A stretch of DNA of 64,000 nucleotides from Planctomycetota bacterium (GTDB lineage: Bacteria > Planctomycetota > B15-G4 > SIAN01): positions 32,001-96,000 of the forward strand of contig JANNXA010000050.1 of the NCBI GenBank assembly GCA_031409275.1. The letters run 5' to 3'. Positions 1 to 64,000 of the stretch are shown here, one piece after another (the first letter of the stretch is position 1; every line of letters begins with the position of its first letter). The notes under the pieces were generated by a model, which was given only the letters and a program-made list of their open reading frames with translations, ran no database searches and was not told the DNA's origin. The position numbers and the translations under genes were made by a program.

Positions 1-229
1 AACGGGCCGTCCGGGCCAACGACTTCGGCCAACGGGATCACCGCCATGTTGATCGCCTCGAACGACGTCAGCGCCGGGTCCCACGTCGCAGGACCGTTCT
101 GCACCGGATGGCCGAATCCCGTGCCCACGAACCCCACGAGCCCTGCCCAGGAGGTGACTGCCGCGCGCCAGCCGTAGCATTTGCGAGCGTCATCACCAGC
201 CAGATTCCTCCGGCAGATCGAATTCTCAT
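1..229 (-). CDS. 5' part of a probable exported protein running off the window edge; start/frame ambiguous, possible frameshift
   Basis: AGGAGG precedes ATG at 229 (MRIRSAGGIWLVMTLANATAGARQSPPGQGSWG), but that frame stops at 68. The neighbouring frame is open to position 1 and reads FVGTGFGHPVQNGPATWDPALTSFEAINMAVIP with GC3-rich codons. Confidence 0.4.
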
Positions 230-384
230 GACCCACGCCCCTCCTCTTGACTCGGGTAGTCCCGTGGCAGATCCACTCTCCACGAGTAAGAAGCGACTCA
301 AGGCGCCCCGAAGAGCGAGAACTCCGATGGCCCGCCGCGAACAGCCGTCGTGGAAATTCGACGGCTCATCATTGCCTACTTCCA

Positions 385-3177
385 TCACTTCGTGAGCGCA
401 AAACCTTGTCCGGCGCCTGGCTTCGTCATCTTCGACAACAACAATGGAGAGCCGGCAAGCGAACTCCCACCCTCCCAAAGATAGAGCGCGCCGACATCGA
501 CTGCGGCGAGATCCGCCCAAGGAGTTCCACTCACGATGTCGAGCAGTCCGTCGCCAGTGACGTCGGCGAGGTAGTACCCCTGTGAAGCAGCTCGACACAT
601 GAAATCGAGTTGCTTCGCACTCGGGTCGATCAACTCGGCCAGCGGCTTGGGCGTGCCTTGCAGCACAACACCTCCCTCCCAAAGATACATCGCGCCCACA
701 TCCTGCTTGCCGCTGAGGTCCTTGTACTGCGCGCTGGCCACGACATCAGGCAGGCCGTCACCCGTGACGTCGGCAATCTGGATCGACTGTCCAGTTGCCA
801 AGCCGAGGAAATCGGACGCTCGGCGATTCGATGCCCTCAGCTCGGCGCGTGGAGCGGGCGTCCCAGAGAGCGTGCCTCCACCCGTCCAAACGAACAGCGC
901 CCCGGTGTCCAAGGTGCCGCCGACGTCGAACCGGATCGAGCCGGTCACCACATCGAGAACATCGTCACCGCTCAGATCGACGAGCTGCACTCCTTGCGCG
1001 AACCCTCCGAGGTCACCGAGGATGTCGTTCGTATTGCCGTTGGGGGCGTAGAGTTCTGCGCGCGGCGCAAGCGAGCCAGTCAGCAGGGGGCCCCCGGCCC
1101 AGACATAGACCGCGCCCACATCCGACTTGCCCGGGAGCACGTCTGCAACGATCGTCCCAGCGACGACATCGATGTAGTCGTCCCCCGTGACGTCGGCGAG
1201 CTGGATCGAGACCCCTGCCTTGATGAAGAAGATCCCCCCTCCCGTCGACCCCAGCGCATCATTCGCCTGCGCTCCGGGGACCGAGAGCGTGGCAAGCGGG
1301 GCGGGCGTCCCGACCAGCGACGCGCCGCCGCTCCAGACGTAGATCGCGCCGACGTCCACCAATCCCGCGAGGTCCGCGAAGCGACTGCCGACCACCAGAT
1401 CGCGCACGCCATCTCCTGTCACGTCGTCGACCAGCACGCCCTGGCCGTGTGCGTCGCTGAGCCAGTCGTAAGCGACTGCACCGGCGATCGTGAGCGTCGC
1501 GAGCGGCGGCGGCGTCCCGGTCAGCGCCGCGCCGTCCCAGACGTAGACCGCGCCTGCGTCGATCACGCCACCGACGTTGGCGTCGCTGGCCGCCGCGATG
1601 ACGTCGACCCGGCCATCGCCGGTCACGTCGTCGAGGATCACCCCGCGACCGCTCACCCCGCCGATGTCGATCAGGCCGAGCTGGTCGGAGGCTTGGCCCC
1701 CCGGCACCGAAAGCGTCGCGATCGGTGTCGGGGCTCCGGTCAGGGCGCCGCCGCCTCTCCAGATGTAGATCGCGCCCGCCGCGGATGCGCCGCCGGCGGT
1801 CGCCCAAATCGTATTGACGACGAGGTCGGCGATGCCGTCGCCCGTCACGTCAACGATCTGCCCGACCGTGCCGGGATAGAGCAGCGACACCAGGTCGTAA
1901 GCGTCGCCGGTGTAGCCCAGCATGCTTGTGGTCGCGGCTCCCGCGATCGTCAGCGTCGCGCGCGGCGCGGGCGTTCCCTGGAGTGACGCTCCACCCTTCC
2001 AGACGTAGATCGCGCCGGCATCGACGACGCCATTCACGTCGATGTAGTTCGAGCCGGCGATGACGTCCAGCACCGAGTCGCCTGTCACGTCGACGAGCTG
2101 CGTGACCGACATCCCCAGTCCGTCGTCGGCCACCGCGGTCGGCGCCGTGAGCGTGGCGAACGGCGCAGGGGTGCCGCTCAACGTCGGCCCGCCTCTCCAG
2201 ACGTAGAGAGCGCCCGCCGATCGGACGCCACTGATGGTGACCGCGATCGACCCTGAAACGATGTCGATCAGACCGTCTCCAGAGACATCCGCGAGCTGGA
2301 TCCCCTGACCGCTGCGCTTCGTGAGAGTGTCGGAGGTCGTCGCGCCCGAAATTGTCAGCGTGGCGAGCGGCGCGGGCGTACCAGTGAGCGGTGCGCCGCC
2401 TTGCCAAACGTAGATTGCACCTGCATTGGAGACTCCCGCCACGTCCGCTAGGTACGTGCCCACCACGATGTCGAGCACGCCATCTCCCGTGACGTCAGCG
2501 AGCTGGATGCCTTGCCCCTTCCACGCGATTCCAAGTTGGTCGTACGGTTTCGCGCCCGGAATCGCGAGCGTCGCATCGGGCACGCCTGAGGGAGTGGGCA
2601 CCCCGTTCCAGACAAGAACACGGCCGGCTTGCGTGCCTCCCCCGTACTGCGCTCCCGCCACCGTGTCGAGCACGCCATCACCCGTGACGTCGCCGATCTG
2701 GATCGTCGCAGCCACGGTCTCGCCCTCGGCACGCACGTCGACTGTCGTGAAGAGCGGGACCTCCGGTTGGGCAAGGTCGGTCGCCCGGAAGGTCAGGTGT
2801 TGCAGCCCGCCGACGTTTTTGGGCACGAGCCATCGCACCTTGCCGATCGCAGTCACCCAGTCGCCGGTGCCGGACTTGCCGAGCCTGCCGACCGACGACT
2901 GCTGGCGATCCTGCACAAACACGCATCCCGGCGGCGGATTCAAGAGCGCCAGCGTCACCTTCGCTGGCTGCGGGCTGGTCGCCCGCACGGTGAATTCCAC
3001 CTGATCGCCCGCCATGACCACCGTGCCGGGCGGCAGCGTCGTCGTGAGCGTGGGACCGGGTGATGGCGCGCTCGGCGTCCACTTGCCGCTCGGCCCCGAT
3101 TGCGGGAACGCCGCTGCCAGCGAAAGCGCGGCCACCACTACGAGCAGCAGCAACCCGGGAACCTGCTTCATCGCCAT
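385..3177 (-). CDS. Exported FG-GAP/integrin-alpha-like repeat protein
   Basis: Signal peptide, then about 12 repeats of the form QLxDVTGDGxxD...AGAxYVWxGG...P.ATL with DxxGDG Ca-binding-type loops. Confidence 0.9.
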   Translation of the reverse strand: MAMKQVPGLLLLVVVAALSLAAAFPQSGPSGKWTPSAPSPGPTLTTTLPPGTVVMAGDQVEFTVRATSPQPAKVTLALLNPPPGCVFVQDRQQSSVGRLGKSGTGDWVTAIGKVRWLVPKNVGGLQHLTFRATDLAQPEVPLFTTVDVRAEGETVAATIQIGDVTGDGVLDTVAGAQYGGGTQAGRVLVWNGVPTPSGVPDATLAIPGAKPYDQLGIAWKGQGIQLADVTGDGVLDIVVGTYLADVAGVSNAGAIYVWQGGAPLTGTPAPLATLTISGATTSDTLTKRSGQGIQLADVSGDGLIDIVSGSIAVTISGVRSAGALYVWRGGPTLSGTPAPFATLTAPTAVADDGLGMSVTQLVDVTGDSVLDVIAGSNYIDVNGVVDAGAIYVWKGGASLQGTPAPRATLTIAGAATTSMLGYTGDAYDLVSLLYPGTVGQIVDVTGDGIADLVVNTIWATAGGASAAGAIYIWRGGGALTGAPTPIATLSVPGGQASDQLGLIDIGGVSGRGVILDDVTGDGRVDVIAAASDANVGGVIDAGAVYVWDGAALTGTPPPLATLTIAGAVAYDWLSDAHGQGVLVDDVTGDGVRDLVVGSRFADLAGLVDVGAIYVWSGGASLVGTPAPLATLSVPGAQANDALGSTGGGIFFIKAGVSIQLADVTGDDYIDVVAGTIVADVLPGKSDVGAVYVWAGGPLLTGSLAPRAELYAPNGNTNDILGDLGGFAQGVQLVDLSGDDVLDVVTGSIRFDVGGTLDTGALFVWTGGGTLSGTPAPRAELRASNRRASDFLGLATGQSIQIADVTGDGLPDVVASAQYKDLSGKQDVGAMYLWEGGVVLQGTPKPLAELIDPSAKQLDFMCRAASQGYYLADVTGDGLLDIVSGTPWADLAAVDVGALYLWEGGSSLAGSPLLLSKMTKPGAGQGFALTK

Positions 3178-3283
3178 CGAATCACTCCACGAAGTGCGAA
3201 GACAGGCCTCGGCGGCGAATGGCGACCGTAGATAGCGCGGGACAGGCAGAGCCGCCAGAGACCCGGCGCAGAGCCCCCCCCGC

Positions 3284-6076
3284 TCAACCGCCGTCGGGCC
3301 CCGGATCGGCCACCACCTCGAGCGGCTGCTCGCTCACCACGCCGGCCGCGCTGAGGCGCACGGTGTAGCGACCGGGCGTCGCGCTGCCGCCGCCGCGGCG
3401 CCGTCCACCACCACCGGCGTCTTGCGCGAACGGTGCGTCGAACTCCGACGGGTCGACCTCGGCGCTCTCCGGAAGCGCTTCGTAGCGACGGCGCGCGCGT
3501 TTGGCTGGCGGCTTCGCGCCCGCTTCCGTCGCGTCCGCGGCCTTCGGCGGCGGATCGAGCTGCAAGTCCCACGCAAGCCGCTGCAAGCCCACCTGCTTGG
3601 CCACCGCGACCGTTCGCACCACCTTGCCCGCCGCATCGACGATCTCGACCTTGGCCTCCTCGCTCGCCGACTGCATCCAGATCCACAGCGGCGCGCCAGG
3701 CGGCGGATTCGCGGCGCGGAAGTTCCGATCGCCGCTCCAGCCGCCGCCCGATCCGAAACCGCCGCGCCACAGCGTCGCCGGCGCGGGGGCGAAGAGCATC
3801 GCCGCGGCCGCCAACGACTCGGCGTTCAACTGCTCGTGCGCGGAAACTTCAACGACGAAGAGGCCGCGGCCGTGCGTCGCGACCACCACCTCCGGTTCGC
3901 GCGGATGGATCGTGAGGTCGAGCACCGAGACGAGCGGCAGATCGCTGGCGAGCGGCTGCCAGTGGTCGCCGCGATCGATCGAGAAGAAGGCGCCTGCATC
4001 GCTCCCGAGGAAGAGCGTGCCGGCGCGGCGCGGGCTTTCGTGGATCACGTTGACCGGCCCGTCGGGCAGCCCATTCGTGATCGCCTCGAAGGTGGCGCCG
4101 CCGTCGCTCGTCCGGAAGACGTAAGGGGCGAAATCATCGTCGCGAAAGCCGCTGACCGTGACCCACGCCACCGCCCGATCGTGCGGCGAGAGTTCGACGC
4201 GGGTGACCCAGCGCGCGGCGGGCAAGTCGGGCAGTCGCGCTTCGATCGACTCGAAGGTGCGTCCGCCGTCGCGGCTCCACTGCACGCGACCGTCGTCGCT
4301 GCCGACCAGCAGGAGGTCAGGGTCGAGCGGCGACTCGCTGATCGTCGTGAGCGTGCAATGCGGCACGTTGCCGGCGACTTTCGCGGGGTCGTTCGTGGTG
4401 AGGTCGCCGCTGATCGCCTTCCAATGGTCGCCACGATCGAGCGAGCGCCACAACCGCTGCGAGCCGAAGTAGACCACCTGCGAGTTGTGGCTCGACAGCA
4501 GCAACGGCGAGCACCAGTTGAAGCGGTCGCTCTCCCCCTCGGCGCCGCGCGGCTGGATCCACGCCGACTCGCGGCGTCGCGTGTCGGTGCGTGAGAGCGC
4601 TCCGAACTGCGACTCGAGGTAGACGGTGTCGGGGTCCTTGGGATCGGCCAGCACGTACATCCCGTCGCCGCCGCCGATGAAGCGCCAGTCGGCGCTGGTC
4701 GCGCCGCCATAGCCACGCGTGCGCGACGGCCCCATCCAGACGCCGTTGTCCTGCAGCCCGCCATAGACGCGATACGGCCGGCGACGGTCGACGCTGACCG
4801 TATAGAACTGCGCCAGCGAGAGGTTCTGGTAGTAGTCGAACGTCGCGCCGTCGTCGTAGCTCTGTGCCAGCCCGCCGTCGTTGCCGAGCAGCACGCGGCC
4901 GCGCGTCGCCGGATCGATCCAGAGCGCATGGTGATCGGAGTGGAGCGAGCCGGCGACCTCGCTGGCGAAGCTCTTGCCACCGTCCTTCGAGACGAAGACC
5001 TCGATGCCCAGCAGCCAGACGTGGTCGGAGTCGTGCGGATCGACGCGGATCTGGCCGTAGTAGTAGGGCGGCTGGCCGCTCACTGGCTTCTCGTTGCGCT
5101 TCTCCCACGTGTTGCCGCCATCCGCGCTGCGCCAGACTTCGCCGCCGATGGCGCGCTTCGTCGGCGGGTCGCCTTTCTTCTCCGCCGGCACGTCGATCTG
5201 GTTCTGATTGTCGATGCAGGCGTAGAGGAGCCCCGCCTCGGCGGCACTGAACGCGACGCCGATGCGGCCGAGCTTGCCGCCGGGCAAGCCGCCCGCGAGC
5301 CGCCGCCAGCTCGTGCCCCCATCGATCGAGCGGTAGATCGCCGAATCGCCGACGTCATCGAAGTTCCACGCGCGCCGGAGGCGCTGATAGGTCGCGGCGT
5401 AAAGGGTGTCGGGGTCGCGTGGATCGAACACGACGTCGGCCACGCCGATCTGATCGCCGCGTCCGAGCACCAGCTCCCAGGTCGCGCCGCCATCGGTCGT
5501 CTTGTAGAGCCCGCGCTGCGCATTCGCGGTGTAGAGGTGGCCCAGTGCCGCGACATACGCGGTCGCGGCGTCGCGCGGATCGACGACGACGCGGCCGATG
5601 TGGTGCGAATCGTCGAGGCCGACGTGCGCGAAGGTCTTGCCGCCATTCGTCGAGCGCCAGACGCCGTTGCCGGCGTAGCTGCTGCGTTGGTTGTTGCCCT
5701 CGCCGCTGCCGATCCAGACGACGTCGGGGTCGCTTGGCGCGACCGCGATGTCGCCGATCGAAAGCGCGTCGGCGAAGAGGCAGCTCCAGGTCGTGCCGTT
5801 GTTGACCGACTTCCACACTCCGCCGGAAGCCGACGCCGCCCACAGCTCGTAGGGTCGCTGCGCGGGTACGTCGACATCGACGATGCGCCCGCCCGGTGCC
5901 GCCGGCCCGAGCGGCCGCGCCGTGCTGGCGCCCAGCTGTGCCGGATCGATCGACTGCGCGAAGAGCGGTGCGGCCGCGAGCGCGGACACCACCAGCAGCC
6001 AACGCAGCTCACGCACGGATCGGGACGACGCCAAGGCGATCTCCTGTTGCACCGATGGCTCAGAGCACGCGTTCAT
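3284..6076 (-). CDS. Exported VPS10/BNR (Asp-box) repeat protein, glycosyl hydrolase-like
   Basis: Many Asp-box motifs (SxNNGTTW, STNGGKTF, TTDGGATW, SxDGGxxW/F) and GGLQDNG/GGGDG motifs. Start taken at ATG 6076; GTG 6016 before the signal-like RWLLVVSALAAAPLFA is an alternative. Confidence 0.88.
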   Translation of the reverse strand: MNACSEPSVQQEIALASSRSVRELRWLLVVSALAAAPLFAQSIDPAQLGASTARPLGPAAPGGRIVDVDVPAQRPYELWAASASGGVWKSVNNGTTWSCLFADALSIGDIAVAPSDPDVVWIGSGEGNNQRSSYAGNGVWRSTNGGKTFAHVGLDDSHHIGRVVVDPRDAATAYVAALGHLYTANAQRGLYKTTDGGATWELVLGRGDQIGVADVVFDPRDPDTLYAATYQRLRRAWNFDDVGDSAIYRSIDGGTSWRRLAGGLPGGKLGRIGVAFSAAEAGLLYACIDNQNQIDVPAEKKGDPPTKRAIGGEVWRSADGGNTWEKRNEKPVSGQPPYYYGQIRVDPHDSDHVWLLGIEVFVSKDGGKSFASEVAGSLHSDHHALWIDPATRGRVLLGNDGGLAQSYDDGATFDYYQNLSLAQFYTVSVDRRRPYRVYGGLQDNGVWMGPSRTRGYGGATSADWRFIGGGDGMYVLADPKDPDTVYLESQFGALSRTDTRRRESAWIQPRGAEGESDRFNWCSPLLLSSHNSQVVYFGSQRLWRSLDRGDHWKAISGDLTTNDPAKVAGNVPHCTLTTISESPLDPDLLLVGSDDGRVQWSRDGGRTFESIEARLPDLPAARWVTRVELSPHDRAVAWVTVSGFRDDDFAPYVFRTSDGGATFEAITNGLPDGPVNVIHESPRRAGTLFLGSDAGAFFSIDRGDHWQPLASDLPLVSVLDLTIHPREPEVVVATHGRGLFVVEVSAHEQLNAESLAAAAMLFAPAPATLWRGGFGSGGGWSGDRNFRAANPPPGAPLWIWMQSASEEAKVEIVDAAGKVVRTVAVAKQVGLQRLAWDLQLDPPPKAADATEAGAKPPAKRARRRYEALPESAEVDPSEFDAPFAQDAGGGGRRRGGGSATPGRYTVRLSAAGVVSEQPLEVVADPGPDGG

Positions 6077-6090
6077 TCCGTCAGGCGCTC

Positions 6091-8272
<2,182 letters not shown>

Positions 8273-8280
<8 letters not shown>

Positions 8281-9715
8281 TCGCAAGTTCCGTCCGCGAG
8301 ATGCCCAGTTCCTTCAGCTTCAACTGCAGCCCCTTGCGCGACAGACCGAGCGCGGTCGCCGCGTGCGTCACGTTGCCCGATTGCTCGCGCAGCGTGCGCG
8401 TGATGATGTCGCGCTCGAGGTGGGCGACGGCGTCGCGCACCACATCCTTCAGCGGACCGGCGCCGACCCGCAGCGGTGCCGCTTGCGCGGGCGCGCCATC
8501 GAAGGCTGCCACGGGCGCCGGCGCGTCCCCGCTGCGCAGCGCCTGCGGCAAATCGCTTTCGCGCAGCTCGCGATCGGCCAGTACCACCAGCGACTCGATC
8601 ACGTTCTCGAGCTCGCGCACGTTGCCCGGCCAATCGTGCGCCACCAGGCGAGCGAGCAGTGCGCCGCTCGCCGGCGCCACCGACTTCTTCGAGCGCGCGC
8701 CGTGCTTCTTGCGGAAGTGCTCGACGAGCTCGGGGATGTCCTCGCGCCGGTCGCGCAGCGGCGGCAGCTCGATGGTCAGCACCGCGAGCCGAAACCAGAG
8801 GTCGCGGCGGAACGCGCCGCTCTCGACCTTCTGCGCGAGGTCAGGATGGGTGGCCGCGACCAGCCGCACGTCGACCTTGCGGGTCGTCGCCGCGCCGACG
8901 CGCTGGATCTCGCGCTGCTCGAGCGCGCGCAGGACCTTCGGCTGCACCTTCAAGTCCATGTCCCCCACCTCGTCGAGGAAGAGGGTGCCGCCATCGGCGA
9001 GCTCGAAGCGGCCGGGCCGCGTCGCGACCGCGCCGGTGAAAGCGCCACGCTCGTGGCCGAAGAGCTCCGCCTCGACCATCGTCTCGGGGATCGCGGCGCA
9101 ATTGGTGGCAACGAAGCTCGCGGACGCGCGCGGCGAAAGTTCATGCAGCGCGCGCGCGACGAGCTCCTTGCCGGTGCCCGTCTCGCCCAGGATCAGCACG
9201 TTGGTCGGCGCGCCCGCGACCTTCTGGATGCGCTCGCGAACGCGCGCCATCGCGGCGCCCGAGCCGACTAGCGCTTGCAAGGCGGGTTGCGCTTCGTGCA
9301 CTTCGCGCCGACGCGTCATCCGCGTTGCGAGCGCGCGCTCGAGCACCTGCGCGAGCTCGTCCTTGTCGAACGGCTTGGTGAGGAAGTCGAACGCGCCGCG
9401 TCGCATCGCATCGACGGCGGTGGCGACGTTTCCATGCGCCGTCAGCATCACCACCGGCGTCTCGGGTTGTTCTCGGCGCAGCTGATCGAGCAGTTGCGCG
9501 CCGTCCATCCCCGGCATCCGCAGGTCGGTCAGCACCGCGCCGTACGCCCGTTCGCGGGCGCGCGCGAGTCCTTCCGCGCCATCGGCGGCCTCGTCGACCG
9601 AGTAGCCCTCGCGTTCGAGCAACCCCTTCAAGACCGCGCGCAAGTTGACCTCGTCGTCGACGAGCAGCAGACGGCACGGATCCTCAAGCGGGCGGCGCGG
9701 CGGCATCGGCGACAT
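8273..9715 (-). CDS. Sigma54-dependent NtrC-family response regulator
   Basis: Receiver domain (LLVDDE, TDLRMPGMDG, TKP), Walker A GETGTGKE, GAFTGA, FLDEV, WPGNVREL and a Fis-type HTH. Confidence 0.96.
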
Positions 9716-11561
9716 GGGCTCCTCCGCGTGGGGTCGCCGTCGAGTCCGCGGCGACGGGGATCGGGATGGTCAGGACGAAGTGGGCGCCACGGTAGCCACC
9801 ATCGGACGCGGCGAGTGCGAGCGTCCCGCCGTGCGCCAACGCGACCCGCTGCGCCACCGCCAACCCCAGTCCGCTGCCGGTCGGCCGCGTCGTGAAGAAG
9901 GGCAGGAAGACCTGCGCTTGCTGCTCGACCGGGATGCCGGGCCCATCGTCGCGCACGTGCCAGACGATGGCGCGGTCGTTCGCCTCCAACGTCAGCTCGA
10001 CCCGGCCCCCACTCGGTTGCACCGCGATTGCATTCAGCAGCAGATTGAGCAGCGCGTGGCGCACTTGATCGCCGTCGAGCGCGAGCGGCGCCACCGTCTC
10101 GCCACCGACCAGCGAGTGCGTCACGCGGAAAGCGGCCGCGCGCTCCGAAGCGAGCAGCAGCGCCGCCTGCGCGACGGCGCGGGGCGACTGCAGCTGCCGC
10201 TCGAGCCGCGGCTCGCGACCGAGCGCCAAGGCGTCGGTGACGACGCGATCGAGGCGGCGCGCCTCGGCTCGCAAGATCGAGAGCCACTTCTCCGCGTCGG
10301 GTCCCGCCCGCGATTCGGGCGTGTCGAGCAGATCGAGCGCGCCCAGGATCGCCCCCAGCGGGTTCTTGATCTCGTGGGCGATGCCGGCCGCCAGCGCGCC
10401 AAGCTGCGCCAACCGTTGCGCGCGCTGCCGCTCCTCCTGCGCCTCGATCGCGCGCAACGCGACCGCGATGCGACCGGCGAGGCGGCGCAGGGCACGGCGC
10501 AGCACGCGCGCTTCGAGCAGCCGCGGCTCGCGCAGTTCGAGCCGCAGCCAGCCCAGTCGCACGCCCCCCACCTTCACGGCGAGCACGACCGTCCCCTCGA
10601 CGCCACCGCGACGCGGCCGCACCGTCAGCAGCTCCGCGTGGCGCACGTCGCCATCGACCGGAGCCGTCAGCGATCGCGCCAGCTCGGCGCCGAGTTCGGC
10701 GCGCGAGGTCGCCTGCGCCAGCACTTCGTCCTGCGCCTCGAAATGGGCCAGCAGCGCGCGCCGACGCCGTTCGCGCTCGCGCGCCGACGGTGAGCGCAGG
10801 AAGCGGGCGAGCGGCGCTCGCAACAAGAGCAGCGTGAGCAGCGCGAACCAGACCAGCACCAGCCGCAGCGGTGTCGCATCGACCCGTTCGAGCACGAGGA
10901 CGAGCGGGTAGGCGGCGACCAGCGCCGCAACCGCCAGCGCCGCCGCGCGACCGAACAGGGGCTTGAGTTCGAACAGTCCATGGCGCGCCACGGCCGAGCC
11001 GAGCAGCGCCACGAGCGCCACGCTGCCGATGCCGGCCAACCGCGGCAACTGCGGCAGCGGCTCGAACAATCCGAGCACATCGACGAGCGCCGCGACCACC
11101 GCGAACAACGCCGCCACCAGGAACGCACGCATCGGCTCGCGCCGTGCACGCGCGGCGCGAGCCAGCGCGACCAGCACCACCAGGAGGCCGGGGAAGAGGA
11201 GCCACGCCGCAGCATCGATCGCTCGATCGCCGATCAACGCGAGCGGCACCGCCGCGACCAGCACGATCCACCAGGTGAAGCGCGCCAGACGCAGCCGTTG
11301 CGGTCCGGCTTGCGCGATCTGCGCGGCGAGCTCGAGTCCGAGCGGCAACAGGGCGAGCGCGATGATCCAGAGCAGCTCGGATCCGACGTGCGGAGCGAAC
11401 AGGTCGTGGAAGAAGAGCGCCGCGCTCCAGACGGAAAGCGTCAGCGCGACGCGACCGAACGCGCGTGGCACTGGATGGCCGGAACGGCGCGCGGCGAGCG
11501 CGAAGAGCAGATGGCCCAGCGCCGCAACGGCGCTCGCGAGCAGTGGCAGGGCGCGTTCCAT
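9684..11561 (-). CDS. Membrane sensor histidine kinase
   Basis: Multi-TM N-terminus, H-box AHEIKNPL, N-box NLLLNA, DDGPGI, FFTT and GSGLGL. Overlaps the regulator start. Confidence 0.94.
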   Translation of the reverse strand: MERALPLLASAVAALGHLLFALAARRSGHPVPRAFGRVALTLSVWSAALFFHDLFAPHVGSELLWIIALALLPLGLELAAQIAQAGPQRLRLARFTWWIVLVAAVPLALIGDRAIDAAAWLLFPGLLVVLVALARAARARREPMRAFLVAALFAVVAALVDVLGLFEPLPQLPRLAGIGSVALVALLGSAVARHGLFELKPLFGRAAALAVAALVAAYPLVLVLERVDATPLRLVLVWFALLTLLLLRAPLARFLRSPSARERERRRRALLAHFEAQDEVLAQATSRAELGAELARSLTAPVDGDVRHAELLTVRPRRGGVEGTVVLAVKVGGVRLGWLRLELREPRLLEARVLRRALRRLAGRIAVALRAIEAQEERQRAQRLAQLGALAAGIAHEIKNPLGAILGALDLLDTPESRAGPDAEKWLSILRAEARRLDRVVTDALALGREPRLERQLQSPRAVAQAALLLASERAAAFRVTHSLVGGETVAPLALDGDQVRHALLNLLLNAIAVQPSGGRVELTLEANDRAIVWHVRDDGPGIPVEQQAQVFLPFFTTRPTGSGLGLAVAQRVALAHGGTLALAASDGGYRGAHFVLTIPIPVAADSTATPRGGAHVADAAAPPA

Positions 11562-11599
11562 CGCCGGCGAGACCTAACGCCGCTGCCGGCGCGTCAACG

Positions 11600-12307
11600 T
11601 CACGCGGCCGCCGCTTCGGCTTGCTTCAGCAGTCGATCGTTCAGTTGCCGGAGCTCTTCGCAGAGCGCCTCGTCCTTGCCGCCCACCGCGCGCAAGAAGT
11701 CGTCGAGGTCTTGAGCGCCGCGCGCCTGCAGGACCCCTTCGGCCACCTGATAGAAGGTCGCGTACTCGTGCTCGTCGAGCGGCCGCGCCAGCGTCTGCAC
11801 GATGCGGACGCGATCCTTCTCGTAGGCCTCGCGCGCGGGCTTCACCGCAGCGGTGGGGTCGAGCTGGGCCAGCGCGATCAGCGCCGCATGCCGGCGCGCA
11901 GGGTCGCGAAGGGCCGCCTCGACGACCGGGCGACCCGGCTCGAAGCGACGCCCACCGATCGCGAGCAGCAGCGACAGATGGGCTTCGAGGTCGTTTTTGA
12001 TCCGCTTCTCGTTGGCCACGGCCACCGCCAGGTCGAAGGGGCGATTGCACGCGCCGAGGATGGCGAGCGCCTGCGCCTGCGCCTTGGCATCGTCGCCAGC
12101 GACCATCTCGGCGAGCGTCTGGTCGAAGGTCGGCAGATGCTCGGGATCGACCTCGGCGAGGAAGTCGTCAAGATCTCCGAAGGGATCCTCCGCCAGCAGC
12201 GAAGCATCCCCCTGTTCGAGCTCGAAGAAGAAGTCCCGCCAACTCTGACGGCAGCGGAAGAAGAGCACTTCGAGTTCGCGCAATCGCCCGGTCGTAGACC
12301 GCTTCAT
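11600..12307 (-). CDS. Hypothetical helical protein
   Basis: ATG at 12307 (MKRSTTGRLRELE) with GC3-biased codons and normal composition. No recognised motif. Confidence 0.7.
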   Translation of the reverse strand: MKRSTTGRLRELEVLFFRCRQSWRDFFFELEQGDASLLAEDPFGDLDDFLAEVDPEHLPTFDQTLAEMVAGDDAKAQAQALAILGACNRPFDLAVAVANEKRIKNDLEAHLSLLLAIGGRRFEPGRPVVEAALRDPARRHAALIALAQLDPTAAVKPAREAYEKDRVRIVQTLARPLDEHEYATFYQVAEGVLQARGAQDLDDFLRAVGGKDEALCEELRQLNDRLLKQAEAAAA

Positions 12308-12458
12308 GGCCCCAAGCTTGAATCGAAAAGCCGGCGCGAGCACCGTCCTCCGGAGCGGCGACACGCAGCAGGCGGAACGGACGCGGAGTAGAACCACCCC
12401 CCCGGATGCCCGTCAAGTCCCGCGCCCCGCCTCCGGCACCGGATGAGAGTCGTCGCCC

Positions 12459-13514
12459 ATGAGCCGCGCCCTGACCGACCGCCCTCGCAGCCTCTTCGCG
12501 CCGACGCTCGCCGATTTCACGGCGGCGGTCGCGGCGCAGGGCGGCAAGGCGGCGCACGCGCGCGAACTGCGCCGCGGCGTGCTGCGCCACGGCGGGAGGC
12601 CGCTGGCCGCGATCGAGGTGCGCCGCGTGGCGCTGCCGCACGGGCTGATCGAGCGGCTCGACGCGCAGGCGTGGCGCGCCACCGAATCGAGCGTCGCGCT
12701 GGCGGCGCCGTCGGGCGACGGCTCGACCAAGCTCGTCCTCGCGTTGGCCGATGGCAAGAGCGTCGAGGCGGTGGTGATGCCGGCCGAGAAGGGGCACTTC
12801 GCCGTCTGCATCTCGAGCCAGGTGGGCTGCCCGGTCGGCTGCCCCTTCTGCGCCAGCGGCATCGGCGGCCTGGTGCGCCACCTCGCGGCGCACGAGATCG
12901 TCGAGCAGGTGGTCCATGCGCGCGCGATCGCCGACGTGCGGCGCATCGTGGTCATGGGGATCGGCGAGCCGCTGCTCAACTTCGACGCGCTGCTGCCGGC
13001 GCTCGACGTGCTGGTGGCGGAGGGCGGCTTCGCGGAGCCGCGCATCGTCGTCTCGTCGGTCGGCTTCCCGGAACGGGTGCGTCGCCTCGCCGCGAGCGGT
13101 CGGCGCTTCGGCCTCGCCATCTCGCTCCACTCGATCGACGACGCGCAACGCGATCAGCTGGTGCCAGCGATGCGCGGCGTGAAGGTCGCCGAGGTGATCG
13201 CGGCCGCGGCCGCGTGGGCCGACGCAACCGGCGGCCGCATCCAATTCGAGTACGTGGTGCTGCGCGGCGTGAACGACGAGATCGCCGCCTGCGATGAGCT
13301 GGTGCGACAACTCAAGGGGCTGCCGGCCTACGTGAATTTCATCGCGTGGAACGACGTGCCCGGACTGCCCTTCACGCGCCCCGAAGACGAGCGTGTCGCC
13401 GTGATGGTGCGCCGTTGCCGCGATGGCGGCCTGCTGGCCACGCGGCGTCGAACCCTGGGCGGCGACGCGACGGCGGCGTGCGGTCAGCTGCGCCGCAGCC
13501 TCGGCGCGCGCTGA
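12459..13514 (+). CDS. rlmN: RlmN/Cfr-family radical SAM RNA methyltransferase
   Basis: SQVGCPVGCPFC (CxxxCxxC), MGIGEP, ISLH and C-terminal AACGQL. Confidence 0.85.
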   Translation: MSRALTDRPRSLFAPTLADFTAAVAAQGGKAAHARELRRGVLRHGGRPLAAIEVRRVALPHGLIERLDAQAWRATESSVALAAPSGDGSTKLVLALADGKSVEAVVMPAEKGHFAVCISSQVGCPVGCPFCASGIGGLVRHLAAHEIVEQVVHARAIADVRRIVVMGIGEPLLNFDALLPALDVLVAEGGFAEPRIVVSSVGFPERVRRLAASGRRFGLAISLHSIDDAQRDQLVPAMRGVKVAEVIAAAAAWADATGGRIQFEYVVLRGVNDEIAACDELVRQLKGLPAYVNFIAWNDVPGLPFTRPEDERVAVMVRRCRDGGLLATRRRTLGGDATAACGQLRRSLGAR

Positions 13515-13523
13515 GCGGCCGCG

Positions 13524-15764
13524 TCACGAACCGGCGGCGGGCGGTGGCGGCAACGTGAAGAGCGCGTCATCGAGCGCGACGTTCACCTCCGCTTGCTCGA
13601 ACTGGAGGATCATCTTGCCGATGTCGGGAGACTGCGACTCGCGGTGGAACGCGAGCTTCATGCCACCGACGTTGCGAACGTCGCTGAGGAGCGCGATGGG
13701 TAACGCGACCGGAAGCGCCGGGAACGCGACGCCGCCCTCGATCGCCACCGTACGGAAGTCCTTGGCCGACACGTAGAAGCCGGACGGGTTGCCGCCGGCG
13801 GTCGTCACCTTGACGGCGTAGCAACGTTCACCGAGCGCCACGCCGATCCCGCTGTTGAAGACGGTGCCTTGCAACTCGACTTCGTCGGCGACATCGAGCC
13901 AGGAGCCCGCCATCGCCAGCGGGTTGGCCAGCAGGTTGGCGGCGACCTCTTCCGCGTTCAGCTCCGGCTTGCTTCCGAGGTGCGCGGCGAAGGTGCCGCG
14001 GCCGCCGGCAACGATCAGCGTCGACTTGCCAAACGGCGAGGCGTCGAAGTCGATGCGCAGATCGTCGGGCCCGCGCGCCAGCAGGGTGTAGCGGCCGACG
14101 ACGCCCGCCTGCGGGTAGCGCATCGTGCCGGTCATGCGCAGCGTGCGAATCGCGGTCGCCGCGTCGCTGCCCACCGCGAGCGAGCGCTTCTCGAAGAACT
14201 CATCGAGCGTCAGGTCGGAGCTGGTCGTGGCCACGACGCTGTTCACCGCCTTCATCCGGCGGACGGCGTAGCCCTGCGTCAGCGTCAAGGCCAGCGCGTG
14301 CCCTTCACTGTCCTGCTGGATCGAGATCCACGAATCGGGCTCCTCCTTCAGCCAGCAGCGCCCTTGCGCATCGGGCCACCCCAACGTGTAGGCGGTCGTC
14401 GCCCACTGTCCGAGGCCCGGAGGAATCACCAGCACGAGGCGGCCGTTGATGACGACCAGTTGATTGTTGGGGCGTCCATCGATGCCGCCGGTGAAAGCGC
14501 CTTCGAGCTTCTCGCACGCTTCCTTGGTGAGCGGCGCCCCTTCGACCAGCGGACGGCGCTCCTTCCACGGGCCGAACAGTGCATCGAAGACCAGCGGGAA
14601 GATGCCCGACTGCAGTTGCGTCTGGCTCGTGTTCGACAGCATCACGAGGCCGCAGTCGCGATCGTGCAGCATCCCGACCGCCGTGGCGTAACCCGGCACG
14701 TTGCCGCCGTGCTCGATCACCCTGTGCTTGCCGCCGTCGGCGTCGCGCCACTCCTGGCCGTCGTCGGTGTGGAGGAACCAGCCGCGGCCGTAGGAGGGCT
14801 TGAGGTCGTCGTCATCGCTCCAGAGGTGGTCGATCTGCGCATCGCTGACCAGCCGCGAATCGCCCCACGCGCCGCGCTTCAGCAGGAAGCGCACCCACTG
14901 CGCCATGTCGACCACGTCACCGTAGATGCCGCCCGCCGCGGCCATGTTGTCGAGGTCGAGCCAGTCGACCGGGGTGAACGTCTGCTTCGCGGAATTCCAG
15001 TCGTAGCGCTTGGAGAGCAGCGGATCGGCGAACGCCACGTCCGCCGACGACGTGACGCGCTTCATCTCGAGCGGCTGGAAGATGCGCTCGGCCAGCAGTT
15101 CGTCGTAGCTCTTGCCGGTGACTTCGGCCGCGCACTCGCCGGCCAGCAGGAACATGGCGTTGTTGTATTGCCACGCCCCCTTGAAGGGCGTCTGCTTGTC
15201 GGTTCCGGCCAGCAGTTGCAGCAGCTCGCGGCGGGTCGCCGGCGTTCCGAGCCAGGCGACGTCGGTGCGCGTCAACCCGGTGCGATGCGAGAGGATGTCA
15301 TCCAGCGTCGCCTGCGCATCGATGTCCGAGTCCTTGAATCGGAAGTCGGGCAGCCACGTCGCCGGCCGCGCCTTCCAATCGAGCTTGCCCTCGTCGACCA
15401 GCATCGCGCACAGCATCGACGTGAACGCCTTGCTGGCCGAGCCGATGGCGTAGCGCGTGCGCTCGGTCGCGGCGACCTTCGCCTCGCGATCCGCGAGCCC
15501 GAAACCGCGCGCGAAGATCAGCTGATCGCCCTTCACGATCGCGAGCGAGAGGCCGCTGATGTGGAGCATCTCGCACCGCGCGTCGAGATCCTCGCTCAGT
15601 CGCGACAGCCGCATCTCGAGCGTCGGCTCGTCTCCAACCGGCGCGGCCAGCGGGGCCGACGCGACCGCGGCGAACCATGGCAAAGCGAAGGCAGCGATCA
15701 CGCGAAGGCTCCGTGGCGGGAAGAAATTGGCCCTGGCTGCAGATGCCGCGGTTGGACGCAACAC
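13524..15764 (-). CDS. Exported serine hydrolase, class C beta-lactamase-like, with C-terminal extension
   Basis: SxxK (GSASK), YxN (YNN), HGG, LSHRTG and a signal-like N-terminus. Confidence 0.88.
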   Translation of the reverse strand: MLRPTAASAARANFFPPRSLRVIAAFALPWFAAVASAPLAAPVGDEPTLEMRLSRLSEDLDARCEMLHISGLSLAIVKGDQLIFARGFGLADREAKVAATERTRYAIGSASKAFTSMLCAMLVDEGKLDWKARPATWLPDFRFKDSDIDAQATLDDILSHRTGLTRTDVAWLGTPATRRELLQLLAGTDKQTPFKGAWQYNNAMFLLAGECAAEVTGKSYDELLAERIFQPLEMKRVTSSADVAFADPLLSKRYDWNSAKQTFTPVDWLDLDNMAAAGGIYGDVVDMAQWVRFLLKRGAWGDSRLVSDAQIDHLWSDDDDLKPSYGRGWFLHTDDGQEWRDADGGKHRVIEHGGNVPGYATAVGMLHDRDCGLVMLSNTSQTQLQSGIFPLVFDALFGPWKERRPLVEGAPLTKEACEKLEGAFTGGIDGRPNNQLVVINGRLVLVIPPGLGQWATTAYTLGWPDAQGRCWLKEEPDSWISIQQDSEGHALALTLTQGYAVRRMKAVNSVVATTSSDLTLDEFFEKRSLAVGSDAATAIRTLRMTGTMRYPQAGVVGRYTLLARGPDDLRIDFDASPFGKSTLIVAGGRGTFAAHLGSKPELNAEEVAANLLANPLAMAGSWLDVADEVELQGTVFNSGIGVALGERCYAVKVTTAGGNPSGFYVSAKDFRTVAIEGGVAFPALPVALPIALLSDVRNVGGMKLAFHRESQSPDIGKMILQFEQAEVNVALDDALFTLPPPPAAGS

Positions 15765-15822
15765 GGTACGACGGGGACCTCGATCCGTTGCGGCGACGGA
15801 CTCTCAGCGGATCGTCTGCCCC

Positions 15823-16617
15823 TCACCGCGGCACGTCGAGCGCGCGCAGCTGCTCCAACGCGACTTCGCCGTGGAGCCGCTTGCGCCAGTTCTCGGTGAG
15901 GAAGGTCCCGCCGAGGTGGCCGGCGCGATCGAAGAAGAGGATCGCCGGCCGCGCGAGGTCGCCGCCGCGATGGACGTCGGCGCCGGCATGGCGCAACCCG
16001 AACTCATCCACCAGCTTCAACTCAGGATCGGAGAGCAGCAGGAAGGTGATCCCCTCCTGCTTCGCCAACGCGGCAAGTTCGCCCGGCGAGTCCTTGGAGA
16101 CGACGACGACCGTGCCGCCTTCCGCCTCGATCGCGGCGAGAGAGAGCTGCAACACGCGCAGCTCGCGCACGCAGAAGGGTCACCAGAAGCCGCGAACGAA
16201 CGCCAGCACCACCTTCCGGCCGGCGAGGCGGCCGCTGCGCTGCTCCTCCGCGAGATCGAAGGTCGAGCCGTCGGCGGCGGTGCAAGCGATCGCGGGCAGC
16301 GAGCGGCCCGTCACGAGCTTCGCCGCGACGGCGGGCGGCAGCGCATAGGTCGCATCGCGAGTGAAGAGGAAGAAGAGGCCTGTCACTCCCGCGGCGAGCG
16401 TGAGGCAGAGGCCGGCGATGAAGCGATCGGCGCGCAGCGCGCCGGCCGGCGGCCTCAACACCGCGTGCGTGGCCACGGCGAGGCCGACCAGCTGCATCAC
16501 CCACAGCGGCAGGTCGTGCTCGCCGAAGCCTGGGTTCTTCGCCCACCAGCTGAAGTAGCCGAACGTCGCGAGCGCACAGAGCGCAACACCGAAGAGAGCG
16601 CGACCGGTCGCCTTCAT
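15823..16617 (-). CDS. Membrane-anchored AhpC/TSA-redoxin-family selenoprotein (UxxC), 264 aa with Sec at codon 146
   Basis: The two track ORFs are in frame and joined by TGG TGA CCC TTC TGC (FVRGFW-U-PFC). The fold continues on both sides (VSKD, LLSDP, ARPAILFFD), and a hairpin follows the TGA. Confidence 0.85.
16144..16164 (-). promoter_or_regulatory. Candidate bacterial SECIS hairpin
   Basis: GAGCTGC-GCGTGTT-GCAGCTC forms a perfect 7-bp stem starting 15 nt 3' of the TGA at 16180-16182, with a GU-containing loop. Confidence 0.65.
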
Positions 16618-16627
16618 CGACGGCGGC

Positions 16628-18044
<1,417 letters not shown>

Positions 18045-18052
<8 letters not shown>

Positions 18053-19295
18053 GGTGGCGTTCCTTGCTGACGGTCGGAGGGGCGCCAAGGACCGCATCGC
18101 GCTGCTCGCGCAACTGCGGCGTCATCTCGGCGAAGACGTCGGTGAAGAGCGATTCGAGCGGCGGCTCCTGCCCCGCTTCGGCCGCGCGGATCCCATCCGA
18201 GATCGTCGACTGCAGCTCTTCCTCGATCGCCTCTTCCTTCTCCTTGGTGAGGAGGCCGAGCGCGTGGAGGTGCTTGCGCAGTCGATCGATCGGGTCCTGC
18301 GCTTCCCACTTCTCGACTTCGCAGGCGTCGCGATAGCGGGTCGGATCGTCGGAGGAGGAGTGGCCGAGGCGTCGGTAGGTCAGCGCCTCGATCAGCGTCG
18401 GCCCGCCGCCGCTGCGCGCGCGCTCGACCGCTTTCCTGGTCACGGCCAGCACGGCGAGCACGTCGTTGCCGTCGACGCGCACGCCCGGCATGCCGTAGGC
18501 CGAGGCCTTCGCGGCGATCGAACGGGCCGCGGTCTGCTTGCTGACCGGCACCGAGATCGCCCACTGGTTGTTCTGGCAGAAGAAGACGACCGGCGCCTTG
18601 CGCACGCCGGCGAGGTTGAGCGCGCAGTGGAAGTCATGCTCCGAGGTCGCGCCGTCGCCGAGGTAGCCCATCGCGACGATCGGATCCTTCTTCAGCTGCG
18701 CCGCCATGGCGACGCCGACGGCGTGCATCAGCTGCGTCGCGATGACGCTCGACATGGAAATGAAGTTGGCCGCGCGGAAGCTGTGGTGGCAGGGCATCTG
18801 GCGCCCCTGGCTCACTTCGCTGCCCTTGCCCATGCACTGCGCGATCAGCCGCTCGATCGGCAATCCGCGCCACAGCGCGACGCCCGCCTCGCGCAACGCC
18901 GGCGCCACCCAATCGCGCGCTTCGAGCGCCGCGGCGCTGCCGATGATCGCCGCCTCCTGACCGGTGCACTGGCCGAAGAAGCCGATGCGCCCTTGGCGCT
19001 GCAGGTTCAGCATGCGGCCATCGAGCGCACGGATGCGCAGCATGCCGCGGAAGAGTTCGATCATCTGCTCGGGAGGAACGGACGAACCGCCGGGACCGCC
19101 GACCCACTCGCCATCGGGCGCGAGCAGGCGCAGCGGCGTGTCATCGACCGCGGCGGCGCTCGCGGGCGGCGCTTCGGCGGCGATCGGCGAGCGATCGATC
19201 ACGGGGCCGCCATCGCCACCGTCGCCGGGGTCGTGGCGGCCCGTATCGGACACCGTCTTCTTGGGGTTGCGGCCGCTCACGATCGGCTCGTTCAC
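18045..19295 (-). CDS. 2-oxoacid dehydrogenase E1 alpha subunit, second copy
   Basis: LQRQGRIGF, TPP motif GDGATSE...NN, VDGND and GHSSSDD. Confidence 0.93.
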
Positions 19296-20638
19296 AGCGT
19301 GCCGAGCAGGAGGCGGCGCGGATCTTCGAGCAGCGCGAGGATCTCGTTCATGAAGCGCGCGCCGTCAGCTCCGTCGACGATGCGATGGTCGATCGAGACC
19401 GACAGGTTCATCATCTTGCGGATGACGATCGAGCCGTTCCGAACCATCGCGCGATCGGCGATCTTGTGGACGCCGAGGATCGCCACTTCGGGGAAGTTGA
19501 TCACCGGAGTCGCGAGGATGCCGCCGATGTTGCCGGCGTTGGTGATGGTGAAGGTCGAGCCGGTCACTTCGTCGAGCGTGAGCTTGCCTTCACGAGCGCG
19601 TCCGGCGAGGTCCTGCAGCGCGGCGCCGAGGTTCAGCAGCGAGCGCTGACCGGCGTCCTTGATGACCGGCACCACGAGCCCCTGATCCGTGTCGCAGGCG
19701 AAGCCGATGTGGTGGTAGTGCTTGACGACGATTTCCTGGCGCTCTTCGTCGAGCGTCGAGTTCAGCATCGGGAACTTGCGCAGCGCCGCGATGGTCGCCT
19801 GCACGATGAAGGGCATGTAGGTCAGCTTGACGCCGTGCTCGAGCGCGGAGGCCTTCAGCGACTCGCGCGTCTCGACCAACTGCGTCACGTCGCACTCATC
19901 GACGTAGGTGAAGTGCGCCGCGGTGCGCTTGCTCTTCTGCATGCGCTCGAGGATCTTCTTGCGGATGCCTCGCAGCGGCAGGCGCTCCTCGACGGCGGCG
20001 CCAGCGACCGGCGCTGGCGCGCGCGGCGGCGCGGCGCTCTTCGTCGACGCGGCAGCAGGTGCAGCAGCGGACGCCGCCAAAGGCGTGGCGATCGGAGCGG
20101 CGGCGACGGCGGCGATCGGTGCGACCACCGGCGCGCTGCGAGTCCGCGTGAAGGTCTCGAGGTCGGCGCGCGAGACGCGGCCGGCCGGGCCGCTGCCCGG
20201 AACGCTGCGCAGGTCGACGCCAAGCTCGCGCGCGCGGCGACGTACCGCCGGAGCGGCGAGCACGCGCCCGGCAATCAACTGCGCGACCGCGCCGTGGCCG
20301 TTGCTGGCCGCCTGCGCCGCGACGGGCGCGGCCGCTGCGCTGACGGCGGAAGCGGCGGCAGGAGCGGCGGCTTTGCCGTGCGCGCCCACCGGCGCCGCGA
20401 CCTGGGTCGCGATGACGGCGATCACCGTTCCGATCGGGACCGTCGTGCCGGCCGCGACCTTGAGCGACTTGATCGCTCCGCTCACCGGCGCCGTGATCTC
20501 GACGGTCGCCTTGTCGGTCATCACTTCGACGAAGGGGTCGTTCTCCTTCACCGACTGTCCTTCCTGGACCAGCCAGCGCGTGATCTCGCCCTCCGCGAGC
20601 CCTTCGCCGATGTCAGGAAGCTTGAACTCGTAATCCAC
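19292..20638 (-). CDS. Dihydrolipoamide acyltransferase (E2)
   Basis: Lipoyl domain (LPDIGEG, TDKA), E3-binding domain (AAPAVRRRARELG) and catalytic DHRIVDG. Confidence 0.96.
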   Translation of the reverse strand: MDYEFKLPDIGEGLAEGEITRWLVQEGQSVKENDPFVEVMTDKATVEITAPVSGAIKSLKVAAGTTVPIGTVIAVIATQVAAPVGAHGKAAAPAAASAVSAAAAPVAAQAASNGHGAVAQLIAGRVLAAPAVRRRARELGVDLRSVPGSGPAGRVSRADLETFTRTRSAPVVAPIAAVAAAPIATPLAASAAAPAAASTKSAAPPRAPAPVAGAAVEERLPLRGIRKKILERMQKSKRTAAHFTYVDECDVTQLVETRESLKASALEHGVKLTYMPFIVQATIAALRKFPMLNSTLDEERQEIVVKHYHHIGFACDTDQGLVVPVIKDAGQRSLLNLGAALQDLAGRAREGKLTLDEVTGSTFTITNAGNIGGILATPVINFPEVAILGVHKIADRAMVRNGSIVIRKMMNLSVSIDHRIVDGADGARFMNEILALLEDPRRLLLGTL

Positions 20639-20700
20639 GGCAGTCGCTCCATTGCAGGACCGCAGGCGCGCGCGGTCCGATTTCAGATTTCAGAGGTCGA

Positions 20701-21675
20701 TCAGAAGCGGACCACCTTCAGCACCGCCTCGCGGATGCGTCCCGGCTCCGGCAGATAGACGCTTTCGAGCGTGTAGGGGAACGGGGTGTCGAAGCCGGCG
20801 ACCCGCACGATCGGAGCCTCGAGCCACTCGATCGCCTTCTCGGCGAGGATCGCGCTGATCTCGCCGCCGAAGCCGCCGGTCTTCGGCGCCTCGTAGACGA
20901 TGACCGCGCGCCCTGTCTTCTTCACCGATTCGAGGATCGTCTCCTCATCGAGCGGCACGAGCGTGCGCACGTCGATGATTTCGCACTCGATGCCCTCTTC
21001 GGCGCACTTGGCCGCCGCCTTCTCGCACATGCCGACCATGCCGCCCCACGCGATCAGCGTGACGTCCTTGCCGGGCCGCACGAGGCGCGCCTTGCCGAGT
21101 TCGACGACGTACTCGCCCGCGGCGACCTCCTCTTTCAAGGTGCGATAGACCAGCTTCGGTTCCATGAAGAGGACCGGGTCGGGATCGCGGATCGACGCGA
21201 GCAGCAGCCCCTTCGCATCCGACGGCGTCGACGGCACGACGACCTTCAAGCCGGGAGTGTGGGCGAAGTAGGCCTCGGGGCTCTGCGAGTGGTAGTGGCC
21301 GCCGCGAATGCCGCCGCCGATGGGCGTGCGAATCGTCATCGGGACGGTGTACTCGCCGCCCGAGCGGTAGCGCATCTTCGCCGCCTCCGACACGATCTGG
21401 TCGAAGGCGGGATAGATGAAGTCGCCGAACTGGATCTCGGCGATCGGCACGAGGCCGTAGAGCGCCATGCCGATGGCGGCGCCGACGATCCCCGACTCGG
21501 CGAGCGGCGTGTCCATCACGCGGTCGCCGCCGAACTCCTTCCAAAGTCCGGCCGAGCAGCCGAAGACGCCGCCCTTGATGCCGACGTCTTCGCCGAGCAG
21601 CACCACGCGCGGATCACGGCGCATCTCGACGCGCAGCGCGTCGTTGATCGCCTCCACCATCGTCATCACGGCCAT
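20701..21675 (-). CDS. 2-oxoacid dehydrogenase E1 beta subunit
   Basis: GEDVG, DTPLAESG, EIQF and HSQSPE. Confidence 0.96.
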   Translation of the reverse strand: MAVMTMVEAINDALRVEMRRDPRVVLLGEDVGIKGGVFGCSAGLWKEFGGDRVMDTPLAESGIVGAAIGMALYGLVPIAEIQFGDFIYPAFDQIVSEAAKMRYRSGGEYTVPMTIRTPIGGGIRGGHYHSQSPEAYFAHTPGLKVVVPSTPSDAKGLLLASIRDPDPVLFMEPKLVYRTLKEEVAAGEYVVELGKARLVRPGKDVTLIAWGGMVGMCEKAAAKCAEEGIECEIIDVRTLVPLDEETILESVKKTGRAVIVYEAPKTGGFGGEISAILAEKAIEWLEAPIVRVAGFDTPFPYTLESVYLPEPGRIREAVLKVVRF

Positions 21676-21757
21676 CTTCGTTCGCTCCTGCCATCTGCGG
21701 TCGCGTTCGCCGCGCCCCGCCTCGACTCACCGTTGATCGCGATCCACGATCCGTCCG

Positions 21758-22873
21758 TCAGAGCGGGAACTCGCCGTGATGGCCCTTGCTCATCACGCCG
21801 CGCTGCAGCGCATCCTTCAGCTCTTCCCACTGCGCCTCGAGCTGTTGCGAGCGCTTGGCGAAGACGTCGTCGAACATCGTCGAGACGGCCGGCGGACCGA
21901 CCTTCTCCGCGGCCTCGATCGCGGCCTGCAGTTCCGCCTCGCCGCGCGCGCGGATCTCCTGCTCCTGCGCGGGCGAGAGCATCTTCTGCTGCTCGAGCCA
22001 CGCCTTGAAGCGGTCGATCGGATCGCGCTTCTTCCAGACCTCGCACACCTTCGGGTCGCGGTAGCGCGAAGGATCGTCGGAGGAAGAGTGGCCGCCCATG
22101 CGGAAGGTCACCGTCTCGATCAGCGTCGGGCCCTGGCCGGCGCGCGCGCGCTCGACCGCCTGCTTGGTTGCGGCGTAGACGGCGAGGACGTCATTGCCGT
22201 CGACGCGCACGCCCGGCATCCCGTACGCCTCCGCCTTCGCGGCCATCGTCGCCGACGCGGTCTGCCCTTCGAGCGGCACCGAGATCGCCCAGCCGTTGTT
22301 CTCGCAGACGAAGATGCACGGAGCGGCGTAGACGCCGGCGAAGTTCATGCCGGTGTGGAAGTCGTTCGAGGAGGTCGAGCCATCACCGAAGTAGGTGATC
22401 GCGACGTGCGGCTCCTTGCGGATCTTCATCGCCATCGCCGCGCCGACCGCCTGGATGATCTGCGTGCCGATCGGCGAGGAGATGCTGACGAAGTTCTTCT
22501 TCTTGTAGCTGTAGTGCACCGGCATCTGGCGGCCGCGCGTGTTGTCGGCGGCGTTGCCGTAGCACTGGTGCATCATCTCGGCGACCGAGACACCGCGCAG
22601 CAGGGCGATGCCGGGATCGCGGTAGGACGGGAAGACCCAGTCGGCGGCTTCGAGCGCCGCGGCCGAGCCGATGTGCGACGCCTCCTGGCCCAGCGCCGGA
22701 ACGTAGAAGCCGATGCGTCCCTGCCGCTGCAGCTTCATCGCCCGCTCGTCGAGCTGGCGCGTCAGCACCATCACTCGATAGATCTCGAGCAACTGCTCCT
22801 TCTTCAACGCGGGCGCGGCGTGGTTCGCGGCCGTGCCGCTCTCGGCCATGACCTGGACCAACTCGAGGGTCAT
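21758..22873 (-). CDS. 2-oxoacid dehydrogenase E1 alpha subunit, first copy
   Basis: LQRQGRIGFY, GRQMPVHY, GDGSTS...ENN and GHSSSDD. Confidence 0.95.
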   Translation of the reverse strand: MTLELVQVMAESGTAANHAAPALKKEQLLEIYRVMVLTRQLDERAMKLQRQGRIGFYVPALGQEASHIGSAAALEAADWVFPSYRDPGIALLRGVSVAEMMHQCYGNAADNTRGRQMPVHYSYKKKNFVSISSPIGTQIIQAVGAAMAMKIRKEPHVAITYFGDGSTSSNDFHTGMNFAGVYAAPCIFVCENNGWAISVPLEGQTASATMAAKAEAYGMPGVRVDGNDVLAVYAATKQAVERARAGQGPTLIETVTFRMGGHSSSDDPSRYRDPKVCEVWKKRDPIDRFKAWLEQQKMLSPAQEQEIRARGEAELQAAIEAAEKVGPPAVSTMFDDVFAKRSQQLEAQWEELKDALQRGVMSKGHHGEFPL

Positions 22874-23841
22874 GCAGACGCTCCTGGAACTTGCGTCGAA
22901 GGGGCGGAAACGGGCACGGGCTGGCCGAGGACCGGCAGCAGCGCACCGCGCGCGCGAAGATGCGATTCAGCAAACAGCTCGCCCGCTTTGTACGAACTGC
23001 GAACGAACGGTCCGGAGGCGACGTGGAGGAACCCGCAGCTCAACGCGAGCTGGCCGAGCACCTCGAAACGGTCCGGCGGCACGAACTCGACGACCGCGCG
23101 ATGCTTCTCGCTCGGTCGCAAGTATTGGCCGAGGGTGAGCAGATCGACGCCGACGGCGCGCAGGTCGCGGAACGTCGCGACGAGTTCGTCCTCGCGTTCG
23201 CCGTGACCGATCATGATCGACGACTTGGTCAGCGCGGCGGGCTGCAGCTCCTTCAGCCGTCGCAGCACCTGCAGCGACTGGTCGTAGCCAGCGCGCGGAT
23301 CGCGGACCGAAGGGGTCAGTCGACGCACCGTCTCGACGTTGTGCGCGAGGACATCGGCACCGCAACCCGCAATCGTCGCGAGCGCGGCCTCGTCGGCCCG
23401 GAAATCAGGGATCAGCGTTTCGACCAGCAGGCCCGGCACATGCGTTTTCACGTGCGCCACCGTGGCCGCGAAGTGACCGGCGCCCTGGTCGGGCAGGTCG
23501 TCGCGATCGACCGACGTCAGGACGATGTAGCGCAACGCCATCTGCTGCACCGCTTCGAGGACCTTCTGCGGCTCCTCGACATCGACCGGTTCGCCGCGCC
23601 GCGCCGTCTTCACCGAGCAGAAGGAGCAGCCGCGCGTGCAGAGTTCGCCGAGCAACATGAACGTGGCGGTGCCGCCGCTCCAGCACTCGGAAAGGTTGGG
23701 GCAGCGCGCCTCTTCGCAGACGGTGGTCAGGCGCAACCCCTCGACCAGCGAACGGAGCTTCCGGTAGCGCTCGCCGGTGGGCGGGCGGATCTTCAACCAC
23801 TCCGGCAGCGTCGCGTGAGTCGCCAGGAATTCCTCGCCCAA
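22870..23841 (-). CDS. lipA: Lipoyl synthase
   Basis: CEEARCPNLSEC, CTRGCSFC, HNVETV, GQYL and RSSY. Start uncertain (TTG 23841 or CTG 23826). Confidence 0.95.
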   Translation of the reverse strand: MGEEFLATHATLPEWLKIRPPTGERYRKLRSLVEGLRLTTVCEEARCPNLSECWSGGTATFMLLGELCTRGCSFCSVKTARRGEPVDVEEPQKVLEAVQQMALRYIVLTSVDRDDLPDQGAGHFAATVAHVKTHVPGLLVETLIPDFRADEAALATIAGCGADVLAHNVETVRRLTPSVRDPRAGYDQSLQVLRRLKELQPAALTKSSIMIGHGEREDELVATFRDLRAVGVDLLTLGQYLRPSEKHRAVVEFVPPDRFEVLGQLALSCGFLHVASGPFVRSSYKAGELFAESHLRARGALLPVLGQPVPVSAPSTQVPGASA

Positions 23842-24256
23842 CCCCCGGCCGCAGCACGCCCTTCGATCGGGGCGCCGGAAAACCGCGTCGTTCTTCCAGA
23901 AAGTGTTATCCAGCAACCACTTACGTAAATGCTGGAAGGGCGCGGCAGTTTACCGACCGAGCCCCGGGATTCAAGGTGAGCGCGGCCACCGCCAGCCCGC
24001 TCCGAGGCGGCACGGTAACCCCTCGAGGGAGCGATCCGCGCGCTCCGCCATTCCGAGATGCGCAAAGCCGCACAATCAGGGTCGCGTGAACCCTTGACGC
24101 CGCGGGCCCTCCCCGGGGGAAGTTCCGTTCCAGGAACCGCTCGCGAAACCTCCAATCGGTGGTACGGCATTCGTACAGCAGTTCACGCGTCGGCTTGGCG
24201 CCGACCCGGGGGATTGGAAAGAAGACGAGGAGTGGAAGGAAGACGGGGAGAACGCC

Positions 24257-25360
24257 GTGTCTGCGCTCACTGTCCGAAGCGGGCTCTCCAACGAGCTCTG
24301 CGCACGACTTGAAGTCGCACTCGCTCACGGCTGCGTCGGCCGCGACGAGCTCGATGGCTGGTTGGCCAGCCTCCATGAGGAACGCTTCGAGAGCGAGCTC
24401 TCAGATCTGGTCGAAGCGCTCGGGACCGTGGCCGTCGCGATGACGGTGCCGAACCTCGACGGTGCACCGCCCCACGGGCTGCCCGGACAGGGCCGCATCT
24501 CGCGGCGCTATCTCAATGAGCTCGACCGCTATCCGACCATGGACCGAGCGCAGGAGGTTGCGGGCGCCAAGCGGCTCGAGTTCGCGCTCGAGCGCTGCGC
24601 CGCTGCCGACTTCCGTCCGCCCTCGATCCGCGCGGCGCGCCGCACCGAGTACCAGCTCGCGTTCAACGAATTCGTCGAGCGCAACCTGCACATCGTCGTG
24701 TCGGAGGTCTACAGCTACCGAACCTACGCGGTCCCGCTCGATGACCTCGTGCAGGAAGGCAACGCGGCGCTGATGCACGCCGTTGAGAAGTTCGATTGGC
24801 GCAAGGGGGTCCGCTTCCGGACCTATGTCGCCTGGTGGATCCGCCAGGCCGTCGAGCGCCACCTCGCCTCGGCAAAGGGCGCCGTCCGCGTTCCCCACCA
24901 CCTGCAACAGAAGCTTCGCCGTCTGAAGCGGCAGGGACGCCTTCCCGGCGGCTTCGATCAATCGACCAGCGTCGCCGACGTTGCCGCCGCGTTCGAGGTC
25001 GACCACGAACAGGCGGGCCACCTCGTCGAGTCGAGCCGCGCCAGCATGTCGCTCGAACAGGAGGTCGACGACGGCGGTGAACGGTTCCGCGACCTGCTCG
25101 CCGCCGATTGGGAGCCGCGCGATTCCGACCGCGACCAGAACCTGAAGAACCGCATCTCCCATCTGCTGACCGAACTCGAGCCGCGCGAGCAGACGGTGCT
25201 GCGACTCCGTTTCGGGCTCGACGGGACGAAGGCGAAGACGTTGGAAGAGATCGGCAGCGCGCTCCACCTGAGCCGCGAACGCAGCCGGCAGATTCAGCAA
25301 GCCGCGCTGATCAAGCTGAGGGCGCGTGCCGGCTCGACTTGCCTCGAAGACGAGATCTAG
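24257..25360 (+). CDS. Sigma70-family RNA polymerase sigma factor (RpoD/RpoS-like alternative sigma)
   Basis: Region 2 DLVQEGN...AVEKFD...FRTYVAWWIRQ and region 4 TLEEIG...SRERSRQI. Confidence 0.92.
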   Translation: MSALTVRSGLSNELCARLEVALAHGCVGRDELDGWLASLHEERFESELSDLVEALGTVAVAMTVPNLDGAPPHGLPGQGRISRRYLNELDRYPTMDRAQEVAGAKRLEFALERCAAADFRPPSIRAARRTEYQLAFNEFVERNLHIVVSEVYSYRTYAVPLDDLVQEGNAALMHAVEKFDWRKGVRFRTYVAWWIRQAVERHLASAKGAVRVPHHLQQKLRRLKRQGRLPGGFDQSTSVADVAAAFEVDHEQAGHLVESSRASMSLEQEVDDGGERFRDLLAADWEPRDSDRDQNLKNRISHLLTELEPREQTVLRLRFGLDGTKAKTLEEIGSALHLSRERSRQIQQAALIKLRARAGSTCLEDEI

Positions 25361-25449
25361 CCTCGACGCCAACGCCCGCCCTCGACTCACCGACGTGCGC
25401 CGGGCATCTTGTCGGCCCCCGCTTCTCGTGGGGCCGGGAGCTGCCAGGC

Positions 25450-26283
25450 GTGCCTCTCACCCAAGTCTCCGCCCGCTTCTTCCTCGAACTGGCGCTTGGC
25501 CTGTTCGTCGCGTTGGCCGTGATCGATCGCAAGGCGATCGGTCCCGGATTTACGCGCCTCATGACGGCGTTCGTGCTCGCGACGCTGATTCCGGCGTGGC
25601 TGCTGGCGCGAGCGGGCGCGACGCCGCCGCCCGCCGCGTGCACCTGGCTCAGCGCGGGGCTGCTTGCCGCGACGCTGCTGCTCCTGGTGGGCGCGGGACG
25701 ATTGGGGCCCCTGATCGAGCGACTCGTGGTCGCGGGCGGCGTCGCAGCCGGCGGCGGCGCGATGTTGCTCGCCGTGCAGCACGGATTGCACCTCGAAGCG
25801 GCGAGTCACTCCGCGCTGCAGCTCGCCTCGAGCGCGGCTTCGATGGCGGTCCTCGGCGGCGTGACGGGCGCCATGATCTTCGGCCACTGGTATCTGGTGA
25901 CGCCCGATCTGCCCGTGGCTCACCTCAGTCGGTTGACGGCTTTCGCCACCGTCGCCGCCTACGTGAAGCTCGGCCTGTTGCTCGCGACGATCGCGCTCTT
26001 CCCCGATCGGTTCGGCGGTGCCGGCCGCTCGCTCCTGGCCATCGTCGGCATCGGCGACGCGGACGGTGCGCCGTTCCAGACTCAGCTCGACTTCCTGTGG
26101 CTCCTGGCACGCATCTTCATCGGCCTGATCGGACCGGCCATCCTCGGCCACATGACGCTCGCCACCCTTCGTCTCAAGGCGACGCAGCCGGCCACCGGCA
26201 TCCTCTACGCCGCGACGGTCATGGTGCTGATGGGCGAGCTCTTCGCTTTCGTCGGCGAGCGCAGCTTCGGCGTCGTGGTCTGA
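25450..26283 (+). CDS. Multi-pass membrane protein of unknown function
   Basis: About 8 hydrophobic segments with GHWYL and QPATGILY motifs. GTG start after GGAG. Confidence 0.8.
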   Translation: MPLTQVSARFFLELALGLFVALAVIDRKAIGPGFTRLMTAFVLATLIPAWLLARAGATPPPAACTWLSAGLLAATLLLLVGAGRLGPLIERLVVAGGVAAGGGAMLLAVQHGLHLEAASHSALQLASSAASMAVLGGVTGAMIFGHWYLVTPDLPVAHLSRLTAFATVAAYVKLGLLLATIALFPDRFGGAGRSLLAIVGIGDADGAPFQTQLDFLWLLARIFIGLIGPAILGHMTLATLRLKATQPATGILYAATVMVLMGELFAFVGERSFGVVV

Positions 26284-26299
26284 ACGGAGGCGCGCGTCG

Positions 26300-26803
26300 A
26301 TGGCGGCCACGGTCTCCTTCCCCTGCCCGAAGTGCCAGGCGCCGATCGAGCGGCCATTGCCCGATCCCGCCCCTACGCCGTGCGCTGGATGCGGCCACGC
26401 GATCGAGCTCCATCGCGAAGCGATCGTCGACGACGCGGTCCACGCCTGTCCGGCGTGCGGCGAACCGCTGCTCTACAAGCAGAAGGATTTCCGCCAGGCG
26501 ATCGGCTGCCTCGTCGTCGTGGTCGCGGCGATCCTCGCGCCCTTCACCTACTACGTGAGCCTCGGCGTCGCGGCGCTGATCGACCTCGCGCTCTATCGGC
26601 TCTCGGACGAGGTCGTCATCTGCTACCGCATCCCGTGCAAGGCGCACGTACGCGGCATCGCGGCGGGCAGCAAGGTGGGCGCCTTCGACCTGTCGATCCA
26701 CGACTACTACCGCATGCTGGCACGCCGCGCCGAGCAGGGCCTTGCGGGGCCCGACGACGCCACCGGCCCGCCGCTCGACGCCGCCTCGCACCACCGCCAC
26801 TGA
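26300..26803 (+). CDS. Small membrane protein with Zn-ribbon-like CxxC pairs
   Basis: GGAGG RBS, CPKC, CAGC, CPAC, a 2-TM hairpin and CYRIPC. Confidence 0.82.
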   Translation: MAATVSFPCPKCQAPIERPLPDPAPTPCAGCGHAIELHREAIVDDAVHACPACGEPLLYKQKDFRQAIGCLVVVVAAILAPFTYYVSLGVAALIDLALYRLSDEVVICYRIPCKAHVRGIAAGSKVGAFDLSIHDYYRMLARRAEQGLAGPDDATGPPLDAASHHRH

Positions 26804-26918
26804 CCCATCGTCGCGGTTCCGTTCCGTGGCGGGCGGCAGAGCCGATCGGTCGCCGATACCATTCCGCGGCACCGCGAGCGGCACACCGCCGCCGCCTTCC
26901 GCTCGGAGCTGCTCTCGC

Positions 26919-27986
26919 ATGCGATCGTCGGGCCTTGCCGAGGAACTCGTCCGCCACCACGCCGTGATCGATGCCGGCGCCCCGCTTCCGAAAGTGCTCC
27001 ACTTCGGAAACCCCGCCGCCGAAGCGCGCGCCGCGTTCGCGCACGGCGTCGTTCGCGATCAGTCGGCGCGTGCGCGCCTGCTGGTGCGCGGCAAGGATCG
27101 CCACGACTTCGTGCAGCGCATGTGCACCAACGACGTGAAACGCGTGACCGACGGCGTCGGCATCGCCGCCGCGTTCACGAATGCGAAGGGGCGCCTCCTC
27201 GACCTCGTGCGGATCGGCGAGCGCGGCGAAGAGCTGCTGCTGCTCGGCAGCGACGGTCAGGCGGCACCCTTCAAGCTGTGGCTCGAGAAGCACGTCGTGA
27301 TGGAGGAGCTCGCCATCGAGGACGCCGCCGATCGCGACGCCTCGCTGATGGCGTTCGGGCCGCAGGCCGAGGCCGCGGTGACCAGCGTGCTGGGATCGGT
27401 GCCGGCGCACGTCGAAGGCGCGTTCCGCGTCCTTCATCGGCCCTTCGAAGGAGCCGAGGTGATGGTGCTCGGCGCCGGTGCGCCGCCGCTCCAGACGATC
27501 GAACTGATCGCGCCGGCGGCGATCGCCGGAAAGCTCTTCGCGCGTCTCGTCGCGGCGGGACTCGCGCCGATGGGCGAAGAGGCGTGGAGCCAGGTGCGGA
27601 TCGAGGCCGGCATCCCGCTGCACGGGCGTGAGATCCAGGAGAACGCCAATCCGCTCGAAGCCGCGCTGCTTGGCGCCGTCTCGTTCCAGAAGGGGTGCTA
27701 CATCGGCCAGGAGGTCGTTGCGCGCCTCAACAGCTACGCCAAGGTGCAGCGCCACCTCGTGGGAGTGCGCTTCCCGGAGAGCGTCGACCCCGCCTCGGTG
27801 AACGAGATCTTCTGGGACCTGCTTCGAATCGGCAACGCGACCAGCGCCACGCGCTCGCCACGCCTCGGTGCGACGGTCGCACTGGCCTTCGTGAAGAGCG
27901 AGTATTCGAAGCCGGGGACGCCGGTCTACACCGTCCGCGCCGGCGAGCACCTGCCAGGCACGCTATGCGAGGTACCGTTTCACTGA
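26919..27986 (+). CDS. ygfZ: YgfZ/GcvT-family folate-binding protein
   Basis: Signature KGCYIGQE, plus GKDRHDFVQ and RIEAG. Confidence 0.9.
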   Translation: MRSSGLAEELVRHHAVIDAGAPLPKVLHFGNPAAEARAAFAHGVVRDQSARARLLVRGKDRHDFVQRMCTNDVKRVTDGVGIAAAFTNAKGRLLDLVRIGERGEELLLLGSDGQAAPFKLWLEKHVVMEELAIEDAADRDASLMAFGPQAEAAVTSVLGSVPAHVEGAFRVLHRPFEGAEVMVLGAGAPPLQTIELIAPAAIAGKLFARLVAAGLAPMGEEAWSQVRIEAGIPLHGREIQENANPLEAALLGAVSFQKGCYIGQEVVARLNSYAKVQRHLVGVRFPESVDPASVNEIFWDLLRIGNATSATRSPRLGATVALAFVKSEYSKPGTPVYTVRAGEHLPGTLCEVPFH

Positions 27987-28015
27987 GCGCCGCGCGCGCT
28001 CCGAAGGAGTTCCCC

Positions 28016-28888
28016 GTGCCTCGTCGCCAGGTCATCGCGAGTTGGATCCTGGGCAGCTGGTGCGCCGCCATGCCGATTGGCGTCGGCGCAACGGGTCATG
28101 GGGGCGCGCACGGCGGTCCGCACGGTGGGCCGCACGGCGGTCCGCAAGATGGCGGCGCACCGCCGCATCGCGGAGGGGAAGGTCCAGAACGGCGCGAGAA
28201 GCACGACGCCGCGCCCGCCGCCCGTTTCGTGGTCGACAGCGGAAGCGACGCCGCCCGGCGACTGCGCGAGTCGGAGAAGGGGCTCACCCAGCGCGAGCCG
28301 CGCCTGCGCGCCGAAGCGCTCGTCCCGTTCCTGACGCATCGTCACGAGTCGTACGTGAAGCGTCTCGTCGCGCTGCTCAAGGATCCGAGTGAAGAGGTCG
28401 CCGTGCAGGCGGCGCGCGCGCTGGCAAATCAGCCCTTCGAAAGCTGCACCGAAGAGTTGCTCGACTTCGTGACCCACGAGAAGAACCTCGCGGCTCGCGG
28501 CGCCGCGGTCGCCGCCGCAACGCGCACGCTCGGCACCATCGGTTTCGGGAAGAAGGGCTTCGATCGACTGCGTGCCGCGTTCGAGGTTGGCGAGGGCGAC
28601 GTGAAGGTGGCGATCTGCCAGACCTTCACGCAGCAGAAGGAGAAGCGCGCCTTCTCCTTCTTCGTCGACCGCCTCGACGCGCCGGCGCCCGAGAACCCCG
28701 ACTCGGCGAGCAACCCACCGGAGGCGTACTGGCGCGCGCGTCACGAAGAGTGGACGACCTACAAGCAGCACGTCTCGAAAGGGCTGCGCGAGCTCACCGG
28801 CGAGAAGTTCACCACCGCGGCGCAGTGGCGCGAGTGGGCCGCAGGCCCCGGCAAGAAGCTCGGCTTCACCTACTCCAAAGGGTCGTAG
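28016..28888 (+). CDS. Probable exported HEAT-repeat protein with His-Gly repeats
   Basis: AAGGAG RBS and GTG start, (HGGx)4, and HEAT-like LLKDPSEEVAVQAARALA. Confidence 0.75.
   Translation: MPRRQVIASWILGSWCAAMPIGVGATGHGGAHGGPHGGPHGGPQDGGAPPHRGGEGPERREKHDAAPAARFVVDSGSDAARRLRESEKGLTQREPRLRAEALVPFLTHRHESYVKRLVALLKDPSEEVAVQAARALANQPFESCTEELLDFVTHEKNLAARGAAVAAATRTLGTIGFGKKGFDRLRAAFEVGEGDVKVAICQTFTQQKEKRAFSFFVDRLDAPAPENPDSASNPPEAYWRARHEEWTTYKQHVSKGLRELTGEKFTTAAQWREWAAGPGKKLGFTYSKGS
28097..28144 (+). repeat. Four imperfect 12-bp coding tandem repeats (HGGA/HGGP)
   Basis: catgggggcgcg cacggcggtccg cacggtgggccg cacggcggtccg. Confidence 0.8.
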
Positions 28889-29331
28889 TCGTCCCCCGCG
28901 CCAGCACGCGGCGGACCGCCGCCGCGAGTTCGCTTCGCGCCGCCGCGGCGCTTCTTGCTGGCGATGCGCCGCTCCTGCGATCCGCGCGTCGGCTTGGTGG
29001 CCTTGCGCGCCTTCTTCGGGATCAGCGCCGCGCGCAGCATCTCGCCGAGCCGCGCGATCGCCGCGGCGAGGTTCTGGCCACGCTCGCGATGGCGCTCGCT
29101 GGCGACGATCAGCACGCCGTCCTTGGTGAGGCGAGTGGCCAGCACCTCGAGCAAGCGCGGCCGCACCCACTCGGGCAACGCGGGAGTGCGCACGAGATCG
29201 AGGCGCACCGTCGCCTTCGTCTCCACCTTGTTGACGTTTTGCCCACCGGGCCCACCCGAGCGGCTGTAGCGGATCTCCAAGGCGCGCACCGGCAGCCGCA
29301 CGCCGAATCCGAGGTCGAGGTCGTCCATCAT
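28870..29331 (-). CDS. arfB: Alternative ribosome rescue factor ArfB (peptidyl-tRNA hydrolase)
   Basis: SGGPGGQNVNK and a basic tail (RKATKPTRGSQERRIASKKRRG). Confidence 0.93.
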   Translation of the reverse strand: MMDDLDLGFGVRLPVRALEIRYSRSGGPGGQNVNKVETKATVRLDLVRTPALPEWVRPRLLEVLATRLTKDGVLIVASERHRERGQNLAAAIARLGEMLRAALIPKKARKATKPTRGSQERRIASKKRRGGAKRTRGGGPPRAGAGDDYDPLE

Positions 29332-29921
29332 CGAGTGAGATCCTCCGGTCGGTCGAAGTCGTCCACCACCATTCGATCGTCCACCGTCACGTCGAGCACG
29401 CGTGACGGATCGCGTCGAACGACCTGGTGGCCGGGCGCGTCCACGGCGAGAGCACGGAACTCGGCCGCCGCAACGGCGCTGGCGAACAGCGGATGGCCGC
29501 GCCGCCCACCGTAGCGCGGAACGACCAACTCCATGCCCGGCGGGCGCGCGCGAAAGGCCGCATGCAACGTCGCGAGCGTCGCGCCGCTGACGCGCGCATG
29601 GTCGACCGGCCACAACACCAACGGAGCCGCGATCGGCAGCGCCGCCGCACCGCAACGCATCGAACTCGACATGCCGCGTTGCGGATCGGGGTTGTCGACG
29701 ACTTCCACCGCGCGCAGATCGACTGCGGCGCGCACGCGATCGCCGTCATGACCGAGCACCACGACGACGTGCAGCGACTCCTCGCGCGCGAGGCGGATCA
29801 CGCGTGCGAGCGCGTGTTCGCCAGCGAGATCGATCAGCGATTTCGGCGAGCCCATGCGACTCGAGCGACCCGCTGCAAGCACGACGACGATCGGGGAAGT
29901 TGCGTCCATCGTTGGGTCCAC
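29328..29921 (-). CDS. MobA/MocA-like nucleotidyltransferase
   Basis: VLAAGRSSRMG.PK, GMSSS, PVD, GHP and DFDRPED. Confidence 0.88.
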   Translation of the reverse strand: MDPTMDATSPIVVVLAAGRSSRMGSPKSLIDLAGEHALARVIRLAREESLHVVVVLGHDGDRVRAAVDLRAVEVVDNPDPQRGMSSSMRCGAAALPIAAPLVLWPVDHARVSGATLATLHAAFRARPPGMELVVPRYGGRRGHPLFASAVAAAEFRALAVDAPGHQVVRRDPSRVLDVTVDDRMVVDDFDRPEDLTR

Positions 29922-29956
29922 GCTCCGTACATCGACCGCTTCGCGTTACAATCCCG

Positions 29957-30105
29957 CGCCTCGGTCGAACCGCTGCTCGCGCCGCGTCGTCTCATTCCTG
30001 ACGAGCCGACCTGACCTCGGCGCGAGAAGCGAGGCGCCCCTGCCCGCAGGGAGGCATCCGTCCGGTGAGCGCGCGTCCGTGCGCGACTCGGTCGGGTGCC
30101 TCCCT
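29957..30105 (+). ncRNA. Candidate structured intergenic RNA, unidentified
   Basis: TACAAT at 29947-29952 points into a region with no + strand gene. Stems pair 29957-63 with 30030-36, 29976-84 with 30018-26, and 30048-60 with 30093-105. Confidence 0.3.
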
Positions 30106-30712
30106 AAGGGTTTCTAGCGCGTCTTCGCCACCGGATCGCCCATTCCAGCACGTTCGCCGCGAGTCGCTCGCCGCGCGGCGAACCGACCGACACGGGATGG
30201 AACTGCACCGCGCACGCGTCGCCATCCACCCGCTCGATCGCCATCACGTCATGCTCGGCGGTCGTCGCCACCACGCGCAAGGTCGATGGCAGCGACCCGC
30301 GCTCGGCGACCAGCGAGTGGTAGCGCATCATCGAAACCGGGCTTGGCAGTCCGGAAAAAAGAAAATGGCCGTCGTGCAAGATCGGCCACGTGCGACCGTG
30401 TCGCGGCGTCGTGCGCACGACGCGGCCGCCCGCTTCGACCACCATCAACTGCAGGCCGAAGCAGACGCCGAACAACGGCGCGCGGCCGCGCAGCGCACCG
30501 ATGGCGGCGAGCGAGCGGCCCGCATCGATCGACAGCTCGGGATGACCCGGACCGGGCCCGAGCACCACGAGGTCGGGTGGCGCAGCGACCAGACCGGCGA
30601 CATCGAGCGTCGCGCTCTGCACCACCTCGGGCAGAACCCCCGTCAGCGCGCCGAACTGGTGGGCGAGGTTGAACGTGAACGAGTCGAGGTGGTCGACCAG
30701 GACGATCCTCAC
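30104..30712 (-). CDS. pabA: Class I glutamine amidotransferase (PabA/TrpG)
   Basis: DHLDSFTFNL, GPGPGHP, GVCFG, RYHSL and QFHP(V)S. Confidence 0.85.
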   Translation of the reverse strand: MRIVLVDHLDSFTFNLAHQFGALTGVLPEVVQSATLDVAGLVAAPPDLVVLGPGPGHPELSIDAGRSLAAIGALRGRAPLFGVCFGLQLMVVEAGGRVVRTTPRHGRTWPILHDGHFLFSGLPSPVSMMRYHSLVAERGSLPSTLRVVATTAEHDVMAIERVDGDACAVQFHPVSVGSPRGERLAANVLEWAIRWRRRARNP

Positions 30713-32142
30713 GGTGCAGCTCGCGTCGACGCGGGGTCCGTCCCGGTGTCAGCGGCCGCCGCCAGCGCGCGCAGCAGCGGCTCCGCCTTGGCGCGGCTCT
30801 CCGCCCACTCTTCGTCCGGTTGCGAGTCCCAGACGAGACCGCCGCCGACCTGGACGCGCGCCTTTCCGTGGGCGCACAGCGCCGTGCGAATCACGACCGA
30901 CCAGTCGCAGCGGCCGTCGACCGCGAGGTAGCCGAGGATCCCGGAATAGGGGCCGCGCGGCTCCGCCTCGAGGAGGCGCAACTGCTCGATCGCGCGCACC
31001 TTCGGCGCGCCCGTCATCGAGCCGGGCGGGAACGCCGCGGCCAGCAGGTCGGCGACGCTCTTGCCGTCGGCGAGCTCTGCTTCGAGCACCGAGACCATCT
31101 GCAGCAAGGTGGCGTGCTCCTCGACCAGCGCCGGCTGCGCGGCGCGCACGCTCCCGAGCGCCGCCACGCGACCGAGGTCGTTGCGCAGGAGATCGGCGAT
31201 CATCAGGTTCTCGGCCAGCGCTTTCTGGGAGTTCGCCAGTTCGAGCGTGGCGGCCGCGCGCGCGACCGCTCCGGCCGGTTTCGCGGCGGTTCCCTTCATC
31301 GGCCGCGCCTCGATTCGACCGCCGCGCTCGACGCGGACGAAGCGCTCGGGCGAGCAGGAGACGAGCGTCACCGCGCCATCCTCGAAGTAGGCCGAGAACG
31401 GGGCCTTGTGATCGCGCCTCAGCCGCAGCCACAGCGCGAACGGATCGCCCGCGAGTTCGCGCCGCAGTGGATAGGTGAAGCAGAGCTGGTAGCTGTCGCC
31501 GGCCGCCAGCGCGCACCGCGCCTGCGCGAACGAGCGCGAGTAGTCGGCCAGCGAAAGGTCGCCCTCGACGAACGGCTCGCGCTGCGCCGCGTGCGCGCGC
31601 GACGGTTCCGGCGGCTCGCTCACCGGCGGCTCCGCGACCAGCTCGGCCATCAGCTCGGACGCAAGCGCGTCGTCGCGTGCCCACAACTCGGGCGCCCCGC
31701 CCGCTTCGCGCCAGCGCACCACCACATCGGTCAGCACGAAGGCGCCGTCGACGAACGGCGCCAACCGCGCCAGCGAAGGCGGCGCGAGGCACTCGTATCC
31801 GAAGTATCCGTAGGCGCCCAGTGGCGGCGCGTCGGCCGCGAGGCTCTCTCCGCACGCAAGCGCGGCGACGCAGCGCTCGAGCGCATGGAACGGAGTGGGC
31901 GCCGCCGCAAGCGCTTCGGCCGACGGGAAGTCGGGCGCGGCGCGCAGTCGCCTGCACTCGATGGCCCCCCGCTCGACCTGCCATCGCGCGAGCGGGACGC
32001 CCGCCACCAGCGTCTGCGTCCCGTGCGCGGCGCTTGGCACCCCCGTCTCGAGCGCCACCACCGGTCCGCGCCGGCGCCATGCCGCCACCACGACGGGCGG
32101 CGTGCAACGCACGGGCAGGAGATGGGGCCGCCATGGCGTCAT
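30709..32142 (-). CDS. pabB: Chorismate-binding enzyme (PabB/TrpE component I)
   Basis: GDSYQ, SPERF, PMKGT, ENLMIADLLRNDL, FPPGSMTGAPK and VIRT. Start placed at ATG 32142. Confidence 0.85.
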   Translation of the reverse strand: MTPWRPHLLPVRCTPPVVVAAWRRRGPVVALETGVPSAAHGTQTLVAGVPLARWQVERGAIECRRLRAAPDFPSAEALAAAPTPFHALERCVAALACGESLAADAPPLGAYGYFGYECLAPPSLARLAPFVDGAFVLTDVVVRWREAGGAPELWARDDALASELMAELVAEPPVSEPPEPSRAHAAQREPFVEGDLSLADYSRSFAQARCALAAGDSYQLCFTYPLRRELAGDPFALWLRLRRDHKAPFSAYFEDGAVTLVSCSPERFVRVERGGRIEARPMKGTAAKPAGAVARAAATLELANSQKALAENLMIADLLRNDLGRVAALGSVRAAQPALVEEHATLLQMVSVLEAELADGKSVADLLAAAFPPGSMTGAPKVRAIEQLRLLEAEPRGPYSGILGYLAVDGRCDWSVVIRTALCAHGKARVQVGGGLVWDSQPDEEWAESRAKAEPLLRALAAAADTGTDPASTRAAP

Positions 32143-32242
32143 CGCAGCGGCGATGGTAGCGCCGGGCCCGAGGGCCTTGCCGAGCGCCAGCGCGGCGGCG
32201 AGCATCGCCTCCGTCTCATCCGCCTGCGCGACGGAGCCGTCG

Positions 32243-33382
32243 ATGGCCGCTTGCCGCGTCGTTCCTTGCTGGTCCGCGCCGCTCCTGCTGCTCGTCACGG
32301 CGTTCGCGCCGAGCGCGCCGCGCGACGGCGAGTCCGCGCTGGCAAGCATGAAGGAGCGGACGGCAAAGCTCGAGCGAGTGCATCTCCTGGTGCGCAACGA
32401 GACCCAGATCGGCGACGCGGCGGCGACGGTTCGCTACCTCGAGAGCGTCATCGACGTGCGCGCCGGTCAGGTCCGCACGCTGGTGCGCGACTTCGGCCGC
32501 GCGACGCCGCACCTGCTCTGCGTCTACGCGGACGGCGTGCTGCGGGTGAAGCAGCTCGAGTGCGGACAGGTGGCCGAGCAGCTCCGCACCTTCTCGCTGG
32601 CGGACGCACTCAGCGTCACCACCGCCGGCGAACTCGCGGTCGCCGCGTTTGCTGGACTGCCTCCCAGCGTCGGGGGCGCGATCGGCAAGGCGAGCCTGGC
32701 CGAGGTCGGCGAGACGGTCGCCGGGGTCGGCTGCACGCGGGTCGGACTGCCCGCGAAGGGGAGCGCCGACCTCTGGATCGGCGACGGAGACGGCTTCCCG
32801 CGCCGACTGCGCGCGCAGATCGGATCGCTGCGCCTCGAGGAGGAGGTGATCGAGATCGACCTCGCCAGCGATCTTCGTCGCGTCGACTTCTCGATCGTCG
32901 TCCCGCAAGGGCGGCGACTGCTCGACCTCGCGCAGGCGCGCCGTGACTGGGCTGCGCTCTCGCCCGAAGCGGACCGCTGGCCGAAGCCCGGCGAGGACTC
33001 GCCTGATTTCGCCGGCGCCGACCTCGACGGCGCGGTGCGGCTCCTTTCCGAGACCAGCGAGCGTGACGTCGTGCTGGCGTTCTGGAACCCGGAGGTCAGC
33101 GCCTCGGTCGATCAGGCGGGCACGCTCGAAGCGGCCTGGCGGGAGCGCACGCGCAAGGAGCTTCTCTTCTGGCATGTGGCGGCCGGCCGCGGCGCAGCGA
33201 CCGTTCGCGCTGCCGTCGCACGCAGCTCGCTGCGCGAGACGGTGGTGATCGCGGGCGAGCATGCCCAGAACGCGTTCCAGCAATTCTCGATCTGGCGCTG
33301 CCCGGTCTTCGTGCACATCACCGACATGCAGGTGGTCGCGATCAGCGACGACCTGGCGGTGGCGAAACGGTGGCTGCGCTGA
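32243..33382 (+). CDS. Exported protein with a C-terminal thioredoxin/TlpA-like domain lacking CxxC
   Basis: GGAG plus ATG 32243, a signal-like segment, and PGEDSPDFAGADLDG...VVLAFW...CPVFV. Confidence 0.7.
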   Translation: MAACRVVPCWSAPLLLLVTAFAPSAPRDGESALASMKERTAKLERVHLLVRNETQIGDAAATVRYLESVIDVRAGQVRTLVRDFGRATPHLLCVYADGVLRVKQLECGQVAEQLRTFSLADALSVTTAGELAVAAFAGLPPSVGGAIGKASLAEVGETVAGVGCTRVGLPAKGSADLWIGDGDGFPRRLRAQIGSLRLEEEVIEIDLASDLRRVDFSIVVPQGRRLLDLAQARRDWAALSPEADRWPKPGEDSPDFAGADLDGAVRLLSETSERDVVLAFWNPEVSASVDQAGTLEAAWRERTRKELLFWHVAAGRGAATVRAAVARSSLRETVVIAGEHAQNAFQQFSIWRCPVFVHITDMQVVAISDDLAVAKRWLR

Positions 33383-33546
33383 GAGCCGATCCCGGCAGGT
33401 TCTCGGTCACCGTGCTTGCGGCGACCCCGCATCTGCTTCGTTGCGCCTCCTCACCGAATCTCTTCACCGATTCGCCTCGTCGGCGCGCCTCGCATCCGCT
33501 GGGTCGGCGCGGCGCCCGGCTCGGTCGCACCTACCGAGATCGGCTC
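33383..33546. mobile_element. MITE-like palindromic element with TGA direct repeats
   Basis: Imperfect TIRs GAGCCGATCCCGGCAGGT / ACCTACCGAGATCGGCTC, flanked by TGA at 33380-82 and 33547-49. Non-coding and internally self-complementary. Confidence 0.7.
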
Positions 33547-33567
33547 TGAGCGGTACGCCCGCCGCGC

Positions 33568-35178
33568 TCAGATCGTCCGCTCGTAACGGTCGAGCGCCAG
33601 CTTCCAGACCGGGACGCCGCAATATCGGTCGCCTTCCGGGCAGTACGGGGTGACGCCGCCGCGCAGTCGCAGCAGGCAAGGAGCGCCCAGATGCGCCCCG
33701 ATCCGCGGATCGACCTGCGCGATCTGCTGCGCCTCGTCGAGACTCGCCGCGAAGATCTCCTCCTGCGCGTTGTAACAGAGGCGCGAGACGAGCTTGTGGT
33801 GCAGCGCCAGCAGATCGGCCGACTCGGTGAAACGAATCGAGACGGCGTTGGGAAGCACGTACTCCGCGAACTCCTCGCTGACTCCGAGCGCGAGCAGTTC
33901 GCGGCGGCCGGCGAAGGCGCGCTCGATCGCCGCCTCGTAGAGCCGCTGCGCGCGCGGCTCGAGCCGGACGAGCGCCGGCGTGACGAAGTCGGCATCGTCG
34001 CCGAGTTGCGCGGCGAGGATGGGTCGCGATCCAGGCACCATGCGATGGCGCTGATCCTGCGAATCGGCGGTGTGCGACAGCTTCTTGCGGAAGCTGTAGC
34101 TGACGTGCTGCAGGCAGCGCGACAGCTTGCTGTTCATCCCGATCTTGAGCGACTGGCCGAGCAGCGGATTGCTGGCGGGAGACAGCGCGAGATCGATCGC
34201 GGCGCCATCGGCGAGCGCCGCGCGCGGCAGTCCCAGCACCTCGCGGACGGAGCTGGCCAGCAGCTCCTCCTGGCCCTGCTTCCACCCCACGAGCTTCGAC
34301 GTGCGTCCGCCGAGGCTGTCGTCGAACTCGCGGCGAAACGCCGCTCCAGCTCCGGCGCTCCGCGCGGCAGCGAACGACTCGAAGGCGCGCCACTCGGGCG
34401 TCTCCTCGATCGGCATCGGGTCTTCGACGACGCGGGCGAAGAGCGGATCGTGCTGAACGACCGCGTCCAGCATCGACCGAACCAGCCAGCGCTGCTCGAG
34501 CGGCGTGTCGAACTGGTCGCAGCTGCGGTGGTAGCGCAGGAGGGTCAAGGCGCTGATGGTGTGATACAGGTAGGCGTGGATCGCCACCGGCAGCACGTAG
34601 CGCGCGACCTCCTGCGCCTTCTTCTGAACCGCTGGCCGCCACTTGAGCTCCGTGGCACGGCGAGCGGGGAAGCGGCGGAAGTACTCGGCGGCGGCGACCG
34701 GCGTCAGCAGCTCGGTCAACTGCTGGTAGTCGCTGACGAGGCCGTCGCAGATGGCGCGGAACGCCGCGAGCGCCTGGCCCTCGAGCGGCGGGATCGCGTA
34801 GTGGCCGGGCTTCACCGTCACGTAGCGCTGGCTGACCTGCTCGGAGTTGTAGAAGGCGTGGCTGTGCAGGAAGGACCACAGGCAGTGGCGCGAGATGCGG
34901 TCGATGGTGAACTGGAAGTGGGCGTGCTGCAGTGTGGTGTGATGGCCGGCCTGATAGGTGCTGGCCGCGATGCGATCGCGCAACGCCACCCGCTTCGCGC
35001 GCTGCTCGTCATCGAGCCCGTCTCCCGAGACGTCCTCGACGCGCAACACTCCCTTCGACGAGTAGCACGTCCGTGCCGTCGCGACCGCGTTCTCGTACGG
35101 GCGAGCGAACGCGTTCTCGAGGCGGACGATGGGCACGCCGGAGACGAAGGGGACGAGCGGGGTCGGGGAAGTTGGCAT
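33568..35178 (-). CDS. thyX: FAD-dependent thymidylate synthase with two ThyX-like domains
   Basis: ARTCYS, GHHTTLQH, EQVSQRY and EVARYVLP, then a second half with QRHR, EYVLPNA and RLCYNAQEEI. Confidence 0.82.
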   Translation of the reverse strand: MPTSPTPLVPFVSGVPIVRLENAFARPYENAVATARTCYSSKGVLRVEDVSGDGLDDEQRAKRVALRDRIAASTYQAGHHTTLQHAHFQFTIDRISRHCLWSFLHSHAFYNSEQVSQRYVTVKPGHYAIPPLEGQALAAFRAICDGLVSDYQQLTELLTPVAAAEYFRRFPARRATELKWRPAVQKKAQEVARYVLPVAIHAYLYHTISALTLLRYHRSCDQFDTPLEQRWLVRSMLDAVVQHDPLFARVVEDPMPIEETPEWRAFESFAAARSAGAGAAFRREFDDSLGGRTSKLVGWKQGQEELLASSVREVLGLPRAALADGAAIDLALSPASNPLLGQSLKIGMNSKLSRCLQHVSYSFRKKLSHTADSQDQRHRMVPGSRPILAAQLGDDADFVTPALVRLEPRAQRLYEAAIERAFAGRRELLALGVSEEFAEYVLPNAVSIRFTESADLLALHHKLVSRLCYNAQEEIFAASLDEAQQIAQVDPRIGAHLGAPCLLRLRGGVTPYCPEGDRYCGVPVWKLALDRYERTI

Positions 35179-35237
35179 CGGGGCAGGGAGGATAGGCAGC
35201 GTGCCGCGCCGAAGCGACGCCGCGCCGGTTGCCGCCG

Positions 35238-35936
35238 TCAGCGGCGATGGGTGATGGCGTCACGCGCCAGCTGGTCGACCCGCTCGTTACGCGGGTCGCC
35301 GGAATGGCCGCGCACCTTGACCAGCTTCAGGTCGGTGAACTCGGTCATGAGCGCCTTCACGCGCGCGATGAGGGCGACGTTTTCCTTGGCCTTCCAGCCC
35401 TCCGAGAGCACTCCAATCGCGTACTGGCTGTCGGTATGGACGCGGACCGGGAGGTCGCGCTGCTTCACGGCCTGCAGGCCCGCCTCGATCGCCGTGAGCT
35501 CGGCGATGTTGTTGGTGCCATCCCCGAGGTAGCGCGAGATCTCCTTGGTCTTCCCCTTCCACTCCAGCAGCACGCCGATCCCGGCGGGCCCCGGATTGCC
35601 GAAGCATGAGCCATCGGCGTAGATGATGAGATCGCCGCCGCGAGCGCTCTTCGTTGCCGCCGCCGCCTTGCGTGGGCGCGGAGTCGTGACCGCCTTTCGG
35701 CGGGCGGCCTTCGGCTTCGCGGGCGCCGCGGCCGCGTCGGGCGACGCCGACTCCGACTTCGCCGCTGCGGATTCGGGCGGCAGGTCACGCAGATCCGCCT
35801 CCTTGGCGCTGTAGGTCGTCGCGTCTTCGCGGCGGTAGCGAATCTGGACGAGTCCGCGCTGGCTCACCAGCACACCGGCGTCGTCCGCCTCCGCCCAGAC
35901 CTTGCCGTTCCGGTAGAGCCTCCGCACCAGCGCCAT
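35238..35936 (-). CDS. rnhA: Ribonuclease HI with an N-terminal extra domain
   Basis: YADGSCFGNPGPAG, TNNIAEL, TDSQY, VRGHSG and NERVDQLA. GGAGG RBS. Confidence 0.92.
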   Translation of the reverse strand: MALVRRLYRNGKVWAEADDAGVLVSQRGLVQIRYRREDATTYSAKEADLRDLPPESAAAKSESASPDAAAAPAKPKAARRKAVTTPRPRKAAAATKSARGGDLIIYADGSCFGNPGPAGIGVLLEWKGKTKEISRYLGDGTNNIAELTAIEAGLQAVKQRDLPVRVHTDSQYAIGVLSEGWKAKENVALIARVKALMTEFTDLKLVKVRGHSGDPRNERVDQLARDAITHRR

Positions 35937-36128
35937 CGATCCACCTCCGCGCCCTGCCGATCCCCGCGTCGAATCCGCCGCTCCCGCGACCGGACGGCGA
36001 TCGAGACCATTGTGCCGTGGCGCCGGCACGAAGGGTTTTCCCGCTCCACCTCCGATCGCGAGAAGACCGATCCAGCGAGACAGGCGCGACCGGCAGGTCG
36101 ATCTTCCGCGCGCCACGGAGCATGAGGC

Positions 36129-36890
36129 ATGGCCGACGTTCGCGCCGCCCACGTGGCCTATCAGGTTCATTCCGCGAGCCCCACGGCGATCGCGCCGAGC
36201 GAGCTCGAGGCGATCCTGGCGCGCCACCCCGTCACCACGGGCCACATGGAAGCGAGCTGCTTCCATGGCGCCGACGCGGCCCGCTTCGCCCGCGACTCGC
36301 TGCCAGCGGCGAGCGACTTCTCGCCGCCGCTCGAGTTCGAGGCCTATGCGCGACTGCGACAGGCGAAGTCGATCTGGAACATCGATGTCCGCGAGGTCGA
36401 GCCGGAAGATCTCGGCTACTTGCGCTCGGCGCTCCTGGTGGCTGGCGAGATCGCCGCAGTCACTTCGGCCATCGTGGTCGACACGCTGGCGTACAGCGTG
36501 ATGGGCGCGTCGGACATCGTGCGCGAAGTCGACCGCGCCTTCGACCCGCAGCGGCACGTGAGCATCCACGTCGATCGCGGCGTGCGTCCCTTCTTCGTGC
36601 ACACGCACGGCATGGAGAAGTTCGGCCACGTGGACTTCGAACTCCAAGGCGTTCCGCGCGCTTCGGTGGAGGTCGCACGCCGCCTACTTCGCCATCTGGT
36701 GGCGGCGGTGGTCTCGGGCGGCCAGTTCAGCGAAGGCGAGCAGACCCAGCTCTGCGGATTCCACTTCGCGTTCGGGCGGTCGGAGTGCGACGACGCCGCG
36801 CACTTCAGCAACGGCAGCCTCTGCCTGCGCAGCTTCCGCCTGGTGTCCGGCCTCGCGACACCGGAGATGGAAGGGATGCTGATCGCGTGA
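36129..36890 (+). CDS. Hypothetical protein (DUF4261-like by motif)
   Basis: Typical codon bias and a VHTHGMEKFGHVDFE motif. Family assignment is from memory only. Confidence 0.7.
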   Translation: MADVRAAHVAYQVHSASPTAIAPSELEAILARHPVTTGHMEASCFHGADAARFARDSLPAASDFSPPLEFEAYARLRQAKSIWNIDVREVEPEDLGYLRSALLVAGEIAAVTSAIVVDTLAYSVMGASDIVREVDRAFDPQRHVSIHVDRGVRPFFVHTHGMEKFGHVDFELQGVPRASVEVARRLLRHLVAAVVSGGQFSEGEQTQLCGFHFAFGRSECDDAAHFSNGSLCLRSFRLVSGLATPEMEGMLIA

Positions 36891-36930
36891 TCGGCGGCAC
36901 CGCGCGCCGAGCTCGGCCGGCGCGGGACGT

Positions 36931-39009
36931 TCAGTAGACGCGCGCCGGCAGGATCACCATGGTGAGGCCGCCGAAATGCAGGCGCTTCTGCAGCGCCACT
37001 GCCGTTTCGTTGTGCAGGAAGCGCTGCAGGAACCCCTCGTTCTTGAAGATGACCTTGCCGGCGAAGAAGGTCGCGCGCGGATATTCGCCAGCGACTTCGC
37101 GACAGAGTTGCTCAGCGGCCTCGACGGCGTCGGTCCCGATGGTCAGGCGATGTCCCGACGGCACGCCGAGGCGGCGCGCGAGATCGACGTAGCGGCGCAG
37201 CATCGACTCGGTGCGCTGCTCGAGCCCGTCGACGGCATGGTCACCCTTGAACGCCCCTGAGTCGATCACCCCCACCGACACGAAGATCACGTTCTTGAAG
37301 TGATCCGGGAACGAGCGGAAGACGTTCAGGACGGTGTGGATGCCAAGCCCGCCCCAATTCGAGACCAGGACGACCGCGGTCGGCTGCGTCGGATCAGGTG
37401 CCCGCTCGACGCCGGTTTCGGGGAGCGGCAGATGGGCGAGGTCGGAATAGAGCGCGGAAAGGCGCTTGGCGACGTCGACGTAGTGACGCCGGATCACGAG
37501 GCAAGCGGCAACGCAGGCCCCCGTCACCGCGATCGTCACCCAGCCGCCCTCGGTGAACTTCTCGAAGATGGTCACGACCAGGATGGCGGCGCAGACGACC
37601 GTTCCGGTCACGAAGAGCGTGAGGCGGGCGGAGCGGTGCTCGGGGTCCTTCGTCGTGCGGGACCAGTAGATCGTCATCGCCAGCATCGAAAGCGCGAACG
37701 TCGCGAAGACGTTGATGCTGTACATCGTGACCAGGCGCCCGATCACGTCCGTGCTGCCGTGTCCCGTGGCATCCCCGCCGGTCGCGCGCGCGGCGTAGAG
37801 CAGCGCGAACAGCGAGGCGACCGCCATCGACACCACGCCGTTCTGCGTCGTGAGTCGCTCCGAGAGCGCGGCGAAGCGGCGCGGCGCCCACGAGTCGACT
37901 GCGAGATTCGCCAGCGTGCGCGGACCGGCGATGAATCCGGCCTGCGCCGCCACCAGGAGCAATGCGGCCTCGCTGATCATCGTGAGGAAGACCAGCACCT
38001 TCCCGCCTGGCACCCCCGCAAGGACGTTGCGCGCCAGGATGGAGTTCATCGTCTCCTTCTCGCCGGCGGCAAGCGGCCGAATCCCCCAGAGCAGGTAGCA
38101 GAGGATGAGGCCCGACGCGACGAAGGCCAGCGAGATCGCCATGTAGCGCATCGTCGTCTTGGCGGTGCGGACTCGCGGCTCGCGCAGGATCGACATGCTG
38201 TTCGAGACGGCCTCGATGCCGGTGTACGTGCCGCCGCCGAGAGAGAAGGCCTTGAAGAACAGCAGCAACATCGCGATCGGGCCGAAACCGGGGTCGTGCC
38301 AGTCGCGACGGAAATCGTCCGCCAGCAGTTGCGCGCGCGGCCCGGCGTCGCCGACGTGGGCGACGATGCCGCCGACGATGAGCAGCGCGTGGGTCACCAG
38401 GAAGAGCAGGAAGATCGGCACCAGCGCGACGACCGATTCCTTGACGCCGCGCAGGTTGAGGACGACCAGAAGCACCAGCAACAGCACGTCGACCGGGATC
38501 ACCCATGACTCAGGGAACGGCATCACCTGGCGCAGCACGTCGCGCAACGCGTTGCCCGCTGCCGCGACTGAAACCGTCACCGTCAGCACATAGTCGACGA
38601 GGAGCGCGCAACCCGAGATCAGCCCGATGCGCGGGCCGAGCAGCTTGGTCGAGACGACGTAGCCGCCGCCGCCATGCGGGAATTTCTCGATGATCCGCGA
38701 GTAGCACGAGGAGATCAGGAACACGGTCAGCGCGGTCGCCACCGCGAGCCCGATGGCGAGGTAGGTGTGGCTCTGCAGCGCCTTGAAGGACTCCTCGGGC
38801 CCGTACGCCGACGAGGAGAGCCCATCGGCACCGAGCCCGACCCAGGCGAGGAATGGGATCAGGGAAAGGTGCTGGAGGAGCGTCTTGTCCTCGAGTTCGA
38901 GCGGAGCGCCGAACAGGAGGTGACGCATCCGAACGCGCCAACGCGGCCGCGCGCTCGGCGTCGGATCAGTGGCGGCGGGCGCGGGTCGCGCGGTGTCGGG
39001 TTCGGTCAT
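36931..39009 (-). CDS. APC-family permease (KimA/YdaO-like)
   Basis: DGLSSSAYGPEE, PHGGGGY, LVDYVLT, NLRGVKES, TGIEAVSN and a C-terminal soluble domain. Confidence 0.9.
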   Translation of the reverse strand: MTEPDTARPAPAATDPTPSARPRWRVRMRHLLFGAPLELEDKTLLQHLSLIPFLAWVGLGADGLSSSAYGPEESFKALQSHTYLAIGLAVATALTVFLISSCYSRIIEKFPHGGGGYVVSTKLLGPRIGLISGCALLVDYVLTVTVSVAAAGNALRDVLRQVMPFPESWVIPVDVLLLVLLVVLNLRGVKESVVALVPIFLLFLVTHALLIVGGIVAHVGDAGPRAQLLADDFRRDWHDPGFGPIAMLLLFFKAFSLGGGTYTGIEAVSNSMSILREPRVRTAKTTMRYMAISLAFVASGLILCYLLWGIRPLAAGEKETMNSILARNVLAGVPGGKVLVFLTMISEAALLLVAAQAGFIAGPRTLANLAVDSWAPRRFAALSERLTTQNGVVSMAVASLFALLYAARATGGDATGHGSTDVIGRLVTMYSINVFATFALSMLAMTIYWSRTTKDPEHRSARLTLFVTGTVVCAAILVVTIFEKFTEGGWVTIAVTGACVAACLVIRRHYVDVAKRLSALYSDLAHLPLPETGVERAPDPTQPTAVVLVSNWGGLGIHTVLNVFRSFPDHFKNVIFVSVGVIDSGAFKGDHAVDGLEQRTESMLRRYVDLARRLGVPSGHRLTIGTDAVEAAEQLCREVAGEYPRATFFAGKVIFKNEGFLQRFLHNETAVALQKRLHFGGLTMVILPARVY

Positions 39010-39060
39010 CGTCGAGGAGAGCGCGACACGTGATCGTGCGCGGCCGCTCCTGGTCCTCCG

Positions 39061-39849
39061 CTACTTGCCAGTGAACGCCGCCGGCTGCTTGGCGAGGAAG
39101 GCGTCGAGGCCGATCTTGCAATCGGCAGAGGCGAAGAGCCTGGCCTGCAGTTCACGCTCCAACGCGAGCCCGCTCTCGAGCGGCAGGGCGCCGCCGGTCT
39201 GCACCGCGCGCTTGATGGCGCCGACCGCGGCGGAGGCTTTGTTCGGCGGGCAGAACTGCTGCGCGAACGCCTGGACCTGGGTTGCGAAGTCAGCCGCCGG
39301 GAACACTCGTTGCACCAGTCCGACCCGTTCCGCCTCGGCGAAATCACACGTCTTGCCGGTCACCATCCAGTCGAGCGCGCGCGTCGGCCCGAGCACCCGG
39401 GTCAGGCGTTGCGTTCCGCCGGTCCCCGGAAGCACGCCAAGCGCGACTTCCGGCAGGCCGATCTTCCCGCCGTCTTGCTTCGCGATGCGAAAGTCGCAAG
39501 CGAGCGCGACTTCGAGGCCGCCGCCGACGCAGTGGCCGTTCAGCGCCGCGATCGTGAGCTTGGGCGTGTGCTCGAGGCGCAACAGCGTCTCGTTCGCGTG
39601 CAGACAGAAGTAGTACTTGAACGACGGCGTCATCTGCTGGAGCTTCGCGATCGACGCGCCAGCGCAGAAGAACTTGTCGCCAGCGCCGGTCAGCACGATC
39701 ACGTAGACCGATTCGTCCATCCTGGCGGCGAGGACGCACGCATCGAGCGCGAGCATCATCTCGTGGCTGTAGCCGTTGACCGGCGGATCCTCGAGTGTCA
39801 GCCAAGCGACGCCGCCGCGGATCTCGTACCGAACCAACTGCGCGTTCAC
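39061..39849 (-). CDS. Enoyl-CoA hydratase/isomerase
   Basis: FFCAGA, NGHCVGGGLE and GLPEVALGVLPGTGG. Confidence 0.93.
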   Translation of the reverse strand: MNAQLVRYEIRGGVAWLTLEDPPVNGYSHEMMLALDACVLAARMDESVYVIVLTGAGDKFFCAGASIAKLQQMTPSFKYYFCLHANETLLRLEHTPKLTIAALNGHCVGGGLEVALACDFRIAKQDGGKIGLPEVALGVLPGTGGTQRLTRVLGPTRALDWMVTGKTCDFAEAERVGLVQRVFPAADFATQVQAFAQQFCPPNKASAAVGAIKRAVQTGGALPLESGLALERELQARLFASADCKIGLDAFLAKQPAAFTGK

Positions 39850-40024
39850 GCTTCAGTCTCCACGGCTGCAATGAGGCGCAGAGCTTAGCGGCATCGCCGG
39901 CAGCCCCGGTCGGAGCGCCCCCATCGACAACGGAGCGAGCCGACGGCATGACACCGTCGGCTCGCTCGTGGAGTCTTGAGTCAACTGCCGGGCGGAGCGC
40001 TCGTGCGCAGGGCCAGCGGGCCGC

Positions 40025-40420
40025 CTACTTCTCGAGGCTCGGCCACGGGTCGCTCTTCCAGGGATAACCCTCGGAGAGCGTGTAGAGGTCGATCGGCTGC
40101 AGGTCGTTTCCAGGCGAAATCGACGCGAGCAGGTAGATCGGCGACACGCACGCATCGGCGGCATAGACCACCGTGTACGCGATGTGCTTCAGCATGTGGA
40201 GCGGAATGTTGAGCGGCGCCAGCAGTACCGGCGTCGCGTCCTTCGAGTCCGCACCCCAGTCGAGCGAGTCGTACACGGCGGAGAGCGGCACCGTGACCGG
40301 TGAGGTCACGACGACGGCGAGATCGGTGCCGACTCGCTTGAGCGAGCCGCAACCGGGCAAGCTCAGGCTGGCCGCGGCGGCGAGCGCCGCAAAAGCCTTC
40401 AAGCTGGTCTTCACTCCCAT
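40025..40420 (-). CDS. Small lipoprotein of unknown function
   Basis: GAGGAGG RBS and a signal ending in the lipobox LPGC. Confidence 0.8.
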   Translation of the reverse strand: MGVKTSLKAFAALAAAASLSLPGCGSLKRVGTDLAVVVTSPVTVPLSAVYDSLDWGADSKDATPVLLAPLNIPLHMLKHIAYTVVYAADACVSPIYLLASISPGNDLQPIDLYTLSEGYPWKSDPWPSLEK

Positions 40421-40631
40421 CCTCCTCGATGCCAACCTCCGCCGCATCGGCGCGACGTTGGGGTCCCGGGTTCATCCCCGGGACGTCACTTGCCCCGGCG
40501 GAACACACCACTGCGATTGAGTCAGGTCGTTGGTTCTGCGCTGATCATCGACGCGGCCCGTCACCGGTCGCAAAAGCCATCTGGCCCCCGCCCGAATCGG
40601 ACCGCGTCCTACCGTGCCACCGACTTGCGGA

Positions 40632-40706
40632 TGGAGCCAGAGAAGGGGATTGAACCCTTGACCCCCGCTTTACGAAAGCGGTGCTCTACCGCTGAGCTAC
40701 TCTGGC
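40632..40706 (-). tRNA. tRNA-Thr(CGT)
   Basis: GCCAGAG acceptor stem, TAGCTCAGCGGTAGAGC D arm, CCGCT-TT-CGT-AA-AGCGG anticodon arm, GGTTCAATCC T arm and encoded CCA. Confidence 0.97.
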
Positions 40707-40737
40707 CGATCGTTCACCGTTCCGGCGCGACAGCCTA

Positions 40738-42825
40738 TTACTTCGTCGCGCCACGCAGCAGATTCGCGCGCTCGGCCGAGCCGAGGAACGCCGCGCAACC
40801 CAAGGCGCGGCCCGCCGCGAGGCGAACCGCCGCATTGCTGTCACCCGCCGCTGCATCCATCACGGGCTTCAGCACGTCTTCGGACGGCGCCGCCGGCATC
40901 TTCGCGAAGATGCCACCGAGCGCCCCCGCCGCGGCGACTCGAATCGCCTCCGAGCGCGCGCTGTCGGCAAAGATCGCCGAAACCGCCGGAGCGCTGTCCG
41001 TCAGCCCGAGATGTCCGACAGCCATCAGCACGCCACCGAGGACCGAATCCTCGCTGCGGGCGAGCGCCGCGTTCAGGTTCGTCGCAACTCCGCCGATGGC
41101 CGCTGCCGGCAGATGGCCGAGCATCCCAGCGGCACGTTCCGACGCCGCGAGAGCCGCGGCGCGCTCGTGGTTGAGGTCGGGCAGCGCCGCCTTGACGGTC
41201 TCGACCAGTGCGGTGGCTGCGATCGGGTCGGTGACGAAGCCCTTCACCTTGCCCTTGCCCTCGTACTGCGACTTCACCGTCTCCGCCGAGGCCGCATCGC
41301 TGACGACGATGAGCGCCGCGGCGTTCGCGCGGAAGTCCGAGTCGTAGACGAACTGGTCGAGCGTGACGTCCGCGAGGCTCGCCCGCACGATCACGGCGTC
41401 CTTCGGCGGAACGGTGCGCGACCGGGCAAAGCCAAGCCCGCCGTTGTCAGCGGTGACGACGCTGTAGCCGGCCGCACGAAGCGCCGCAGCCGTCGCGTTG
41501 CGGGACTCGCTGCGATCATCGATCACCAGGACCGTGCGCAGCGCGTCTTCGCCAAGCGCCTGTCCGAGCGCGGTCACGACGTCGGCGCTCTGGTCGCCCG
41601 CCGAGGCGAGCGCGAAGGCGGCTGCGTAGCGGACCGACTTGTAGTTGGAAGCGAGCGCGGCGCGGACGGCGTCGGTCGTCGCACCCATCGACTCGAGCGC
41701 CTTGAGCAGCTCGACCGATGCCATCGAGAGGTCGTTGGCCAGCGCGAAGGTCAGACCTTCCGAGCAGCCCTTCGGGCCACCCGAAGCGATCATGACGTCG
41801 AGGTCCACGTTGGCTTCGGGCGCCTCGCCCTCGGCCCCCATCTCCTTGGTCGCGGCAAGCGACGCCTTCTCGGAGGCGTAGGCCGCGAGCAAGGCGGCCT
41901 GAGCCTGATCGGCGCCGACCGCTGCGAGGCACGACTGCTGGGCGAGCCGGATGTGGCGCAGGACGGCGGGGACCTTGGTCGCCACCACCGCGTCACCCGA
42001 CCAGTTCCACACCGCATCCTTGGTATCGAACGGCGCCACGACCGAGCGGTCGTTCTGGAGGTAGCGAGTCGCCGCCTCGAGATAGAGCGCCGTCGACGCC
42101 GGCAGCGAAGCCGCCGACTTGCCGGTGATCTTCATCAGCGCTTCTTCGGCAGCGCCACGGTTGACCGAGTTCTTGGTGGTCTCAGCGACGCGCTTCAACG
42201 CCGGAACGGCGCGCTGGTCACCGATCACTCCGAGGCACGCAGTCGCATTGCGGACCACTCGCTCGTTCTCGGCGTCGAGCGCCGCGATCAGCGGCAGGAC
42301 CGAATCGCCCGCCATGTGGTTCAGGCAGGTGATCGCCTTGACCCGGCGCTCCTGGTCGTCTTCGTCGCCAAGCACCGCGACGAACGGCGCAGCGCCGTAT
42401 TCGCCATGGTTGGCCGACAGAGCGTAGAGGGCGTCGCGCGCGTCGAGGAAGGTCCCGTTGAGGGCCGCGTCGACCAGCTTGGCGATCGCCTCGGCGTCAT
42501 CGCTCTTCTCGGTGCGAGCCACGGTGGCCAGTTCGAGGAACCGCTTCGCGGTCGACTCGAACTCGCCGCCCTTGGTCAGCATCAGGGAGAAGAGCTCCCT
42601 GCCTGCCTGGCCATAGAGCCGCAGGGCGTCTTCGTGCGAAGGGTTCTCGGCGAGGATTTCCTGGAAGGTCTTCAACGCCTCGTCGAGGCGTCCGCGGAAG
42701 TAGAGATCCGCCCCTCCCTTGAACTTGTCATCGACCGACTGCGCCCTCGCCGGCGCCGTGGCCATGAGCCCGAGCGCGAGAGCGAGGACAACGCGGACCG
42801 AGCCGGCATACGAGAAGGAGAACAT
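40738..42825 (-). CDS. Exported TPR/HEAT-repeat protein with an internal pseudo-receiver domain
   Basis: AAGGAGG RBS, signal ending ARA-Q, HEAT repeats (VRYAAAFALA, VRLAAGRALG) and TVLVIDD...AGYSV. Confidence 0.85.
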   Translation of the reverse strand: MFSFSYAGSVRVVLALALGLMATAPARAQSVDDKFKGGADLYFRGRLDEALKTFQEILAENPSHEDALRLYGQAGRELFSLMLTKGGEFESTAKRFLELATVARTEKSDDAEAIAKLVDAALNGTFLDARDALYALSANHGEYGAAPFVAVLGDEDDQERRVKAITCLNHMAGDSVLPLIAALDAENERVVRNATACLGVIGDQRAVPALKRVAETTKNSVNRGAAEEALMKITGKSAASLPASTALYLEAATRYLQNDRSVVAPFDTKDAVWNWSGDAVVATKVPAVLRHIRLAQQSCLAAVGADQAQAALLAAYASEKASLAATKEMGAEGEAPEANVDLDVMIASGGPKGCSEGLTFALANDLSMASVELLKALESMGATTDAVRAALASNYKSVRYAAAFALASAGDQSADVVTALGQALGEDALRTVLVIDDRSESRNATAAALRAAGYSVVTADNGGLGFARSRTVPPKDAVIVRASLADVTLDQFVYDSDFRANAAALIVVSDAASAETVKSQYEGKGKVKGFVTDPIAATALVETVKAALPDLNHERAAALAASERAAGMLGHLPAAAIGGVATNLNAALARSEDSVLGGVLMAVGHLGLTDSAPAVSAIFADSARSEAIRVAAAGALGGIFAKMPAAPSEDVLKPVMDAAAGDSNAAVRLAAGRALGCAAFLGSAERANLLRGATK

Positions 42826-43114
42826 TTCGAGGACTTCCTCCTTGTCCAAGCCGACCACAGCACGTGGTCGGCGGAGTCGCTGGCAGCGCGAGCCACCAAC
42901 GGAGAGTCCGATCCGCGAGGACCGGCACGGTCTGCGCAAACGCGGTCGCGTCAGCGGGCGCGTCCGAGCATCCCTGGAACGTGGTCATGGAAGGGCCGCG
43001 CCGCCTTCCAAGCGACGCACGAGTGGGCCATATAGGAGCCTACCGCGCGCCGGTAACCACGCCTCAACCCTCGCAACGACAAGCACTTACGCTCGGGTTG
43101 ACGGAAAGGGCGGG

Positions 43115-43142
43115 ATTGTAGCGAGAGCGTTTTCAGGGTCAA
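43115..43142 (-). promoter_or_regulatory. Sigma70-type promoter
   Basis: TTGACC-16 nt-TACAAT on the minus strand, upstream of the HEAT gene and tRNA. Confidence 0.55.
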
Positions 43143-43188
43143 GCAAGCGCTTGATCCCACCGCCGCGACGCGGTCTTATCCCGCGCCC

Positions 43189-44061
43189 ATGAACCCCCAA
43201 CAATCGCCCTCGAGTCTCGTCGTGATCGGTGCTGGAACGATGGGACACGGTATCGCGCAAGTCGCTGCGCTAGCCGACCTTAAGGTCACACTGGTCGATC
43301 AGGATCGAGCTGCCCTCGAGCGCGGCCGGAAGCGGATCGACGAGCTCCTCGCCGGCGCCATCGCACGCGGCAAGTTGACCGAAGCGGACCGCGTGCGCGC
43401 CGTCGCCAATCTCTCGACCTCAACCGACGCGATCGCTGCCGCGCGCCAGTGCGACCTCGTCATCGAGGCGATCGTCGAGAAACTCGACGTCAAACAGGCG
43501 CTCTTCGCGCAACTCGAGGCGGTGGTGCCGCCGCACGCCATCCTCGCCAGCAACACCTCCTCGTTGCCGCTCACGAAGATCGCCGCGCCGCTCGCCCGTC
43601 CGGAACGGCTGATCGGCATGCACTTCTTCAACCCCGTCTTCCTGATGAAACTCGTCGAGATCGTCGTTCACCCGCGCACCAGCGCGGAAGCGAAGGCGGC
43701 CGTCCTCGACGTCACCCGACGCATGGGCAAGACCCCGATCGTGGTGAACGACTCGCCGGGGTTCGCGTCAAGCCGCCTCGGGGTCATCCTCGGGCTCGAG
43801 GCGATGCGCATGGTGGAGCAGGGCGTCGCCTCTCCGGCGGACATCGATACGGCGATGGAGCTGGGCTATAACCACCCCATGGGGCCCTTGAAGCTCACCG
43901 ACCTCGTCGGCCTCGACGTGCGCCTCGCCATCGCCGACACCCTCTCGAAAGAGATCGGCGGCGATCAGTACCGAGCGCCGCAACTACTGCGCGACATGGT
44001 CGCGCGCGGCGATCTCGGGAAGAAGAGCGGGAAGGGGTTCTACGACTGGAAGCAGGGGTAG
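43189..44061 (+). CDS. 3-hydroxyacyl/3-hydroxybutyryl-CoA dehydrogenase
   Basis: GAGTMGHG, IEAIVE, SNTSS, GMHFFNP, PMGP and LGKKSGKGFY. Confidence 0.95.
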   Translation: MNPQQSPSSLVVIGAGTMGHGIAQVAALADLKVTLVDQDRAALERGRKRIDELLAGAIARGKLTEADRVRAVANLSTSTDAIAAARQCDLVIEAIVEKLDVKQALFAQLEAVVPPHAILASNTSSLPLTKIAAPLARPERLIGMHFFNPVFLMKLVEIVVHPRTSAEAKAAVLDVTRRMGKTPIVVNDSPGFASSRLGVILGLEAMRMVEQGVASPADIDTAMELGYNHPMGPLKLTDLVGLDVRLAIADTLSKEIGGDQYRAPQLLRDMVARGDLGKKSGKGFYDWKQG

Positions 44062-44222
44062 CAGCCCGTTGGAGAAGTCACCGCGAGTCTGGCGAGCGGA
44101 TTTCGAGTCGGGACGAGGAGGAGGTTCGAAGCCAACTCCCCGGCGAGTTGTCGAGAGACTCCGACGAAGTACCGGCTTGAAAGACGCCGCCAGGCGACAC
44201 GGGGAGTTCTCCAACGGGCTGC
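44061..44222. mobile_element. MITE-like palindromic element with TA flanks
   Basis: Perfect inverted repeat TAGCAGCCCGTTGGAGAA (44059-76) / TTCTCCAACGGGCTGCTA (44207-24), with nested internal stems. Confidence 0.75.
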
Positions 44223-44336
44223 TAGACCGCGCCGCGCCACCGTCTTCTTGATGCGGCCTCCAGGCACGCGCGACCGTTCGAAGCGCTCGGCCACGGCTAA
44301 CCTGCGGCACCGTTTTGCGCCTGGCAGGATCGATTG

Positions 44337-47300
44337 ATGGGCCGCGTCGTCCGCACTCCCTTCCTCCTGAGCGGCATCTTCGCCGTCGCCCTGGCCGCCC
44401 CACTGCCCGCGCAGGAGGCGACTCCGGCCGGACCGCCTGCGCCGCTGACCGGCGTGGCCGAGGGCGACGCCCCCGGCGGTGTCGATTTTCGCGACGCCGA
44501 GGCGGTGCGCACCGAACTCGCCCGCGTGCGCGAGCTCTACGGCAAGCTCGACCCCGCCCTGCAGGCCAACCGTGCTCGACTGCTCCAGCGCCAGCAAGAC
44601 GCGCTCAGTCGGCAACGCGACTTTCTGGTCCAGCAAGGTCGGCTCGAGACGCTCCCGCAAGAGACCTCCGACGAAGCGCTCGCCGCCGCCGAAGCGCAAC
44701 GCGACGCCGCGCGCGCCGCGTTCCGTTCCTTCGATCCGAGCGGGCTGATCGACCATCTGCGCGAATTCGCGGACATCGAGGCGCTCACGCCACGGATCGC
44801 CACCGAGTTCGAGGAGCCGCTCGCCGCCGCGCAGCGGGCCGCCGAAGCGCTCGACAGCGAGCTCGCCGCCGTGACAAGCGAGGTCGAGGCCGCACCGCGC
44901 CGTCGCAGCGAAGCGTGGGCAGCTGCGGAATCGGCCGCCTCCGACCTCTTCGCGACCCGCACGCGCCTCGACAGCAGCGAGTTCGGCGCGGACGAGCGGG
45001 CCGACCTTTTCGAGCAGGCGCTCGCGGCGGAAGAGGAGCTGGTCCACCACCGCATGCGGGCGGCCTGGATCGAACAGGTGACACCGCTCCTCGAGAAGCG
45101 GCAGTCGCTCCTCTCCTCGCGCCAGCAGGCGGCACTCGCCGGCGCGGAGCTGGCCGAGGCGCGACTGGCGGTGGCCCGCCGCTACGCGCAAGAGCAGCTC
45201 GTCGCCGCGACCCGCGACGCCGAGGAGGAGGTGCGCGAACGCGAACGCCAGCTCGCGGCCAGCAGCGACGACGAGCAGCGCGCCATCAACGAAGCCGCGC
45301 TCGAGAATTCACGTCTGGCCGCGCAACAGCGCAGCGCGGAGGAGCAGGCGGCGGATCGCACGGCCGAGGTCGCCGCAGCTCAGCTCGCGCTGGCGGCAGC
45401 GATCGCGCAGCGCGATCGCTACGTCGCGCTCTACGGCGGCGACACCGGCGCCGACCCCGCGGCGCGTACGCCCGACGCGGTGCAGGTGAAACGGGAGATC
45501 GAAGAGCTGCAGGAGCAGACCCGCTACTTCGAGCACCAGTCTCGGCGAAGCGATCTGCGCACCGAGTTGCGCACCGCGCAAGATGCGCTCGACGCGGCGC
45601 AAGCGCAGGCGGAGTCCCGCGGCAAGGACCTGGTCCGGCAACGCGACGCCGCGCGAGCCGCCGCGACGGACAGCGCGTGGCGGACGCTCGAGCCCCGCTT
45701 CACGCAGCTCGGGAAGGAGCGAAGCGAGACGTTGGCGCTGCTCACCCGTTCGGCGATGCAGCGGGTCGACGCCATCGAGCGGCTGCTCGCCATCGAGTTG
45801 CAGACCTGGGAGGTGAGGAACGACGCGCTCGCGCTGTTGCGCAGCGCCAACCTCTTCCTGCACGAGGATCGACGCATCACCCGCGAAGCGATCGCGAGTG
45901 GCGCCGCCGACCTGATCGAGCTGCCGGCGTTCGCGCTCACCCAGTCCTCCGCCGCGCTCGGATGGGTCCGCGCCGAAGGCAACGTCGCACGTCTGCTGCG
46001 CTGCCTCGCCGCGCTCGTGCCGATCGCGCTGATGGCGCTGCTGGCGCGGCTCTGGCTCACGCGGCGCATCGCCCGCCTGGCCGCGCTCGAGTCGGTCGCC
46101 AGCCTGCCGGTGCGCAGCGCCTTGCTTCTCGCGCACCTCGGCCGCGTCGCATGCACCGCGGCGTTCTTCTGGGCCGCACCGCACGTCATCACCGCACTCT
46201 TGCCGGCGCTGCCCGAGCGGATCGGCGAACTGCTCCACGACCTCGGCATCCTCTTCGCCGGCCTCTGGGCCGGTCTCGGGCTCAGCCGCGAACTGCTCCG
46301 TCCCGACCCGCCCGAGCGAATGGTGCTCGCGGTCGATCGCGCCACCGCGCGCCGCGTCGGCATCGGCGTCACGTTCCTGCTGTGGCTCTCGCTCGGCGTC
46401 TTCGCGCTCGACCGGCTGCTGGAGGCTTTCGCCTGGCGCAACGTCGGCGCCATGGCCGCCATCGACCTGGCCTACAAGGCGGTGGCCGGCGCGGTCGTGA
46501 TGTTCCTGCTGCTCGAGCGGCAGCTCGTCTTCAGTCTGCTGCCGCCGCCGGAACGGGCCATCGGCCGCCTGTTGCGGCGCATCGCGGCGCTGGTGCAGCC
46601 GCTGCTGGTCCTGCTGGTGCCGACCGTCGTCGTCCTCGATGGCGTCGGCTTTCGCATCCTCGCCGCCTTCATCACTCGCATCGCGGTCCTGCTGCTCGCC
46701 GCGTTCCCGATCGGATCGATCGCCTACCAGATCATCGTCTTCGCCCTGGAACGGTGGCGAGCGCGCGAGCTCGCCCGCCCGCTCGCAAGCGAACGCGATC
46801 TGGCGCGAGTGGCCGCGGTCGACGAACTGGTCCGCTTCGTCGCCCGCGTCGCCGTCATCCTGCTGGTGGGCTTCGTGCTGCTGCAGGTCACCGGGACCTC
46901 CTTCGCCAGCCTCCGCCGATTCTTCGAGCGGCCGCTGCCACTCCAGGATGGGACCGACCTCGCCGCGCGCCGCAGCTGGTGGGACGTGCTCGTCGCGCTG
47001 CTGATCGCCTTCCTCGCGCTGCGGTTCGCGCGCCACGTGAAGATCCTGCTCGAAGGCGTCGTGCTGCCTGCCACGCAGTTCGCGCGGAGCACGCAGTACA
47101 CGATCACGACGCTCGCGGTCTACCTGCTGCACGGTTTCGGCTTCTGGCTCGCGCTGAGCCAGGTGCTCGACGTCCGCAACCTCGGCTACCTCGTCGCCGC
47201 GCTGTCGGTCGGCATCGGCTTCGGCCTGCAGGAGATCATCAGCAACTTCGTCTCAGGCCTGATCCTGCTGATCGAACGACCGCTCAAACCGGGTGACACG

Positions 47301-47816
47301 ATCGCGCTTGGCGACGGCTCCATCGGCACGGTGCGCGAGCTCGGCATCCGGGCCACCACGATCCAGACCGGCGACAACGTCCACATCCTGGTACCCAACC
47401 GCGAGTTCATCACCCAACGAGTCGTGAACTACGACACGATCGACCCGAAGATCCGCATCGCCGTCGATGTCGGTGTCGCGTACGGAAGCGACGTGAAGCG
47501 GGTGCGCGACGTGCTGCTCGAGGTCGCCGCGAAGGACGGGCGCGTGATGAAGCGACCCGTTCCCGAGGTGCTGTTCACCGCGTTCGGCGAGAGCTCCCTC
47601 GACTTCCGCCTCGGCGTCTGGCTCGAGGACAGCTCGCAGAACGCGCGCATCGCCAGCGACCTGCGCTTCGCCATCGACGCGGCATTCGCTCGCGCCGCCA
47701 TCGCCATTCCGTTCCCCACGCGCGAGCTGCGTCTGTCGGCGGACGCGCCGCTGCGCGTGCGAATCGACGGAGCTGCGCCGCCCGTGCCCCCGCCCGCCGC
47801 CCCGCCTGGAGCTTGA
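44337..47816 (+). CDS. Large MscS-family mechanosensitive channel (MscK-like)
   Basis: Signal peptide, long coiled coil, multi-TM region and GIGFGLQEIISNFVSGLILL...VPN...VAYGSD. Confidence 0.93.
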   Translation: MGRVVRTPFLLSGIFAVALAAPLPAQEATPAGPPAPLTGVAEGDAPGGVDFRDAEAVRTELARVRELYGKLDPALQANRARLLQRQQDALSRQRDFLVQQGRLETLPQETSDEALAAAEAQRDAARAAFRSFDPSGLIDHLREFADIEALTPRIATEFEEPLAAAQRAAEALDSELAAVTSEVEAAPRRRSEAWAAAESAASDLFATRTRLDSSEFGADERADLFEQALAAEEELVHHRMRAAWIEQVTPLLEKRQSLLSSRQQAALAGAELAEARLAVARRYAQEQLVAATRDAEEEVRERERQLAASSDDEQRAINEAALENSRLAAQQRSAEEQAADRTAEVAAAQLALAAAIAQRDRYVALYGGDTGADPAARTPDAVQVKREIEELQEQTRYFEHQSRRSDLRTELRTAQDALDAAQAQAESRGKDLVRQRDAARAAATDSAWRTLEPRFTQLGKERSETLALLTRSAMQRVDAIERLLAIELQTWEVRNDALALLRSANLFLHEDRRITREAIASGAADLIELPAFALTQSSAALGWVRAEGNVARLLRCLAALVPIALMALLARLWLTRRIARLAALESVASLPVRSALLLAHLGRVACTAAFFWAAPHVITALLPALPERIGELLHDLGILFAGLWAGLGLSRELLRPDPPERMVLAVDRATARRVGIGVTFLLWLSLGVFALDRLLEAFAWRNVGAMAAIDLAYKAVAGAVVMFLLLERQLVFSLLPPPERAIGRLLRRIAALVQPLLVLLVPTVVVLDGVGFRILAAFITRIAVLLLAAFPIGSIAYQIIVFALERWRARELARPLASERDLARVAAVDELVRFVARVAVILLVGFVLLQVTGTSFASLRRFFERPLPLQDGTDLAARRSWWDVLVALLIAFLALRFARHVKILLEGVVLPATQFARSTQYTITTLAVYLLHGFGFWLALSQVLDVRNLGYLVAALSVGIGFGLQEIISNFVSGLILLIERPLKPGDTIALGDGSIGTVRELGIRATTIQTGDNVHILVPNREFITQRVVNYDTIDPKIRIAVDVGVAYGSDVKRVRDVLLEVAAKDGRVMKRPVPEVLFTAFGESSLDFRLGVWLEDSSQNARIASDLRFAIDAAFARAAIAIPFPTRELRLSADAPLRVRIDGAAPPVPPPAAPPGA

Positions 47817-47820
47817 TTCG

Positions 47821-48777
47821 ATGCTGCGTACCCATCGGCTCGTCGGCGGCCACTGGAACACCGAGGAGGGCATCGCCGCGGCGCGTGCCGCCGCCGTCGC
47901 GCGCGAACAGCAGTCGGCGTGGGTCGAGGCGATCGCGCCGAACGCCAGCGAGCAGGAAGTGCTGCGCGACGCTTGGAAACTGCCCGCCGAGTGGATCGAT
48001 GCAGCGCTCGAAGAGCAGCATCCACCGCGCCTCGTCGAGCGCGACGACATGCTGTTCGCGGTCGTTCACGTGCCCAAGCCGGGGATGGAAGTCGCGACAC
48101 GCAAGCTCTGCATCTTCCTTGGCGGACACTGGCTGGTGACCGTCGTGCGCGTGCCGCTGCCCCTCCTCGACCCGCTCCACTTGGTGCTCTGCCGCAACGC
48201 TGCCTACTACCTTGCGTTGCCGGAGCGCATCGTGCACGCGCTGCTGCACCACATGGCCGACATCTTCGAGGAGCGCATCGACGAGAGCATCGACCTCGCC
48301 GAGGAGCTCGAGGAAGGCGCGATGGGACACGAGGCGGGGATCCTCCCGCGCCTCCATCAACTGCGTCGTCGCACCGCGACGTTCGCACGCGTCCTGCGCG
48401 CCCAGCGCGACGTCTGCCAGGCGCTCGCGCGTGGAGGCCACCCGCTCTTCTCGCGCGAGATCGAGCCCTACCTGCGCGATGTCGCCGACCACATGCTGCG
48501 CATCTACGACCTGCTCGAAGCGGTGCGCGACAGCATCCTCGCCGCGCGCGACGGCCACCTCACCGCGATGAATCACCAGCTGAACGTGACCATGCGCACG
48601 CTCACCGCGGTCGCCACCACGCTGCTGCCGCTGAGCCTCATCGCCGGCATCTACGGCATGAACTTCGATCACCTGCCGCTGCTCCATTCGCCGTGGGGGC
48701 TGCCGATCGTGCTGGCCGTGATGGCCACCATCGGCCTGCTGGTGTGGCGCTGGCTGCACCGCAATCGTTGGCTCTGA
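47821..48777 (+). CDS. corA: CorA-family Mg/Co transporter
   Basis: C-terminal 2 TM segments with YGMNF. Confidence 0.9.
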   Translation: MLRTHRLVGGHWNTEEGIAAARAAAVAREQQSAWVEAIAPNASEQEVLRDAWKLPAEWIDAALEEQHPPRLVERDDMLFAVVHVPKPGMEVATRKLCIFLGGHWLVTVVRVPLPLLDPLHLVLCRNAAYYLALPERIVHALLHHMADIFEERIDESIDLAEELEEGAMGHEAGILPRLHQLRRRTATFARVLRAQRDVCQALARGGHPLFSREIEPYLRDVADHMLRIYDLLEAVRDSILAARDGHLTAMNHQLNVTMRTLTAVATTLLPLSLIAGIYGMNFDHLPLLHSPWGLPIVLAVMATIGLLVWRWLHRNRWL

Positions 48778-48813
48778 ACCGCGGCAACGCCGCGCGGCCG
48801 CGCGATGGCGGCG

Positions 48814-49839
48814 CTACTGCGGCGGGTTCGCCGTGACCTCCTGGCTCCGCTTGACGAGGCTGGCCACGATGGCCGTTCCGAGGATCCCGAACACCACTCC
48901 GAGCGAAGTCGACGTGCCGAGGTGGACGTCGAAACCGACCGCGACCATCTTCGCGCCGATGAACATGAGCACCAGCGCGAGGCCGACGTTCAGGTAACGG
49001 AACGCGGCCATCAGCAGCGCCAGCAGCACGAAGAAGCTGCGCAGTCCGAGGATCGCGAAGACGTTCGACGTGTAGACGATGAACGGGTCGAGCGTCACCC
49101 CGAAGATCGCCGGGATCGAATCGACCGCGAAGACGACGTCGCTCGCCTCGACCATCAGCAGGCAGAGGAAGAGGGTCGTCGCGCAACGCTTGCCGTGCTC
49201 GACCACGAAGAAGCGCCCATCGTGCGGCGCGTCGCTCATCGGCAGGACTCGACGCAGCGAACGCAGCATCCAGCTCTTGCCCGGATCGCTCTCTTCGTCC
49301 TTCTTGGCCAGCAGCTTCGCGCCGGTCAGCACCAGGAAGAACCCGAATCCGTACGCGAGCCAGGTGAAGCGCTGCAGCAACGCCGTGCCCGCAACGATGA
49401 AGAGGGCGCGCAGGACCAGTGCACCGAGGATGCCCCAGAAGAGGACGCGGTGCTGGTGCCTGCGCTCGACGCCGAAGAACTTGAACAGGAGCAGGAAGAC
49501 GAAGAGGTTGTCGAACGAGAGCGACAACTCGACGACGTAGCCGGTGAGGAACTCCTGCGCCGGCGCGGCGCCGAGCTTCCACGCGATGAAGCCGCAGAAG
49601 AGCAGCGCCAGCAGCACGAACGCGCCGCCCGTGACCGCCGCCTCGCGCATGCGCACCTCGTGCGCCTTGCGATGCAGCACGAAGAGATCGAGGAAGAGCA
49701 CGCCGCCGACCACGAGCCCGAACAGGACCCACAGCCGCCAGTCGGCCGCGAGGCGCGCGGGCAGTTCGGCTCCCTGACCTGGAACCACGTCCTGCAGTGC
49801 GCGCAGCGGCGCGCCAGCGATTGCCGCGAAGCTCATCAT
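48814..49839 (-). CDS. TerC/Alx-family metal homeostasis membrane protein
   Basis: ELSLSFDNLFVF, GILGALVLR, DVVFAVDSIPA and FAILGLR. Confidence 0.93.
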   Translation of the reverse strand: MMSFAAIAGAPLRALQDVVPGQGAELPARLAADWRLWVLFGLVVGGVLFLDLFVLHRKAHEVRMREAAVTGGAFVLLALLFCGFIAWKLGAAPAQEFLTGYVVELSLSFDNLFVFLLLFKFFGVERRHQHRVLFWGILGALVLRALFIVAGTALLQRFTWLAYGFGFFLVLTGAKLLAKKDEESDPGKSWMLRSLRRVLPMSDAPHDGRFFVVEHGKRCATTLFLCLLMVEASDVVFAVDSIPAIFGVTLDPFIVYTSNVFAILGLRSFFVLLALLMAAFRYLNVGLALVLMFIGAKMVAVGFDVHLGTSTSLGVVFGILGTAIVASLVKRSQEVTANPPQ

Positions 49840-50498
49840 CGACGCCAGGTCAGGTCGTCGAACTGGGTGCGCGCGTCGGCCTTCGTCCACAAGCCGATGC
49901 GACCGGCGTCGAATCCACTGACCGCGTCGACATCGCAAAGGCAGAGCAGCTGCTCGGCGCCGTCGACCGATACGGTGAAGCGTTCGTCGTCGAACGTGAC
50001 GGCCAGCAGGTGCCAACCGTCGCCAAGCGCGAGGTCCACGCTGTCGAGCAGCTGCCGCTTCCCGTCCTTCACGACGAACGCGCGCAGGTTCTTCTCCAGC
50101 GGGTTGAAGCGCGCCAGGAAGTAGTTCTTCGAGTCCTGCGCCAACCAGACCAGGCCGCCGCCTTGATCGATCACGCCGTCGAGCGCCCGGAAAACGACCG
50201 AAGCGCTCCCTTCATCGGCCTCGACGCCGGTCAACAGCGCGAGGTTGAAGTCCTCCTTGCCGCGCTGCTCCGACTGCTCGATCACCTGCGGCGGCGACGG
50301 CGCGTCGCTGACGGCGACGCTGCGCCAGGTGCCGCTCAAGGGCTCCAGGAAGCCGAGCGAACGGAACCGATCGGACTCCGGCTGCGTGCTGACGGCGAGG
50401 TTGTTCCAGCTGTTCACTCGCTGGGAAGCGCAGCCGGCGGCAAGCGCCAGCGCTGCGAGAGTGCCGGTTCGCCGCTTCCAATGCGAGTGAGTCGCCAT
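49836..50498 (-). CDS. Lipoprotein with a concanavalin/LamG-like beta-sandwich
   Basis: Lipobox LAAGC, plus DQGGGLVW, WHLL.V and GRIGLWTKAD...FDDL. Its stop overlaps the TerC start. Confidence 0.8.
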   Translation of the reverse strand: MATHSHWKRRTGTLAALALAAGCASQRVNSWNNLAVSTQPESDRFRSLGFLEPLSGTWRSVAVSDAPSPPQVIEQSEQRGKEDFNLALLTGVEADEGSASVVFRALDGVIDQGGGLVWLAQDSKNYFLARFNPLEKNLRAFVVKDGKRQLLDSVDLALGDGWHLLAVTFDDERFTVSVDGAEQLLCLCDVDAVSGFDAGRIGLWTKADARTQFDDLTWRR

Positions 50499-50672
50499 CG
50501 CCGCTGCCTGCTCCATCAAGTGCCGATGCCGGCGTTTCAGGGTCGTGGAGTGTAGCGGCCACGCGCGCCAGGATTCGTGCTGCGAAGCCAGCCCGACCAC
50601 CGCGCCGACGTCATCGAATTCCTCGCCACGACGGCGCAACCGACGCGGCGGCGCTCCTATACTTCGCCGCCC

Positions 50673-51971
50673 ATGACGCAAGCGACCGCCAACACCAGTC
50701 CGCGCAGCAAGGGGCGCTCCCCGCTGCTGTTCATCTTCCTCACGGTCTTCATCGATCTGCTCGGCTTCGGGATCGTCATCCCGCTCATGCCGACCTATTC
50801 GAAGTGGTTCGGCGCGAGCGGCTTCACTTTGGCGCTCATGCAGTCGTCGTTCTCGGCGATGCAGTTCTTCTTCGCGCCGATGTGGGGGCGCCTCTCCGAT
50901 CGCATCGGACGCCGCCCGGTCCTGATCGGCGGCCTCATCGGGACGTCGCTTTCCTATGTCGTCTTCGCCAACGCGTCGTCGCTCACGATGCTGTTCGCGT
51001 CGCGCCTGCTGGCCGGCTTCTGCGCCGCCAACCTCTCCGCCGCGCAGGCCTACATCGCCGACGTCACCGAGGAGAAGGATCGCGCCAAGGGCATGGGGAT
51101 GATCGGCGCGGCGTTCGGACTCGGCTTCACCTTCGGGCCGCTGCTCGGCGTGATGACGAGCCGCAGCCATGACGGCGCGCAGTCGCTGCCGTCGCTCCCT
51201 GGCTACCTCGCCGCCGGGCTGTCGCTCGCCGCGGCGCTGTTTGGCTACCTGAAGCTGCCCGAGCCCGCCGTGCGCCGCACCGGCATGCGCCTGTTCCAGC
51301 TCGGCGAGCTGAAGAAGGCGCTCGCGAACGGCCGGACCGGAATCCTGATCGTCCTCAACTTCCTGAACCTCTTCGCCTTCTCCTGCTTCGAGGCGATGTT
51401 CATCCTCTTCGGCCTCGCGCGCTTCCCCGCCAAGTTCGGGCTCGATGTCGCCATCGAGAATGCGTCGCTGAGCCAGGTCATCGAGGCGGGCCGCTACGCC
51501 GGCAAGTACATGTTCGCGATCGGCATCCTCTCGGCGCTGGTGCAGGGCGGCTTCATCCGCCGCCTCGTGCCGAAGTACGGCGAGGCGCGCCTGATCGTGG
51601 TCGGCCCTTTCATCCTCGCCATCGCGCTCGCGACCGTCGGCTTCGCCACCAACTGGTGGGTCGTGATCGGCGGCTGCTTCCTGATGCCGTTCGGCTTCGG
51701 GCTCTCGAACCCCTCGGTGCCAGGCCTGCTCTCGCGCGCCGCCCCGGCCGATCGACAAGGCTCGTATCTCGGCATGTGCCAGTCCGCCGGCAGCCTGGCG
51801 CGCGCGACGGCGCCTGCGTGCGCCGGCATCGTCTTCGACCAGGTCGGCCCGAACGCGCCATTCCTGATGGCGGCGGCGGTCCTGGTCGGCACCACGCTGC
51901 TGGCCAACGGCTACCGCTCGCGCTTCGGCGCCAGCTTCGCCACCGCGGCTCCCACCAGGAACGGAGCATGA
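50673..51971 (+). CDS. MFS transporter (TetA/DHA1-like)
   Basis: DLLGFGIVIP, GRLSDRIGRRPV, AYIAD and GFTFGP. Confidence 0.93.
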   Translation: MTQATANTSPRSKGRSPLLFIFLTVFIDLLGFGIVIPLMPTYSKWFGASGFTLALMQSSFSAMQFFFAPMWGRLSDRIGRRPVLIGGLIGTSLSYVVFANASSLTMLFASRLLAGFCAANLSAAQAYIADVTEEKDRAKGMGMIGAAFGLGFTFGPLLGVMTSRSHDGAQSLPSLPGYLAAGLSLAAALFGYLKLPEPAVRRTGMRLFQLGELKKALANGRTGILIVLNFLNLFAFSCFEAMFILFGLARFPAKFGLDVAIENASLSQVIEAGRYAGKYMFAIGILSALVQGGFIRRLVPKYGEARLIVVGPFILAIALATVGFATNWWVVIGGCFLMPFGFGLSNPSVPGLLSRAAPADRQGSYLGMCQSAGSLARATAPACAGIVFDQVGPNAPFLMAAAVLVGTTLLANGYRSRFGASFATAAPTRNGA

Positions 51972-52465
51972 ACCCGCCGCCCCCCGCCGCCCCCACGCCG
52001 CCGACCGAGCTCTCCGTGCAGGAGCGCTACTCGCCGCAGAGCATCTGCTTTGGCTGCGGGCCAGCGAACGCGCAGGGACTGCACATCCGCAGTTTCCTCG
52101 TGGGCGAGGAGCTCGTGGCGCAGTGGCACGCGCAACCGCACCACCAGGCGTTCCCGGGAATGCTGAACGGCGGCATCACCGGCGCCTTGCTCGACTGCCA
52201 CAGCAATTGGATGGCGGCGATGCACCTGATGAAGGCCGCCGGCCTCGAACAGCCGCCGTGCACCGTCACCGCCGAATTCGCGGTCAAGCTGAAGCGTCCG
52301 ACGCCGGTCGAAGGGGCGCTGACGATTCGCGCGCGAGTCGTCGAGTCGACGTCGGATCGCGCCGTGATCGACGCCACCCTCGATGCGAACGGCAAGGTCA
52401 CGGCCACCTGCCGCGGGATCTTCGTCGCCGTCAAGCCAGGCCACCCCGCCTACCACCGCTGGTAA
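51968..52465 (+). CDS. PaaI-family (hotdog) thioesterase
   Basis: CFGCG..N..GL, NGG...LLD and VTAEF.V.LKRP. Confidence 0.9.
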   Translation: MNPPPPAAPTPPTELSVQERYSPQSICFGCGPANAQGLHIRSFLVGEELVAQWHAQPHHQAFPGMLNGGITGALLDCHSNWMAAMHLMKAAGLEQPPCTVTAEFAVKLKRPTPVEGALTIRARVVESTSDRAVIDATLDANGKVTATCRGIFVAVKPGHPAYHRW

Positions 52466-52475
52466 GGTCCGCTCC

Positions 52476-53039
52476 ATGAGCAAGAAGAAGTCGCCTCCGC
52501 TGCCCCCCATCGTCGGCGTGCTGATGAGCACCAAGGGCGAATGGGAAACGCTGCAGCACACCAGCGATACGTTGAAGAAGCTCGACGTGCCGCACGAGTG
52601 CCTGATCATCTCGGCGCATCGCACGCCCGATTTCCTCGCGGACTACGCGCGCAGCGCCGAAGAGCGCGGCCTGCAGGTGCTGATCGCGGGCGCGAGTGGC
52701 GCCGCCCATCTGCCTGGCATGCTCGCGGCGCACACGCTGCTGCCGGTGTTCGGCGTGCCGCTCGAGAGTCACGCGCTGAAGGGGATGGACTCGCTGCTCT
52801 CCATCGCGCAGATGCCGGCCGGAGTGCCGGTCGGGACGCTCGCCATCGGCAAGTCGGGCGCGATCAACGCCGCGCTGCTCGCCGTCGCGATGCTGGCGCG
52901 CCACGACGCGGAGCTGCGCGAACGCTGGGCGACCTTCCGCCGCGAGCAGAACGAGCGGGTGCGCGCCGAACGGGTCGGTCCGGTGAGCCGTGCCCCCGCC
53001 GCGCCCGGCCTCGCACCGAAGACGCAATCGGCAGGCTGA
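52476..53039 (+). CDS. purE: N5-CAIR mutase PurE, divergent copy
   Basis: SAHRTP, AAHLPGM, DSLLSIAQMPAGVPV and NAALLA. The N-terminal loop reads MSTKGE. Confidence 0.88.
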   Translation: MSKKKSPPLPPIVGVLMSTKGEWETLQHTSDTLKKLDVPHECLIISAHRTPDFLADYARSAEERGLQVLIAGASGAAHLPGMLAAHTLLPVFGVPLESHALKGMDSLLSIAQMPAGVPVGTLAIGKSGAINAALLAVAMLARHDAELRERWATFRREQNERVRAERVGPVSRAPAAPGLAPKTQSAG

Positions 53040-53089
53040 TCGCCGCAGCGCCGCGCGCACGCTCCGCCCCCACACCGCACGAGGAAACG

Positions 53090-53599
53090 ATGAGCACTGC
53101 CAAGGTCGGGATCGTCATGGGCTCGGCTTCGGACCTGCCGAAGCTCGAGCGGGCGATCGAAGTCCTGAAGGGGCTGTCCATCAGCGTCGAGGTGCGCGTG
53201 ATGTCGGCGCATCGCACGCCCGAAGATGTCGGCGAATGGGCCAGCAGCGCCGCGAAGCGCGGTCTGCAGGTGCTGATCGCGGCTGCCGGTGGCGCCGCAC
53301 ACCTCGCGGGCGCCGTCGCCGCTCGCACGCTGCTGCCGGTCATCGGCATCCCGGTCGCGACGGAACCGTTCAACGGCCTCGACTCGCTGCTCGCCACCGT
53401 CCAGATGCCGCCTGGCGTTCCGGTCGCCACGGTCTCCGCCGGTGCGTGGGGCGCCGAGAACGCCGCGTTGCTCGCCGCGCAGATCCTCGCCCTTTCCGAC
53501 TACGAGCTCGCGGCGCGCCTCGCTGCCGACCGCGCCAAGCGCGCCGACAAGGCGCGCCAGGCCGATCGCGACCTGCAGCAGGGCCGCAAGGGCAGCTGA
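53090..53599 (+). CDS. purE: N5-CAIR mutase PurE
   Basis: MGSASD, SAHRTP, AAHLAG, QMPPGVPVATV and NAALLA. Confidence 0.93.
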   Translation: MSTAKVGIVMGSASDLPKLERAIEVLKGLSISVEVRVMSAHRTPEDVGEWASSAAKRGLQVLIAAAGGAAHLAGAVAARTLLPVIGIPVATEPFNGLDSLLATVQMPPGVPVATVSAGAWGAENAALLAAQILALSDYELAARLAADRAKRADKARQADRDLQQGRKGS

Positions 53600-53604
53600 G
53601 CGCG

Positions 53605-54237
53605 ATGAGCTACCAGGAGCACGCGCCTCCGGCCGATCTCGAGCCGTACGTCGCGTGCTTCTGGACGCACACTGCAACGAGACGCGAATCGGCTGCGGCG
53701 GCGAGCCCCCGCCCGCCCCACGTCGTCCTGCCCGATGGCTGCGTCGACGTGCTGCTGCTGCGCGACGCACACCGCGCGGATGCCCCGCGCGCGTTCGTCG
53801 TCGGTGCGATGACGCGACCGCAGCAGGTCGACGGGGTGGAAGCGCTCGACGTCGTCGCCGTCCGCTTTCGCCCTGGCGGTGCAAGCGCCTTCTTCGATGC
53901 GCCGCTGGTCGAATGGCAGGACGACGACCTCCCGCTCGCGGAGGCGTGGCGCGATGTCCGCGAATTCGACGGCGACGCCCCCGCCGCGACGCGCGACGCG
54001 CTGCTCGCCGAGCTGCGGCGACGACGAGCGCGGCAAGGCGCGAGGCGCGGGCGCGCGGCACGACGACCTCGGCTGAGCCGCGATCGCCGCCCGATGTTCC
54101 ATTCCTGCAAGACGCCTCGACGTCGCACGACGATGCTCTTCCCGCGACTGCTGCGCCGTCGCTCCCGCGCCGTGCGGGAGCGCACCGACGAACCGCGCCG
54201 ACCCACCCTCCGGAGCTTTCGATGCCGGCCCAAGTGA
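53605..54237 (+). pseudogene. AraC-family regulator (DUF6597-type N-terminus) lacking its HTH
   Basis: YVACFW, VLPDGCVD and VRFRPG are present. After LLAELRRR the frame becomes Arg-rich with no AraC HTH and runs into the next gene. Confidence 0.65.
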
Positions 54238-54626
54238 ACAAGCTGACGCCCGTCCTCGTGGTCGAGTCGATCGAGCCGTGCCTCGCCTTCTGGATCGAGC
54301 GACTCGGCTTCACGAAGAGCGTCGAGGTGCCCGGGCCCGACGGCAAGGCGCTCGGCTTCGTGATCCTGCAGCAAGGCGCGATCGAGTTGATGTTCCAGTC
54401 GCGCGCCAGCATCGCGCACGACGTCCCGGGCCTTGGCAACGTCGGCGGCAGCGCCGCGCTCTTCCTCGAAGTGGAGAGCCTCGCCCCGATCCGCGCCGCG
54501 GTGGCCGGCCTCCCCGTCACCGTGCCCGAGCGCGAGACCTTCTACGGCACGCGCGAGATCGGCGTCCGCGAGCCGGGCGGCCACGCGGTGACGTTCGCCG
54601 AGTTCGTGAAGAAGCCGGGGAGCTGA
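54222..54626 (+). CDS. VOC/glyoxalase-family protein
   Basis: LTPVL.V, FW..RLGF and ETFYGTREI.VREPGG. Confidence 0.9.
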   Translation: MPAQVNKLTPVLVVESIEPCLAFWIERLGFTKSVEVPGPDGKALGFVILQQGAIELMFQSRASIAHDVPGLGNVGGSAALFLEVESLAPIRAAVAGLPVTVPERETFYGTREIGVREPGGHAVTFAEFVKKPGS

Positions 54627-54724
54627 GCCCGATCGGCGAAGTCGTGTAACGGCGCGCCTTCGATGCGGGTGTCACCTTCGAATCTCACGCGCCCACGCGG
54701 CGCTGAACCTCGAAGGAGCCTGCC

Positions 54725-56422
54725 ATGCCTCGCCTCGAACTCCGCCGTCTCGTGCGCCCCATCACCACAACCCTTGCGCTCGCCGCGGCGCCGCTCGCCC
54801 ACGCGCAGCTCGCCCACTCGATCACCTACGGCGACCAGTACGGCGAACGCCACGGCCACGCCATCGCCAACGTCGGCGACCTCGACGGCGACGGGCGCGA
54901 CAACCTCGTGGTCGGCTCGCCGCGCTACGACTTCGGCATCACCTTCAGCGCCGGCCGCGTCTACGTCTATCCCGAGGTCGGCAACAACGGGCCGATCTAC
55001 AAGCTCGACGGGACGCAGACCGGCGCGCAGTTCGGTCACGCGATCTGCGGCATCAGCGACTACGACGGCGACGGCGCCAACGACTTCGCGGTGGGCTCGC
55101 CGTACTGGAACACCGCGACGCTGACCGACGCGGGGAAGATCGAGGCGTTCAGCGGCAAGACGGGCCAGCTGCTCTGGACCGTCACGGGCACGGCGGCGAA
55201 CGAGCAGCTCGGCCTCGTGCTCGCGTCGTGCGGCGACCTCGACGGCGACGGCCGGCCCGAGTTCCTCGCAGGCGAGCCGGGCCCGAGCCAGGTGAAGATC
55301 TTCAACCGCGGCGGCAGCCTGCTGAACACGCTCTTCCGCGGCGGCGACGTCGCCTTCGGTACCAGCGTCTCGCGCACCGGCGACATCGACGGCGATGGCG
55401 TCGACGAGATCCTGGTCGGCGAGCCGGGCTACGACACCATCGTCCCGTTCCATCTCGACTGCGGACGGGTCGTGATCTACTCCGGCGCGACGCTCGGCTT
55501 CATCGATCACGTGGTGAGCACGGCCAGCTTCGAGCGTTCCGGCGAGAGCTGCGCCGCGGTGGGCGACATCGACCAGGACGGGACCGACGACTTCCTGATC
55601 GGCACGACGCAGGCGGACGCAGGCGGAAACACCGATTGCGGCAGGGTGTTCGGCTACAGCGGCGCCACCCGCCAAGCCTTCTTCCGGGGCTACGGCTCCG
55701 GCGCCGGCGTTCACATGGGCCACACGATGGTCGGCATCCCCGACATGGATCGCGACGGCTTCCCCGAGTTCGCCGCGACCGAGCTCGACGGCGGCGCGCT
55801 CGGCACCGGCGCGATCCACGTCTGGTCGGGCAAGGACTTCCACGAGCTGTGGAGCTTCGAGGGCTGGAGCGACTCGACCTCGACGAGCGAGCAGCTCGGC
55901 TACGCGCTGGCGGCCGGCGACTGGAACGGCGACGAGTACGGCGACTTCGTCTGGACCGATCCGCTCCACGACTCGAACTTCCTCGACGGTGCCGGCTTCA
56001 TCGAGCGCGGCGTGACGATCGCCCACCTCGGCTGCCCGGCGTGGACCGAGGAGTACGGCAGCGGCCTCGCCGGCACGAACGGCATCCCCCACCTGATCGC
56101 GCAGGATGCGCCGCACGTCGGCGACGACTTGAACGTCTTCGTCGAGAACTCGCTCGGCGCGCCGACGATCGCCGCGCTCTTCCTCGGCGTCGACCCGGCC
56201 ACCACGCCGTTCAAGGGCGGCACGCTGCTGGTCGACCCGGCGCTGACGCTGATCTTCCCGCTCGACGCGGCGGGCACGCTGTTGACCGGCGACATCGAGT
56301 ACGACGCGTCGCTCTACTTCGCCGAGTTCTACGTGCAGGTCGCCGAGGCCGACCCGAACGCGGTGAAGAAGATCTCGCTCACGCCGGGGCTCAAGATCCA
56401 CTGCGGGCTCGAGCTGCAGTAG
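54725..56422 (+). CDS. Exported FG-GAP/integrin-alpha beta-propeller protein with a C-terminal domain
   Basis: AAGGAG RBS, signal ending AHA-Q and 7 GDxDGDG-type repeats. Confidence 0.92.
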   Translation: MPRLELRRLVRPITTTLALAAAPLAHAQLAHSITYGDQYGERHGHAIANVGDLDGDGRDNLVVGSPRYDFGITFSAGRVYVYPEVGNNGPIYKLDGTQTGAQFGHAICGISDYDGDGANDFAVGSPYWNTATLTDAGKIEAFSGKTGQLLWTVTGTAANEQLGLVLASCGDLDGDGRPEFLAGEPGPSQVKIFNRGGSLLNTLFRGGDVAFGTSVSRTGDIDGDGVDEILVGEPGYDTIVPFHLDCGRVVIYSGATLGFIDHVVSTASFERSGESCAAVGDIDQDGTDDFLIGTTQADAGGNTDCGRVFGYSGATRQAFFRGYGSGAGVHMGHTMVGIPDMDRDGFPEFAATELDGGALGTGAIHVWSGKDFHELWSFEGWSDSTSTSEQLGYALAAGDWNGDEYGDFVWTDPLHDSNFLDGAGFIERGVTIAHLGCPAWTEEYGSGLAGTNGIPHLIAQDAPHVGDDLNVFVENSLGAPTIAALFLGVDPATTPFKGGTLLVDPALTLIFPLDAAGTLLTGDIEYDASLYFAEFYVQVAEADPNAVKKISLTPGLKIHCGLELQ

Positions 56423-56458
56423 CCGGCGCCAAGGTGCGACCCGCCGCCGCGCGAGCAT

Positions 56459-56713
56459 TCAGCTCCGCGGCGGCGCCTTCGGCGGGTCGCCGAGCTCCCA
56501 GCGCATGCGCAGGAAGAGCTGCTCCACCTTGGCGCGCGCCCACGGGGTCTTGCGCAGGAAGCGCAGGCTCGAGGTGACGGTCGGGTCGAACATGAAGCAG
56601 CGGATCGGGATCTCCTGCGCCATCGCGCGCCAGCCGACGCGCGCCGAGAGCTCGGTGATGATCGTCTCGAGCGTGATGCCGTGCAGCGGATTGCGGGGCT
56701 GGTGCGATTCCAT
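56459..56713 (-). CDS. VF530/DUF2132-family small protein
   Basis: NPLHGITLE and SSLRFLRKTPWARAKVE. Confidence 0.9.
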   Translation of the reverse strand: MESHQPRNPLHGITLETIITELSARVGWRAMAQEIPIRCFMFDPTVTSSLRFLRKTPWARAKVEQLFLRMRWELGDPPKAPPRS

Positions 56714-56721
56714 CGTCAGGT

Positions 56722-57249
56722 TCAGCTCCCGCGCCGGCGTGTGAGTTCGCGTGGATCGACGAAGCAGAGCCAGCGCATCAGCATCGCGCCCAGGAGCAGG
56801 CTCGCCGCGTGGAGGACGTGGTTCAGCCACGCGCGCTCGCCCGCCAGTTGCCCGGCCATCTTCAGGCCGAGCCAGTGATAGCTCTTCTCCAGTTCCATCA
56901 CGACGCACATCAGCGCGAAGAGGAGGAGGAAGGAGAAGCGGTAGAGCGACGACTGCCACAGCCGCTGCGTCTCGCGCCGATCGCGCGTGAACAGGCGCTT
57001 GATCACGTAAAGGCCGGCGATGCTGCACGGGACCGCCAGCAGCTTGAACCACTGCACGTTCAAGTCGCCAAGCCAGGTGCCGTCCGACGGCGCGCGCACC
57101 AGGTAGCGCAGCGGCGAGTCGCCCAGTCGCTCGCTCCAGCCGGGATCGATGTCCGTCAACAGGTCGGAGGCGAAGCGGCCCGCGCCGATCAACGCCAGCG
57201 GCACGGCGACGAGGAGCGAGGCGCTCGGCGAGCCGCCCTTCGTGCTCAT
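56722..57249 (-). CDS. Hypothetical membrane protein
   Basis: About 4 hydrophobic segments. ATGA overlap with the peptidase stop. Confidence 0.75.
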   Translation of the reverse strand: MSTKGGSPSASLLVAVPLALIGAGRFASDLLTDIDPGWSERLGDSPLRYLVRAPSDGTWLGDLNVQWFKLLAVPCSIAGLYVIKRLFTRDRRETQRLWQSSLYRFSFLLLFALMCVVMELEKSYHWLGLKMAGQLAGERAWLNHVLHAASLLLGAMLMRWLCFVDPRELTRRRGS

Positions 57250-59246
57250 GGCCGCCACTTCAGCAGCTCGTCGATCGTGTCGCGCGAGACGGCGTGGTAG
57301 CTCGCGCGCGCCTTGGCGTAGATCGACTGCGCAAGCGGCTTGCCCCAGTCGCTCTTCATCAGCTCCTGGTAGAGCGGCTTCAGGAACTTGCGCCGCCCCT
57401 GCGAGGTCAGGAAGTGGTCGAGCGCGGCGAACGCCGGCTCGTAGCGGTGCGTGATGCACGGCAGCAGCCAGGCGAAGAGCACCTCCGAATTGCCGCGCTG
57501 CGAAAGCGCGAAGGCTGCATCGAGTTCGGCGAGCTGCGCGTGGGTGGCGCTGGCGGGAAGCTGACGCAGGAAGTGCTGCCACTGCTGCGTCGTGAATCCC
57601 GCGACATCGAGGGAGCGCGCCGGCGTCCCGGCGAGGAACCGCTCCATCGCGGTGGTCGCGCGGGCGAGAGCGGTCGACGTCGCGCGCGGGCAGTTCGACG
57701 GCAGGCCCGGCCCATCGACCCACGCGGGGATCTGGAGCGCGCGCTTCCACTCCGGCTGTCCGGTCAGCAGTTCGCGGTCGAGGAAGGCGAGGAAGTCGTC
57801 GGTCGTGCGGCTCGTGAAGGCATTGCCGTCGAACCACGCGCGCAGGAAGCGGTCGAACCGCTCGCGCCCCACCGTTTCCTCGATCGCCTGCAGGAAGCGG
57901 GCGCCCTTCTCGTAGGCGATGTCGGTCATGCCGTCGTCGGGGTTGCGCCCCTCGAGCGCAAGGCGCAGATGAGTGTCCTTGCGCTGCCCCGCGGCGGTCA
58001 TCTCGGCGACGCTCTTCTCCAGATCCTGCAGCCCCAGCACGGCCAGCGCTTCGTCGAACTCCTCGCCGAAGAGCGCCTCCATGATCCGGTGCTCGAAGTA
58101 GACGGTGAACCCTTCGTTCAACCAGAAGTCGTTCCAGGTGGCGTTGGTGACCAGGTTGCCCGACCAGCTGTGCGCAAGCTCATGCGCGACCAGCGACACC
58201 AGCGAGCGATCGCCCGCGAGGATGGTGGGCGTCGCAAAGGTGAGGCGCGGGTTCTCCATGCCGCCGAACGGGAAGCTCGGCGGCAGGACCAGCACGTCGT
58301 AGCGCCCGAAGCGGTACGGGCCGTAGAGCTTCTCGGCCGCACCGATCATCGAGTCGAGGTCGACGAACTCGGCGGAGGCGCGCGCAATCACCGGCCGTTC
58401 GGCGTAGACGCCGCAGTTGCGGCCGAGCGACGCGAAGGCGAGATCGCCCACCGCGAGCGCCATCAGGTAGCTCGGGATCGGCTGCGGCATGTCGAACTCG
58501 TAGACCCCGTCGGCACGCGCGACCTGCGGATTCGACGCCGACATCAGCGCCAGCAGCGGCGGTCCGGGCGGCGCCTTCAACGCGATGCGCGCGGAGTAGG
58601 TCATTCGCACCGCCGGCGAGTCCTGGCAGGGAATCCAGGTGCGCGCGAGGATCGCCTGCGACTGCGTGAAGAGGAACGGCGACTTGCCGCCCGCCGTCTG
58701 TTCCGGCGCGAGCCACTGCACGGCGGCCGCGGCCGGGCTCGTCGCGTAGTCGATGTGGACCCACAGCACTTCGGCGCCGCCGCCAGCAACGGCAACAGCC
58801 ACCGGCGGGAGGTCGAGCGTGAGCGCGGCGCCGAAGTCGGGCTGCGCCGGACTCAAGGTGAAACGAGCCGGTTGCGCTGCCGCGAGGCCGCCCGCATTCG
58901 GCGCGGCGCGCGACGTCGTGACGCGCGCAATGGAGAGGTCACGCGTGTCGAGCACGAGTTGCGTGGCGCCGGGCTGCCGCGCCACCTCGAGGCTCGCGCG
59001 ACCCGCCAGCGTCTTCGTGGCGAAATCGACCGCGAGGTCGAGCTCGAGCCGCTGTACCCGCGCCTCCTCCGGTCGCGAAAAGGAGTGGCTGTCGCGCGCC
59101 ATGGATCGCTCTCCCACGTGGCCGGAAGTCGCCGATGCCGCGGTCGCGCCACCCGCCGCCGCTCTCGGCTCATCGAGCGCGCAGCCCAGCGCCGCAAACC
59201 CCAAGAGTGCCGCGCATCCGGTTCGTCGTCGCACGATCGTCCTCAC
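57246..59246 (-). CDS. M1-family zinc aminopeptidase (LTA4 hydrolase-like), probable lipoprotein
   Basis: GGMEN, HELAH-x18-E (WLNEG) and YEKG, with lipobox-like ALGC. GTG 59246 chosen; ATG 59102 is an alternative. Confidence 0.93.
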   Translation of the reverse strand: MRTIVRRRTGCAALLGFAALGCALDEPRAAAGGATAASATSGHVGERSMARDSHSFSRPEEARVQRLELDLAVDFATKTLAGRASLEVARQPGATQLVLDTRDLSIARVTTSRAAPNAGGLAAAQPARFTLSPAQPDFGAALTLDLPPVAVAVAGGGAEVLWVHIDYATSPAAAAVQWLAPEQTAGGKSPFLFTQSQAILARTWIPCQDSPAVRMTYSARIALKAPPGPPLLALMSASNPQVARADGVYEFDMPQPIPSYLMALAVGDLAFASLGRNCGVYAERPVIARASAEFVDLDSMIGAAEKLYGPYRFGRYDVLVLPPSFPFGGMENPRLTFATPTILAGDRSLVSLVAHELAHSWSGNLVTNATWNDFWLNEGFTVYFEHRIMEALFGEEFDEALAVLGLQDLEKSVAEMTAAGQRKDTHLRLALEGRNPDDGMTDIAYEKGARFLQAIEETVGRERFDRFLRAWFDGNAFTSRTTDDFLAFLDRELLTGQPEWKRALQIPAWVDGPGLPSNCPRATSTALARATTAMERFLAGTPARSLDVAGFTTQQWQHFLRQLPASATHAQLAELDAAFALSQRGNSEVLFAWLLPCITHRYEPAFAALDHFLTSQGRRKFLKPLYQELMKSDWGKPLAQSIYAKARASYHAVSRDTIDELLKWRP

Positions 59247-59346
59247 CGTCCCGAAAGCAGCTCGCCGCGAAACGGCGCAGGATGCCGGCGCGGCCGAGCG
59301 GGAGGAAGACCGGAGGAGCACCCGCAGGCGACCGCGCTCGAAAGCG

Positions 59347-59384
59347 ACGGCGGCGCCCGGCCCGCTCGGGCCGAACGCCGCCGT
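59347..59384 (-). terminator. Strong hairpin downstream of the HEAT gene, possible terminator
   Basis: ACGGCGGCGTTCGGCCC-GAGC-GGGCCGGGCGCCGCCGT (17 bp, 2 G-U) about 30 nt after the stop. The U-tail is weak. Confidence 0.45.
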
Positions 59385-59413
59385 TTCAAGAGCTCGATCG
59401 TCGGACGGTTGGG

Positions 59414-61510
59414 CTACTGCAAGAGCACGAAGTCGAGCGCCGCCGTGCGCAGGCGGTACTGGCTGTCGATCGCATAACCCGCCGACCAGGTCGGCGCGGC
59501 GCTCTCGCCGATGCGAGCGAGCGAGTCGACCGCCTGCCAACGAGTCGCGCGCCCCGTCGACGCGTCGTCGAGCAGCGCCACCAGTTCACCCGCGCTCCGT
59601 CGGCACTCGAACATGCCGAGCGCTTCGGCCAGCACCGCAGCGCTGGCATCGCTGGTCTCCCCTTCGAGGCGCGTCGCCAACCGCTCCATCGTTTCGAGCG
59701 AGCCCAGCCGCGCCAGCGCCCGCGCCGACGCGACCCGCAGTTCCGGCGAACTCGAATCGTCGTCGAGGCGCTCCGCGAGCGGCCGCCTGGCCATGGCCGC
59801 GACACCACCACCCGCCAACCCGAGCGCTTCGGCCCAGTAGGGCGCGCTCGACGTCGCCGCGTCGATCTCGAGGCGTCGCAGCAGTTCGGGCACCGCCGCG
59901 CGATCGCGCGCCAGACCCAACGCCAGACCCAGCGCCGCATCGGTCGAGGCGTTGCGCGAGATCGTCAACGCTTCGCGCAGCGTGGCGCACGCCTGGAAGT
60001 GACGATCCGAATCGCCCGCCTCGCCGCGCACGCCAATCCCGAGCGCGAGTGCGGCGAACGGCCGGTCGTAGGAGAGGCGCGGCGCGAACACGCGGTCGCC
60101 GAGGAAGTGCGCCACCGCGTCCGCAGCCGCTGCCGCCTCGGGATACGCCGCCGACGTCTCGAGCAGACGGCCAAGCGCCATGAAGGAGAACGAGCGCACG
60201 TCGGGCGCCCCGCGTCCGTCGCAGTTCTGCTGGAGGACCGAAACGAGTTCACCATCGCTGGCGCGGCCGAGCGCGCCGAGCGCGATGACGGCCGCCGTGC
60301 GCACCGCTTCGACCCCGTCGTCCGCCCCCGCGAGATGGACCAGCATCGGAAGCGCCGCGCGAGCGAGCGCCGGAGCGACGCGCGACATCGCGATCGCCGA
60401 CTGCGCGCGCACGAAATCGGTGGCGCGTGCATCGGCGAGCGTCGCCAGGAGCTTCGAGGCGACGGCTGGATTTTCGGGAGCAGCGTGCGCTGCGCCGAGC
60501 AGCGCCGCGCCGGTGATGTGCTCGCAATCGCAGGAGTCGGCCACCGCGAGCAGCGCCGCGGCACTCTCCGTCCCTTTCGCCAGTCCGAGCGCAAGCGCCG
60601 CGAGCTGGCGGCGACTGCAATCGATCGGACCGCCGGCGTCGACCAGAGCGCGCCCTTCGCGCGAGTCCGCCGCGATCGCCGCGAGCTTCGCGCGCGACTC
60701 GCCATCGCCGCAGAGGCCAAGCGCCACCAGCGCCGCGTCGCGCATGACGAGCCGATCGTCGTCGAGCGCGCGCACGACGAGCGGCGCCACCATCGCGCCG
60801 TCCCGCGCTCCCGCCACTCGCGCCAGCGCGAGCAGGGCAGCGCTCGCCACCTGCGGATCCTCATCGTGCAGCCGTTGCGCCAACCGCGGCCACAGCGTCG
60901 ATCGGAGGAACAGCGGATCGAGCGCTGCGACGTCGACGCGATCGGGGGTCTGGCCCGGCTCCGGCGAGGGCCAGAACGCGCCGCCACCGCTCCAGGCGAT
61001 GCCGTTCACGCGCCACCACTCTTCCCAACCGCCGATCGACTCGTCGTGCGCGCGGCGCGTGGCCGGGCCGCTGGCACGGGGCGCGCCGCCGGGCGGCGGC
61101 GGAGTGGCCGGTTTCGGATCGGCGCGCTTGGTCACGGGGCGCAACGCGGCCGGCGCCGGCTTTGGCGTCGCGGCCGGCGTGCTGTCGCGCTGGGCCGGTC
61201 CGTCCGACTTGGTCGACGGGCGCCGCGGGGTGGACGGGTGTTCGTGACCGTCCTTCGGGGTCGAGGTGCTGGGGCGGTCCTTGTCCGCTTCCGGCTTCTT
61301 CGTCTTGTCGCCGACGCCCTTGGTGCCTTTGCCGGACCCACCGGGTCCTTTGTGTCCCATCCCCGGTCAGAAACCCGGCGGCTCCGGCTGCTCGACGCGG
61401 CGATCGCCGGCGGGGTCGCCCGCCTGCGCCGATGCGGTGGCGACGAGGAGCGCACTGCCAGCTAGCAGCGCTCGGGTCAGGAGGAAGGGGGGATGCGATC
61501 GACGAGACAT
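59414..61510 (-). CDS. Exported HEAT-repeat protein with in-frame TGA at codon 48 (candidate selenoprotein, 698 aa)
   Basis: GGAGGT RBS, ATG 61510 and signal peptide MSRRSHPPFLLTRALLAGSALLVATASA are in frame with ORF 59414-61360 across TTC TGA CCG (61367-69). A WEEWW motif and many HEAT repeats follow. Confidence 0.75.
61334..61348 (-). promoter_or_regulatory. Candidate SECIS hairpin
   Basis: GGACCC-GGT-GGGTCC begins 18 nt 3' of the TGA. Confidence 0.45.
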
Positions 61511-61721
61511 GGAGCACCTCCGATTCGCAATGGGGACGACCTACGGCAGATCGGGTGGACGATCCGTGCCAAGGAAATGGCGTACCGCGGCGTCGCACTC
61601 GGGGCCGACCGCTCGAGCATCGACCCGAACGGTCACGCCGTGGTAACCGATCGAGCCCGCGCGCCGAGGAAGCCGCGATTCGCGCGGCAAACCGTGACAA
61701 GTCGCGTCCGGCCGCTCGCCG

Positions 61722-62657
61722 CTAATCCGCCATCAGCAACAGCGGCACGCCTGCTGTCGCGAGCAACGTCCCGAACCACGCGATCCAGCGATAGCGCTCA
61801 TGCAGGATCCCGACGGCCATCGGCAGCAGGAAGAGCGGTGTGGTCGACAAGAGGCACAGCGCGACGCTGGCGTCGAGATTCGCGTAGGCCGCCTGCTGCA
61901 AGAAGATGCCGAGGAAGGTCGCGAGGAAGACGGCGACGAGCTCCCTGCGCATCTGCGGCAGCATGCGCAGCGGCGCGAAGTCGATGGCGCCCCGTCGCAT
62001 CGCCAGCGTCGCCAGGAACGTCCCGACCGCCGCGCCGCTCATTCGCAATGTCGAGCCGGGCAGCACCCCGACCGCGCTGATCGCATGGTGCGTCATCACG
62101 CCGGCGGTCGCATTGCACAGCGACGACACGACGCCGCACAGCGTCCCGCTGATGCGCAGCCGTCGCGCAGCGGCGTCGGCGACCGCGTCGCTCGCCCCGG
62201 TCGTCTCACGCTTCGCTCGCCCGAAGATCACCAGCAGCACGCCGCCAAGCACCATCGCGATGCCGCCAAGGTCGCGCATGCCCAGCGATTCGCTGCCGAG
62301 CGCGAAGCCGAGCGCCGCCGACCAGATCGGCGAAAGCTGGTTCAACGCGATCGCCGGCTGCGCGCCGAGTCGCTTCACCGCCTCGAAGAGGAAGACGTCT
62401 CCGACCGCCAGACCGAGTGCGCCGGACAGCAGCAGCACGCCGCCGTCGCGGGTCGCGAGTGACCGCCACGCGACGCCACCGTCGATCAGCAACGTCGACG
62501 TCCAGAACAACAGCAACGCGATGGCGATGCGAAACGCGTTCATCGCGCGCGGACCGTGGCGCACGATCGCCGCCTTGAAGAGGACGGTCGAGATCGCCCA
62601 CGACGCGGACGCGGCGAGCGCGGCGCTACCGCCGGCGACCGCTGGCGACCACGTCAC
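61722..62657 (-). CDS. DMT/EamA-family transporter
   Basis: About 10 TM segments in two repeats (SWA...K, GLAVGD, SPIW, TTPLF...HER). Confidence 0.9.
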   Translation of the reverse strand: MTWSPAVAGGSAALAASASWAISTVLFKAAIVRHGPRAMNAFRIAIALLLFWTSTLLIDGGVAWRSLATRDGGVLLLSGALGLAVGDVFLFEAVKRLGAQPAIALNQLSPIWSAALGFALGSESLGMRDLGGIAMVLGGVLLVIFGRAKRETTGASDAVADAAARRLRISGTLCGVVSSLCNATAGVMTHHAISAVGVLPGSTLRMSGAAVGTFLATLAMRRGAIDFAPLRMLPQMRRELVAVFLATFLGIFLQQAAYANLDASVALCLLSTTPLFLLPMAVGILHERYRWIAWFGTLLATAGVPLLLMAD

Positions 62658-64000
62658 TTCCCCTCGTCTTTCTTCGGCGCCAGATCGACGCCGTCGTCAC
62701 CCACGTAGCCGAGCCGCTTCAAATCGGCGAGCAGCTTGCCGTCGATCGCTTTCAACTCCTGCTCGAAGCGTGCCTCGAAGAGAGGAATCTGGCGCAGGGC
62801 CGACGCGCGCTTCTGCTTCCACTCGGGATCGTCGTGCGTCGGCACCGACCGGATCGGCCGCGCTTCCAGGAGCGCGGGCGCGAGCACCTGGCGCAGCGGT
62901 CGGCCGGCGCCGTCGTGCGCATAGGGCAGACCCGCGCGCACCAGCAGTGTCGGCAGCACATCTTCGACACGGCCGACGCTCTTCACGTCGGCGCGGGTGG
63001 CGTCCAGCGCAAGCGACTGCTTGCGAAAGCTCGGCCCAAGCGCGAGGAAGACGCCGGGCGGCGCATCCTGATGGTTGCCCGAATCGGCGCGGCCGGTGCG
63101 ATCGTCGGGAAACGGCTCGTTGCGCGCGACCGCATGGAAGCCGTGGTCGGACAGCAGGAGGAAGTCGGCGTCCGGCGCGCGGCGACGCAGCTCGCCGACG
63201 GTGTCATCGACGAAACGGTAGGCCTCGCGGATCATCGAGCCGAAGCGCGCGACGTCCGCTTCGCTCGGGCGATCTTCGAAGACGGTCGGCTCGAAGTAGC
63301 GCCAGAACATGTGAGAGGCGACGTCAGCGCTTCCCAGATAGAGGAGCAGCGCGTCGGCGCGCTCCTTCGCCTCGAGCACGTCGAAGGCCGCGGCGGCGAA
63401 GAGCAGATCCGCGTAGTGGGCCGTGCGCAGCACCGAATAGAGCTGCGAGGGCAGCTTTCGCGCGACCGGCGGTGGCGCTCCGAAGCGCGCGGTGAACGGG
63501 TCGTTCCCCGCCTCGATGGAATCGCCAAGCTGCACGGCGTGCGCGTCCATCGTGTCGGCCCGTTCCGGCGGCCAGACCTGGTTCTGCACGCCTTTCAGGT
63601 AGCTGCCTTTCCAGATCGTGACACCTTCGGAGATGTCAGCCTGCGCACGCGTCGACGTCTGCGCGACCATCCCGCCCTTGATCGGCTCGACCGGATAGGT
63701 GCACCACCAGCCGATCACCTCGGTCGACAGTCCCGCTTCGTCGTAGAGGTTCCACAGCGCCTTGCTCTGGCGATGCATGCTGAGGAAGAGGTGCGGCTGC
63801 TGGTCGGCGCCCTTGTAGGCGAAGCCCTTGATGCCGTGGTCGGCGGGGAGCTTGCCCGTCGCGACTGTCGTCCAGATCACCGGCGACAGCGTGACGTCGA
63901 GCGTGGCGAGTTCACCGGCGAACCCCTCGTGCGCCAGCGCGGCGAGATTGGGCAGCGCGCCCTCGGCCATGAAGCGCAGCAGCAGGTTCCATTCGAGTCC
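62654..64000 (-). CDS. Alkaline phosphatase/phosphodiesterase superfamily protein, 5' truncated by the window edge
   Basis: LPNL, SPVIWTTVATG, D..SH.FW, LSDHGF and LKRLGYV. The frame is open to 64000. Confidence 0.88.
   Translation of the reverse strand, partial: GLEWNLLLRFMAEGALPNLAALAHEGFAGELATLDVTLSPVIWTTVATGKLPADHGIKGFAYKGADQQPHLFLSMHRQSKALWNLYDEAGLSTEVIGWWCTYPVEPIKGGMVAQTSTRAQADISEGVTIWKGSYLKGVQNQVWPPERADTMDAHAVQLGDSIEAGNDPFTARFGAPPPVARKLPSQLYSVLRTAHYADLLFAAAAFDVLEAKERADALLLYLGSADVASHMFWRYFEPTVFEDRPSEADVARFGSMIREAYRFVDDTVGELRRRAPDADFLLLSDHGFHAVARNEPFPDDRTGRADSGNHQDAPPGVFLALGPSFRKQSLALDATRADVKSVGRVEDVLPTLLVRAGLPYAHDGAGRPLRQVLAPALLEARPIRSVPTHDDPEWKQKRASALRQIPLFEARFEQELKAIDGKLLADLKRLGYVGDDGVDLAPKKDEGK

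Follow-up and report, generated by a model that had tools for sequence, protein, structure and literature searches.

A recurring candidate selenoprotein type among HEAT-repeat proteins predicted to be exported in Planctomycetota

Described systems and how the locus compares

In the bacterial SECIS model given in the available part of a 2026 review, a hairpin follows the UGA by 16-37 nt, with G in the first two loop positions and an MFE of -7.5 or lower (PMC13188914). The gene described here lies in a window of 64,000 nucleotides of planctomycete DNA, which is the whole stretch analysed. It is similar to genes of the SelB/SECIS-dependent bacterial selenoproteins in that it has an in-frame UGA, a hairpin conforming to this model, a full set of sel genes in its genome and homologs with Cys. 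It differs from the known ones in that neither a redox motif nor an enzyme fold is present, and selenocysteine (Sec) would stand on an arm that is predicted to be disordered, at a position that shifts among members. Unlike the Trx-fold selenoproteins, the candidate has the context F-U-P-G-M without UxxC or CxxU, and its Pfam matches are to HEAT families only. In the accessible text of the same review, Sec is proposed as a metal ligand in SaoB, SaoC, the UXX-star families and MbdU (PMC13188914). These resemble the candidate in having Sec outside the thioredoxin fold as a proposed ligand for a metal or an unknown substrate, although they are ABC-transport or small metal-binding proteins, and no model of NCBIfam 20.0 matches the read-through protein at E <= 0.01.

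The PBS-lyase-type HEAT proteins (PF13646; CpcE, NblB, DOHH, YibA and alphaRep) share with the candidate a HEAT_2 match over the cut-off (59.5 bits vs 27.7) and a solenoid, which is predicted in the candidate. On the other hand, these proteins differ from the candidate, which is predicted to be exported, has a G/P arm and a WxxWW anchor, and ends in a C-terminal motif that is conserved in its family. Assignment as a CpcE/NblB bilin lyase was rejected, as the candidate has no NCBIfam match and its relatives score no higher than 40 bits where 300-330 would be required. Structural matches to the predicted model include alphaRep (Z 20.1, rmsd 5.8, 245 aligned) and YibA (Z 16.9, rmsd 7.1, 269 aligned). 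The best natural match is proteasome Rpn2 (8amz_N; Z 18.1, rmsd 5.2, 335 aligned, model residues 139-670), although identity to its PC-repeat region is 18%, and helical repeats score high by their common arrangement, so that this match is a lead only. No solved structure of a natural family member was found.

N-terminal His contributes to metal sites such as the His1-Cys2 hook of NiSOD and the His-brace copper sites. The family is similar to these in that its mature start is usually His-Gly-Gly, with H-C or H-U in some members, although the candidate itself lacks an N-terminal His.

The recoding mechanism is known, and an exported HEAT selenoprotein family appears uncatalogued. Table 1 of the 2026 review, with 119 families, contains no HEAT family, and the terms HEAT, repeat and Planctomyc are absent from its available text (PMC13188914). 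HEAT is not mentioned in the accessible portions of PMC13326102 or PMC13745706, a scope that perhaps leaves out the BSepDB family list, and an exported HEAT selenoprotein family was not found in those of PMC9402790 or PMC4807772. Literature searches among papers open without subscription found none on a bacterial HEAT selenoprotein. The usual selenoprotein searches need a Sec/Cys pair in a conserved column or a redox motif, and this type of family would escape them because it has neither.

The gene, its in-frame TGA and the hairpin behind it

The read-through CDS lies on the minus strand (59414..61510) and encodes 698 aa in an intact frame with a single TGA at codon 48. The start ATG at 61510 is preceded by the Shine-Dalgarno sequence GGAGGT (61516..61521, minus strand), and 650 open codons follow the TGA down to the stop at 59414. 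Duplex energy with what we take to be the anti-SD motif is -14.7 kcal/mol at Met1 vs -4.5 kcal/mol at Met51. Codons 1-28 (61427..61510, minus strand) form a predicted signal peptide ending in ATASA-Q, in which the n, h and c regions and the AxA site are visible by eye and in the hydropathy profile; judged from this leader, the protein is quite probably exported and cut at ASA-Q. The TGA (61367..61369, minus strand) is in the context EQPEPPGF*PGMGHKGPGG and corresponds to mature residue 20. It belongs to a Pro/Gly/Lys/Thr-rich arm (61028..61426, minus strand) that is predicted to be disordered: AlphaFold puts the Sec position in low-confidence coil, with pLDDT below 50 for almost the whole of mature residues 1-131. 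The arm is followed by the family anchor WEEWW (61013..61027, minus strand), a short helix according to family comparison and predicted structure, and by a HEAT-repeat α-solenoid of mature residues 171-640 (59507..60916, minus strand; pLDDT mostly above 90). The upstream GGAGGT, ATG and ATASA-Q leader, the lone TGA, the hairpin starting 18 nt 3' of it and the 650 codons, on all of which the original prediction was built, were confirmed.

Gene callers start a truncated 648-aa product at Met51 (61358..61360, minus strand), which is inside a recurring U/C-P-G-M motif, and the 67% identical ortholog P0003, a protein record rather than DNA, is called from the equivalent Met. This choice would suit a true stop, whether the gene is a nonsense pseudogene or encodes an exported peptide of 47 aa and, coupled to it, a HEAT protein that begins at Met51 and stays in the cytoplasm. 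The weak SD at Met51 argues against such a stop, which is very unlikely also in view of the hairpins and the family described below; according to the more favoured reading, codon 48 is very probably recoded as Sec by SelB and tRNA-Sec.

Contigs of runs X1 and X2, which belong to one study and are possibly the source of the window DNA, show 0 differences from the window over 2501 nt. Run X7, which belongs to a different study and habitat, has a contig from a relative of ~95% identity with 19 differences in 355 nt and no gaps; in this single contig of depth 2.8, none of the 18 differences listed among the 19 falls at the TGA or in the hairpin, and 3 of the 4 upstream of the TGA are synonymous. 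No variant such as TGG, CGA or TGC is present at the site in the contigs of X1, X2 and X7; among the contigs listed for runs X3-X6, none bridges the TGA. An assembly error is largely rejected on the occurrence of TGA in three runs from two studies. Reading of TGA as Trp or Gly under an altered code is largely rejected as well, since TGA is the last codon of 2522 long genes that are followed by non-coding sequence, and the homolog motif has Cys, not Trp or Gly; the chance that either of these explanations holds is negligible.

The genome of the candidate (G000; 5.6 Mb, 69% GC, 93% complete) encodes selA, full-length selB, tRNA-Sec (selC) and a TGA-bearing selD, all above curated cut-offs; the original prediction had proposed a search for just these four genes. 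A coding-model scan of this genome gives 23 TGA sites with redox-type motifs, of which one was removed by eye to leave 22 positives. Proteins with UxxC are numerous, including many exported Trx-fold selenoproteins.

The hairpin behind the candidate TGA, GGACCC-GGU-GGGUCC (61334..61348, minus strand), has its loop at +25 and involves five non-preferred codons. With a 6-bp stem, a 3-nt loop starting with GG, 24 nt of spacing and -9.1 kcal/mol, it falls inside all four limits of the model in the available part of PMC13188914. The fold of the 80-nt region is not more stable than that of shuffled sequences (z = -0.56), which is compatible with a true stop, and the hairpin stands out only against the SECIS geometry of its own genome. 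In the positives of this genome, hairpin loops are located at about +20 to +32 and begin with G-G or G-T; the SelD hairpin, AAGGACCTG-GTT-CAGGTCCTT, is nearly identical in sequence to that of the candidate.

A strict hairpin rule was set at 6 or more Watson-Crick pairs, dG <= -8.5, and a loop of 3-5 nt with GG or GT located at +19..+33; because it was fixed after both the positives and the candidate had been seen, it is blind for neither. The candidate passes this rule, and so do 16 of the 22 motif-defined selenoprotein genes of the genome. Background passes amount to 28/2522 true TGA stops, 77/7332 random sense codons and 35/1767 codons in the G/P arms of homologs. The peptide sequence itself promotes pairing to some extent: among 5000 synonymous recodings of the candidate peptide, 444 pass the strict rule and 1418 a loose one. 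A version of the rule with the GT loop is passed by 14/22 positives vs 0/5000 such recodings.

TGA, Cys and His forms across the family

Named homologs of the candidate are from Planctomycetota, and the family is large and paralogous. Matches are found in 41/42 genomes of the order and, at E <= 1e-45 with three candidates scored per genome, in 70/401 genomes of the phylum. The search of 7 genus- or family-level genomes yielded no close ortholog, the best identity being 36%, and a single-protein scan of the genome contigs gave no match. The usual build consists of a leader, a His-Gly-Gly start, a Gly/Pro arm, the WxxWW anchor, the HEAT core and the conserved C-terminal motif. In some members the short N-terminus is replaced by a VIT-vWA module (G000:C28 ~56800-60400(-), P0016, P0084 and P0115) or by an unnamed Cys domain in which an RC(A)LA motif is conserved (G000:C10 ~10750-13000(-), P0099, P0109, P0153, L181, L182 and L184), ahead of the same HEAT core. 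This fused Cys domain has no Pfam entry, and its Atlas look-alikes score below 0.9 and belong to unnamed clusters in Myxococcota and Bacteroidota; an Atlas search with P0072 returned HEAT clusters only. Across 12 family loci there is no shared or metal-related gene neighbourhood. The candidate is flanked on the minus strand (window 57246-59288 and 61722-63970) by genes for an M1 aminopeptidase (LTA4H-like), an EamA transporter and a type I phosphodiesterase, and none of these neighbours was seen next to the 12 other family loci that were inspected.

The DNA of 206 distinct family genes, each with the anchor and an open core, was read, and a hydrophobic leader is present in 194 of them. The frame is open from leader to core in 187; another 12, which are fusions or lie at contig ends, lack a leader within 175 residues. 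In the remaining 7 the arm is interrupted by TGA, and in no gene is it interrupted by TAG or TAA. The TGA arms are PGF-U-PGMG in our candidate, PDH-U-PPAD in L051, ADS-U-PPEM in L050, VFH-U-SSPS in L037, SGQ-U-PGMG in L156, APQ-U-PGML in L237 and AEG-U-GNY in L162. Of the nonsense codons that can arise in such arms by a single step, about 30% would be TGA, so that the chance of TGA every time is p ~2e-4 for 7/7 or ~2e-3 for five separate tree positions, which argues against a true stop. So does the distribution of hairpins, found behind TGA and not behind Cys codons. A hairpin with a G-G or G-U loop at +19..+25 is present in 6 of the 7 TGA genes, in differing sequences, and 5 of the 7 pass the strict rule; in L050 an internal loop interrupts the GGU-loop hairpin, which therefore fails, and L162 has a weak hairpin only. 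None of the 8 Cys-type homologs passes, the best having -7.9 with a 7-nt loop and the next -6.1. In L051 the product called after the TGA lacks the conserved WxxWW anchor, and the frame remains intact among members at 35% identity, both of which again speak against termination. Frameshifted members do exist, as a true stop might lead one to expect (L119, G012:C175, and L123, G009:C14), and their arms are intact and of the His type.

Among the genomes with a TGA member, selA and tRNA-Sec are found in G010, G020 and G027 and selA alone in G420; L050 and L051 are on metagenome contigs. Matches to TIGR00475 occur in 40 of the 42 genomes of the order, many spanning no more than the initial ~350 positions; since such partial matches may not be SelB, direct checks were made for selA and tRNA-Sec. 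Several of these genomes have two or three TIGR00475 matches, and two copies of selA are present in G020.

In a FastTree tree of 97 core sequences, comprising all Sec and Cys forms, the named proteins and 45 others picked at random, the TGA genes are at five places; a 150-sequence tree agrees for the six then known. Losses could account for part of this scattered pattern. In the candidate's clade (support 0.90), TGA is present in 3/3 members read from DNA, and all five database calls (P0003, P0004, P0005, P0044 and P0046) are without a leader, because of which the proteins of this clade would be mis-located as cytoplasmic. P0025, P0027 and P0032, sisters of L237, are likewise called from just before the anchor with no leader and are possibly a second clade of hidden Sec members. 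The Sec position varies from about mature residue 2 to 41, and 103/107 alignment rows have a gap there. No TGA member was found in ~55 further family genes, mostly from other orders of the phylum (60 rows, a few of them duplicated or frameshifted). A DNA pattern for Q-U-P-G-M is found at 25 places in 24/401 genomes, and the sole family member among them is the known L156 gene.

Counterparts with Cys are found in the same arm. L156 (SGQ-U-P) is sister to L153 (SSQ-C-P) with support 0.94, H-U-PP of L051 is paired with H-C-PP of L155, and U-P-G-M of our candidate, L156 and L237 is paired with C-P-G-M of P0017. Other Cys arms are C-L-G-M in P0015, C-P-A-M in L036 and H-C-x-x-Y in L187 and L188, and L212 has C-G-G-N-Y in place of the family H-G-G-N-Y. 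These are matches at the level of motifs (U-P-G-M/C-P-G-M and Q-U-P/Q-C-P), and yet the candidate has no alignment column with Cys. Of the comparison with homologs suggested in the original prediction, therefore, TGA with a hairpin, or Cys, in the same arm was borne out and a conserved alignment column was not. That prediction had named TGG, CGA or TGC in the reads, homologs with a non-Cys residue and never TGA, and a genome lacking Sec machinery as outcomes against Sec; none of the three was found, the first being judged on contigs, which supports the Sec reading.

A His motif starts 196 of the 237 family N-termini that could be classified among 270 distinct ones (33 could not), and the mature start of the candidate is Gln. 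Cys or Sec is present in 22/41 members without the His start vs 12/196 with it, in counts based on automatic labels that err both ways and on kin that are not independent. Most members have neither Cys nor Sec, and neither is found in the nearest sisters of the candidate, P0006, P0045 and P0048/L022. His53 of the candidate is not kept in P0003, and the Met at +3 is missing in L051, L037 and L162.

Collectively, a small recurring selenoprotein type without an enzyme fold or redox motif is very likely present in several planctomycetes. The original prediction of an atypical selenoprotein type thus holds more widely than it had claimed, as a family trait at five places in the tree.

Possible roles of the arm residue and other TGA sites of the genome

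The hairpin behind the UGA would help SelB and tRNA-Sec to insert Sec at codon 48, and the 698-residue product would be exported with its leader cleaved at ASA-Q. The mature chain would then carry Sec at residue 20 on a long, floppy N-terminal tether. Here Sec would replace the N-terminal His typical of the family, or the Cys found in some members, as a ligand for a soft metal, for instance Cu(I). The Met at the third position after it (U-P-G-M) would often take part in metal binding, and the HEAT solenoid would dock a partner protein. The N-terminal slot is read as a metal-ligand slot because most members have His, and Cys or Sec occurs chiefly in members that lack it, in many cases with Met at +3. 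The part of this reading in which Sec stands in for N-terminal His or Cys and binds a soft metal has, in our estimate, a nearly even chance. The wider proposal, made tentatively, is of a non-enzymatic exported scaffold with an interchangeable His, Cys or Sec ligand on its arm, in which Sec may have been gained about five times, each time with its own SECIS, and of a putative metal carrier. If true, metal for planctomycete envelope proteins would be carried on a tether, and a single natural scaffold would for the first time be seen with the series His, Cys and Sec.

The arm selenol might instead be a redox or covalent handle that swings onto Cys298 and Cys329 (60524..60619, minus strand) or onto a client held by the solenoid, the Se-S bonds being recycled by the exported Trx-fold selenoproteins. 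Known selenoproteins are mostly redox proteins in the available part of PMC13188914, and the many UxxC proteins of the genome fit this explanation too. The two core Cys, a possible disulfide or Sec partner, are confined to the Sec clade and its sister pair of the His type (8/107 aligned proteins), which can be read in the same direction. However, P0006 and P0045, which form this pair, have both Cys without a Sec or Cys arm, and for this reason a structural disulfide is favoured for the two residues. There is also no UxxC or CxxU motif, and His, the usual N-terminal residue, is not capable of thiol redox chemistry, so that the redox explanation, the main rival of the metal-ligand reading, is doubtful. 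Three arm Cys in P0013, P0015 and P0017 are in its favour; they are arranged as C-x4-C-x6/7-C followed by Met-Asp-Asp, and the start of the P0013 arm resembles that of the Sec member L050.

Sec might also be inserted with little chemical role, by drift from Cys to Sec in selenoprotein-rich genomes or as a selenium-dependent switch of export. The position is variable and unaligned, the five occurrences are scattered, many members have neither Cys nor Sec, and a UGA directly behind the leader couples full-length synthesis to the supply of Sec. On the other hand, every occurrence would need its own hairpin made from unusual codons, and U-P-G-M is seen three times in distant branches. Changes in the X7 relative are mostly synonymous in codons 7-77 (4 synonymous, 1 non-synonymous) and mostly non-synonymous in codons 78-110 (3 and 9, respectively), which is likewise unfavourable to drift. 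A role of this minor kind is accordingly unlikely for the arm residue. Gating of export by selenium, as raised in the original prediction, is likely as a side effect and not as the purpose, because Cys homologs exist and a close re-start Met follows the TGA in just 4/7 members (our candidate, L050, L156 and L237; none is close in the other 3).

With Sec as a possible ligand or otherwise, its probable repeated appearance on an arm predicted to be unstructured bears on the origin of new selenoproteins and of in-gene SECIS, and the versions with His, Cys and Sec offer a ready comparison for what selenium adds.

Other TGA sites were seen in the same genome. The window itself encodes a membrane-anchored AhpC/TSA-like selenoprotein (15826-16617, minus strand; TGA 16182-16180; FVRGFW-U-PFCVREL) with a SECIS-like hairpin whose loop is at +24. 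Further sites with a TGA and a hairpin, and with in-frame coding sequence behind, are at C23:25248(-) (ESC-U-GSG), C43:63697(+) (GCV-U-NNG), C14:123038(-) (KGG-U-GGGRC), C6:2306(-) (GVG-U-SGG, by the loose rule only) and C40:182040(-) (GSR-U-TAR, doubtful). Two long FG-GAP-like proteins at G000:C14:295797(-) and C34:64177(-) have an in-frame TGA (DL-U-SFWW and DT-U-STYW) with strict hairpins and ~350-530 coding codons after it, and are paralogous selenoprotein candidates without a redox motif.
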